A stretch of DNA of 18,655 bases from a virus. The notes beneath the pieces were generated by a model. The model made no database searches, was not told the DNA's origin, and saw nothing but the letters and a program-made list of their open reading frames with translations. Shown here one piece after another: positions 1 through 18,655 of the stretch (its first letter is position 1; the number at the start of each line of letters is the position of its first letter). Where the stretch lies: the UHGV virus genome UHGV-2101173; one strand, 5' to 3'. The translations under genes were made by a program, and so were the position numbers.

Positions 1-1162
1 CCAGAGAGCTATCGAAATTCACCGAAATAAGCACGTTCTGGCCCTTTTCAGGCATTCGATCACTACAGCTTATCCAACCATCCGGAGTTACCGGAGAGTT
101 GCCCGACAGTCTACGCAAAACAGCCTTAACAGCCTCAATACGGTCATCATCGCAATTTTCCAGCGTATCTATGCGGTCGAGCATGATGATGGCGTTATCA
201 ATATCAGGATTGCCAGTCCACTCATTACCGCGATTGGATTCGGCAGCCTGGTTGCCAGATGCTGGTTGATTGTCGGCTTGGCTATAGCTAACAGCACGGC
301 AGGCATCCTCTACGCCTTTAACTGCATCTGCGCAGTAGTTATAGCGATTGCATTCCACTAACTTCTGCTTGAGATTTTCAATTGCTTGCGCGACATCAGC
401 CTGTATTTCTGGAACTGGCGGAACGGCTGTTTGCTCTCGAACGTCATTAGTCGCTATCGGTTCTGCTGCCAACTGACTGGCATATTTGTTAATGGTAACG
501 ATAAGCTCTTGCTCAGCCTCATCCAGACAATCACCGATACCTCGCCTGTCACCGTCAAAATCATCGAAATCGGCACGAATCTTGGCAACCTCCCGGATTG
601 CGGACAACACCTCACTAGGAATTACCGGATAGTTGGTTGACGTTTCCGCGATTTCCCGAAAATTATTGGTTGACGAATTCTTATTTTCCCGAAAGTTTCC
701 GGACTGAAGCATGGCGGCGCGGCAGGCGTTAAGCGCGTTTTGCACGCGTTTAGCGTTCTGTACTTCGTATTTAGGTGCGGCTGCCAATGCCCATAGCCAA
801 CCAATTTCATAGCTATCAGCTTTTGATAGAGCACATTCCATTTCCAGTGTTATTTTCTTAGGTACGAGTTGCCAATCATCTGGCACTACCGGCGCTGGCA
901 GCTCGCGATACAGCGAGATTACACGACGCGGGTCCGCATATTTATCTGGCGGACACTGAAATATCTCACCGAAACCATACTTCCTGACATCGCGCAGTTC
1001 CTCTTCATCAGTCCATGCCACCGGTTCTGCTTCCAGCGATGCCAGAGCAATCCGTGCCAGCTCTTCCGCTTCTTCTGCTGGCAGTACAACGTTGCTACCA
1101 GGTCCGTATGTTTCGCGCCACTGCTTGATTGTCAGCAGTCGCTCTTTGGTAATAGTGATCAT
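1..1162 (-). CDS. Hypothetical early-left (ea-type) protein, partial; N-terminus at 1162, C-terminus beyond the window edge
   Basis: Uninterrupted minus-strand reading frame of 387 codons from ATG at 1162 to position 1 (MITITKERLLTIKQWRETYGPGSNVVLPAEEAEE...). Start ATG overlaps the upstream gene stop (ATGA). Absent from the ORF track, consistent with no in-window stop. No family recognised. Confidence 0.6.
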   Translation of the reverse strand, partial: MITITKERLLTIKQWRETYGPGSNVVLPAEEAEELARIALASLEAEPVAWTDEEELRDVRKYGFGEIFQCPPDKYADPRRVISLYRELPAPVVPDDWQLVPKKITLEMECALSKADSYEIGWLWALAAAPKYEVQNAKRVQNALNACRAAMLQSGNFRENKNSSTNNFREIAETSTNYPVIPSEVLSAIREVAKIRADFDDFDGDRRGIGDCLDEAEQELIVTINKYASQLAAEPIATNDVREQTAVPPVPEIQADVAQAIENLKQKLVECNRYNYCADAVKGVEDACRAVSYSQADNQPASGNQAAESNRGNEWTGNPDIDNAIIMLDRIDTLENCDDDRIEAVKAVLRRLSGNSPVTPDGWISCSDRMPEKGQNVLISVNFDSSL

Positions 1163-1674
1163 GCCGCGTTTCCTTCTTTCTTATTAACAATTACACCGTC
1201 ATATATTTCATTAAGGTGCCCTCTCAACTCCATGCGCCTTAATGCAGATAACATGTAATCGCATTCAACCTGCTTATTTCCAGTAAATGGCTTATCGTCA
1301 GGATTACCCCAACAGCAATTACCCTTGGGCCACCCATGCACTTTCCGTACTCTTCCGTTAACAACGTGAAGTAATCCCCAGCCAGGTGGTAAATCCTCAA
1401 TTGAAATAATTCCCGGCTCACTAATAAAGAATCGCCAGTCGCCCATTCCAAGAGACGGATTTTTACGAAAACGCTTTTTTCTATCTGCCAACAAGTCAGC
1501 ACGAGAACACTTCGCCTCTATCAGGCATGATGCTGAATTTCTGAATCCCATAGCATCTGGCTGTTCTCCGGTACTGGTTACAGCCATAAAGCGGTCATGA
1601 AAACAAACCTTGAACCCGTTGCGCTTAAGGAACTTGTACGCAATCTGACAGAGTTCGCGGTGTGTTAGCGCCAT
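1159..1674 (-). CDS. Hypothetical protein with a PD-(D/E)xK-like motif, possible nuclease
   Basis: ORF track 1159..1716; preferred start is ATG at 1674 (MALTHRELCQ...) preceded by SD AAGGAG. Sequence has ...GEQPDAMGF...SCLIEAKCS..., resembling the D...ExK nuclease signature. Motif reading only. Confidence 0.45.
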   Translation of the reverse strand: MALTHRELCQIAYKFLKRNGFKVCFHDRFMAVTSTGEQPDAMGFRNSASCLIEAKCSRADLLADRKKRFRKNPSLGMGDWRFFISEPGIISIEDLPPGWGLLHVVNGRVRKVHGWPKGNCCWGNPDDKPFTGNKQVECDYMLSALRRMELRGHLNEIYDGVIVNKKEGNAA

Positions 1675-1675
1675 A

Positions 1676-2383
1676 TCACTCTCCTTTGATGCGAATGCCA
1701 GTAGCGCGGATTGCATCGATGACTTCAGAAACTTTGTATGCCATTACCGTTTGGTAATCATCGTGAAAATCTGTTCGATGAAGCATGCTGCTACGTTCCG
1801 GGAGCGTTATTTCCCGAGCATCCAGTTCCTTAACGCGTTCCTCCAGTTCGTAGACCCTGCATTGTTCTCTATCATCAATCAGATATAACCCAAGACATTC
1901 GCTTTCTACCCAACCGCCAAAATCATGATCGTAACGCTCACATGAAAACTCACCGTCACCGTCCTTTGTTGGAATGGTGTAACTGTCTAATGGGCCACCG
2001 TACGTCGGCACATTTCCTAATGTCGGATGCTCAATCCACATAAAAAATGCACGTCCGGTTATTGGGCAAATATCTGGCCGCCATTGGTTACGAACAGCGT
2101 TGGTTTCTGATAATTCTTCAGCGTGTTGTTTTACTTCCTCAAGCTCAACACGCAGCTTCCCTACCGTTAGCGCAATATCCTCGTTCTCCTGATCGCGGCT
2201 TTTGATGTATTGCAGGTTTCTTTCCCGTTCATCCAACAATGCCAGCGCGATATCTGGCGAAAAGTGCTTCATAAAATCGTTAAGCGCATTAATTCGCTGA
2301 TCGAAAGGCATTACAGGTGCTTCACCAGCAATTTTTGTTTTTTCAGCGATTTCACGAAGCTTTTGATAATCAATCTTGCTCAC
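1676..2383 (-). CDS. Hypothetical prophage protein, possibly Ead/Ea22-like
   Basis: ORF track 1676..2404; preferred start is GTG at 2383 preceded by strong SD AAGGAGG, overlapping the upstream stop (GTGA). N-terminal half looks coiled-coil, C-terminal half globular ([35 protein letters not shown]). Family assignment from memory only. Confidence 0.5.
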
Positions 2384-2580
2384 TGGTTGCCTCCTTTGCG
2401 CCACATCGCATTCAGATATTTGTTTTGATTCACTGACGGAAAAGAATTTCTCTTAAGTAATTCCTCTCTCGATGGCATTGGCTTTACGCGTTGGCGAATA
2501 ATCATTTCTGCCGGAAGAATGCCGGGATTGCATGCAAGTCCTCTCATGGTAAATTCCTCAGTCATTACTGATAGCGCCAT
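2380..2580 (-). CDS. Small hypothetical protein (start ambiguous: ATG at 2580 or 2565)
   Basis: 3' part of track ORF 2380..2697. The long version overlaps the neighbouring ORF 2558..2851 in another frame, so an internal start ([10 protein letters not shown]... or MTEEF...) is more likely. No strong SD. Confidence 0.3.
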
Positions 2581-2851
2581 AGCGTGAGCGGTAATTACGC
2601 AGGCGCGGGTCAATTTCAGGGAAGTGGGTATATGTGGCTTTGCGGAATGGTCGGATTGATGTCTGGTAAATTCGCTCGCGTTCTTCTTTCTCTGCAAGCC
2701 ATATACAATGGCGAAATTCCTTTTCCTCTTTCGTTTCCTGCGGTAGCGACATTATCCGGTCGTAGTTTTTTCCGAATTTATCCAGCACCTCCAATACGGA
2801 ATTGCCGGAACAGCGGCGCGGGTCATCCGCACCATACAGAGGCGCTGGCAT
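2558..2851 (-). CDS. Hypothetical protein (97 aa)
   Basis: ORF track; ATG at 2851 preceded by SD AGGAG at 6 nt spacing; lies just downstream of the exonuclease stop. No family recognised. Confidence 0.45.
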
Positions 2852-2867
2852 GTTTTTCTCCTGTTGA

Positions 2868-3415
2868 TTATTTAGCTAACTTTTTCCAGATCGCTGAAAC
2901 GTATTTGGCTTGGTGAATGGCATCATCAAGCGCGTTGTGGCGAGTTCCTTTGAATGGCATATCTCGCTTAGGGTCGAATCCTATTGCCTTCCCAAGTTCG
3001 ACGATTGTTCTTACGTCGCGGTCATTCCACCACTGCCACGGAACTGGCTGCCCTGTCAGCGAATAACTGTTGCGGAGAATAACGCAGTCAAATGATGCTC
3101 CATTCCCCCAAACCTGAACGAATTTGTGGTTAGCGTTCTTTATGATGAATTCAGATAACCATGAAAGAGCCGTTGAGAGCTCTTGAGTGTTGCTGGTTAG
3201 CGATTTTCTGGCTTCTTCACTCTGTTCCATCCACCATAAAATCGTTGAAGCGTCAGGACGCGCCCGATATCGCATTGATGACTCAAGCGAGATATTTACC
3301 GAGAACTCTTCTCCTGTTTCTCCGGTATTCGGGTCAAAGAATACCGCCCAATAGAAATAACTGGCGCGTATGGCCCGTTGCCCATTGTTTCAAGGTCAAC
3401 CATCAAGTGATTCAT
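2868..3415 (-). pseudogene. DEDDh-type 3'-5' exonuclease (DnaQ-like), interrupted by a -1 frameshift near 3340..3350
   Basis: Frame A (3415..3296) encodes MNHLMVDLETMGNGPYAPVISIG then stops; this carries the Exo I motif D-x-E. Track ORF 2868..3275 in another frame carries Exo II (GNGASFDCVIL) and Exo III (HNALDDAIH). That frame stays open upstream as ...AVFFDPNTGETGEEF... with no start codon. The two frames join at attgggcggtattc, where a GGG run sits. Confidence 0.6.
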
Positions 3416-3423
3416 GTAAGTCC

Positions 3424-3939
3424 TTAAATTGCGTGAATAGCGTGACGAGGGAAGGGGAGAGTTACTGGTGCAAAGGGGATGTCGTCGTCAAAATCCATAG
3501 GTGGTTCGCTGTGATTTCCCTGCTGCTGAGGTTGCTGTCTTTGTTGCTGACCATTATTTCGCTGAGGTGAAGACTGTTCATTGCCTCCTTGCTTGCCACC
3601 AAGCATTTGCATGGTTCCACCAACGCCCACGATGACTTCGGTAGTGAACCGATCCTGTCCGCTTTGATCCTGCCATTTTCTTGTCCGCAATTTGCCTTCA
3701 AGATAAACCTCAGAGCCTTTTCGCAGATATTCGCTGGCAATTTCTGCCAGTTTCCCGCTCATTACCACGCGGTGCCACTCCGTCTGCTCCTTTTGCTCTC
3801 CAGTTTGCTTATCACGCCATTGTTCTGACGTAGCAACGGTAAGGTTTGCAAATGCCGTTCCTGATGGTGAATATCTGATTTCTGGATCATGCCCAAGGCG
3901 ACCAATAATGATCACCTTATTTACGCCTCTGCTTGCCAT
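3424..3939 (-). CDS. ssb: Single-stranded DNA-binding protein (SSB) with a C-terminal extension
   Basis: ORF track; OB-fold-like N-terminus, Gly/Gln-rich linker, conserved acidic tip MDFDDDIPF. The frame continues 15 codons past the tip ([15 protein letters not shown]). Confidence 0.85.
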
Positions 3940-4647
3940 TTATGCCGCCTGTTTTAGCTCGTTAACTCTGATGTTCATTACCTGAACGCATTTAGCCTGC
4001 GCCTCCTCGTTTCCAGCCATTAATTGCCAGTCACGCTGATAACGCTCGATGAGTTTTTTCTTGTCAGTTTCTGTTGACGCATAATCGCTGAAGTCTTTCA
4101 GGATTTGTTCGCAGTCAACCGATGGAGATTTCTGGTTGGTATTTTCTGGTGATGGTTTGTTATCTGATGCTGGGATTGCCCATCCCGGCAGTGATGGAGG
4201 GAGCCAGTAAAATCCTGTTCCATCCTTCAGTTTTGCCCTGTGCCACCCCTGCTTTTTATCGAGAGATGTTTGTGCGAAACCTTCCTCAAGGTTATACAGA
4301 TACCGACCGATTCCCCACTGAACGGCAGCGCGCTTCATTGCACCGGAACGACCACCTTTGACGGCTTCTACCTGCGTGTTTTCAGCAGCATCCCATTTGG
4401 TTACCCATTCGGAATCAATCTTTATTGATATGCCGCATTCAACGCCGCCGTTGTTGGGAATATCGCGGTATTCATTGCGCCATCCTGCTTTGCCGCAAAC
4501 ATCGTCCAGGCGTTTCATGATTGCCCGGTTCGTGACATAAGCCAGCACCATAGCCCACACTTTGCCATCGCGTGTTTTACCGCTTTGCTGTATTCGCCAT
4601 TCGATATCTTCAGGGCTGAATGGCTCATCGAATTTATTCAAATCCAT
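3940..4647 (-). CDS. Rad52/Erf-superfamily single-strand annealing protein
   Basis: ORF track; ...VEAVKGGRSGAMKRAAVQWGIGRYLYN... resembles the Rad52-type annealing core. Sits directly upstream of ssb. SD GAGGTG before the ATG. Confidence 0.7.
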   Translation of the reverse strand: MDLNKFDEPFSPEDIEWRIQQSGKTRDGKVWAMVLAYVTNRAIMKRLDDVCGKAGWRNEYRDIPNNGGVECGISIKIDSEWVTKWDAAENTQVEAVKGGRSGAMKRAAVQWGIGRYLYNLEEGFAQTSLDKKQGWHRAKLKDGTGFYWLPPSLPGWAIPASDNKPSPENTNQKSPSVDCEQILKDFSDYASTETDKKKLIERYQRDWQLMAGNEEAQAKCVQVMNIRVNELKQAA

Positions 4648-4746
4648 AATTCACCTCAGAATGGACACGGCCCAAGGAAATAACGCTGATTTAATACTTC
4701 GACTCGGGACAAATTAAGGCATACCCGCATTCCTTCGCGGTCACCA

Positions 4747-4905
4747 TTATGGCGATACCAGAGAGCTTTCTGCGTGTACATGCGTCTCTGTAACTTGCTC
4801 TCCTTCACCGTGGTTGCAAGTGACATGAATATCTCCTTCGTTACCGATTAAATCTTTCATCTGACGAATGAATTCTTCGTCTGACCAGTTATCTGTAAAA
4901 CTCAT
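4747..4905 (-). CDS. Small acidic hypothetical protein (52 aa)
   Basis: Hand-translated, below track threshold: MSFTDNWSDEEFIRQMKDLIGNEGDIHVTCNHGEGEQVTETHVHAESSLVSP. Its ATG overlaps the kil stop (ATGA), suggesting translational coupling. Confidence 0.35.
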   Translation of the reverse strand: MSFTDNWSDEEFIRQMKDLIGNEGDIHVTCNHGEGEQVTETHVHAESSLVSP

Positions 4906-5054
4906 TTCCTGCGATACCACGGAAGGTTGATAGCTGATTTCATCGCTTTATTTGCTTCAAGCCACATTTTTGAATCACCAATAAAGCTGGCTATTACTGC
5001 TTTGTTTTGTGCTGCACGAAGCATCTGGTGATTGATGGCTATTTCATTGCGCAT
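4902..5054 (-). CDS. kil: Kil-like host cell-division inhibitor
   Basis: Hand-translated 50 aa: MRNEIAINHQMLRAAQNKAVIASFIGDSKMWLEANKAMKSAINLPWYRRK. The IASFIGDSKM segment resembles lambda Kil as I recall it. SD GAGG upstream; sits just downstream of cIII as in lambda. Confidence 0.55.
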   Translation of the reverse strand: MRNEIAINHQMLRAAQNKAVIASFIGDSKMWLEANKAMKSAINLPWYRRK

Positions 5055-5170
5055 AATAAGACCTCAACTCTTTTCCATCCGTCACGTAATTTACGGGTGA
5101 TTCGTTCAAGTAAAGATTCATTTAGTTGGAAGGCACCCATGCGAGCGCCTCCCGCGATTGCGTAAATCAT
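5039..5170 (-). CDS. cIII: CIII-like protease inhibitor
   Basis: Hand-translated 43 aa: MIYAIAGGARMGAFQLNESLLERITRKLRDGWKRVEVLLCAMK. The ESLLERITRKLRDGWKR core matches lambda CIII as recalled. SD AAGGAA upstream. Confidence 0.7.
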   Translation of the reverse strand: MIYAIAGGARMGAFQLNESLLERITRKLRDGWKRVEVLLCAMK

Positions 5171-5193
5171 GGGTGGTTCCTTATGTTGGTTTA

Positions 5194-6162
5194 TTAGTAG
5201 GTTATTTTTGTTGCGAATACTTCGCCTTTTACGATGGCTGTTATGATATTTTTAGCAACATCTTCTGATGCGCCAACCTTGATAATGTCAGCAAGTATTT
5301 TGTTATTTACTTCTTTCCGGTGAGCTTTATCCTTTGCTCTACGCTCTTCTTCGTCCTTGATTCTTTTTTCTTCTGCTATTCTGGCTTGCTCTTTTGCTTC
5401 AGCCTCGCGCCGGATTCGTTCAGCCTCCTCCTGTGCTTTTCGGCGTTCTGCTTCAATTGCCGCCTGCTTTTCTCTTTCAGCTCGTTCTGCTGCCTCTTTT
5501 GCTTCGCGCTGTGCTCGTTGCTCGGCTTCAATGCGTTCACGCTCTGCACGTTCCGCTGCGGCCTTAGCTTCTGCTTCTCGCCTTGCTGCTGCTTCAATTT
5601 CGGCTTTTGCCTTTGCTTCGGCTTCTGCTCTGGCTTTCTCTTCAGCTTCTCTTTTTAAGCGTTCTTCATGCTCTCGCTTTTCCTGCTCCGCTTTGAGTCT
5701 TGCCTCTTCTCTTTGGCGGTCAAATTCGCGATCCATCAAAATCGCTATTTCATGGTCAGACTCAATTTGCTTTGCGAGAGCTTCAGCTGCTGCCTTAGCT
5801 TCTTCTTCGGCTTTAATCCGTGCCTGTTCCTCCTCATAATCAGTAAGAGGCTGGCGCGCCTTGGCTTTCAGTTCATCAAGGCGATCGCGCACTGTCTTGC
5901 GGTTAGCATCAATTAGCTTTGGAATTTCCTTCAGTTCAGCAACAAGGTCTTTGCCAAGACCATCGAGATATGTTTTCGTCTGCGCAACTTTATACGCCAG
6001 AGAAGCGATCTCCTTTCTGCCCTTTGCCGTTGTGATATCAGGCACAAAGGACATAACTTCACGTTCAACCTTTTGGAGAATTTCTTCAATCTGGTCGGCA
6101 GACTGAAATACAGTCATCGCATTTGCTTTTTCAATAACAACTAAATCTGTTACTTCACTCAT
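5194..6162 (-). CDS. Coiled-coil protein with a long Glu/Ala/Lys/Arg-rich helical tract (TolA domain II-like)
   Basis: ORF track 5194..6258; preferred start is ATG at 6162 preceded by SD GGAGGA. About 190 residues of EAK/ERA-type repeats flanked by short globular ends. The underlying DNA is repetitive. Confidence 0.65.
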   Translation of the reverse strand: MSEVTDLVVIEKANAMTVFQSADQIEEILQKVEREVMSFVPDITTAKGRKEIASLAYKVAQTKTYLDGLGKDLVAELKEIPKLIDANRKTVRDRLDELKAKARQPLTDYEEEQARIKAEEEAKAAAEALAKQIESDHEIAILMDREFDRQREEARLKAEQEKREHEERLKREAEEKARAEAEAKAKAEIEAAARREAEAKAAAERAERERIEAEQRAQREAKEAAERAEREKQAAIEAERRKAQEEAERIRREAEAKEQARIAEEKRIKDEEERRAKDKAHRKEVNNKILADIIKVGASEDVAKNIITAIVKGEVFATKITY

Positions 6163-6174
6163 ATATCCTCCATC

Positions 6175-6201
6175 AAAAAAAATCGCCCTCACACTGGAGG
6201 G
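6175..6201 (-). terminator. Weak intrinsic terminator-like element upstream of the coiled-coil gene
   Basis: 5-bp GC-rich stem (ccctc/gaggg, 6186..6201) followed on the minus strand by a U8 tract (plus A-run 6175..6182). Stem is short. Confidence 0.3.
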
Positions 6202-6453
6202 AAAAGAAGATTTCCAATAATCAGAACAAGTCGGCTCCTGTTTAGTTACGAGCGACATTGCTCACATAGCAGACTCGTAAATCTGCTATAGGCGCTTATT
6301 CGCATCGCATGACAACATCAAATTTTTCGAGATTACTTTGTCGCAACAATCCTTTTTCTACGCGGTCAGCTTTTCTATAATTATCAAATTAGAAATGTTT
6401 AATTACTTCTTTCGTTTCTCGCTCTATAACTTCAACAATGTATTTCTTATTCA

Positions 6454-6732
6454 TCATTCTTCCCCCAGAGCCTTGCTGATGGCTGCCTTGGCTCGTTTGT
6501 ATTCGGTTAACTCTCTGCACCCTTCGTCATGCTCGTAAATGAAGACAAGCTCTTGCAGTGCTTCAAGCAAATCAGGAGCTGCTGCTATCAGTAGCGCATC
6601 CTCCCTTTCATTTCTTGTTGCTGCTTCAATGTATGTGTCACCAATCGTCACACCATGGAACGTAGTCATCATCTCGTTGACGTTTCTAACCGTGTACTTC
6701 CATTTACCAGGCGTACCCTTAAACTCTTTCAT
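6454..6732 (-). CDS. Hypothetical protein (~92 aa)
   Basis: ORF track 6454..6738 (GTG); ATG at 6732 preceded by GAGGTG. Contains ...EDALLIAAAPDLLEALQELV..., a motif I recall from small prophage proteins. Confidence 0.5.
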   Translation of the reverse strand: MKEFKGTPGKWKYTVRNVNEMMTTFHGVTIGDTYIEAATRNEREDALLIAAAPDLLEALQELVFIYEHDEGCRELTEYKRAKAAISKALGEE

Positions 6733-6750
6733 ATCCACCTCTGTTGTTTA

Positions 6751-6780
6751 TGCCAAAAATAAAGGCCGACTATGCGGCCT
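6751..6780 (-). terminator. Intrinsic terminator downstream of the membrane-protein gene
   Basis: 6-bp GC stem aggccg/cggcct (6763..6780) with a 6-nt loop, followed on the minus strand by a T-rich run (plus 6751..6762 tgccaaaaataa). Confidence 0.45.
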
Positions 6781-6784
6781 GAAA

Positions 6785-7096
6785 TTACTTAACCAATGAT
6801 GCCGCATATTCAATTAGGAATAACTTAGGTGCAAGCCAAATCTTCAACCATTCGAAATTGAAGGCAATAATTAAAACACCCATAATTGAGCCAAATATAG
6901 GAACAAATACAGTGCATATATCGTAATAAACCGAAGATATAAAATGTTCATCATTTGGACGTCCATCGAAAGACGTCCATCTCTCGCCATTATTTCTTGC
7001 CGTTCTTGCAAAACTAGGAAGTTTAATTGCTGCAATTAAAAGCAACAATCCAGCCACTTGGAAAAGTGCGCTATGGACAAAACTCCATATTAGCAA
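6785..7096 (-). CDS. Small membrane protein, possible moron or superinfection-exclusion candidate; start codon unresolved
   Basis: ORF track; the track start at 7096 is a TTG. Hydrophobic stretches (FQVAGLLLLIAAIKL; VFVPIFGSIMGVLIIAF). Visibly AT-rich compared with neighbours. Followed by its own terminator. Confidence 0.45.
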   Translation of the reverse strand: MLIWSFVHSALFQVAGLLLLIAAIKLPSFARTARNNGERWTSFDGRPNDEHFISSVYYDICTVFVPIFGSIMGVLIIAFNFEWLKIWLAPKLFLIEYAASLVK

Positions 7097-7215
7097 CTGA
7101 TGAACAACATCAGGAATCTGTGCCTGGCTAAATGAAACAGCCGCGTCTATTCCATTGCTGGCTTTTTGCAGTAGTTCTACGAGAATCTTGTTTGCTTGTT
7201 CTTCTACATCTCACC

Positions 7216-7551
7216 TCAAATAAGTGGTTTGCTGCCTAATTTCATTTTTTGGCGACCAACACAAGTCACCCCCATTTCACTGCGTGGCTTGCGGTAGTAA
7301 ATACGGTTCTGTTTACGCTCGACTTCTTCTGCCTTCTTGCAGCGAAGGCTTCCGAGTGATGCTGCTTTTTCAGAAAGGCTTAAACGCTTTCTTGGGGCTT
7401 CCTGAACAGGTTCCTCACTGTCTGTGCCGAAGATCGAATCGATGATGTTGCATATAGCATCACGCTCGATAGCCAGCTTTCTGCGCCGCTCATGACGGCG
7501 AGTTTTGGCATTTCCTGCAAATGTTGATTTCCCGTACACGATTACCGTCAT
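7216..7551 (-). CDS. N: N-type transcription antiterminator
   Basis: ORF track 7216..7635 (GTG); preferred start ATG at 7551 with SD GAGGA. Arginine-rich motif GNAKTRRHERRRKLAIER near the N-terminus (P22 gene 24 type as recalled). C-terminus ...YYRKPRSEMGVTCVGRQKMKLGSKPLI resembles the lambda N C-terminus. Confidence 0.8.
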   Translation of the reverse strand: MTVIVYGKSTFAGNAKTRRHERRRKLAIERDAICNIIDSIFGTDSEEPVQEAPRKRLSLSEKAASLGSLRCKKAEEVERKQNRIYYRKPRSEMGVTCVGRQKMKLGSKPLI

Positions 7552-7670
7552 GATGTTTTCCTCATGTGAAATGGCTTTGGTGGTGATGCGCCAGATGCTG
7601 ATCTTCTGGTTGCTGTCGTTGCAGCTGCAATTCACATCACCGCCAAACCCATCTCGTTTGGTATCTGTTT

Positions 7671-7705
7671 GCGCTTTGTCAGCGCCCCATCGAAGTTAAA
7701 GAGCC
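7671..7705 (-). promoter_or_regulatory. nutL site (boxA + boxB)
   Basis: On the minus strand: boxA-like GCTCTTTAAC (plus 7695..7704), 9-nt spacer, boxB hairpin GCGCTGACAAAGCGC (plus 7671..7685), located between pL and N. Confidence 0.7.
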
Positions 7706-7743
7706 TGCCAATCTGTTCCGTTTGGCGTCCTGCTGATGGCTAA

Positions 7744-7772
7744 ATAGTACGATGTGTACTTTATTGAGTCAA
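7744..7772 (-). promoter_or_regulatory. pL promoter
   Basis: Minus-strand -35 TTGACT (plus 7767..7772), 17-nt spacer, -10 TACTAT (plus 7744..7749); overlapped by operator OL1. Confidence 0.55.
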
Positions 7773-7817
7773 TACAAAATGTTCTAAATGCGGTTAGTTT
7801 TTTATAACACTTTGTAT
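7747..7817. promoter_or_regulatory. OL operator cluster (candidate repressor sites)
   Basis: 13-mer GTACGATGTGTAC (7747..7759) is near-identical to the reverse complement of a site in the OR region; weaker related sites at about 7772..7784 and 7805..7817. Confidence 0.45.
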
Positions 7818-7836
7818 TTTATTGATTTATATTTTG

Positions 7837-7867
7837 GAAAAAGAAAACCCGACGCTAAGGTCGGGTT
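7837..7867 (-). terminator. Intrinsic terminator downstream of the repressor gene
   Basis: 8-bp stem aacccgac/gtcgggtt (7846..7867), loop gctaag; followed on the minus strand by ttctttttcc. Confidence 0.6.
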
Positions 7868-7897
7868 ATTGTTGTGTGTTTTAGAGTGGTGAGGCTG

Positions 7898-8551
7898 TTA
7901 ACTAAATGTCTCTTCAGGCCACTGGCTGGCGATAACTTTCCCTACTACGGAACAGCTATCATTGCATGGGATCATTGGATATTGCGGGTTTAGTGGTTGT
8001 AGGAACACCTGACCGCTATCCCTGATCAGTTTCTTGAAGGTAAACTCGTCACCACCAAGTCTGGCTATGCAGAAATCACCTGGCTCAACAGCCTGCTCAG
8101 GGTCAACGAGAATTAACATCCCGTCAGGAAAGCTTGGCTTGGATCCTGTTGGTGCGGTCATGGAATTACCTTCAACTTCAAGCCAAAACGCACAATCACT
8201 GGCTTTTTTGGTTGTGCTGACCCATCTCTCCGCATCGCCTTTGGTAAAGGTTCTAAGCTCAGGCGAGAACATCCCGGCCTGAACATGAGAAAAAACAGGG
8301 TACTCATATTGTTTTTTAACGGGGGCAGATGAGTATTCGCCAACAGGTGAAAATGTACCGTCGTGGTTGAATGAGACGTTATCAATACCAAGGTATTTAA
8401 ACACCACACCAATCTCGTCAAGAGATGGATGACGAGATCCGCGCAACCAGTGACCAATTCCACCCTGCGTCATACCAAGCTCTTCAGCTAACTTCTCTTG
8501 AGTTATGCCGAGCTCTTTCATTCTGGATCTAGCCAGTTCATACCATTTCAT
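7898..8551 (-). CDS. cI: CI-type prophage repressor: lambda-cI-like S24 peptidase C-terminal domain, distinct N-terminal HTH domain
   Basis: ORF track 7898..8632. C-terminal portion ([39 protein letters not shown]...GNSMTAPTG...[25 protein letters not shown]...) is near-identical to lambda cI as recalled, including the AG autocleavage site and Ser/Lys dyad. N-terminal HTH ([20 protein letters not shown]) differs from lambda. Start ambiguous (ATG at 8551 or 8557). Confidence 0.85.
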
Positions 8552-8613
8552 TTTCATACCCTTATTATTACGCTCTGTACTAAAACCATCCATGCACAAG
8601 ATGTATTTTTTGT

Positions 8614-8642
8614 TTGCATTCCAAAAGTACATATCGTATTAT
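8614..8642 (+). promoter_or_regulatory. pR promoter with overlapping OR1 operator
   Basis: -35 TTGCAT (8614..8619), 17-nt spacer, -10 TATTAT (8637..8642); operator-like 13-mer GTACATATCGTAT (8627..8639) overlaps the spacer and -10. Confidence 0.5.
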
Positions 8643-8668
8643 TGTTTCATGGTTACTATGGAGGGCAT

Positions 8669-8884
8669 ATGAGCAACCTACGAAAATATCGAGAGTCACT
8701 GAATATCTCTCAAACAACACTTGCTAAGGCGGTTGGATGCACACAGGGAGCTATCGGACATTGGGAATCTGGTCGTCGCTTCCCAGACCTTAAAACATGC
8801 CGTGCTCTTGTTGCGTGCCTAAACAAGTTAGGCGCAAAAGTCAGTCTTGATGACGTGTTCCCACCGGAACACAAAGCCGCTTAA
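8669..8884 (+). CDS. cro: Cro-like HTH repressor (71 aa)
   Basis: ATG at 8669 preceded by SD GGAGGG; HTH ISQTTLAKAVGCTQGAIGHWESG. The track ORF 8498..8884 extends upstream through the operator region, so the internal start is preferred. Divergent from cI across pRM/pR. Confidence 0.8.
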   Translation: MSNLRKYRESLNISQTTLAKAVGCTQGAIGHWESGRRFPDLKTCRALVACLNKLGAKVSLDDVFPPEHKAA

Positions 8885-8894
8885 TAAGCGGATC

Positions 8895-8929
8895 CGCTCT
8901 TTATCAATCTGCACCGCCGACAACGCGGT
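8895..8929 (+). promoter_or_regulatory. nutR site (boxA + boxB)
   Basis: boxA CGCTCTTTA (8895..8903), 9-nt spacer, boxB hairpin ACCGC-CGACAAC-GCGGT (8913..8929), immediately downstream of cro. Confidence 0.7.
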
Positions 8930-8993
8930 AACTAATTAATCACTCATCGAAAGATGAGTATTAGTGATTATTTACCTATGGAAATAGTAAGAA

Positions 8994-9290
8994 ATGGAAC
9001 AAACAAGTTACAGCAAACTATCACAGCGCGACGTTGATCGCGCTGAAACAGATTTACTCATCAACCTGTCAACGCTTACACAGCGCGGTCTGGCAAAGAT
9101 GATTGGCTGTCATGAATCGAAGATAAGCAGAACGGACTGGAGATTTATTGCTTCGGTCTTGTGTGCTTTCGGAATGGCATCAGACATCAGTCCGATTAGC
9201 AGGGCTTTTAAGTATGCGCTTGATGGAATCACAAAGAAAAAATCCCCGGTGGCCGCCGGGGACTCTAAGCAAATTGATATGCAATTCTGA
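8994..9290 (+). CDS. cII: CII-like transcriptional activator
   Basis: ORF track; position after cro/nutR; C-terminus ...ITKKKSPVAAGDSKQIDMQF parallels lambda CII ...TNKKRPAATERSEQIQMEF as recalled. Confidence 0.75.
   Translation: MEQTSYSKLSQRDVDRAETDLLINLSTLTQRGLAKMIGCHESKISRTDWRFIASVLCAFGMASDISPISRAFKYALDGITKKKSPVAAGDSKQIDMQF
9003..9016 (-). promoter_or_regulatory. Candidate CII-binding repeat (pRE -35 region)
   Basis: Minus-strand TTGC-N6-TTGT (reverse complement of plus acaagttacagcaa), overlapping the first codons of cII as in lambda pRE. Confidence 0.3.
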
Positions 9291-9311
9291 GGGAATTACT
9301 GGATCAATCCA
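9237..9311 (-). ncRNA. oop: OOP-like antisense RNA with pO promoter and intrinsic terminator
   Basis: Minus-strand terminator inside the cII 3' end: stem ccccgg/ccgggg (plus 9244..9261) followed by U6 (plus A-run 9237..9242). Candidate pO on the minus strand: -35 TTGAGT (plus 9343..9348), 17-nt spacer, -10 CATAAT (plus 9320..9325). The predicted 5' sequence TTGATCCAGTAAT resembles the lambda OOP 5' end as recalled. Confidence 0.6.
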
Positions 9312-9322
9312 CAGGAGTCATT

Positions 9323-10168
9323 ATGACAAATACAGCAAAAATACTCAACTTCGGCAGAGGTAACTTTGCCGAACAGGAGCTAAGAGTGGCTGATATCGAT
9401 GATGGTTACACCAGATTCGCTAACGAGCTGCTGGAAGCTATCGCAAGTGCCGATTTAACCGCTCGCCAGTTGAAAGTTATGCTGGCCTACGTCCGGAAAA
9501 CATATGGATTCAATAAGAAAACAGATCGAATAGCCGATGAGCAAATTGCTCAGTTAACAGGACTGTCAAGGCAGAATGTTAACAAGGCTAAAAAAGAACT
9601 GATTTCAATGAATTGCCTGTTTATGGATGGAAATAAAATCGGTGTAAACAGGGAGGTATCTGCGTGGCAATTCAGCAAGTGTCTCCAAGTTAGCAACTTT
9701 GTCTCGAAGTTAGAGACAAAAAATGTCTCCAAATTAGAGACACTCAATGTCTCGAAGTTAGAGACACACAAAAGACATTCTTTAAAGACAAAAGAAAATA
9801 TTAATAAACCCCCTATATCCCCCAAAAAAATTTCTCAGAAGTTCGACCCGCTAGAAACAGAGTTGCCTGATTGGTTATCGGCAGAAACATGGTTGTCGTG
9901 GGTTACCTATCGCAAGGAGATAGGTAAGTCGATCAAGTCTAAGCAAAGCGTCACTCAGGCTATCAACGTTCTAAGCAGAAGTCTGGAGAAGGGATATACA
10001 CCTGAAGAAATTATAAACCAGAGCATCGCCAGTGGTTGGCAGGGGATTTTTGAACCCAAGACTCCAAAGGGGAAATCTCAACCGAGGCCGCAGCAGCGAG
10101 CTATGCAGGAAAACTTTGCCGCCAAAGATTACGGGCAAACTGAAATGCCTTCATGGGCGCAGGAGTGA
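9323..10168 (+). CDS. O: Replication initiator O (lambda O-like N-terminal domain)
   Basis: ORF track; N-terminus MTNTAKILNFGRGNFAEQELRVADIDDGY... closely matches lambda O as recalled; contains the ori iterons and AT-rich segment. Confidence 0.9.
   Translation: MTNTAKILNFGRGNFAEQELRVADIDDGYTRFANELLEAIASADLTARQLKVMLAYVRKTYGFNKKTDRIADEQIAQLTGLSRQNVNKAKKELISMNCLFMDGNKIGVNREVSAWQFSKCLQVSNFVSKLETKNVSKLETLNVSKLETHKRHSLKTKENINKPPISPKKISQKFDPLETELPDWLSAETWLSWVTYRKEIGKSIKSKQSVTQAINVLSRSLEKGYTPEEIINQSIASGWQGIFEPKTPKGKSQPRPQQRAMQENFAAKDYGQTEMPSWAQE
9681..9766. repeat. Origin iterons (four ~18-bp palindromic repeats at ~24-bp spacing) inside O
   Basis: Repeats of GTCTC(C/G)AA(G/A)TTAGAGACA starting at 9681 (degenerate), 9701, 9725, 9749; followed by an A/T-rich segment at 9767..9830. 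Confidence 0.8.
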
Positions 10169-10170
10169 AC

Positions 10171-11016
10171 ATGACGCTGGATGAAAAGATCTCCCAACTG
10201 GAGAAAAAACTTGCAGAATTGAGTTCTCCGCCAATTGCTATCGAGCATACAGCTGTAGAAATTGGCACTGGCATCTGTGAAAAACATGGTGAGTTTGAGC
10301 AGCGTAACCGTTACTCGACTGGGCCAATTAAGTTTGCCTCAAGACCTAGCGAATGCCCGGAATGCATGAGAGATGAGCTTATTCGGCTACAGGCAGAGAA
10401 GATTAAAATCGACGAAGAATCACGTAAGCGCAATGTCGAGTTTCTGTTGAATAATCTTGATATTCCTGAACGATTCAAGGGTTGCACACTACAGAACTAC
10501 GAGCCAGTCAACGACGATGCAAAGAGAGTGCTCAGGGTGTGTCAGGCATACGCCAGCAAATGGCCTGAGAGGTTACAGAAAGGCGGTGGGCTGGTTATGT
10601 GCGGAAAGCCTGGTACTGGAAAGAATCATCTTGCACTGGCTATCGCCCGGCACGCAATTACGGAACATCAAAGCTCAGCTATTTTCACAACGGCGCTGAA
10701 AATTGCCAGAGAATATAAATCAACATGGTCTAAAAACTCCACCCGCACAGAGGATGAAGTGATCCGACAGTTCACTAAACCTGACCTGCTAATTATCGAT
10801 GAGGTTGGTGTGCAGTTTGGAAGCGAGGCGGAAAAGATGATCATGTTCGAAATCATCAACACCCGCTACGAGTGCATGAAGCCAACAATCCTGATTAGCA
10901 ACCAGAGCAAAGATGAACTGTCTGCATTCATTGGTGAGCGTGTTATTGACAGGATGAATGATGGCGGCGGGTGCACTCTTGCGTTTACATGGGATAGTTA
11001 CAGGAGCAGATCGTGA
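10171..11016 (+). CDS. DnaC-type helicase loader (AAA+ ATPase) in the position of lambda P
   Basis: ORF track 10153..11016; preferred start ATG at 10171 after SD AGGAG. Walker A GKPGTGKN, Walker B LLIIDEVG; N-terminal Cys/His cluster (CEKHGEF...CPEC). Confidence 0.85.
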   Translation: MTLDEKISQLEKKLAELSSPPIAIEHTAVEIGTGICEKHGEFEQRNRYSTGPIKFASRPSECPECMRDELIRLQAEKIKIDEESRKRNVEFLLNNLDIPERFKGCTLQNYEPVNDDAKRVLRVCQAYASKWPERLQKGGGLVMCGKPGTGKNHLALAIARHAITEHQSSAIFTTALKIAREYKSTWSKNSTRTEDEVIRQFTKPDLLIIDEVGVQFGSEAEKMIMFEIINTRYECMKPTILISNQSKDELSAFIGERVIDRMNDGGGCTLAFTWDSYRSRS

Positions 11017-11303
11017 CTGGAAAAGAAATCATCCTGGAATATCTGAAAACTCATGAACAATTCTCCCCACATGAATTAGCACTGATCACCGGAATACCAA
11101 ATAACAGAATCGCTCAAGCAGCAAGGCATATGGTGAAACAAGGGAATTTGAGTGTTGTTGAGCGTAAGTGGAAGACGGTTATTTATGCAAAACGCAAAGT
11201 GAAGAAGGAGCCAATTAAAAGAAATCCAGATGGTACGGGGTGGGGATGTGCAAATCCAATGACGGCGTTTATTAATAGGGCGCTTATGGAGGTAAGGCAA
11301 TGA
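11013..11303 (+). CDS. ren: Ren-like protein
   Basis: ORF track (GTG start overlapping the loader stop). N-terminus MTGKEIILEYLKTHEQFSPHELALITG resembles lambda Ren as recalled. Confidence 0.65.
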   Translation: MTGKEIILEYLKTHEQFSPHELALITGIPNNRIAQAARHMVKQGNLSVVERKWKTVIYAKRKVKKEPIKRNPDGTGWGCANPMTAFINRALMEVRQ

Positions 11304-11328
11304 CCATCTACATCACTGAGCTAATAAC

Positions 11329-11360
11329 AGGCCTGCTGGTAATCGCAGGCCTTTTTATTT
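11329..11360 (+). terminator. tR2-like intrinsic terminator
   Basis: 8-bp stem aggcctgc/gcaggcct (11329..11352) followed by TTTTATTT; located between ren and ninB. Confidence 0.75.
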
Positions 11361-11376
11361 GGGGGAGAGGGAAGTC

Positions 11377-11817
11377 ATGAAAAAACTAACCTTTGAAATT
11401 CGATCTCCAGCACATCAGCAAAACGCTATTCACGCGGTACAGCAAATTCTTCCAGACCCAACCAAACCAATCGTAGTAACCATTCAGGAACGCAACCGCA
11501 GCTTAGACCAAAATCGGAAGCTTTGGGCTTGCCTTGGTGACGTCTCTCGTCAGGTTGAATGGCATGGTCGCTGGCTGGATGCAGAAAGCTGGAAGTGTGT
11601 GTTTACCGCAGCATTAAAGCAGCAGGACGTTGTTCCTAACCTTGCCGGGAATGGCTTTGTGGTAATAGGCCAGTCAACCAGCAGGATGCGTGTAAGCGAA
11701 TTTGCGGAGCTATTAGAGCTTATACAGGCATTCGGTACAGAGCGTGGCGTTAAGTGGTCAGACGAAGCGCGACTGGCTCTCGAATGGAAAGCGCGATGGG
11801 GAGATCGGGCTGCATGA
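11377..11817 (+). CDS. ninB: NinB recombination protein
   Basis: ORF track 11359..11817 (TTG); preferred start ATG at 11377 after SD GAGAGGGAAG. MKKLTFEIRSPAHQQNAIHAVQQIL... matches lambda NinB as recalled. Confidence 0.85.
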   Translation: MKKLTFEIRSPAHQQNAIHAVQQILPDPTKPIVVTIQERNRSLDQNRKLWACLGDVSRQVEWHGRWLDAESWKCVFTAALKQQDVVPNLAGNGFVVIGQSTSRMRVSEFAELLELIQAFGTERGVKWSDEARLALEWKARWGDRAA

Positions 11818-12341
11818 CTATCAAATCAAATACGCCAGCACACGACAAGGACTGCTGGCAAACGCCGCTTTGGCTTTTTGATGCACTGGATATTGAGTTT
11901 GGATTCTGGCTGGATTCGGCAGCGAGCGACAAAAATGCTCTGTGTGCTCACTGGCTAACTGAGGCCGACGACGCGCTCAATTCTGAGTGGGTAAGCCACG
12001 GTGCAATCTGGAATAACCCACCGTACAGCAATATCAGGCCGTGGGTGGAAAAAGCTGCTGAGCAGTGCATACAACAGCGACAGACGGTAGTTATGCTTGT
12101 GCCAGAGGATATGTCAGTCGGATGGTTCAGCAAGGCTCTGGAGAGTGTCGACGAAGTTCGCATTATCACTGATGGACGGATTAATTTTATCGAACCATCG
12201 ACAGGGCTGGAGAAGAAGGGAAACAGCAAAGGCTCCATGCTGCTGATTTGGCGACCGTTCATCAGTCCTCGACGGATGTTTACTACCGTATCCAAAGCGG
12301 CATTGATGGCGATCGGGCAGGGTGTCAGGAGGGCGGCATGA
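11814..12341 (+). CDS. Phage DNA N6-adenine methyltransferase (Dam-type)
   Basis: 3' part of track ORF 11754..12341; ATG at 11814 overlaps the ninB stop (ATGA). Contains the NPPY catalytic motif (...[15 protein letters not shown]...). Confidence 0.8.
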
Positions 12342-12514
12342 GGCGACAGCGACGAAGTATCACCGACATCATCTGCGAAAACTGCAAATACCTTCCAACG
12401 AAACGCTCCAGAAATAAACGCAAGCCAATCCCAAAAGAATCTGACGTAAAAACCTTCAACTACACGGCTCACCTGTGGGATATCCGGTGGCTAAGACATC
12501 GTGCGAGGAAATGA
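12338..12514 (+). CDS. ninE: NinE
   Basis: 3' part of track ORF 12248..12514; ATG at 12338 overlaps the methyltransferase stop. [58 protein letters not shown] matches lambda NinE as recalled. Confidence 0.8.
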
Positions 12515-12915
12515 CAATGGATTATTCACAGTTAAGTGATTTTGAAATTAACGTGGCGGTATTCGAATCCATTCATAACGGATCACCGGATTACAAAGAA
12601 GGTGAGAATGGCGATATGGTGTTTGTCTCATTTGAGGGAGACATTGTAAACGGAGACGCAGTTGAAGTAGAAGTTGAGCGCGGATCCTTTAACCCATGCG
12701 TAAACCCAGCAGACGCATGGCCGATTATCACTGAAAACAAAATTAGCACCATGTGGATGACAGCGGAAAAAGAATGGTGCGCATGGTCAGGAGGTGATTT
12801 AGAGGAAGGTTGTTGGGAATGGGAAAATATTCCTGACTACTGCTTCTGCGGTGAATCGCCTCTCCGCGCAGCCATGATTGTATTTCTCATGATGCAGGAC
12901 GCCAATAATGCTTAG
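12511..12915 (+). CDS. Hypothetical nin-region protein (possibly DUF2591-like)
   Basis: 3' part of track ORF 12475..12915; ATG at 12511 overlaps the ninE stop. Acidic, Trp/Cys-containing (...[35 protein letters not shown]...). Family assignment tentative. Confidence 0.5.
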
Positions 12916-13084
12916 CCCATCCCAATCCCTTCAATACCAGAAAGAAAGCGTCGAGCGAGCTTTAACGTGCGCTAACTGCGGTCAGAAGCTGCATGTGCTG
13001 GAAGTTCACATGTGTGAGCACTGCTGCGCAGAACTGATGAGCGATCCGAATAGCTCAATGTACGAGGAAGAAGACGATGAATGA
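12908..13084 (+). CDS. ninF: NinF
   Basis: Hand-translated 58 aa, below track threshold: [58 protein letters not shown]; matches lambda NinF as recalled. Confidence 0.75.
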   Translation: MLSPSQSLQYQKESVERALTCANCGQKLHVLEVHMCEHCCAELMSDPNSSMYEEEDDE

Positions 13085-13799
13085 GTTAATAAATGGCAAT
13101 GCCATCAAAATGACAAGCATTGAAATCGCTGAGTTGGTGGGTAAGCGTCATGACAATGTGAAACGTACCATCGAAACGCTGGCTAAAAATGGTGTTATCC
13201 GGCTTCCTCAAATTGAGGTTTCCGAAAGAATCAATAACTTAGGGTTCAATGTTCAGTACGAGCATTACGTCTTCGAGGGCGAACAAGGTAAGCGAGACAG
13301 TATTGTCGTTGTAGCCCAGTTGTCGCCGGAATTCACGGCTCGCCTTGTTGACCGTTGGCGAGAGCTTGAAGAAGCTGCGGTTAATATCCCAAAAACGCTA
13401 CCAGAAGCGTTGCGCCTTGCTGCTGACCTTGCTGAGCAGAAAATGCAACTGGAAAACCAGCTCGCAATTGCCGCACCTAAAGTTGAGTTTGCCGATCGCG
13501 TTGGCGAGGCCAGCGGAATTTTGATTGGAAACTTTGCAAAGGTTGTTGGAATTGGTCCAAACAAACTGTTTGCGTGGATGCGCGATCACAAAATCCTTAT
13601 TGCTTCAGGTTCCCGGCGCAATGTGCCAATGCAGGAATATATGGATCGCGGCTATTTCACAGTGAAAGAAACAGCGTTCAACACAAATCACGGAATACAG
13701 ATATCGTTCACCACAAAAATCACCGGGCGTGGTCAACAGTGGCTGACCAGAAGGCTGCTCTATAGCGGAATGCTGAAAGTAACAGGGGAGGCTGCTTAA
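13077..13799 (+). CDS. Antirepressor-like protein (N-terminal Rha/AntA-like domain + C-terminal KilAC/ANT domain)
   Basis: ORF track; N-terminus ...MTSIEIAELVGKRHDNVKRTIETL...; C-terminus ...FAKVVGIGPNKLFAWMRDHKILIASGSRRNVPMQEYMDRGYFTVKE typical of phage ANT domains. Confidence 0.7.
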   Translation: MNELINGNAIKMTSIEIAELVGKRHDNVKRTIETLAKNGVIRLPQIEVSERINNLGFNVQYEHYVFEGEQGKRDSIVVVAQLSPEFTARLVDRWRELEEAAVNIPKTLPEALRLAADLAEQKMQLENQLAIAAPKVEFADRVGEASGILIGNFAKVVGIGPNKLFAWMRDHKILIASGSRRNVPMQEYMDRGYFTVKETAFNTNHGIQISFTTKITGRGQQWLTRRLLYSGMLKVTGEAA

Positions 13800-14089
13800 T
13801 GGCTAAACTACGCAAAGAAGCGCGCGGCAGAGAATGCCAGGTACGTATTTACGGCGTATGCAATGGCAACCCTGAAACTACAGTTCTGGCACATTACCGG
13901 ATGGCTGGAATTTGCGGAACGGGAATGAAGCCTGACGACCTGATCGGAGCATGGGCTTGTAGCGCGTGTCACGATGAAATCGACCGACGCACCCATAAAC
14001 TCGACAACAAAGACGCCAGACTTTACCACCTGGAAGGCGTGATCAGGACGCAGGCGATACTGCTGAAGGAGGGGAAGATTAAGCCATGA
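13799..14089 (+). CDS. YbcO-like DUF1364 protein (putative zinc-binding nuclease)
   Basis: ORF track; 96 aa, Cys/His-rich (C..C...CGTGM...CSACHDE). Size and position upstream of rusA match DLP12 YbcO as recalled. Confidence 0.6.
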   Translation: MAKLRKEARGRECQVRIYGVCNGNPETTVLAHYRMAGICGTGMKPDDLIGAWACSACHDEIDRRTHKLDNKDARLYHLEGVIRTQAILLKEGKIKP

Positions 14090-14448
14090 ACGAATATCAG
14101 TTTGTGCTTCCATACCCGCCGTCGGTGAACACCTACTGGCGAAGACGGGGAAGCCAATACTACATCAGCGATAAAGGCCAGAAATACCGAAAAGACGTTC
14201 AGCAAATCATCCGCCAACTTAAGTTAGACATTTTCACCAAATCACGACTCCGCATCAAAGTCATCGCAGACGTTCCAGACTCCCGCCGCCGCGACCTCGA
14301 CAACATCCTGAAAGGTTTACTCGACTCCCTTATCCACGCCGGATTTGCGGAAGACGACGAGCAATTCGATGACATTCGCGTAATTCGTGGTGTGAAAGTA
14401 CCAGGCGGACGGCTTGGAATAAAAATCACCGAACTGGAGAACGCATGA
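14086..14448 (+). CDS. rusA: RusA-type Holliday junction resolvase
   Basis: ORF track; MNEYQFVLPYPPSVNTYWRRRG... and catalytic-region motif RRRDLDNILKGLLDSL characteristic of RusA. Confidence 0.85.
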   Translation: MNEYQFVLPYPPSVNTYWRRRGSQYYISDKGQKYRKDVQQIIRQLKLDIFTKSRLRIKVIADVPDSRRRDLDNILKGLLDSLIHAGFAEDDEQFDDIRVIRGVKVPGGRLGIKITELENA

Positions 14449-14633
14449 ACGCCACAATTCAAACGATACCAGAGCTTCTTATCCAGACACGAGGCAATCA
14501 GACCGAAGTGGCGAGGATGCTTTCCTGTGCAAGAGGAACAGTGCTCAAGTACAACCGAGACAGCAAAGGCGAGCGTCACGTAATAGTTAACGGCGTCCTG
14601 ATGGTCAAACAAGGCAAGAGGGGAAGACGATGA
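14445..14633 (+). CDS. ninH: NinH-like protein
   Basis: ORF track; ...TIPELLIQTRGNQTEVARMLSCARGTVLKYNRD... parallels lambda NinH as recalled; immediately upstream of Q. Confidence 0.7.
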   Translation: MNATIQTIPELLIQTRGNQTEVARMLSCARGTVLKYNRDSKGERHVIVNGVLMVKQGKRGRR

Positions 14634-15253
14634 GACTCGAAAGCGTAGCTAAATTTCATTCGCCAAAAAGCCCGATGATGAGCGACTCACCACGGGCTAC
14701 GGCTTCTGACTCTCTTTCCGGTACTGATGTGATGGCTGCTATGGGGATGGCGCAATCACAAGCCGGATTCGGAATGGCTGCATTCTGTGGTAAGCACGAA
14801 CTCAGCCAGAACGACAAACAAAAGGCTATCAACTATCTGATGCAATTTGCACACAAGGTATCGGGGAAATACCGTGGCGTGGCAAAGCTTGAAGGAAATA
14901 CTAAGGCAAAGGTACTGCAAGTGCTCGCAACATTCGCTTATGCGGATTATTGCCGTAGTGCCGCGACGCCGGGCGCAAGATGCAGAGATTGCCACGGTAC
15001 AGGCCGTGCGGTTGATATAGCCAAAACGGAGCAGTGGGGGAGAGTTGTTGAGAAAGAGTGCGGAAGATGCAAAGGTGTCGGCTATTCAAGAATGCCAGCA
15101 AGCGCCGCATATCGCGCTGTAACGATGCTAATCCCAAACCTTACTCAACCCACCTGGTCACGCACTGTTAAGCCGCTGTATGACGCTCTGGTGGTGCAAT
15201 GCCACAAAGAAGAGTCAATTGCAGACAACATTTTGAATGCGGTCACACGTTAG
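14630..15253 (+). CDS. Q: Late-gene antiterminator Q (lambda Q type)
   Basis: ORF track; 207 aa beginning MRLESVAKFHSPKSPMMSDSPRATASD... with zinc-binding CRDCHGTGRA...CGRCKGVG; near-identical to lambda Q as recalled. Confidence 0.9.
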   Translation: MRLESVAKFHSPKSPMMSDSPRATASDSLSGTDVMAAMGMAQSQAGFGMAAFCGKHELSQNDKQKAINYLMQFAHKVSGKYRGVAKLEGNTKAKVLQVLATFAYADYCRSAATPGARCRDCHGTGRAVDIAKTEQWGRVVEKECGRCKGVGYSRMPASAAYRAVTMLIPNLTQPTWSRTVKPLYDALVVQCHKEESIADNILNAVTR

Positions 15254-15295
15254 CGGCATGATTGCCACGGATGGCAACATATTAACGACATGATA

Positions 15296-15324
15296 TTGAC
15301 TTTTTGAATAAAGTTGGGTAAATT
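15296..15324 (+). promoter_or_regulatory. pR' late promoter (with adjacent qut region)
   Basis: -35 TTGACT (15296..15301), 17-nt spacer, -10 TAAATT (15319..15324), followed by tgactcAACGAT as in lambda pR'/qut. Confidence 0.75.
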
Positions 15325-15359
15325 TGACTCAACGATGGATAAATGCACTCGTTAAATAA

Positions 15360-15388
15360 AGCCCTGAGTTAATAGCTCGGGGCTTTTT
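15360..15388 (+). terminator. tR'-like intrinsic terminator about 57 nt downstream of the pR' start
   Basis: 9-bp stem (one G-U) agccctgag/ctcggggct with 7-nt loop, followed by TTTTT (15384..15388). Confidence 0.7.
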
Positions 15389-16363
15389 GCGTTTGCACAA
15401 CAGGTAAGAGCATTCTCCCTTATGGGGCTTGGCTTAAATGCACCGAGTGCTCTTATCGTTGTGGCAGCACAACGATAGTTTTCGTCAGAGTTGGCGACTT
15501 TGCGGGTTTTTAGAAACTGACCACAAAGATAAATGCAAACGATGATTTGATGTTGATGGCGGCCTAAGAAACCAAAGTCACGGGGTCTTCCGATTCCCCG
15601 CTACCAAATTCGGCGCAGTGGCCCGCTGTGATTAATAATGGGCACCCAATAATGAGAGCGTTGGACAGTGGCGATGAGATTTCGCAACCCAGGAGCCAAT
15701 AGATCGGGGATAGTGCGCATAATACCGATTGAGGTGAGTGCTGGAATAAGCATCGGGAGTCATGACCCAACATGATGCGGGAAAGCCAGCCACCGAGAGA
15801 CCCGGCAGGGTAAACCGGCCTTCCGCTTGGTTATCAAGCAATAATAGCGCTCTCATTCGTGGGTAACAACGGGCATGTCGCCTTAGTAAATCCCTCAAGG
15901 GTGCGACGCATAGACCGGTACTAGCGTCGCCGTTAGCTCCACGAAACGGAGCGCACAACAGGTAAGAGTATTTGTAGAGTTCGACTCTCTACCGTGGGAT
16001 TTTTTCCGCGATGCGAGCCATAAATGCTCTTTCCGTTGTGCTGAATTAAGCGAATGCCGGAAGCAGAACCGGATCACCAAATGCGTACAGGCGTCATCGC
16101 CGCCCAGCAACAGCACAACCCAAACTTAGCCGTAGCCACTGGCTATCCTGAACTCATCAGTGATAGTTATGCTGCGGCCTTCTACGCATGACCTTCGTGA
16201 AAGCGGGTGGCAAGAGGCTGCGCTAACAACCTCCTGCCGTTTTGCCCGTGCATATCGGTCACGAACAAATCTGATTACTAAACACAGTAGCCTGGATTTG
16301 TTCTATCAGTAATCGACCTTATTCCTAATTAAATAGAGCAAATCCCCTTATTGGGGGTAAGAC

Positions 16364-16687
16364 ATGAAGATGCCAGAAAAACATGACCTGTTAGCCGCCA
16401 TTCTCGCGGCAAAGGAACAAGGCATCGGGGCAATCCTTGCGTTTGCAATGGCGTACCTTCGCGGCAGATATAATGGCGGTGCGTTTACAAAAACAGTAAT
16501 CGACGCAACGATGTGCGCCATTATCGCCTGGTTCATTCGTGACCTTCTCGACTTAGCCGGACTAAGTAGCAATCTCGCTTATATAACGAGCGTGTTCATC
16601 GGCTACATCGGTACTGACTCGATTGGTTCGCTTATCAAACGCTTCGCTGCTAAAAAAGCCGGAGTAGAAGATGGTGGAAATCAATAA
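16364..16687 (+). CDS. S: Holin S (dual-start S107/S105 type)
   Basis: ORF track; [39 protein letters not shown]... near-identical to lambda S as recalled, with the MKM dual-start motif. Confidence 0.9.
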
Positions 16688-17147
16688 TCAACGTAAGGCG
16701 TTCCTCGATATGCTGGCGTGGTCAGAGGGAACTGATAACGGACGACAGAAAACCAGAAATCATGGTTATGACGTCATTGTAGGTGGAGAGCTATTCACTG
16801 ATTACTCCGATCACCCTCGTAAACTTGTCACGCTAAACCCAAAACTCAAATCAACAGCAGCCGGTCGCTATCAGCTTCTTTCCCGTTGGTGGGATTCCTA
16901 TCGTAAGCAGCTTGGCCTGAAAGACTTCTCTCCGAAAAGCCAAGACGCTGTGGCATTGCAGCAGATTAAAGAGCGTGGCGCTTTACCGATGATTGATCGC
17001 GGTGATATCCGTCAGGCTATCGATCGTTGCAGCAATATCTGGGCTTCACTGCCGGGCGCTGGTTATGGTCAGTTCGAGCATAAGGCTGACAACCTGATTG
17101 CAAAATTCAAAGAAGCTGGCGGAACGGTCAGAGAGATTGAGGTATGA
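16671..17147 (+). CDS. R: Endolysin R (lambda-type lytic transglycosylase)
   Basis: ORF track; [49 protein letters not shown]... near-identical to lambda R as recalled. Confidence 0.9.
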
Positions 17148-17581
17148 GCAGAGTCACCGCGATTATTTCCGCTCTGGTTATCTGCATCATCGTCTGTCTG
17201 TCATGGGCTGTTAATCATTACCGTGATAACGCCATCGCCTACAAAGACCAGCGCGATAAAGCCACGTACATCATCGCTGACATGCAGAAGCGTCAACGTG
17301 ATGTAGCTGAACTCGATGCCAGATATACAAAGGAACTTGCTGATGCTAACGCGACTATCGAAAGTCTCCGTGCTGATGTTTCTGCTGGGCGTAAGCGCCT
17401 GCAAGTCGCCGCCACCTGTGCAAAGTCAACGACCGGAGCCAGCAGCATGGGCGATGGAGAAAGCCCAAGACTTACAGCAGATGCTGAACTCAATTATTAC
17501 CGTCTCCGAAGTGGGATCGACAGGATAACCGCGCAGGTTAACTACCTGCAGGAGTACATCAGGACGCAATGCCTTCGATGA
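17144..17581 (+). CDS. Rz: Rz i-spanin
   Basis: ORF track; N-terminal transmembrane segment [18 protein letters not shown] followed by a coiled-coil periplasmic domain; overlaps the R stop. Confidence 0.85.
17343..17528 (+). CDS. Rz1: Rz1 o-spanin (lipoprotein) embedded in Rz in the +1 frame
   Basis: 3' part of track ORF 17316..17528; from ATG 17343: [20 protein letters not shown] (signal plus lipobox Cys) followed by a Pro-rich mature part ([16 protein letters not shown]...). Confidence 0.7.
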
Positions 17582-17755
17582 TAGCGATAATTTTACTCAT
17601 CATCCTTCACATCTGGCTCTGTAGACAGGGTGGTGATCACTTCTGGAGTGAATCCAGATTAAACATCTCATTGCTGATGCTTGATATTGAGCATCTGGCG
17701 CGCGGTAAGGGGCTGCGTTGAGATAAGAGCCAGTTCATTACAAATACCAGGATTT

Positions 17756-17780
17756 AGCCTCGCATTCGCGGGGCTTTTTA
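17756..17780 (+). terminator. Intrinsic terminator-like hairpin downstream of Rz
   Basis: 8-bp stem (one G-U) agcctcgc/gcggggct with loop attc, followed by TTTTTA. Confidence 0.5.
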
Positions 17781-17923
17781 TATCTGAATTTCACAGCGCA
17801 TCTCACGCGCATATTAACGAGAGCCTTTCAGTAAGCGAGCCTGAGAAATGCCGTTATAGGTGGCGACCTCTCTCGGGCGGCTTTTCTGTGAGACAGGCTC
17901 ACTTTCTAAAAGGTAAAGACGCT

Positions 17924-18442
17924 ATGAATCATCAATTGGCTAATCTCGATTTCCGGGACATGGTGGTTGTTTCTGGTGATCGCGTGATCACAACCTCCCG
18001 CAAGGTAGCAGCTTACTTCGACAAGCAGCATCACCACATCATTCAGAAAATCGAAAAGCTAGACTGTTCGGATGAATTTCTAACCAGCAACTTTTCGCGG
18101 GTTACCTATGAACACAAGGGTAATCAGTATGTTGAATATGAAATTTCCAAAGACGGCGCTATGTACATCATCATGTCGTTTACCGGCAAAAAAGCTGCCG
18201 CCATCAAAGAGGCGTTTATCAAAGCATTTAATTGGATGCGTGACAGGCTGATGGAGATGGCTCACTCATACCAAAGAGAGCACAACGAGTTAATGCTGGA
18301 GTTCATGAAGGAAAAGGATGTTGCCAGTATGTCAGGACGCTTGCTGAACCGCTGGGGCAGGATCAAAAAACCGCAACTCATAGCAAGAATCAAAATGCTT
18401 GAGCAGCAGGCGCAAATATCGATCCCCGGACTGCCAAAGTGA
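17924..18442 (+). CDS. Rha-family phage regulatory protein
   Basis: 3' part of track ORF 17681..18442; ATG at 17924. ...DMVVVSGDRVITTSRKVAAYFDKQHHHIIQKIEKL...YIIMSFTGKKAAAIKEAFIKAFNWM... fits the Phage_pRha pattern as recalled. Confidence 0.7.
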   Translation: MNHQLANLDFRDMVVVSGDRVITTSRKVAAYFDKQHHHIIQKIEKLDCSDEFLTSNFSRVTYEHKGNQYVEYEISKDGAMYIIMSFTGKKAAAIKEAFIKAFNWMRDRLMEMAHSYQREHNELMLEFMKEKDVASMSGRLLNRWGRIKKPQLIARIKMLEQQAQISIPGLPK

Positions 18443-18655
18443 CCATTCCAAAGCCCATCTACGGGTGGGCTTGATAATGAAACCGTGATTTACATCCCCA
18501 CAATCCGGGTATGTAAAAGATAGTTCAGGCGAGAACGGATTTAACTAAATCTGTGCGCCACCAGTTAACGGCAGTACCACGAAACAACCCAAGCCAGTAA
18601 GTGGGGAAATAACACTGGCAGCCACTGAAAGATGAACCTCCTGCCTTATGGCAAA

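Follow-up and report, generated by a model that had tools for sequence, protein, structure and literature searches.

A probable recent frameshift pseudogene of a DEDDh exonuclease in the recombination module of a human-gut Escherichia coli prophage

The DNA analysed here (hereafter the window) is the whole 18,655-nucleotide stretch of viral genome UHGV-2101173. Between ssb and abc2 of its P22-type recombination module, it carries a DEDDh 3′-5′ exonuclease gene whose reading frame is divided at a run of three G residues, where intact homologues have four. It is highly probable that this is a real and recent pseudogene and that the exonuclease gene of a P22-like/lambdoid E. coli prophage has been inactivated by a 1-bp loss. 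The first-pass annotation, made from the letters of the window alone, had left three explanations standing: recent decay, an error in a homopolymer, and a slippery-site frameshift. Recent decay is favoured by the identity of the repaired protein to an intact E. coli protein and by the confinement of the allele to a tight clade; the other two are disfavoured.

Reading frames and genomic setting of the split gene

The features on which the argument draws all lie on the minus strand and are listed here in the order in which the leftward operon is read, with window coordinates.

3940..4647, minus strand: recombinase of the module, a single-strand annealing protein of the Rad52/Rad22 family (Pfam PF04098, E = 5e-26)
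3424..3939, minus strand: ssb, upstream neighbour in the same leftward operon (Pfam PF00436, E = 2e-38)
3296..3415, minus strand: exonuclease 5′ fragment (open reading frames and translation; Pfam PF16473 positions 1–23, E = 5e-6)
3347..3349, minus strand: lesion, a GGG run with a 1-bp deletion relative to the GGGG of intact homologues (alignment; 97 intact GGGG loci)
3323..3346, minus strand: perfect inverted repeat with arms of 8 bp (CGGTATTC / GAATACCG) and a loop of 8 nt, abutting the G-run on its 3′ side (folding; allele table)
2868..3346, minus strand: exonuclease 3′ reading-frame part, native residues 24–182, with Exo II and Exo III (translation; Pfam PF16473 positions 47–177, E = 1e-49)
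2558..2851, minus strand: abc2, P22-type anti-RecBCD protein 2, downstream neighbour (Pfam PF11043 positions 1–97 of 97, E = 7e-62)

Two minus-strand open reading frames (ORFs), one of 39 aa (3415..3296) and one of 135 aa (3275..2868), represent the two halves of a single 182-aa exonuclease of the PF16473 family (Rv2179c-like 3′-5′ exoribonuclease, DEDDh/DnaQ-like fold). The first starts at an ATG (3415..3413) with an AAGGA Shine–Dalgarno sequence at 3425..3421 and stops at a TAA (3298..3296); it encodes 23 native residues, MNHLMVDLETMGNGPYAPVISIG, which include Exo I (D7, E9), followed by 16 out-of-frame residues, RYSLTRIPEKQEKSSR. The split site is ATTGGGCGG, with GGG at 3349..3347 (junction string ATTGGGCGGTATTC, 3352..3339), after which the native frame picks up again at GCG 3347..3345 (Ala24). 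This second frame is open from 3389 to a TAA at 2870..2868; its upstream part reads ...YFYWAVFFDPNTGETGEEF... and its translation runs ...YFYWAVFFDPNTGETGEEFSVNISLESSMRYRA...GNGASFDCVIL...HNALDDAIH...KKLAK. As had been claimed, the upstream part is open but has no start codon: no ATG, GTG or TTG occurs between 3389 and the M at 3275, and ATG 3275 (Met48) is the sole usable start of the 3′ part.

Restoring one G at the junction, the repair that the earlier reading had proposed, yields a single ORF of 549 nt and 182 aa that reads ...PVISIGAVFFDPNTGE... and matches PF16473 over its full length (positions 1–177 of 177, 247.9 bits, E = 6.6e-74), well above the gathering cutoff of 27 bits. As encoded, the 39-aa and 135-aa ORFs match consecutive parts of this one profile (168.9 bits for the latter), and the likeness of the fragments to it is thus not due to chance. 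All three motifs are found in the repaired translation, namely D-x-E (MVDLE; D7, E9), D (GASFD), and H-x4-D (HNALDD); in the window, they are distributed over two reading frames, with Exo I in the frame of 3415..3296 and Exo II and Exo III in that of 3275..2868. The ORFs, the repaired ORF and the Pfam matches agree with the first-pass annotation that a 1-bp frameshift in a G-run splits the exonuclease gene of the recombination module, and its coordinates, its assignment of motifs to frames and its junction all proved correct when the ORFs were re-read.

Genes with Rad52_Rad22, SSB and Anti-RecBCD_p2 domains flank the exonuclease gene on the same strand, as in a P22-type/lambdoid recombination module, and the position between ssb and abc2 is the order annotated also in mEp235, epsilon34 and E. 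coli prophages. Elsewhere, the window encodes an N-like antiterminator, cIII, Kil, a cI-type repressor, Cro and cII, as well as O-like and DnaC-like replication proteins, nin-region genes, Q, holin, endolysin, Rz and a Rha-like regulator; its best phage matches are mosaic P22-like/lambdoid coliphages, e.g., N7, IME10, mEpX2, CUS-3 and Sf6. A longer JGI contig of the same lineage reaches the end of the prophage, where the integrase adjoins E. coli ybhC; the host is thus E. coli, with insertion beside ybhC, in the part of the chromosome that contains the classical lambda attachment site. The word 'cryptic', used earlier of this prophage, is not supported: the integrase, repressor, replication, Q and lysis genes look intact, and the structural genes lie outside the window. 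The Rha-like protein (17924..18442), followed as a lead to the carrier's structural genes, pointed solely to isolate genomes that are unrelated to it and have virion modules of the P22-like type.

Some other parts of the window deserve a brief description. An ORF at 5194..6258 (minus strand; 322 aa as called in related contigs), between the N-like region and cIII/kil, has no Pfam or PADLOC match, and the PHROGs that it matches are all of unknown function (phrog_1376 and phrog_21365); its position in the PL operon is one often occupied by exclusion or defence genes. Between Q and the holin gene, about 1.1 kb (15254..16363) holds as its sole long ORF one of 108 aa on the opposite strand (15632..15958), and Rfam and tRNA scans of the whole window, this interval included, gave no match. 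The nin-region ORF at 11754..12341 (plus strand) matches PADLOC orphan methyltransferase models (E = 1.6e-19), as is typical of a phage Dam-like methylase.

Intact homologues and descent of the GGG allele

Intact versions of the gene are annotated as '3′-5′ exonuclease / exoribonuclease' in lambdoid and P22-like genomes, where they occupy the same place between ssb and abc2, downstream of the Rad52-family annealing protein; these counterparts include mEp235 gp30 (YP_007111606), mEpX2, epsilon34 gp34, and the E. coli proteins WP_069924752.1 and WP_001016184.1. At the DNA level, the window gene shares 98%–99% identity with the versions from E. coli and the mEp phages, and 90% with that of epsilon34. 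When the window is aligned to a pair of E. coli prophages, to mEp235 and to Salmonella phage epsilon34, all four have ATTGGGGC(G/A)G against its ATTGGGCGG, and the same four records annotate the gene as a single 549-nt coding sequence. The homologue alignment that the first-pass annotation had proposed for the junction thus places GGGG at exactly this position in intact relatives, and homologues encoded in two frames, which it had named as the observation that would count against its reading, were not seen: the 97 complete GGGG loci are single 182-aa in-frame ORFs. The remaining GGGG loci that were fetched comprise one with a nonsense mutation at codon 4, one with a stop at codon 40, and three cut by contig ends. 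The codon 4 lesion, found in IMGVR_UViG_3300045988_091063 (L024), is a TAG (MNH, then stop), and this copy may still be expressed via Met5 as an alternative start. The 90% protein cluster also contains members of 156 and 157 aa. Among 68 distinct intact alleles, the median pairwise dN/dS is 0.12, which indicates that the exonuclease gene is normally under purifying selection.

The GGG form is rare or absent in the collections in which the locus was counted. A 61-nt junction query matched 149 complete E. coli genomes, all at 98.4% and about one position off the window, with no exact match; among the 30 matches listed, each spans 62 bases, i.e., one base longer. With a 33-nt query that can seed solely on the GGG allele, the GGG junction was found in none of 5,426 complete E. 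coli genomes and none of 50,697 phage records, and pattern counts in IMG/VR gave 96 contigs with GGGG against one with GGG. The GGG pattern was also looked for in GTDB species-representative genomes and in metagenome contigs from JGI, without a match; these scans have no bearing on the spread of the allele. At the protein level, the exact intact protein is present on 161 contigs and the truncated product on four.

The window copy, with GGG and not GGGG and split into 39-aa and 135-aa parts, nevertheless encodes when repaired a protein identical to WP_069924752.1. Compared with the intact gene of E. coli 22AR0322, there are no amino-acid and three synonymous differences, and the one private substitution of the window allele is synonymous. 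Given this identity to the intact E. coli protein, the 1-bp deletion is the sole damaging change, and a recent one.

An exact-sequence look-up of the 135-aa product returned JGI 3300029828, ENA ERZ920321 (run ERR1190803, project PRJEB12124; a k127-named assembly), ENA ERZ1304610 (contig NODE_567_length_41688, covered about 18x) and Logan ERR1190804; all four have GGG, which places the allele in at least four separately assembled human-gut metagenome contigs. A study on the gut metagenomes of people with type 2 diabetes cites project PRJEB12124. The GGG contigs fall into three near-identical haplotypes, distinguished by single-nucleotide polymorphisms at window positions 1510 and 2531, and two prophage mosaics. 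The window corresponds to the Logan ERR1190804 contig, with an identical haplotype; over 9.3 kb, the JGI contig (IMGVR_UViG_3300029828_000288) differs from it only at 1510 and 2531, with T for the window's C at both; and both ENA contigs have T at 2531 and a wholly different left arm beyond 1670. No more than one mismatch separates the GGG carriers from one another over the 2.3-kb module, the nearest GGGG locus is at least 20 mismatches away, and an immediate GGGG ancestor haplotype was not found among the loci compared.

The mosaic junction at about 1670 is sharp and coincides with the 3′ end of an Ead/Ea22-like gene (2404..1676). The T at 2531 aside, the two ENA contigs (L007 and L008) match the window identically down to 1670 and then, at their positions beyond 7606, continue into unrelated early-left genes, and the end of the Logan contig coincides exactly with this junction.

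These data also bear on whether the true sequence is GGGG and the gene intact, with GGG arising from a sequencing or assembly error, which is unlikely. A 1-bp length change in a homopolymer is the classic type of error, and GGG is known solely from metagenome assemblies and from no isolate genome; runs of 3 or 4 bases are, however, not error-prone on short-read platforms, and GGGG is what was assembled at the locus in 149 complete genomes and 96 IMG/VR contigs. One study accounts for at least two of the carrier runs, and the four assemblies may all stem from one cohort (PRJEB12124, at least two runs) or from related samples, such that their independence is one of run, assembler and haplotype. 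Nonetheless, the same GGG emerged from four pipelines (JGI, the k127-named and NODE_-named ENA assemblies, the latter at about 18x, and Logan) and at least two runs, and it tracks a tight clade, as descent predicts and as random homopolymer error would hardly produce. Since GGG is common to several assemblies, three haplotypes and two mosaics, it is best regarded as an inherited mutation rather than a sequencing error.

Recoding and phase variation at the G-run

A ribosome that slipped by −1 at AUU GGG, before CGG, would restore the native frame, and some wild-type exonuclease could then be made from the GGG allele. Several aspects of the site are suggestive of such recoding: the shift needed is −1, and if the Gly-tRNA slipped back by one base the product would read exactly ...SIGAVFF...; the A-site codon that follows GGG is CGG, a rare codon in E. 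coli; and an 8-bp hairpin begins directly after GGG. The two-frame organisation is, however, not kept in homologues (97 of 97 complete GGGG loci are single ORFs), and because these homologues are in frame, the split does not represent a conserved programmed frameshift. Read in the zero frame, the codons are UCU AUU GGG CGG; no heptamer of the X XXY YYZ type is among them, a pattern that U AUU GGG C does not fit, and the Gly-tRNA would after slipping pair on UGG with a first-position mismatch. Frameshift stimulators normally lie 5–9 nt downstream, whereas this hairpin (arms as RNA, CGGUAUUC / GAAUACCG) has a spacer of zero and is present in the in-frame alleles too. Recoding is thus highly improbable, and at most a trace of slippage product would be expected from the GGG allele.

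The inverted repeat itself is probably incidental, being found also in intact homologues, and folding of the 103-nt region is no better than that of shuffled sequences (z = −1.13). In Salmonella-type alleles, paired synonymous changes (CGG to CAG together with CCG to CTG) preserve the pairing of the hairpin; these amount to essentially one phylogenetic event, and seven loci break the pairing.

A related possibility is that the GGG allele is leaky or attenuated, with a rare −1 slip of the Gly-tRNA, aided by CGG and the hairpin, yielding wild-type protein, or else that loss of the exonuclease has itself been selected in a gut E. coli lineage; we consider this very unlikely. Were the allele leaky, the lineage would keep a trickle of exonuclease.

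The G-run could also be imagined as a contingency locus by which the exonuclease is switched between on and off states; the sole point in favour is that the indel lies in a homopolymer. Contingency tracts typically comprise seven or more bases, whereas this tract has just four (or three); the off allele is present in only 1 of 97 IMG/VR contigs and none of the 149 complete genomes with the locus; and GGG is limited to one clade. Phase variation is accordingly extremely improbable, and recent decay of the gene remains the preferred explanation.

Consequences of the deletion and role of the intact gene

Under recent decay, one G would have been lost from the GGGG run, most simply by replication slippage. 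A quasi-palindrome-templated deletion arising from the adjacent inverted repeat was considered and rejected: the bases that flank the arms (G and G) do not template the loss of a G, and simple slippage is preferred for this reason. Ribosomes starting at the normal ATG would then make 23 native residues with Exo I, add 16 wrong residues, and stop. The remaining frame could be started solely at Met48, giving a product with Exo II and Exo III but without Exo I and residues 24–47; no polypeptide would thus possess the full DEDDh active site, and, judging from the sequence, no active enzyme is expected from the GGG allele. Translation of the 5′ fragment ends 445 nt before abc2, and any polar effect on abc2 should be small in a leftward operon under N antitermination. 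The mutation would subsequently have been passed down in a narrow human-gut lineage of E. coli prophages.

The closest solved relative of the exonuclease is T4 DexA (PDB 8KEL/8KEN), to which the protein was aligned over residues 4–145 in a phmmer comparison with 8KEL_A (E = 1.1e-13). Both share the Exo I context D-x-E-T-M-G, with D-x-E aligned to DexA D7/E9; DexA is 227 aa long, against 182 aa for the repaired window protein. DexA D90, implicated in tetramer formation, is absent from the aligned region of the window protein, as it is in the E. coli DexA homologue EcD, and falls in a gap of the pairwise alignment. This alignment ends at DexA residue 167, and the residues for 5hmC recognition (a Trp and the D169 equivalent) are not aligned. 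NCBIfam has no model for the exonuclease protein, and PADLOC gave a marginal generic DEDDh match (E = 2e-4).

Kang et al. (NAR 2025, PMC12153337) reported that EcD (the 'HREX' defence against 5hmC phage DNA) degrades T4 DNA containing 5hmC and that it protects cells. The window gene is not EcD, whose sequence in the cloning primers of that study is MIDTET...TIPETYD, against MNHLMVDLET...IWKKLAK in the window. The same study treats bacterial DexA homologues as host defence genes without mention of prophages, and the DexA-related subfamily to which the window gene belongs lies inside a prophage recombination module.

From its place between ssb and abc2, the intact gene may be an accessory to recombination; by analogy with DexA, it could alternatively serve to scavenge nucleotides or to defend against modified phages. 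That the broken allele is kept in two mosaics offers weak evidence that the prophage can do without this DexA-related exonuclease. Such dispensability is plausible, since in P22-type systems it is through Abc2 that RecBCD is recruited to process ends.

The window gene resembles other frameshift pseudogenes of prophages in its single-base indel within a short homopolymer, its otherwise pristine sequence and its restricted lineage, and it is an ordinary frameshift pseudogene of an already annotated gene family, with nothing to set it apart. In annotation, the two ORFs are best joined into a single entry, marked as a frameshifted pseudogene rather than listed as two proteins. The locus offers a clean example of the very recent inactivation, by a single base, of an accessory prophage gene in a small human-gut E. 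coli cluster, and the dispensability to which it points would be mildly relevant to the candidate roles of the subfamily in recombination, nucleotide scavenging, or defence against modified phages.

Follow-up and report, generated by a model that had tools for sequence, protein, structure and literature searches.

A conserved 15-residue tail after the acidic tip of a prophage SSB and of other mobile-element single-stranded DNA-binding proteins

RESULTS

The ssb gene and its neighbors in a prophage recombination module

We analyzed the ssb gene of the viral genome UHGV-2101173 within a stretch of 18,655 nucleotides (hereafter, the window). The gene lies on the minus strand, from position 3939 down to position 3424, begins with ATG and encodes 171 amino acids; the same 516-nt CDS is called ssb by PGAP in near-identical Escherichia coli prophages. 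On the basis of the open reading frame (ORF), TIGR00621, PHROG 44 and the PGAP calls, we identified it as the ssb of a prophage recombination module, of the lambdoid 'SSB-1' type. The product scored 184.7 bits against TIGR00621 (cut-off 53.95). Residues 1–112 (positions 3604–3939, minus strand) constitute the OB-fold domain, with a predicted role in ssDNA binding and tetramerization, as judged from structure alignment, AF2 modeling and a low dN/dS: residues 1–142 align to the E. coli and Klebsiella SSB structures 1eqq and 7f2n (E = 1e-66), and pLDDT values of 84–89 over residues 11–100 indicate a confident OB model. This domain is followed by a Gln/Gly/Pro-rich linker (residues 113–145; 3505–3603, minus strand), predicted to be disordered from its highly variable alignment columns, its elevated dN/dS and pLDDT values below 50. 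The canonical acidic SSB-Ct tip (residues 146–156; 3472–3504, minus strand) comes next, recognized from the translation, the alignment and its very low dN/dS, so that a disordered linker leading to an acidic amphipathic D-D-D-I-P-F motif is present, as in other SSBs.

Genome maintenance in bacteria is organized around the C-terminal tip of SSB, which is also a drug target and a determinant of recombineering compatibility; under the accepted rule, the protein must end with the Phe of this tip. In the window SSB the tip is internal: the Phe156 codon TTT (3474–3472) is directly followed by the Ala157 codon GCA (3471–3469), and the frame continues through a post-tip tail of 15 residues (157–171; 3427–3471, minus strand) to a TAA stop codon (3426–3424), which overlaps the TAAGGA Shine-Dalgarno sequence of the downstream exonuclease gene. 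With 15 codons after Phe, the motif is not the extreme C-terminus and does not end in a free Phe carboxylate. The preliminary description had reported these 15 extra residues, the GCA codon and the terminal TAA at exact coordinates, with the strand (minus) left unstated, and its premise that an internal tip is unusual, the SSB tip being normally terminal, is sound. The curated NCBIfam SSB models all stop at residue 156, i.e. at Phe (TIGR00621 pairs residues 4–156 with model positions 2–165 of 165, and NF006533 pairs residues 1–156 with model positions 1–177 of 177), and none of the PDB chains aligned to the window SSB reaches into the tail.

The gene adjoins both an annealing protein gene and a nuclease/anti-RecBCD gene in an early-left module, the arrangement that characterizes SSB-1 of lambdoid Rec modules. 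Upstream, a Rad52/Erf-like single-strand annealing protein of 235 amino acids (3940–4647, minus strand; PHROG 1097, E = 3.5e-130, and annotation) is encoded by a gene whose stop codon abuts the ssb start. Downstream, the gene for a DnaQ-like 3'-5' exonuclease (2868–3415, minus strand), a gene family for whose products PF16473 is listed, is split into two ORFs of 39 and 135 amino acids by a 1-nt deletion (CCC at 3347–3349 versus CCCC in relatives, in which the intact genes encode 182 amino acids). The module is completed by abc2 (anti-RecBCD; 2558–2851, minus strand), identified from annotations of homologous CDSs. [quoted passage not shown]

Conservation and coding-type evolution of the tail

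The preliminary description had raised the possibility of a lost stop codon, to be judged by whether homologues carry a stop directly after the Phe codon or share the extension. We found the same 15-residue extension after Phe in 116 of the 120 best homologue clusters, which come from Escherichia, Klebsiella, Citrobacter, Salmonella and Enterobacter. The contiguous tip and tail were present in at least 317 of 5,426 complete E. coli genomes (~6%), and the tail was also found in the plaque-forming phages mEp235 and ECP1. The tail of the window is the commonest allele (100/122 extended loci). Hundreds of close and distant homologues are thus extended and the tail is under purifying selection (see below), by which the idea of a lost stop codon is refuted.

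We computed the entropy of the 33 distinct tail DNAs at codon positions 1, 2 and 3 and obtained values of 0.65, 0.51 and 1.29, respectively, a third-position bias that can be compared with the values of 0.49, 0.28 and 1.34 for the OB domain. The same 33 sequences gave a pN of 0.217 and a pS of 0.605, corresponding to a dN/dS of approximately 0.21. Across 94 unique genes, the dN/dS was 0.23 in the tail, 0.02 in the tip, 0.09 in the OB domain and 0.28 in the linker, all of these dN/dS figures being pooled pairwise estimates in which kinship is not taken into account. The tip is accordingly the most constrained part of ssb despite its internal position, with synonymous change saturated, and the values for the tail indicate that it is under purifying selection. 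The dS of the tail was lower than that of the rest of ssb (0.48 versus >1.5), and part of the uniformity of the tail therefore reflects recent spread with the neighboring module. Between mEp235 and the window, the exonuclease gene shows ~98% column identity, and an 801-nt region with ssb is 82% identical. At the level of sequence comparison, these results show the extension to be a real part of the translated protein, a C-terminal tail maintained by selection.

Other kinds of signal were also considered. A scan of the window for RNA and regulatory elements yielded no Rfam match and no terminator, and the one promoter-like match did not stand above those in shuffled sequences; an RNA or regulatory element beneath the tail was rejected on these results. 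A programmed frameshift at CCC TTT G was dropped as well, as inspection showed no canonical X XXY YYZ site in the zero frame. In an AF2 model based on a 149-sequence alignment, pLDDT values were below 50 for residues 158–169 and the tail was predicted to be disordered; a weak β-strand at residues 166–170 in an earlier model (57 sequences, mean pLDDT 55) was not reproduced. Docking of the tail on its own OB fold was rejected on the deeper model, in which the OB fold is confident and the tail disordered; the occurrence of the tail on unrelated protein bodies, described below, likewise makes an intramolecular role unlikely.

The tail as a cassette and the HNH endonuclease gene at the tip/tail junction

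Comparison of related loci, together with the conservation and coding-type evolution described above, shows the tail to be a discrete cassette of 45 nt that sits in frame between the Phe and stop codons. In two loci (L233 and L278) the sequence reads TTT-TAA-GGA directly, which leaves a free tip without the tail, and the sequence after the stop codon as well as the exonuclease gene are the same as those of the window. Megablast alignments break at window positions 3424 and 3472.

Comparison with HNH-carrying phages identified the Phe156/Ala157 junction (3469–3474, minus strand) as the insertion point of an HNH gene that is absent from the window; homology to these phages restarts at the Pro158 codon (CCA GTA ...). 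The gene belongs to a free-standing HNH endonuclease family (Sf6 gp26 type) and is inserted exactly after the Phe codon, for example in Sf6; the order ssb-stop-HNH was observed in Sf6, CurroJimenez and Huey. Where the HNH gene is present, the SSB again ends at a stop codon of its own with the tip free, and in the lambdoid insertions the reading frame of the endonuclease runs into the old tail. The SSBs of Sf6, CurroJimenez, L233 and L278 lack the tail, which is thus dispensable at least in some conditions.

Among 77 HNH homologues, 70 lack the tail and terminate soon after CHxEWHKxNxP in short, unrelated sequences. The tail is found in only seven (the five full-length ones being of the Sf6/Huey type beside ssb), and it is therefore not native to the HNH family. 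In phage NDO71 a member of the same family ends in ...GEAKNAI and the tail is displaced, three HNH-bearing loci beside tail-less SSBs have no tail, and SSB-HNH deletion chimeras exist (P0131 and P0134). As is characteristic of homing elements, the gene is present or absent at a fixed site between near-identical flanks, and its carriers show a changed target-side sequence (NFDDSDIPF or MDWDEEIPF versus MDFDDDIPF). Judging from these patterns, HNH genes that have been counted as nucleases of the recombination module appear to behave like homing elements at the 3' end of ssb. The Sf6-gp26 family resembles the free-standing HNH homing genes of T4-like and T7-like phages in its site polymorphism and decay chimeras; unlike usual HNH homing genes, its insertion swaps a tip-plus-tail C-terminus for a free tip and additionally, in lambdoid phages, passes the tail to the endonuclease.

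Related tails on other mobile-element proteins

Related tails of 14–16 residues, placed directly after DDDIPF with no spacer, were found on other proteins, and one pattern is common to 90 distinct tail peptides. The rough consensus is [A/L][P/G]-h-[G/T]-[L/Y]-x-h-x-[R/K]-x-[A/T]-[I/L]-[Y/H]-[A/S]-[I/L](S), where h is hydrophobic. We defined a class of post-tip-tail mobile-element ssDNA-binding proteins by 14–16 residues directly after ...[D/E]-x-P-F that match this pattern, and the window tail falls within it. The carriers include SSBs of prophages and phages, of integrative conjugative elements (ICEs), of conjugative plasmids and of a P1-like phage. Among ICE-type SSBs a tail was present in 101 of 119 clusters, in a SPI-7/PAPI-1-like context adjoining TopB and DUF3577; these ICE forms carry G-x-G-Y-G-h where the tail otherwise has P-[V/I]-[T/G]-L-P-[F/Y]. 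Tails were also found on MOBH plasmids, on the Pantoea plasmid pDSJ05 and on the SSB of the P1-like phage JK004. In the P1-like phage phi456 the match reaches only to the tip, which suggests a free tip, and the published P1 complementation work therefore probably does not bear on the tail.

The tail was further found on at least four other PHROG families (4477, 743, 112 and 2544), two of which are annotated as ssDNA-binding and two (4477 and 2544) as of unknown function; the profiles of all four end at or before Phe. These families include virulent phages of Escherichia, Klebsiella, Salmonella and Pseudomonas, and the tail is also present in the Pseudomonas phage Torfinnsbu and the E. coli phage ESCO9. 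Similarity between the window SSB and BIS47 gp17, for example, is confined to the last 30 residues (67% identity, E = 3e-13). In total, the tailed proteins fall into five or more PHROG families, between which similarity was detected only at the C-terminus. No tail was present in the sampled housekeeping ssb loci; the scan of genome contigs, which gave mostly housekeeping ssb, served as a tail-free control and provided three ICE/prophage variants, and the viral pattern scan demanded a set 10-letter sequence pattern, by which frequencies from it are biased. A tblastn search of the phage collection for the ...PALLMCM tail variant found nothing. A β-clamp-binding motif is of the form QL[S/D]LF or QLxLx[L/F], with Gln at position 1 and hydrophobic residues at positions 2, 4 and 5/6; at tail residues 2–7, Gln occurred in 0 of the 90 variants, and the tail does not contain this motif there. 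These comparisons of peptides and families show that the tail defines a large class of mobile-element ssDNA-binding proteins. The breadth of the tail, its modularity and the homing-endonuclease polymorphism at the junction are additions to the preliminary description.

Comparison with known SSB systems

The window SSB has the same OB fold, linker and tip as E. coli SSB (TIGR00621, PF00436), but the tip, which is terminal in proteins of the E. coli type, is followed by 15 conserved residues. It is of the same type as the lambdoid SSB-1 of Sf6 and ES18 and occupies the same place in the early-left operon (Genome Res 2025, PMC12315714). These prototypes are, however, free-tip forms with an HNH gene downstream, whereas the window SSB is tailed. 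In the available part of that paper, SSB-1 proteins are stated to 'have not been studied experimentally', and the tail is not mentioned for them (PMC12315714). Likewise, the available part of the DARNA preprint treats T4 and T7 SSBs and does not mention the tail. Our literature search found no paper that prints or describes the tail, which is apparently undescribed before.

In HK620, deletion of six residues of the SSB abolishes Sak4 loading (PMC5928155). In the HK620 SSB/Sak4 system and in T7 gp2.5, partners dock via the last residues, which end at an aromatic residue, whereas the window SSB continues beyond the aromatic tip into a second conserved element. In RecO, Arg132 anchors the carboxyl end of the SSB-Ct (PMC3152348). 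The SSB of a conjugative plasmid is translocated through the type IV secretion system (T4SS) and suppresses SOS (PMC8406263). The F and pED208 plasmid SSBs are likewise accessory SSBs of mobile elements that act on their own ssDNA, but no post-tip tail has been described for this family, and the ~34-kb plasmids in our search matched only to the tip.

DISCUSSION

The tail is found on unrelated scaffolds whose carriers have no gene in common, the tip, though internal, is the most tightly constrained segment, the spacing is fixed and the tail is predicted to be disordered. From these observations we infer, with a probability of roughly 45%, that tip and tail together form a portable docking peptide that a host factor recognizes and that alters the choice of partners recruited by the SSB. 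Tip and tail would act as one short linear peptide for a host protein, in which the capped Phe carboxylate would weaken docking into pockets that anchor this carboxylate and the tail would add a second contact. In this way, the SSB-coated ssDNA of the element would attract host partners that differ from those of host SSB or form a smaller set. The preliminary description had proposed, as its other reading, a functional variant that alters or sequesters the host's SSB partners, which is compatible with all findings and resembles this explanation.

A more specific form of the docking-peptide explanation, which we consider possible and on balance rather doubtful, is a widespread hijacking peptide of mobile elements: a bipartite SSB-Ct that would bind one hub protein of host replication or repair more tightly or selectively than host SSB does, so that ssDNA from phages, ICEs or plasmids would either be given priority in processing or be shielded. 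On this view, the sequence of the tail's second half would follow the host lineage, and the homing endonuclease would toggle the state through its insertion between tip and tail. Candidates for the hub protein are the sliding clamp, primase, PriA, the chi subunit and a nuclease.

It is also conceivable, if unlikely, that the tail is purely a cap that buries the Phe carboxylate without a new partner; ssDNA would then be coated without engaging host nucleases, helicases or RecOR, for protection or for suppression of SOS. Such a role is in line with the anchoring of the carboxylate by partner arginines (PMC3152348) and with the anti-RecBCD protein encoded in the same module of the window. However, a cap has no need for a conserved 15-residue pattern of fixed length, and it leaves the strongest constraint, that on the tip (dN/dS 0.02), unexplained, since deletion of the tip would do the same.

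We regard as still less probable a signal for turnover or handling by which the foreign SSB would be limited or directed, either a C-terminal degron, hydrophobic and rich in His/Tyr, for recognition by a cytoplasmic protease or, in the case of conjugative elements, a T4SS signal. The tail invariably closes with non-polar or aromatic residues ([Y/H]-[A/S]-[I/L]), and this end may resemble ClpX and Lon tags. The passage of plasmid SSB through the T4SS also fits (PMC8406263), but phages, which have no T4SS, carry the best-conserved tails, and the opening half of the tail (AP[I/V][G/T]L) and its end are equally conserved, which is atypical of degrons.

Constraint at the DNA level, with the 45 nt serving as a recombination sequence at a module boundary or as an endonuclease target and the peptide being incidental, is very improbable. 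Mosaic breakpoints do lie at 3424 and 3472, the dS of the tail is lower than that of the rest of ssb, and the HNH gene inserts at the tip/tail junction; yet the 33 distinct tail DNAs exhibit third-position bias and a dN/dS of ~0.2, ICEs, plasmids and virulent phages specify the same peptide pattern with very different DNA sequences, and no Rfam, promoter or terminator signal was found.

The chance is slimmer again that the tail is a scar left by in-frame deletion of an HNH gene after ssb, which would have fused the SSB to the C-terminus of the endonuclease. The gene order and the tail on the HNH end in Sf6, CurroJimenez and Huey, as well as the chimeras P0131 and P0134, would be expected of such an event, but 70 of 77 HNH homologues have no tail, the NDO71 protein ends differently with the tail displaced, the three HNH-bearing loci beside tail-less SSBs lack it, and ICE, plasmid and virulent-phage proteins are tailed with no HNH gene nearby. 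Finally, a stop codon lost in the window alone, or an error of sequencing or assembly there, can be dismissed almost entirely: an SSB is expected a priori to end at IPF and the 1-nt homopolymer deletion in the neighboring exonuclease gene attests to local errors or mutations, but annotations of independent complete genomes and of phages contain the identical extension, and its distribution (116/120 clusters and at least 317 E. coli genomes) and coding-type evolution refute this account.

A large natural class of proteins, in temperate and virulent phages, ICEs and plasmids, thus breaks the terminal-Phe rule in one conserved way. The tail also marks the proteins of unknown function in PHROG 4477 and PHROG 2544 as likely SSB-like. 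If, as the docking-peptide explanation holds, the tail redirects the choice of partners, it would offer a general way to separate the ssDNA transactions of mobile elements from those of the host.

The C-terminal end of the ssb gene

The SSB of 171 residues is encoded on the minus strand of the window (3939 to 3424), and this ORF agrees exactly, in coordinates and codons, with the preliminary description of a DDDIPF tip followed by 15 extra residues. The TTT codon of Phe156 (3474–3472) is followed by the GCA codon of Ala157 (3471–3469), which opens the 15-residue tail (3471–3427), and the TAA stop lies at 3426–3424. Residues 1–112 form a standard OB-fold SSB domain; in a profile search the protein matched TIGR00621 with 184.7 bits (cut-off 53.95), it matched solved E. 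coli-type SSBs with E ~1e-66, and the gene belongs to the bacterial SSB family and to the lambdoid SSB-1 type. It misses one defining SSB feature, a terminal tip. All curated SSB profiles that reach the C-terminus stop at Phe156, and none of the solved SSB chains matching the protein covers the tail, which is predicted to be disordered (pLDDT <50, compared with 84–89 for the OB fold).

Literature searches covering SSB tails, the SSBs of phages and plasmids and the HNH gene gave no description of the tail, and tail sequences were not found printed in the literature text searched. The Sf6 record states that gp26 has 14 residues in common with an 'E. coli SSB' and nothing more on the tail, and according to the most relevant survey, one of lambdoid recombination modules, experimental studies of SSB-1 proteins are lacking (PMC12315714).

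The ssb gene is tightly packed between its neighbors: the stop codon of the annealing-protein gene directly abuts the ssb ATG (3940/3939), and the ssb TAA overlaps the Shine-Dalgarno sequence of the exonuclease gene, a TAAGGA located 8 nt before its ATG (3415–3426). This packing suggests translational coupling across the module. A 1-nt deletion in a G4 run (3347–3349, CCC on the plus strand) breaks the DnaQ-like 3'-5' exonuclease gene (2868–3415, minus strand) into two ORFs of 39 and 135 aa. In ET826, CurroJimenez and mEp235 the run reads CCCC and the gene, at 182 aa, is intact; the window copy is either a pseudogene or the product of a homopolymer read error. The annealing protein ends in a domain of ~60 residues (3940–4120, ending ...ELKQAA) that is also found in the upstream genes of ~180 related loci, where it is joined to unrelated cores (Rad52-like, Sak4-like ATPase and two others). 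The arrangement is the Erf-type domain swap described for epsilon34, and the domain is a candidate for docking SSB or a partner.

Distribution of the tail in close relatives

Megablast against 5,426 complete E. coli genomes matched the window region in 415 of them. In near-identical prophages PGAP calls the same 516-nt CDS ssb, with an identical extension in the translation. With a 107-nt probe comprising the tail, the tip and part of the linker, tip and tail were contiguous (at least 80% of the probe covered) in 317 complete E. coli genomes. Plaque-forming phages with this tail include mEp235 (82% DNA identity across the 801-nt query) and ECP1, and the DNA matches of HK75, HZ41 and epsilon34 extend through the tail-coding part. 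At the protein level, 116 of the 120 best clusters (90% identity) carry the tail, including proteins from Klebsiella, Citrobacter, Salmonella and Enterobacter with identities down to 75%. Such an outcome is what the preliminary description set as refuting evidence, and its suggestion that a stop codon was lost in the window is refuted by these clusters and the 317 genomes; a lost stop or an error retains practically no probability. Two assemblies labelled E. coli DH5alpha (NZ_CP026085.1 and NZ_CM135829.1; matches H50, H64 and H88) contain the prophage region at 97–99% identity, which is unexpected for a laboratory K-12 strain; these stocks may be mislabelled or lysogenised.

Selection on the tail

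The 285 sequences pooled, i.e. the window and 284 loci, comprised 94 unique genes with the extension and 33 different tail DNAs. Pooled pairwise Nei-Gojobori estimates of dN/dS, which ignore phylogeny, were 0.09 for the OB domain, 0.28 for the linker, 0.02 for the tip and 0.23 for the tail; the tip is the most constrained segment despite its internal position. Among the 33 tail DNAs, pS was 0.605 and pN 0.217, and variation lay mostly at third codon positions (entropy 0.65, 0.51 and 1.29 at positions 1, 2 and 3), as in the OB domain. The tail dS of 0.48 is well under that of the remaining gene (>1.5), and we therefore infer that the commonest tail allele also spread recently along with neighboring genes; for example, the mEp235 exonuclease gene has ~98% column identity to that of the window, compared with 82% for the wider region including ssb. 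In loci L233 and L278, a free tip (TTT-TAA-GGA) is followed by the window-type post-stop sequence and exonuclease gene. The tail thus represents 45 nt inserted or deleted in frame where the Phe codon meets the stop. It adjoins the tip without a spacer and its length is fixed. The tail is conserved, translated and modular.

HNH endonuclease genes at the tip/tail junction

The ssb genes of Sf6, CurroJimenez and Huey finish with ...NFDDSDIPF or ...NFDDEIPF and a stop, and an HNH gene of 155–159 aa that carries the tail at its own end lies ~10–15 nt past ssb (Sf6 gp26: L003 1501–1980, and also in L008 and L009). IME10 and N7 likewise match in two pieces, spanning ~450 extra bases. Homology of the HNH-carrier DNA to the window restarts at the Pro158 codon, and the left flank of the insertion shows clustered substitutions plus a single additional codon. 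A Sf6-type HNH gene lies downstream of a free-tip ssb in 36 pooled loci and reads into the tail in 33 of them. It is extremely improbable that the tail is a scar left by deletion of such a gene, since 70 of 77 HNH homologues lack it and have unrelated short ends soon after CHxEWHKxNxP. The tail is foreign to the HNH family, so in the simplest history the HNH gene entered an ssb that was already extended.

Two unrelated tip-plus-tail genes have received this HNH family directly after the Phe codon: the ssb of lambdoid phages and, in Klebsiella myoviruses, a gene of PHROG 4477. The latter, in phage NDO71, has 91% identity to BIS47 gp17 over the first 372 residues and ends in ...MDWDEEIPF and a stop; its tail is displaced, and the HNH gene directly after it (orf036, L295 195–620) has 51% identity to Sf6 gp26. 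The tip sequence is altered in HNH carriers, and in the lambdoid phages the HNH enzyme takes over the SSB tail. Judged from these sequence arrangements, Sf6-gp26-type HNH genes seem to behave as free-standing homing elements; the lambdoid survey counts them as probable module nucleases (PMC12315714).

A second, unrelated HNH type (ES18 gp47, T7 gp7.7-like; L005 938–1459, L006 938–1330) lies immediately 3' of ssb, and in five loci it separates ssb from the annealing-protein gene. For mobile endonuclease genes, the ends of ssb seem to form a hotspot. Chimeras of an SSB and a C-terminal HNH half, or of an HNH N-terminus and the exonuclease (database proteins P0131, P0134, P0144, P0173, P0180 and P0183), look like deletion decay of inserted HNH genes in prophages.

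Carriers beyond the lambdoid prophages

Housekeeping ssb loci sampled lacked the tail: the tip was free in 77 of 80 species-representative loci, and the three exceptions were mobile-element loci with the diverged tails IGFGYDCSRVAIHAL, AYIGLQYPSHAIHSI and LGHGYGICRKAIYAIS. Two of these adjoin DUF3577-like genes, one of them also TopB, which is an ICE-type arrangement; in the third, ssb lies downstream of a Sak4-like annealing protein. With the ICE form as query, a tail of 15–16 residues was found in 101 of 119 protein clusters, from Citrobacter, Klebsiella, Salmonella, Pantoea, Erwinia, Pectobacterium, Lonsdalea, Serratia, Rahnella, Yersinia, Dickeya, Edwardsiella, Providencia and one Pseudomonas. 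One carrier was confirmed in a SPI-7/PAPI-1-like ICE, near TraR-like, AcaB, TopB, DUF3577 and type IV pilus genes. The tail also occurs in MOBH conjugative plasmids of 175–219 kb (...IPF-VGVGYSFAKHMVMAIS) and in the SSBs of Pantoea plasmid pDSJ05 and P1-like phage JK004. Other short post-tip extensions occur in a minority of SSBs in a library of 50%-identity representatives.

Tip and tail also end proteins without detectable SSB similarity outside the C-terminus. In BIS47 gp17 (L291 1364–2584) and PVP-SE1 gp39 (L292 301–1530), both of PHROG 4477 (unknown function), the tail ends in [P/Q]YGRNFIHCI and similarity to the window SSB is limited to the last 30 residues; further loci with proteins of this kind are L293 (601–1827), L417 (655–1602) and L352. 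Tip plus tail was likewise found in proteins of PHROG 743 (annotated as SSB), PHROG 112 (annotated as Gp2.5-like ssDNA-binding and annealing) and PHROG 2544 (unknown function), and further in the SSBs of Pseudomonas phage Torfinnsbu (adjacent to a Sak4-like gene) and E. coli Justusliebigvirus ESCO9. Sampling in IMG/VR and the clustered protein sets is uneven, and the family counts from the viral DNA scan are qualitative because a 10-residue pattern was pre-selected. The PHROG 4477 and 2544 profiles both stop at the Phe of a DDDIPF resembling the SSB-Ct, which their members may or may not follow with the tail. These families, from Vequintavirinae among other phages, probably consist of proteins that bind ssDNA or mimic SSB and have so far gone unrecognised. 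The ESCO9 protein (Stephanstirmvirinae) is similar to them and has no PHROG assignment. The tail carriers share no gene.

Possible function of the tail

The 90 distinct tails pooled follow one common pattern: A/L, P/G, hydrophobic, G/T and L/Y at positions 1–5, hydrophobic at position 7, R/K at position 9, and A/T, I/L, Y/H, A/S and I/L at positions 11–15, with an optional final S. Recombination partners dock on phage SSB C-termini (PMC5928155), and in SSB-partner pockets Pro176 and Phe177 of SSB lie buried and the terminal carboxylate is anchored, with RecO R132A among the mutants losing most binding (PMC3152348). We propose, with a probability of roughly 0.45, that a host protein reads tip and tail as a single, portable short linear motif. 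The tail would cap the Phe and weaken carboxylate-dependent contacts while providing a second contact, and the SSB of the element would consequently recruit a partner set unlike that of the host SSB. Since Sf6-type phages and loci such as L233 have no tail on SSB, the tail is dispensable in some settings, which fits a modulatory role.

A pure cap, which would weaken the carboxylate-dependent contacts and add none, is an unlikely explanation of a tail with such a pattern. A degron or secretion signal is more doubtful still. The tail may resemble ClpX C-motif-2, Lon tags and clamp-binding hexamers; all 90 variants lack the Gln that defines the clamp motif. A constraint at the DNA level is highly improbable: no Rfam family or terminator overlaps the tail DNA, and a promoter scan of the tail gave one promoter-like match, not above shuffles. 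The tail contradicts the working rule of an obligatorily terminal Phe in the SSB-Ct, and it is both common and easily tested.

Follow-up and report, generated by a model that had tools for sequence, protein, structure and literature searches.

Where does a small hydrophobic protein begin when its reading frame, which opens directly behind the antitermination gene N, offers no usual start codon? This is the question raised by one locus in the window, i.e., the whole stretch of 18,655 nt analysed here (UHGV virus genome UHGV-2101173). On the minus strand a frame is open from TGA 7213..7211 to TAA 6787..6785, as read from the window sequence; the stop codon of N is TGA 7218..7216, and the TGA opening the hydrophobic frame lies only 2 nt further on. 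The 38 sense codons after this TGA, DVEEQANKILVELLQKASNGIDAAVSFSQAQIPDVVHQ, contain neither ATG nor GTG, and the earliest ATG, GTG or TTG in the open frame is TTG 7096..7094. A first-pass annotation had described this layout, and our reading agrees with it at every coordinate; it had also called the ORF AT-rich and furnished with its own terminator, which likewise holds, the G+C content of 6785-7096 being 36% vs 47% for the whole window and the terminator stem lying at 6780..6763. Hydrophobic codons may account for part of the AT bias in 6785-7096.

The features to which the text refers are as follows, all on the minus strand.

6785..7207, minus: frame of the Sf6 gene 34 / PHROG 3054 family, 140 codons plus TAA, otherwise intact, with GTA at the start position
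7205..7207, minus: GTA where the family has its start codon; its A (7205) is private to the window's contig
7211..7217, minus: Shine-Dalgarno (SD) sequence GAGGTGA, overlapping the N stop TGA 7218..7216 and containing the in-frame TGA 7213..7211
7204..7209, minus: out-of-frame ATG-TAG start-stop, read from the sequence, on the same SD
7094..7096, minus: TTG, codon of the family's invariant Leu38 (L38 invariant in a 60-sequence alignment), with no SD upstream
7097..7204, minus: codons 2-37, conserved N-terminal helical segment EEQANKILVELLQKASNGIDAAVSFSQAQIPDVVHQ, lost under a TTG start; helical in the AF2 model
7025..7081, minus: predicted transmembrane helix 1, residues 43-61; Kyte-Doolittle 19-mer mean 2.17, helix in the AF2 model
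6863..6919, minus: predicted transmembrane helix 2, residues 97-115; Kyte-Doolittle 19-mer mean 2.46, AF2 helix 93-116
6788..6853, minus: conserved C-terminal helix EWLKIWLAPKLFLIEYAASLVK, majority identity 0.93 with many invariant columns
6948, minus: GGA>GAA (G87E) in the variable loop, second private base, G>A on the coding strand
6753..6780, minus: intrinsic terminator directly after the stop codon, stem AGGCCG/CGGCCT 6780..6763 followed by the T-tract TTATTTTT
7216..7551, minus: antitermination gene N, the upstream cistron; Pfam PF25694 N_peptide, E 1.1e-25
7744..7772, minus: pL-like promoter TTGACT-17-TACTAT, from a consensus scan only; as expected of pL, it lies between N and the gene for the cI-type repressor

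Of the window's 78 six-frame ORFs with 60 aa or more, 2 have a start-less upstream stretch of at least 38 open codons, 38 being the maximum, and the analytic probability of such a 38-codon stretch is about 0.016 at the local composition. The stretch is statistically unusual, which alone is not decisive; the decisive evidence is homology.

Operon context and family membership

The neighbours of the frame are genes for a cI-type repressor (HTH + S24), N (PF25694), cIII and Kil, and the locus is a standard lambdoid early-left operon. A simple scan for the sigma-70 consensus gave no promoter-like site on the minus strand between the pL-like promoter at 7772..7744 and the gene. Since the SD overlaps the stop codon of N, the gene should be co-transcribed with N and is probably also translationally coupled to it. 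Transcription past the gene's terminator presumably needs N-mediated antitermination, as in other lambdoid early-left operons. A search of Rfam placed no RNA family in the window.

The segment 7216..6740, which begins at the N stop and runs slightly beyond the terminator, is 97.7% identical to the gene 34 block of Shigella phage Sf6, and the window frame has 98% amino-acid identity with Sf6 gp34 (AAQ12224) over 140 aa. Further matches are ECRS218_0047 of phage CUS-3 and a RefSeq gene in E. coli 3CM. The proteins annotated in Sf6, CUS-3 and E. coli 3CM are all of 140 aa and start at the window equivalent of 7207, with ATG, ATG and GTG, respectively, and beyond the start codon they are 92-98% identical to the window frame. 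Sf6 gene 34 and its CUS-3 counterpart have the same SD and the same terminator as the window gene, the terminator hairpin recurring after Sf6 gene 34, and, as in the window, they belong to the early-left operon and precede the PHROG 1376 coiled-coil gene, cIII and kil. They differ from it in having ATG where the window has GTA and in following ral, whereas the window gene and that of E. coli 3CM directly follow N; in Sf6, too, the interval from ral to gene 34 contained no promoter-like site. In the closest E. coli prophages (L117, L118 and L119), other genes or none come after N.

Residues 1-140 of the Sf6 protein match positions 1-137 of the PHROG 3054 profile (E 1.8e-52), and relatives number 480 by phmmer and 1,550 by profile search. 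Two segments typical of the family are present and unchanged in the window frame: the N-terminal M-x-E-Q-A-N-K-I-L...F-S-Q-A-Q-I-P-D-V-V-H-Q-L-L-x-W and the C-terminal W-L-K-I-W-L-A-P-K-L-x-L-I-E-Y-A-A-S-L-V-K. Judged by sequence, the ORF is a member of the Sf6 gene 34 / PHROG 3054 family and appears as a defective allele of it. No match for the window protein was obtained from NCBIfam, and Pfam at E<=1 gave only a sub-threshold DUF1031 (E 0.03-0.06). The best-scoring entries listed among the 1,550 relatives are all called 'hypothetical', and our literature search retrieved no paper mentioning PHROG 3054, POG0622, Phi92_gp220 or ECRS218_0047, the hits to 'Sf6 gp34' being unrelated; the genome papers of phages epsilon34 and L state only that the function of most early-left genes is unknown.

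Alignment of the homologues locates the N-terminus. All 119 aligned full-length homologues begin with Met at the window equivalent of 7207, 37 codons upstream of TTG. Majority identity among them is 0.92 for residues 1-38, 0.53 for transmembrane helix 1, 0.29 for the loop, 0.39 for transmembrane helix 2 and 0.93 for the C-terminal 22 residues, so that a start at TTG would delete one of the two most conserved segments. When 64 distinct coding sequences were compared over codons 2-39, variable sites numbered 6, 3 and 17 at codon positions 1, 2 and 3, respectively; 14 codons vary only synonymously and 6 change the amino acid. Such third-position-dominated variation is what purifying selection leaves in a translated sequence. 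The suspicion of the first-pass annotation that the true N-terminus lies upstream of TTG was right, and the case that it named against itself, homologues starting at the TTG equivalent with unconserved codons upstream, is clearly not what the alignment contains. The TTG at 7096 is, on this alignment, the codon of Leu38 and not a start site.

The start codon and its substitution

At the junction with the upstream sequence, Sf6 and CUS-3 read AAGGTGATAT-ATG-GAA-GAA; E. coli 3CM, which has the same N junction as the window, reads GAGGTGAGAT-GTG-GAA-GAA; and the window reads GAGGTGAGAT-GTA-GAA-GAA. Compared in this way, the missing start is a base substitution in the start codon. The earlier observation that ATG and GTG are absent upstream therefore stands, and what it had missed is the reason, namely that the family's ATG (GTG in a close relative) is GTA here. 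The step ATG>GTG is common to the window and one E. coli prophage (3CM), and the step GTG>GTA is private to the window's contig.

We surveyed this start in public collections, keeping the SD and the first 20 coding bases fixed and leaving the start codon free, which yielded 85 viral-contig loci and 20 metagenome loci; the codon tally adds three annotated loci and leaves out the window's own contig. In the resulting 109 independent copies the start codon is ATG 107 times, GTG once (E. coli 3CM), ACG once and GTA never. The sole GTA locus (IMGVR_UViG_3300029828_000288) is 100% identical to window positions 4712-17928 and is thus the window's own source contig. Probes of 31 nt across the codon in the same SD context, which seed only across the codon, were also run against 5,426 complete E. 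coli genomes: GTA was found in none, ATG in 23 and GTG in one, the latter two serving as positive controls. A scan of GTDB representative genomes for the start context found nothing. The GTA of the window is, accordingly, no conserved non-canonical start among these copies and genomes.

The SD before the codon is intact and strong. As (A/G)AGGTGA it is conserved in all family copies, the family's start codon lying 3 nt behind it, and in the window GAGGTGA (7211..7217) ends at this same distance from 7207, where GTA stands. The SD:anti-SD energy before 7207 is -6.9 kcal/mol, in the top 5% of the window background; before TTG 7096 it is +0.3 kcal/mol, i.e., no SD, and before the in-frame ATT, CTG and ATA codons upstream of TTG it is -0.7 to -2.5 kcal/mol. 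The near-cognate in-frame starts ATT 7186, CTG 7171, ATA 7150, ATT 7117 and ATA 7090 were examined, and none has a usable SD. A fusion with N by read-through or frameshifting is ruled out by the sequence: the -1 frame of N is closed by TGA 7213..7211, and in the N frame itself the gene's own TGA is followed by a TAG.

These data suggest the following course. Ribosomes placed on the SD GAGGTGA would normally initiate at the ATG (or GTG) lying 3 nt beyond it; the substitution ATG>GTG, followed by the private GTG>GTA, would have removed this start, with no other in-frame start served by an SD. Because two of the three bases of GUA (positions 1 and 3) do not pair with the initiator anticodon and no such alternative start exists, the full-length protein would be made at most in trace amounts. 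The same two substitutions created an out-of-frame ATG (by ATG>GTG) and its TAG (by GTG>GTA) at 7209..7204, both on the retained SD, which would now serve this start-stop. Some protein could nevertheless arise from trace-level initiation at GUA, given the strong SD and a coupling to N that is possible.

Readings of the GTA allele

We consider the GTA allele to be probably a recent natural start-loss allele, null or strongly reduced, of a dispensable accessory gene. The nearest intact allele differs at 4 nt, with two differences beyond the start codon, and when it is set against 25 intact 140-aa alleles, just two of the 423 nt are private to the window, the A at 7205 and the base at 6948 that gives G87E, each a G>A change as read on the coding strand. 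With so few private changes and an intact frame, the event should be recent or else an error. Null alleles of the same gene were found elsewhere too, three contigs having E11* and two further copies a frameshift, and the gene is missing from related prophages, from which it appears dispensable, at least in the prophage state. The contig carries a second lesion, a -1 frameshift in a 3'-5' exonuclease gene (homopolymer G4>G3 at about 3346). The allele thus resembles start-codon-loss alleles, or incipient pseudogenes, of prophages, which likewise have a point substitution in a conserved start, an intact frame and a second inactivating lesion; the only peculiarity of the window compared with these is the ATG-TAG mini-ORF on the retained SD. 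The anomaly is an ordinary point mutation (or an error), and no exotic start mechanism is needed for it. Gene callers meeting such an allele will skip the gene or report a truncated 103-aa protein from TTG, and the correct annotation is 'Sf6 gene 34 family, start codon lost'.

The alternative that we take most seriously, though we hold it clearly the less probable, is that the A at 7205 arose as an error of sequencing or assembly, and that the phage itself has GTG (or ATG) and an intact, expressed gene. GTA is a singleton from one metagenome-assembled contig, and the rest of the ORF is intact; the deletion that breaks the exonuclease gene is of a typical error type, and two homopolymer runs outside genes, at 5192 and 6175, also contain private indels. 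On the other hand, one coding frameshift in the 15.5 kb comparable with relatives does not make the contig a generally error-ridden one, and substitution errors in consensus sequence are rare. The second private G>A (G87E) fits a real lineage-specific mutation, natural null alleles of the same gene occur elsewhere, and the first step, ATG>GTG, is present also in an isolate genome (E. coli 3CM), so these points favour a natural allele. If GTA is taken as real, it might be proposed that initiation at GUA is functional, through the SD and coupling to N or through the ATG-TAG, and gives a down-tuned version of a potentially toxic membrane protein. The intact, strong SD, the otherwise undamaged frame and the two-step change ATG>GTG>GTA, each step lowering start strength, would agree with this, and many non-AUG codons give measurable initiation in E. 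coli (bioRxiv 10.1101/063800). In this survey of all 64 codons, however, codons outside AUG, GUG, UUG and four near-cognates initiate at 0.1-1% of AUG on a high-copy reporter, and a measured subset of codons at 0.01-0.2% on low-copy reporters; the overall range of 0.01-1% of AUG, depending on the assay, describes the codon class of GUA and not GUA itself (Hecht et al., bioRxiv 10.1101/063800). Together with the two anticodon mismatches, the absence of GTA from all other copies and E. coli genomes, which gives no sign of selection for it, and the out-of-frame ATG on the same SD, which should capture initiating ribosomes, this makes functional initiation at GUA a quite improbable reading. Least probable of all, to the point that we give it hardly any weight, is TTG 7096 as a functional start, giving a 103-aa protein without the N-terminal helix and possibly with a modified or antagonistic activity, like Esc from P22 sieB. 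It is the first canonical start in the open frame, and the annotation of P22 esc as an internal in-frame product of sieB is a precedent in the same genome neighbourhood; against it, the codon has no SD and is that of an invariant residue, truncation there removes a most conserved segment, none of the 119 homologues begins there, and exact look-up of the 103-aa product in a large protein collection returned no gene call.

Protein architecture and possible role

Kyte-Doolittle hydropathy places two hydrophobic helices, residues 43-61 and 97-115, between the conserved ends, and the AF2 model of the protein is all-helical (pLDDT 75). The predicted architecture is that of an inner-membrane protein in which conserved helices at the N- and C-terminus flank a variable transmembrane hairpin of two helices; with two membrane spans, both conserved terminal helices would be on the same side of the membrane. 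A search of the model against BFVD matched only uncharacterised family members, and neither the model (all E>3) nor the sequence gave relatives in the PDB. Among E. coli and Salmonella phages there are at least three cassette forms, of 121, 140 and 149 aa, whose ends are near-identical at the protein level and whose middles are unrelated.

Full-length members of PHROG 3054, with 27-40% identity and E 1e-35 to 1e-44, are found also in virulent phages: N4-like phages, rV5-like phages (about 146 kb), more than 60 Vibrio phages and Pseudomonas phages. In three neighbourhoods, one each from an N4-like, an rV5-like and a Vibrio phage, the neighbours are genes for a phage RNA polymerase, dUTPase, AAA ATPase, exonuclease and SSB. 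A gene of 330-385 aa follows in Shigella phage B2, Paula and Vibrio phage 1.194.O, and a conserved partner gene was considered and rejected: the three products are a collagen/YadA anchor, an AAA ATPase and a DUF2800 exonuclease, unrelated to one another and also to Sf6 gp33 / PHROG 1376. The family thus consists of small predicted membrane proteins, common and uncharacterised, that are encoded in early operons of Gammaproteobacteria phages, temperate as well as virulent, and whose ends are strongly conserved and whose middle can be exchanged.

The first-pass annotation had pointed to superinfection-exclusion or moron functions at this position in lambda and P22, and a prophage-expressed gene of this type, analogous to sieB, must be weighed. 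The positional part of the statement is sound in that sieB immediately adjoins N in lambda (34482..35036) and the gene 24 antiterminator gene in P22 (29758..30336) and, like the window gene, encodes a membrane protein; the window gene is also AT-rich, is followed by a terminator of its own, and occurs in only some of the related phages. The analogy fails in that sieB lies on the strand opposite to N / gene 24, with a mapped promoter and RNA start in P22, whereas the window gene shares the pL strand with N, which it follows by 2 nt, and has no promoter-like site. The sequences are unrelated: the window protein has no Pfam match to SieB (PF14163), and hhalign gave probabilities of 0.2% against lambda SieB and 0.15% against P22 SieB. 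SieB, of 184-192 aa, moreover differs from the window protein in having its hydrophobic segments towards the N-terminus and a soluble part at the C-terminus. With respect to a moron, the terminator and the atypical composition are there and the presence at this site is patchy (the three closest prophages lack the gene, and in Sf6 and CUS-3 it comes after ral), and a promoter of its own is missing. Membership in a defence system was rejected, PADLOC giving no match for the gene. Gene 17 of P22, which allows growth on Fels-2 lysogens, is a positional equivalent, being a small early-left gene that lies between ral and c3 and is followed by a terminator; its product differs in being acidic and soluble, without hydrophobic segments, and homology with it was rejected by hhalign (0.1%). 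Full-length members in virulent phages, which do not lysogenise, and the genes in their neighbourhoods make a role specific to lysogeny unlikely, and to our knowledge no exclusion phenotype is known for the family. We therefore find the proposed exclusion or moron function unsupported and regard it as improbable.

Our best guess for the role is an activity at the inner membrane, early in the lytic cycle, exerted through the two conserved terminal helices. T4 Imm-type proteins offer an analogy, with no claim of homology: they too are small early proteins of virulent phages with two predicted membrane helices. As a speculation, which taken as a whole we consider rather unlikely, PHROG 3054 might be an early lytic-cycle membrane effector common to temperate lambdoid/P22-like phages and virulent N4-like, rV5-like, Vibrio and Pseudomonas phages, in which the terminal helices on one membrane face would hold the activity and the exchangeable transmembrane-hairpin cassette would set the specificity (e.g., injection blocking or counter-defence). 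The family is already catalogued and is a reasonable target for functional work; were the effector speculation true, the GTA allele would amount to a natural knockout of the effector or to a form of it deliberately tuned down.

Lesions in the pL operon and defective alleles elsewhere

The start-codon changes of the window's family gene (Sf6 gene 34/PHROG 3054 family) have left behind a minimal ATG-TAG "start-stop" ORF, which was read from the sequence and lies 1 nt past the strong Shine-Dalgarno (SD) sequence. The only ORF in the window besides the family gene with 38 start-less codons upstream is that of the 3'-5' exonuclease.

7204..7209, minus strand: minimal ATG-TAG ORF
2868..3416, minus strand: 3'-5' exonuclease gene, with a lesion at about 3346-3349

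The intact exonuclease has 182 aa (e.g., WP_069924752), and the window's gene has a 1-nt deletion within a G4 run (ATTGGGGCGG to ATTGGGCGG) that shifts the reading frame beyond about codon 22. This frameshift is a second inactivating lesion within the same pL operon as the family gene. Defective alleles of the family gene are carried also by independent contigs from public collections.

L055, L077 and L092: E11* allele
L071 and L033: frameshifted gene
L017: ACG start

The 90-aa protein P0037 represents the fallback of a gene caller faced with a defective allele of this kind.

Possible mosaic structure of the family gene

Among the family copies in loci L004-L108, which include 149-aa, 140-aa and 121-aa forms, the protein ends (the first 38 and last 21 residues) are near-identical, and between them lie three unrelated middle cassettes, each made up of a transmembrane hairpin and a loop whose length ranges from 8 to about 48 residues. 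Such an arrangement suggests that the middle cassettes have been exchanged through recombination within the conserved flanks. Five loci (L024, L056, L075, L094 and L104) carry a fusion of the family gene's SD sequence, ATG and first 12 codons (MEEQANKILVEL) to the 3' end of an antitermination gene N, and the next frame at the fusion reads ...YRKPRSEMGVTCVGRQKMKLGSKPLI followed by a stop. We interpret these fusions as recombination scars, and the 5' end of the family gene apparently serves as a joint in the mosaic. Two of the five, L075 and L104, have a complete 149-aa family copy 393 nt downstream.

Occurrence in virulent phages

Full-length PHROG 3054 members are present in virulent N4-like, rV5-like (about 146 kb), Vibrio and Pseudomonas phages, and in the three examples checked the neighbours are phage RNA polymerase, dUTPase, AAA ATPase, exonuclease or SSB genes; the family is therefore not restricted to temperate phages.

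L113, 4001-4447: Shigella phage B2 gp83
L114, 3983-4420: phage Paula 0098
L115, 4001-4423: Vibrio phage 1.194.O gene 64

Neighbouring features of the window

5194..6258, minus strand: coiled-coil ORF of 354 aa, matching PHROG 1376

Because the PHROG 1376 match begins only at residue 33 of this ORF and its relatives have 322 aa, the true start is probably the Met at about 6162; an extra A, private to the window, is found just upstream of this putative start, in the A-run at 6175. Upstream of N, GCGCTGACAAAGCGC (7671..7685, minus strand) resembles a P22-type boxB, and the N peptide GNAKTRRHERRRKLAIER (residues about 11-29) resembles a P22-type arginine-rich motif.

Follow-up and report, generated by a model that had tools for sequence, protein, structure and literature searches.

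A lambdoid immunity and early-control region, most probably of the VT2-Sakai type (cI2c/cro4), in the virus genome UHGV-2101173

The question raised by this locus is whether a repressor that carries the C-terminal domain of lambda cI on another DNA-binding domain, in the company of P22-like nut sites, represents a new immunity type or one that is already known. The window, i.e., the whole stretch of 18,655 nucleotides of UHGV-2101173 that was analysed, shows the canonical lambdoid early-control layout at 7216-9290 (Table 1), and with a probability of roughly 90% this interval represents the immunity and early control of a lambdoid phage, still intact and of the VT2-Sakai immunity type (cI2c/cro4). 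The cI (-) and cro (+) genes are divergent, with three operator-like sites between them and three more overlapping pL, which is the arrangement of a lambdoid switch. N, cI, cro, cII, O and P are all intact open reading frames with full-length family matches. Elsewhere the window holds an early-left, nin, Q and lysis region of the usual lambdoid kind; no toxin genes were seen in the window, and an Rfam gathering scan and a tRNA scan of its whole length gave no matches.

Table 1. Features of the immunity and early-control region and its downstream neighbours (window coordinates)
Feature	Position	Strand	Details
N antitermination gene, 111 aa	7216-7551	-	Pfam N_peptide, E=1e-25
nutL	7671-7704	-	boxA GCTCTTTAA 7696-7704; boxB GCGCTGACAAAGCGC 7671-7685
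pL	7744-7772	-	promoter scan; -35 TTGACT (7767-7772), 17-nt spacer, -10 TACTAT (7744-7749)
OL1 / OL2 / OL3	7745-7761 / 7770-7786 / 7803-7819		consensus A-TAC-N5-GTA-T
Intrinsic terminator of cI transcript	7846-7867	-	terminator scan; hairpin then UUUUCUUUUU
cI repressor, 219 aa	7898-8557	-	Pfam HTH_3 and Peptidase_S24
Putative pRM -10, TAATAA	8565-8570	-	read from sequence; overlaps OR3
OR3 / OR2 / OR1	8566-8582 / 8592-8608 / 8625-8641		consensus A-TAC-N5-GTA-T
pR	8614-8642	+	-35 TTGCAT (8614-8619), 17-nt spacer, -10 TATTAT (8637-8642); OR1 overlaps
cro, 71 aa, all-HTH_3 type	8669-8884	+	Pfam HTH_3, E=4e-12
nutR	8895-8929	+	boxA CGCTCTTTA 8895-8903; boxB ACCGCCGACAACGCGGT 8913-8929
Hairpin at tR1 position	about 8935-8965	+	between nutR and cII; fold -12.4 kcal/mol, z = -4.4
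cII, 98 aa	8994-9290	+	Pfam Phage_CII, E=2e-31
O-like initiator	9323-10168		downstream of cII
DnaC-like loader	10153-11016		downstream of O-like initiator

The repressor consists of an HTH_3 N-terminal domain (residues 1-83) and a lambda-type S24 C-terminal domain (residues 84-219), the corresponding Pfam matches spanning residues 11-58 and 87-209. Residues 84-218 are identical to lambda cI residues 102-236 at 133 of 135 positions, in agreement with the near-identity stated in the first-pass annotation. The underlying DNA (7904-8308) is 94% identical to lambda, and the homology stops in a sharp break at 8308, which corresponds to codon 84 in the interdomain linker. The cleavage site Ala94-Gly95 and the Ser132/Lys175 dyad, which mark a self-cleaving S24 protein, are both present. 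The N-terminal domain aligns with that of lambda over the HTH only (12/29 residues), matches PDB 1lli with E=0.003 and shares 15/50 residues with P22 c2. It is a distant HTH_3 homologue of the lambda domain, of the same fold class and with another recognition surface; the earlier description of this HTH as unrelated is right about its divergence but not about its homology. The start codon of cI is ambiguous, as annotations give a protein of 231, 219 or 207 aa.

The candidate operators had been described as GTAC-N5-GTAC 13-mers. Both 13-mers exist, GTACGATGTGTAC at 7747-7759 being the core of OL1 and GTACATATCGTAT at 8627-8639 that of OR1, but the alignment comprises six sites, three each in OL and OR, in which AC and GT are invariant and the outer G and C of GTAC are variable, so that the motif becomes the consensus given in Table 1. 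Whether such sites count as 13-mers or as 17-mers depends on how they are defined, and the same six positions are annotated in GenBank as 17-mers ("putative operator") in AP005153. The VT2-Sakai operators listed in Table S1 of PMC10742460 likewise match all six sites. Relative to the annotated operators, the differences are confined to the central N5 and the flanks, with invariant AC...GT half-sites; among five carriers of the immunity region, the operator half-sites are kept, whereas variation is seen in the five bases at the centre and in the spacers between operators. Perfect TAC-N5-GTA cores occur four times in 18.6 kb, three of them within the two 86-bp operator regions (Poisson P about 8e-6), and 7 of 51 one-mismatch cores fall within the same two regions, vs 0.47 expected (P about 7e-7). 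Only this clustering and the conservation are informative for the operators; the whole-window count of TAC-N5-GTA taken alone is insignificant (4 vs 1.45 expected; 15 of 200 shuffled sequences gave at least 4). A 5/6 match at 8619 was also considered as a further operator between OR1 and OR2 and was rejected, since it overlaps OR1 and lies in an interval that is unconserved among the carriers.

The operators overlap the predicted hexamers of both pL and pR, the latter having been returned by the promoter scan as TTTGCA-18-TATTAT. Downstream of pL follows a conserved leader, CATCAGCAGGACGC, common to lambda and P22. On the cI side, TAATAA is located 7 nt upstream of the cI ATG (8557), and the centre of OR2 falls at about -43; this pRM layout suggests a lambda-like leaderless cI transcript. 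The centre-to-centre spacing of the operators amounts to 25 and 33 bp in OL and to 33 and 26 bp in OR, in contrast to about 24/20 and 24/23 bp in lambda, and because of this different spacing repressors at OR1 and OR2 need not cooperate as they do in lambda. The switch might be wired otherwise, for instance with OR2-OR3 pairing as the default in place of OR1-OR2, and/or, in polylysogens, the repressor might combine with lambda-immunity repressors into mixed dimers that are inactive; we consider this reading as a whole rather unlikely. If mixed dimers did form, they would entail cross-talk between formally heteroimmune prophages.

Cro is identical over all 71 residues to the putative Cro of AP005153 and shares 22 of 62 residues with the N-terminal domain of cI. 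The recognition helices of the two proteins are nearly identical (TQGAIGHW in Cro, TQGGIGHW in cI), as expected for a cognate pair.

The N protein matches lambda N in PDB 6gov and is itself of composite origin. Residues 1-40 are identical to those of P22 gp24 at 38 of 40 positions, GNAKTRRHERRRKLAIERD included, and the P22 arginine-rich motif GNAKTRRHERRRKLAIER recurs in N as an identical stretch, which upholds the P22-type motif reported previously. The C-terminal half, taken before as lambda-like, does belong to the lambda/21 family but is specifically of the phage 21 type: residues 60-111 share 48/52 positions with phage 21 N, 25/52 with lambda N and 11/52 with P22 gp24, and at the DNA level 7196-7371 matches the imm21 region with 95% identity. 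Judged by its sequence, N is a P22/21 hybrid with a predicted P22 RNA specificity and not a full gp24 orthologue. About 87 phage records, most of them of Stx phages, contain this hybrid N at an identity of about 94%. Both boxB elements are identical to those of P22 and are preceded by a boxA; when folded, they present GACAA in the loop, as had been proposed, and the stem of the nutL boxB measures 5 bp. Furthermore, 8895-8931 is 94.6% identical to P22 nutR.

Beyond nutR, the hairpin at the tR1 position is without a strong U-run, and its position alone suggests a role as a terminator. The cII protein is identical to Stx1 phage cII at 91 of 98 residues, and the immunity region of phage 21 matches 8988-9516 at 85% DNA identity. 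On the other side of the switch, the 78 bp between the cI stop and OL3 hold the intrinsic terminator, and rexA and rexB are absent between cI and OL. This confirms the earlier statement that a terminator follows cI directly, with its hairpin and U-run placed 30 nt past the stop codon (fold -12.4 kcal/mol, z = -4.4). The segment 7840-7875 is 89% identical to lambda 35799-35834, just downstream of rexB, and because of this identity to post-rexB DNA the window resembles a lambda immunity operon without rexA-rexB. The rexAB cargo slot is empty, with the terminator alone remaining, at a place where relatives carry candidate defence genes. The cargo in the rex slot is an NYN-domain protein in E212, two genes matching PADLOC PDC-M24A/B in PhiR57_1, a 348-aa protein in phi458 and a 173-aa ORF in the Stx1 phage.

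The novelty implied by the first-pass annotation is not sustained. The repressor architecture, the operators, cro, the hybrid N and their full combination are already in public sequences, and the core cI-OR-cro is the established immunity type of VT2-Sakai, the Stx1-converting phage, Stx2-II and phage 2851. Over its whole length, cI is 96-98% identical to that of the Stx1-converting phage AP005153 (80/83 residues in the N-terminal domain, 132/135 in the C-terminal domain). More than 60 phage records, those of phi458, Louie, ev017, 2851, the PA series and Stx2-II among them, contain the N-terminal domain at 96-100% identity. Both features that define the VT2-Sakai (cI2c/cro4) type, i.e., near-identical cI and Cro and the same operator set, are found here. 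Smith et al. (2012; PMC3430580) named the repressor cI2c and the Cro protein cro4, in VT2-Sa, Stx2-II, 1717 and YYZ-2008, and the same paper already described a C-terminus identical to that of lambda joined to another N-terminus. According to Llarena et al. (2022; PMC8951638), the Stx-phage repressors closest to lambda, with 61% overall identity, fall in CI clade I, the clade to which the VT2-Sakai type is assigned here. That cI and cro are regularly transferred together in lambdoid phages has been documented (PMC9836094).

As a description, the mosaic of classical-phage parts is borne out by the domain-by-domain alignment: the cI C-terminal domain and the terminator are lambda-like, the arginine-rich motif of N and the boxB elements are P22-like, and the C-terminus of N and cII are 21-like. 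The first-pass annotation also implied that the whole region is not colinear with any single known phage. For prophages this essentially does not stand: the prophage in NZ_CP182387 (E. coli strain Br_190_kylling) matches 7084-9330 in a single colinear alignment, at 97.6%, and at least 80% of 7100-9400 is found in 44 complete E. coli genomes; it does stand for isolated phages, none of whose records covers at least 80% of that interval. The exact combination of N and immunity is absent from isolated-phage records and was seen in prophages only. The whole 18.6-kb window has no full match, the best cover being 61% among phages and 66% among E. coli genomes. Such partial cover is usual for lambdoid mosaics.

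A comparison of the carriers shows how the modules are joined. The immunity cassette, from OL to cro, occurs with three N/nut systems, and nutL and nutR are always matched: the P22 type is found in the window and in the Br_190 prophage, the GCTGAAAAGC type in the Stx1 phage, E212 and PhiR57_1, and the lambda type in phi458. On both sides, the similarity changes partner at boxA. A cassette combined with three N/nut systems is ordinary lambdoid mosaicism.

Taking into account the sequence identities, domain content, site positions and their conservation, a scheme can be proposed for DNA binding, immunity specificity, cooperativity and antitermination. By analogy with lambda, cI dimers would bind the six putative operators through the phage-specific HTH domain and shut off pL and pR, while cI is probably autoregulated from a leaderless pRM; superinfection immunity would be the putative outcome. 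Because the C-terminal domain is 99% identical to that of lambda, it would be expected to dimerise as the lambda domain does, to support cooperativity between dimers and, when stimulated by RecA, to cleave itself at Ala94-Gly95 with Ser132 and Lys175. Cro, with its recognition helix nearly that of cI, would likely occupy the same operators in lytic growth. As for antitermination, N would recognise the boxB hairpins of nutL and nutR through its P22 arginine-rich motif, and its phage-21/lambda-type C-terminal half would engage RNA polymerase and the Nus factors.

Other readings of the same data have to be weighed against a VT2-Sakai type region. The nearly lambda-identical C-terminal domain, the sharp break at residue 84 and the end of DNA homology at 8308 could be taken as the mark of a recently formed and so far unseen chimeric repressor, in which lambda cI was joined to the DNA-binding domain of an unknown phage and acquired a new specificity. 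However, dozens of sequenced phages have repressors that match the full protein, with its N-terminal domain, at 96-100% identity, and it was published in 2012; these full-length matches refute a fresh chimera. Moreover, 24 of 405 DNA positions differ from lambda with just two amino-acid changes, and because of this ratio the joint between the domains is regarded as old and under purifying selection; the probability left to a fresh chimera is negligible. The lambda-like repressor could, in turn, make the region homoimmune with lambda, and the C-terminal domain and the terminator do point in that direction. Specificity, however, sits in the N-terminal domain and the operators, both of which differ. 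The lambda N-terminal domain and the TATCACCGC-type 17-bp operators that define imm-lambda are not found here, where the N-terminal domain matches lambda over the HTH only and the six sites bear no relation in sequence to those of lambda. The literature searched yielded no footprint or EMSA in which the cognate repressor was used, and the only binding data found are those of lambda CI on the VT2-Sakai operators. That binding is weak, at 3.7-6.4 uM vs 0.2-3 uM for lambda's own sites, and is consistent with heteroimmunity. Homoimmunity with lambda is hence scarcely credible.

It might further be supposed that the immunity region is decayed, belonging to a cryptic prophage in which it no longer works, as has been proposed for VT2-Sakai; the closest full-length matches are indeed prophages and not isolated phages, and the cI gene of VT2-Sa contains a premature stop codon (Smith et al., PMC3430580). 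The present region, however, retains intact N, cI, cro, cII, O and P genes, the cleavage and catalytic residues of cI, and conserved promoters, operators and nut sites, and the same immunity region is carried by plaque-forming isolates such as phi458, Louie, E212 and PhiR57_1. Decay is accordingly judged very improbable, and the reading as an intact region of the VT2-Sakai type is retained.

This assignment has some practical consequences. The immunity type predicts that a lysogen would exclude phages of the VT2-Sakai, 2851 and phi458 type and would not exclude lambda or P22, while the N/nut type predicts which antiterminator would act at the nut sites. The immunity type is of medical relevance in that it is common to Stx phages, and the locus provides a clean teaching example of lambdoid modularity; beyond correct annotation, little is added.

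Compared with the known systems, the region resembles lambda in the cI C-terminal domain with its Ala-Gly site and Ser/Lys dyad, in the post-rexB-like terminator, in the tripartite OL and OR, and in the position of OR2 relative to the putative pRM. It differs from lambda in the N-terminal domain, which shares the generic HTH_3 fold only, in the sequence and spacing of the operators, in an HTH_3 Cro in place of the lambda Cro fold, and in lacking rexA/rexB. With P22 it shares N residues 1-40, both boxB hairpins and near-identical boxA-spacer regions, whereas the C-terminal half of N differs and the P22 c2/cro/operator set is absent. The likeness to phage 21 is found in the C-terminal half of N and from cII through the start of O (85% DNA identity), in contrast to the arginine-rich motif (13/40 over N residues 1-40), the boxB specificity and the immunity genes. 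VT2-Sakai, AP005153, Stx2-II and 2851 have the same gene order and the same six operators in order and spacing, at a DNA identity of about 90-93%, but possess another N protein, the GCTGAAAAGC-type boxB and cargo between cI and OL. The colinear relatives are the NZ_CP182387-type prophages, among them also the E. coli W prophage, colinear from N through cII; these differ in the flanking early-left and replication genes, where a replicative helicase stands against the DnaC-like loader of the window.

Three N/nut specificities, defined by boxB elements of the P22 type, the GCTGAAAAGC type and the lambda type, are found with one immunity cassette, OL-cI-OR-cro, in different phages: the window (nut sites at 7671-7704 and 8895-8929), the Stx1-converting phage AP005153 (L001), the Br_190 prophage NZ_CP182387 (L004), E212 (L005), PhiR57_1 (L006) and phi458 (L007). 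In every one of these carriers the nutL type equals the nutR type. Comparison of the window with L001 and L004-L007 places the switch of similarity partner at boxA, both to the left and to the right of the cassette.

The slot between cI and OL, which is the position of rexAB, is empty in the window and holds varied cargo in its relatives, as listed in the table together with the other features of the region. Among the early-left genes, the coiled-coil protein has no Pfam match, and the PHROGs that it hits are all of unknown function; similar genes are labelled 'TolA' or 'coiled-coil domain-containing' in other annotations. The two small ORFs likewise match unknown-function PHROGs only, with no Pfam or PADLOC match; their position is that of sieB or ral-type genes in other lambdoid phages.

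Features of the window and of the cI-OL slot in related phages
Feature	Locus	Coordinates	Strand	Remark
354-aa protein	window	5194-6258	-	long coiled-coil repeat rich in Glu/Ala/Lys/Arg
Two small ORFs, 94 aa and hydrophobic 103 aa	window	6454-7096	-	directly downstream of N
Four iterons TGTCTC-N6-GAGACA	window	9677-9771		mostly 24 bp apart, inside O-like replication gene
Ant/Roi-like antirepressor-family gene	window	13077-13799		nin region
Rha-like antirepressor-family gene	window	17681-18442		after lysis genes
173-aa protein	L001 (Stx1 phage), cI-OL slot	1478-1999		without family match
NYN-domain protein	L005 (E212), cI-OL slot	1510-2367		
Gene pair	L006 (PhiR57_1), cI-OL slot	1149-2455		weak to moderate matches to PADLOC candidate system PDC-M24A/B
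348-aa protein	L007 (phi458), cI-OL slot	3686-4732		without family match

The iterons presumably constitute the replication origin, and the two antirepressor-family genes could modulate repression independently of RecA. Between the genes for the Q-like antiterminator and the holin, a 1.1-kb interval (15254-16363) contains no convincing ORF, tRNA or Rfam match; it is the pR'/tR' region, the site of tRNAs and stx in Stx phages.

The cI start codon (window 8521-8632) is annotated inconsistently across near-identical genes, the choice of start giving 231 aa in AP005153, 207 aa in NZ_CP182387 (PGAP) and 219 aa in the window, with the ATG at 8557. A TAATAA hexamer lies 7 nt 5' of this ATG, and judging from the sequence, a cI mRNA originating from it would be leaderless, as in lambda. 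Among solved structures, Cro (8669-8884) is matched best by PDB chain 28tn_A, named 'lambda repressor-like protein', over residues 1-69 with E=4.5e-17; a structure close enough to serve as a template may thus already be available. The operators are spaced by 25/33 bp in OL (7745-7819) and 33/26 bp in OR (8566-8641), unlike the 24/20 and 24/23 bp of lambda, despite the 99% lambda cooperativity domain carried by the cI of the window.

Follow-up and report, generated by a model that had tools for sequence, protein, structure and literature searches.

What occupies the stretch between the late terminator tR' and gene S in a lambda-like virus, when some 600 bp are found there and none of them has an obvious product? 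We addressed this question in the virus genome UHGV-2101173, analysed as a single stretch of 18,655 nucleotides (the window). The original prediction, made by comparing the sequence with lambda, held that about 600 bp had been replaced between tR' and S, and direct comparison with lambda NC_001416 bears this out. At the same site lambda reads TTTTTTATATCT-GCACAACAGGTAAGAGCATT-[39 nt]-AGTGCTCTTTCCGTTGTGCTGAATTAAGCG, so the segment stands in place of a 39-nt spacer, and identity with lambda is ~97% from 16026 through S. The features of the locus are collected in the table below. At the homologous site of HK633, the annotation pR'/qut is present, and a scan for promoters and terminators found no internal promoter in the segment. 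On this layout, the element would be transcribed only within the Q-antiterminated pR' late transcript. A protein-coding explanation was rejected, as no ORF of the segment matches a Pfam or PHROG family and insertions in the pseudoknot stems described below are not multiples of three. The earlier statement that there is no credible ORF overlooked one short frame of 10 codons that has no start codon. These data are best explained if the segment belongs to a large family of phage RNAs, hitherto unannotated, whose centre is a tmRNA-like 'message' module.

Table. Coordinates of the features of the tR'-S segment and its surroundings in the window.
Feature	Position	Strand	Details
Late promoter pR'	15296..15324	+	TTGACT-17-TAAATT; drives the whole element; needs Q antitermination
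Terminator tR'	15358..15390 (or 15358-15386)	+	13-bp hairpin and T run; directly 5' of the element
Cassette hairpin 1	15395..15464	+	5' arm 15395-15414, first repeat copy; 31-nt insert CUCCCUUAUGGGGCUUGGCUUAAAUGCACCG 15415-15445; 3' arm 15446-15464
Alternative terminator-like hairpin	15453..15478	+	AUCGUUGUG-GCAG-CACAACGAU, then U-rich tract; competes with the 3' arm of cassette 1
Core	15478-15643	+	170 nt, conserved; between two repeat-bearing cassettes
Core, 5' part	15478..15534	+	invariant GUUUUCGUC 15478-15486; small variable hairpin 15482-15497; ends AUAAAU before the resume codon
Nested pre-frame helix	15498-15528	+	CUUUG/CAAAG and GGUU/GACC; in the position of tmRNA PK1; predicted fold
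Tag frame	15535..15567	+	GCA AAC GAU GAU UUG AUG UUG AUG GCG GCC UAA; ANDDLMLMAA*; no start codon
Helix-5-like hairpin	15554..15580	+	UGAU/GUCA outer stem; encloses the stop codon; one pair G-C (56 rows) or A-U (38 rows)
Pseudoknot A	15581..15613	+	CGGGG/CCCCG, 15581-15585 with 15596-15600; CCGA 15590-15593 with UCGG 15610-15613
Pseudoknot B	15616..15643	+	CAG/CUG, 15616-15618 with 15626-15628; GCCC/GGGC, 15621-15624 with 15640-15643; loop UGAUUAAUAAU near-invariant
Cassette B	15645..15863	+	5' arm CCCAAUAAUGAGAGCG 15645-15660; 187-nt orphan insert 15661-15847; 3' arm CGCUCUCAUUCGUGGG 15848-15863
Region C	15864..15952	+	conserved GGGUAACAACGGGCAUGUCGCC...; variable hairpin 15903-15929; hairpin GCUCC-ACGAAAC-GGAGC 15936-15952
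Cassette hairpin 2	15953..16041	+	5' arm 15953-15972, second repeat copy; insert 15973-16022; 3' arm 16023-16041
T-arm-like hairpin	15974-15992	+	GTAGAG-TTCGACT-CTCTAC; T-loop-type 7-nt loop
Hairpin with U.G pair	15993-16010	+	CGUGG/CCGCG; inside the cassette 2 insert
Lambda-type closing module	16035..16119	+	GUUGUGCUG (16035-16043) with CAGCACAAC (16111-16119); z -2.3; identical to lambda

The short frame lies in the core and is preceded, 8 codons upstream and in frame, by an invariant UAG. Its resume context, AUAAAU|GCA, is tmRNA-like: E. coli ssrA has AAUAGUC|GCA, and A-6, U-5 and A-4 are the same in the phage core and invariant in our alignment. In E. coli, U-5 and A-4 are upstream determinants of resume-codon choice. 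Exactly 10 sense codons are present in 36 of the 39 distinct versions of the frame, of which 33 end with TAA, two with TAG and one with TGA. The last codon always specifies Ala (GCG, GCC, GCT or GCA), Asn2 is encoded by AAC or AAT, and the tags follow the pattern A-N-[DE]-[DEN]-x-[hydrophobic]-L-[AM]-[AV]-A. Some of them end in ...VDA or ...AVA, unlike classic ClpX degrons. The alternative frame that opens with AUG varies in length from 5 to 9 codons. Given the fixed length, the synonymous variation at Ala and Asn, and the exchange of one stop codon for another, the frame looks translated; that it would actually be used for tagging we regard as nearly, though not quite, an even chance. The tag peptides are absent from the literature searched, where a tmRNA-like RNA in these phages is likewise undescribed.

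The structure around the frame is equally constrained. In a structure alignment of 94 distinct homologues, 94.5% of cells are paired, compared with 32-51% when the partners are slid, and compensatory changes occur in 13 pairs (208 cells); none of 500 shuffles reaches the observed score. Both pseudoknots are of the H type and are supported by covariation. Pseudoknot A has compensatory changes in five of its nine pairs, with GUCG/CGAC instead in the P1 type, and in pseudoknot B the middle pair of S1 is C-G, U-A or G-C, while S2 is longer in some phages through complementary insertions. A possible pairing between host ssrA and the loop of pseudoknot B was considered and dismissed, the match being 7 nt only and judged due to chance. 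Homologues were collected by an exact 24-mer spanning the pre-frame helix; the columns of this helix are therefore invariant in the sample and covariation is unavailable for it. The element in the PK1 position differs in G7C-like and Erwinia phages. The suggestion that the segment might be a structured RNA made late has thus held up, with helices and pseudoknots that change in a compensatory manner lying downstream of pR' and tR'. The layout of the core, with its resume context, 10-codon frame, stop codon within a hairpin and two pseudoknots, is that of the mRNA-like half of tmRNA, and the core is very probably a real and conserved tmRNA-like RNA of the message type.

The other half was sought with several tools. 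The original prediction had proposed ARAGORN and Rfam as checks, and both came back without a call: ARAGORN at default settings reported no tRNA or tmRNA in the window, in 123 loci or in un-permuted constructs, Rfam gave no family at gathering score in the segment, and RF00005 had no match at E<=10 in 15250-16400. We accordingly discarded a hidden standard or permuted tmRNA, for which default ARAGORN is negative on native and un-permuted constructs alike. When the ARAGORN thresholds were set to 80%, 'permuted tmRNA' was returned with the right tags, yet with many obvious false positives and with tRNA domains borrowed from neighbouring tRNAs, and these calls were not retained. Of all Rfam families only the tmRNA models match, and in the window as well as in six homologues the match coincides exactly with the tag region; tmRNA_permuted scores 22.9-33.7 bits in these seven sequences, and beta_tmRNA and tmRNA also match. 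In the window these scores lie below Rfam gathering (22.9 bits versus 47 for RF04321; 17.3 versus 84 for RF01850), and the alignments skip all tRNA-domain positions of the model. Comparison of ssrA with the core by nhmmer gave no match, and homology of the region before the resume codon to the acceptor, D-loop and P2 of E. coli ssrA was rejected, global alignment against shuffles giving a non-significant z of 0.7-1.4. By eye, GUUUUCGUC resembles GGAUUCGAC of ssrA, and GGGGCU...CUCC in the cassette 1 insert also recalls ssrA. Among the properties that define a tmRNA, the core has the start-less resume-codon frame, A-6/U-5/A-4, the stop codon in a hairpin and the downstream pseudoknots; no tRNA-like domain (acceptor stem with G3.U70, T arm, CCA) was found in it, and it does not reach the Rfam gathering score.

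The distribution of the core is wide and almost confined to phages. It is found in 470 phage records from at least six phage groups (P1, Vi01-like, G7C-like, HK633 and many siphophages among them). IMG/VR has it on at least 120 contigs, and about 12% of complete E. coli genomes (670 of 5426) contain it. Because only 4 of 185,579 species-representative genomes have it, the core is phage-borne. It is almost never annotated. Across unrelated phages its identity is 72-90%, with compensatory changes; far from decaying, it is subject to strong purifying selection in hundreds of phages. The core of P1 and of virulent phages stands at the head of same-strand tRNA gene clusters, a genomic context that points to translation. 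At 34 loci, a promoter of its own (TTGACA-17-TAGATT) lies upstream, 62-64 nt before the resume codon; the predicted transcript would then begin ~55 nt ahead of the resume codon, ruling out a 5' acceptor strand at these loci.

The sequences that flank the core are modular. The window has exactly two copies of GCACAACAGGTAAGAG, at 15395-15410 and 15953-15968 (both +), where 0.01 matches would be expected by chance, and the similarity extends to 20/21 nt. The direct repeat noted originally is therefore real, but it does not bound the replacement as had been proposed: its copies are the 5' arms of two hairpins, each with a complementary 3' arm. Such arms recur in many phages together with their complementary partners, and the outer stems covary (CACAAC/GTTGTG, CGAAATC/GTTTTCG, AACTATC/GATAGTT), which indicates that the cassettes are real RNA hairpins. 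The 9-bp stem of the closing module likewise exists in four covarying versions. Cassette hairpin 1 has an MFE of -33.1 kcal/mol (z -4.6), and its type is also present in MK54, P1-like plasmids and other loci; it is not consistently adjacent to the core. The arms of cassette B close in the predicted fold (z -3.0) and enclose other inserts in Bas78 and other loci; for its 187-nt insert, the phage and plasmid collections yielded no homologue. In other phages, cassettes carry tRNA-like minihelices, contain a candidate hammerhead (type I, inside one cassette) or abut true tRNAs. The core is the sole universal module, and none of the cassette types accompanies it everywhere. In region C, the hairpin stem covaries (GCUCC/GGAGC versus GCCAC/GUGGC), and UUUCGU in the 5' flank of the core is complementary to the invariant loop and may pair with it; ACGAAAC in other loci forms a true helix with GUUUUCGU.

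These observations bear on several other explanations of the segment. The original suggestion of a decayed tRNA or cargo locus can be taken together with that of a small mobile insertion flanked by a target duplication of 15 bp. The T-arm-like hairpin and the direct repeat both exist, and tRNA genes do occur in the equivalent region of other phages. We consider such a reading extremely improbable: neither ARAGORN nor Rfam, down to E<=10, detects tRNA homology, the repeat copies are hairpin arms with covarying outer stems, no recombinase gene or protein family was found in the segment and no transposase or integrase is associated with it, and the central 170 nt are conserved across unrelated phages. 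A target-site duplication was rejected on the same grounds. Nor did the T arm and orphan acceptor 3' strand described originally survive together. The T-loop-type hairpin stands, whereas the supposed acceptor strand, CCGTGGG, pairs locally with CCGCG (16006-16010) and is for this reason part of a small hairpin; most other cassette copies have CGUGGG/CCCGCG. These hairpins would be read differently if cassette 2, found at 38 loci, were a loop-closed tRNA-like domain which, after cleavage in a U-rich loop and addition of CCA, is alanylated and works with the upstream core, the two forming a complete, permuted and split tmRNA. The T-arm-like hairpin is followed there by a 5-bp hairpin, whose third pair counted from the loop is G.U, and by a 14-nt loop, all of them closed by a long helix, and the order of helix, T arm, stem with G.U of the right polarity, unpaired stretch and helix is the topology of the tRNA domain of tmRNA. 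Moreover, a T-loop-type hairpin is very unlikely to arise by chance, similar ones recur in the cassettes of other phages, and docking of the region C loop on the 5' flank of the core is conceivable. We nevertheless hold a split tmRNA of this kind to be quite unlikely. The commonest version of the cassette 2 hairpin has six pairs with G.U at the fourth, CCA is not encoded, ARAGORN rejects the un-permuted construct, and the MFE fold of the cassette (-40.1 kcal/mol, z -5.5) does not form the T arm. The core is upstream in only 17 of 32 cassette 2 copies, the other 15 following directly after a lambda-type tR' with no core nearby, and many core-bearing phages have no cassette 2. As a dedicated tRNA-like partner of the core, cassette 2 was therefore rejected.

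The remaining explanations concern the core more directly. The segment might be an array of Hfq-type regulatory sRNAs or sponges, as are STnc100/PasD, PasA/C, AgvB and AsxR, with the tag-like frame a relic of a captured ssrA fragment. Prophage sRNAs are documented at the Q-to-lysis position (bioRxiv 10.64898/2026.05.13.724894), and the element is rich in CACAAC motifs. Vi01-like loci, and partly P1, also have STnc100 (RF02076) at gathering score, 0.8-1 kb downstream of the core. In the window, however, STnc100, AgvB and AsxR have no match even at Rfam E<=10, and a relic fits poorly with the codon-level constraint on the frame, which lytic phages of six groups retain; this explanation appears distinctly improbable. 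A role as decoy or regulator of host trans-translation we consider unlikely. A mimic of the message half could titrate or redirect the SmpB tail, S1 or RNase R and so alter rescue or tag-dependent proteolysis, its frame never being translated. That no tRNA-like domain is detectable and that the core alone is universal would both be expected of such a molecule, and the opposite case has been published, in the form of the tmRNA of mycobacteriophage DS6A, which consists of the tRNA-like domain only, and of a similar molecule that inhibits tmRNA (PMC4131195, PMC11915505). However, a decoy needs neither a frame of fixed length, nor stop codons that change only to other stop codons, nor a last Ala codon maintained through four synonymous codons.

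We incline, with some reservation, to the view that the core is a phage tag-template RNA which acts in or on trans-translation late in infection and is cut from a modular RNA array. The flanking cassettes would then be sites of processing at which the core is released from the long transcript, and the frame would be decoded on stalled ribosomes; unfinished proteins would receive a degradation tag specified by the phage, and ribosomes would be recycled as host mRNA decays late in infection. No canonical Ala-accepting tRNA-like domain is attached, and the core would therefore be either the coding piece of a split system or an RNA that acts on the host tmRNA-SmpB pathway. In the split variant, the acceptor would be supplied by a tRNA-like cassette or another RNA; in the alternative, the core would act on the host pathway instead of replacing it. 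More tentatively, these RNAs may constitute a new class of trans-translation RNA in enterobacterial phages (P1, lambdoids, Vi01-like, N4/G7C-like and many siphophages) that provides the message half only, takes its acceptor in trans from a cassette RNA or host tmRNA-SmpB, and is decoded on stalled ribosomes, with the phage rewriting the rescue tag and taking over ribosome rescue during lytic growth.

Trans-translation is regarded as requiring a single RNA that serves as tRNA and mRNA at once. If a widespread RNA has a selected tag frame but no tRNA half, either the split architecture or the way of delivery would be new, or ribosome rescue would be manipulated by half-molecules from phages. The core RNA is present in model phages and plasmids, including the P1 ban operon, HK633, lambda-like prophages and phages of the BASEL collection. 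ARAGORN, Rfam and PGAP nonetheless all miss it, as did exhaustive ssrA surveys (PMC4131195).

Compared with tmRNA (SsrA; RF00023), the core has the same start-less frame beginning with GCA, A(-6)U(-5)A(-4), a 10-residue tag of the form ANDx...AA, a stop codon in a hairpin, a predicted structured element before the frame and pseudoknots after it. It differs in that no acceptor stem, T arm or CCA is joined to it, only two pseudoknots follow the frame, and the RNA is phage-borne, set among cassette hairpins and, outside the frame, without significant similarity to host ssrA. The best matches in Rfam, although below threshold, are to the two-piece, circularly permuted tmRNAs of alpha- and beta-proteobacteria and cyanobacteria (RF04321, RF01849-51), with which the core would share the idea of a coding piece physically apart from the acceptor 3' piece, there released from a precursor by tRNA-processing enzymes. 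Coding pieces of two-piece tmRNAs, however, start with the 5' acceptor strand and a D-loop analogue; in the phage the transcript or the upstream hairpin leaves no such strand, and no acceptor piece was identified for the phage core. Phage tmRNAs (mycobacteriophages Bxz1 and cluster C; Bacillus phage G) and the DS6A RNA are similar to the core in being trans-translation-related genes that lie among phage tRNA genes, and DS6A demonstrates that phages can carry half a tmRNA. Whereas the Bxz1, cluster C and phage G tmRNAs are complete, DS6A has the tRNA-like half only and all are detected by standard tools, the core is the complementary half, comprising message and pseudoknots.

The species 1 and 2 RNAs of T4 are stable non-tRNA RNAs co-transcribed with phage tRNAs and have no tag frame. 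The T-arm-like hairpins of the cassettes could, as tRNA-like processing signals, recruit RNase P or the CCA-adding enzyme. The element occupies the genomic niche of the lambda 6S/late leader and of the prophage sRNAs found between Q and the lysis genes (STnc100/PasD, PasA/C, AgvB, AsxR), and they are part of the same modular arrays. Those sRNAs are short, Hfq-dependent and base-pairing, and none has a conserved tag frame or two pseudoknots. The closing module of the element is homologous to the lambda tR'-S spacer, which appears to be a remnant of a modular scaffold of structured RNA.

The core, a conserved RNA of ~170 nt between tR' and S, contains a reading frame of the ssrA type. When the segment was searched against Rfam with permissive thresholds, tmRNA models were the only families to match, with an alignment confined to 15513-15567. 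This stretch reads AUAAAU GCA AAC GAU GAU UUG AUG UUG AUG GCG GCC UAA, that is, ANDDLMLMAA*, in a frame without a start codon and with an invariant in-frame UAG 8 codons upstream. Exactly 10 sense codons and a stop (TAA in 33, TAG in 2, TGA in 1) are found in 36 of the 39 distinct core versions. Codon 10 encodes Ala in every version, with all four synonymous codons in use; Asn (AAC or AAT) stands at codon 2, an Asp, Glu or Asn at codons 3 and 4, and Leu (CUG or UUG) at codon 7. The overlapping AUG frame varies in length from 5 to 9 codons. Tags among the versions include ANDDVVLMAA, ANEEMYLAVA and ANDEQFLAVA, along with those of Vi01 (ANDNTFLAVA), P1 (ANDDLMMVAA), 7-11 (ANDNAFRVAA) and Erwinia phages (ANDSEMRVDA); a literature search with the tag peptides returned no match. 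The bases A-6, U-5 and A-4 before the resume codon, which set the resume frame in E. coli, are invariant across cores and identical in E. coli ssrA. The core frame is a conserved tag frame.

A hand-derived structure, tested against 95 aligned cores (A1), encloses the stop codon in a hairpin and includes two pseudoknots. Pseudoknot A consists of a 5-bp stem whose loop forms 4 bp with downstream sequence; pseudoknot B combines CAN/N'UG with GCCC/GGGC and has a near-invariant loop, UGUGAUUAAUAA. In this alignment, 94.5% of paired cells are complementary, compared with 32-51% when partners are slid, 13 pairs are changed on both sides (208 cells), and none of 500 shuffles reached the observed structure score. 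The loop pairing CCGA/UCGG becomes GUCG/CGAC in the P1 and 7-11 lineages. Thermodynamic folding also predicts a helix 5' of the frame, whose columns are invariant in the aligned sample and so show no covariation. The core fold is conserved, and its tag frame with a stop-codon hairpin, followed by two pseudoknots, amounts to the layout of a tmRNA message half. The UGAUUAA of the pseudoknot-B loop (15629-15639) and UUAAUCA of E. coli ssrA are complementary, probably by chance, as the match spans only 7 nt and is not kept in the P1-type loop.

With 15465-15655 as query, the core was found in 361 phage records by megablast and in 470 by blastn, among them 192 of Salmonella, 107 of Klebsiella, 104 of Escherichia and 23 of Erwinia; nearly all phage records leave it unannotated. 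An exact 24-mer of the core occurs in at least 120 IMG/VR contigs. Carriers include Vi01/Det7-type Ackermannviridae, G7C-like Schitoviridae, the lambdoid HK633 (between pR'/qut and the holin gene), BASEL phages Bas77-79, Klebsiella siphophages such as MK54, Salmonella phage 7-11 and Erwinia phages. In P1 and P7, the core lies inside the C1-controlled ban operon, directly 3' of the 'dicF-like region' and 5' of trnA/trnT; in reference P1 (NC_005856) it occupies 68877-69085 within 68791-69423, and ~450 nt of the operon around it bear no annotation. Among complete E. coli genomes, 670 of 5426 carry the core, at 568 plasmid and 151 chromosomal sites, the plasmids being mostly P1-like and ~90-130 kb in size; only 4 of 185,579 species-representative bacterial genomes do so. 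The core goes with tRNA clusters.

The window comes from a lambda-like prophage and spans its late-control region. Directly 3' of tR', lambda (NC_001416) has GCACAACAGGTAAGAGCATT, a 39-nt insert and AGTGCTCTTTCCGTTGTGCTGAATTAAGCG, and from the second 3' arm through to S the window is near-identical to lambda. This direct comparison confirms the original observation that the lambda spacer is replaced here; the window differs from lambda by recombination between shared arms. ORFs within the segment gave no Pfam or PHROGs match, and the whole arrangement is rare, occurring in 2 E. coli genomes where PGAP annotates nothing.

Features of the window and modules of the surrounding RNA array
Feature	Position	Remarks
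Q	14630-15253	
Promoter, pR' type	15296-15324	
tR' terminator	15358-15386	
Cassette 1	15395-15464	MFE z -4.6
Core	15478-15643	tag frame 15535-15567
B-type cassette	15645-15660 and 15848-15863 (arms)	array module
Region C	15864-15952	array module; hairpin GCUCC-ACGAAAC-GGAGC, stem covaries, loop invariant
Cassette 2	15953-16041	MFE z -5.5
Closing module	16035-16119	array module; 9-bp stem in four complementary versions
S, holin gene	at 16364	
A-type cassettes		array module
True tRNA genes		array module; Arg, Met, Ser, Thr, Asn, Ile

The direct repeat once taken to bound the segment is real: GCACAACAGGTAAGAG has exactly two copies in the window, at 15395 and 15953, where 0.01 matches would be expected by chance. 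Rather than marking a boundary, both copies form the 5' arm of a long hairpin, or cassette, whose 3' arm, AGTGCTCTT(A/T)(T/C)CGTTGTG, follows a variable insert. In other phages, the same arms enclose at least 50 unrelated inserts, 22-273 nt long. A U.G wobble (93 of 106 cases) and a U.U mismatch are retained in the inner arm, and at least three versions of the outer stem exist, each with complementary sides (CACAAC/GTTGTG, CGAAATC/GTTTTCG and AACTATC/GATAGTT). Given the paired 3' arms and these complementary versions, the repeat copies are selected hairpin arms; a target-site duplication was rejected, as the arms are paired and the outer stems covary. The tRNA 3' fragment described after the second copy stands in part. 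Its T-loop-type hairpin (15974-15992) is real, whereas the adjoining CCGTGGG, read as an orphan acceptor strand, pairs locally with CCGCG at 16006-16010, and CGUGGG/CCCGCG recurs in most copies of the cassette 2 type. This type is present in 38 loci, and the core lies upstream in only 17 of the 32 with enough upstream sequence to be judged; in P1-like plasmids, 800 nt separate the cassette 1 type from the core. It follows that the cassettes are independent modules. A terminator-like hairpin at 15453-15478 (AUCGUUGUG-GCAG-CACAACGAU, then UUUU) shares sequence with the 3' arm of cassette 1, and the two structures therefore exclude each other; if formed, the hairpin might work as a switch, or as a second terminator immediately ahead of the core.

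Phages combine several modules around the core, all on the same strand, and cassette inserts include T-arm-like minihelices. The 187-nt insert of cassette B (15661-15847) has no homologue in phage or plasmid collections; the only sequences that share it are E. coli PEC301 and a single IMG/VR contig. It folds better than shuffles within the cassette (z -3.0). In some lambdoid contigs, a cassette immediately 3' of the core holds a candidate type I hammerhead (RF00163; L102, 11291-11337 (-)) with all catalytic-core nucleotides present; its 24.7 bits (E 0.028) lie below the gathering score of 34. Another insert is a Sib antitoxin RNA, part of a type I toxin-antitoxin system, which lies ~200 nt 3' of the core in one contig (L040, 1600-1748 (+); 107.8 bits). 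STnc100 (RF02076) is matched at L098 2223-2436 (-), L052 1118-1331 (-) and L123 3695-3815 (+); it lies downstream of the core at gathering score in Vi01-like phages and is partial in the P1-like phage MH445381, so part of the array belongs to the STnc100/PasD prophage sRNA family. In L108, L110 and L119, ORFs directly after the core, ~230-260 nt past the resume codon (for example MSLTKEYLSDVLSYSPETGVFKWK...), resemble HNH/AP2-type homing endonucleases by eye, which hints at module mobility. The next tRNA gene begins immediately where the closing module stops. In L002 (1700-1860) and other loci with this module, its two hairpin loops are complementary (GCUGAU/AUCAGC, altered to ACUGAU/AUCAGU in MK54), which suggests a kissing-loop, tRNA-elbow-like fold. 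The 'empty' tR'-S spacer of lambda itself (~44700-44890; window 15953-16119) consists of one cassette hairpin and a closing stem of 9 bp (GUUGUGCUG/CAGCACAAC). Many unrelated phages conserve the two elements, with covariation, which suggests a structured RNA scaffold within the late leader of lambda.

ARAGORN detected no tRNA or tmRNA in the window, and no Rfam family matched the segment at gathering score. At default settings, ARAGORN likewise found no tRNA-like domain in 123 loci or in constructs with candidate acceptor halves re-joined. Its tmRNA calls at lowered threshold, with correct tags and unreliable tRNA domains, were discarded; the Rfam tmRNA alignments omit the tRNA-domain part of the model. 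The resume codon of 34 virulent siphophage loci lies 62-64 nt beyond the end of a near-consensus promoter (TTGACA-17-TAGATT), and the RNA there starts at about ...AGAUAGUUUUCG; this spacing leaves no 5' acceptor strand. Compared with host ssrA, the core gave no nhmmer match and the pre-frame region no significant similarity. tRNA-sized genes directly follow the core in G7C-like, Salmonella 7-11 and Erwinia phages (L125 2900-3320, L136 1389-1550, L135 1379-1453). Their T arm is good, their acceptor stem has 7 bp and some encode CCA, but their bodies are aberrant, and ARAGORN with default settings misses them. Among viral genomes, an exhaustive survey of 2014 detected ssrA in those of mycobacteriophages alone (PMC4131195), and a tmRNA database paper of 2025 makes no mention of enterobacterial phages.

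The missing tRNA half accords with the main rival explanation, that the core is a decoy of the host trans-translation pathway, but a decoy does not fit the codon-level constraints on the frame. We infer instead that cassettes, through tRNA-like or ribozyme inserts or abutting tRNAs, would punctuate the array and free the core, and that the released core would serve as a tagging template on stalled ribosomes late in infection. As possible sources of the charged tRNA-like function for such a template, we considered a loop-closed tRNA-like domain in cassette 2, which has the right topology and a G.U pair but is inconsistently linked to the core, as well as the conserved G.U of the cassette arms and host tmRNA-SmpB.

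Of the two readings originally proposed, a decayed tRNA or cargo locus is not supported; a structured RNA made late agrees with the conserved fold and with late, Q-dependent transcription, the only evident source of the RNA. The segment belongs to a large phage RNA family that lacks annotation and is tmRNA-like without the tRNA half, and it is considerably more interesting than a decayed tRNA; a putative function of the core in trans-translation is plausible. Because the defining tRNA-like domain of tmRNA was not found, the core is not a tmRNA proper, but the arrangement of its message half is one that it shares with tmRNA.
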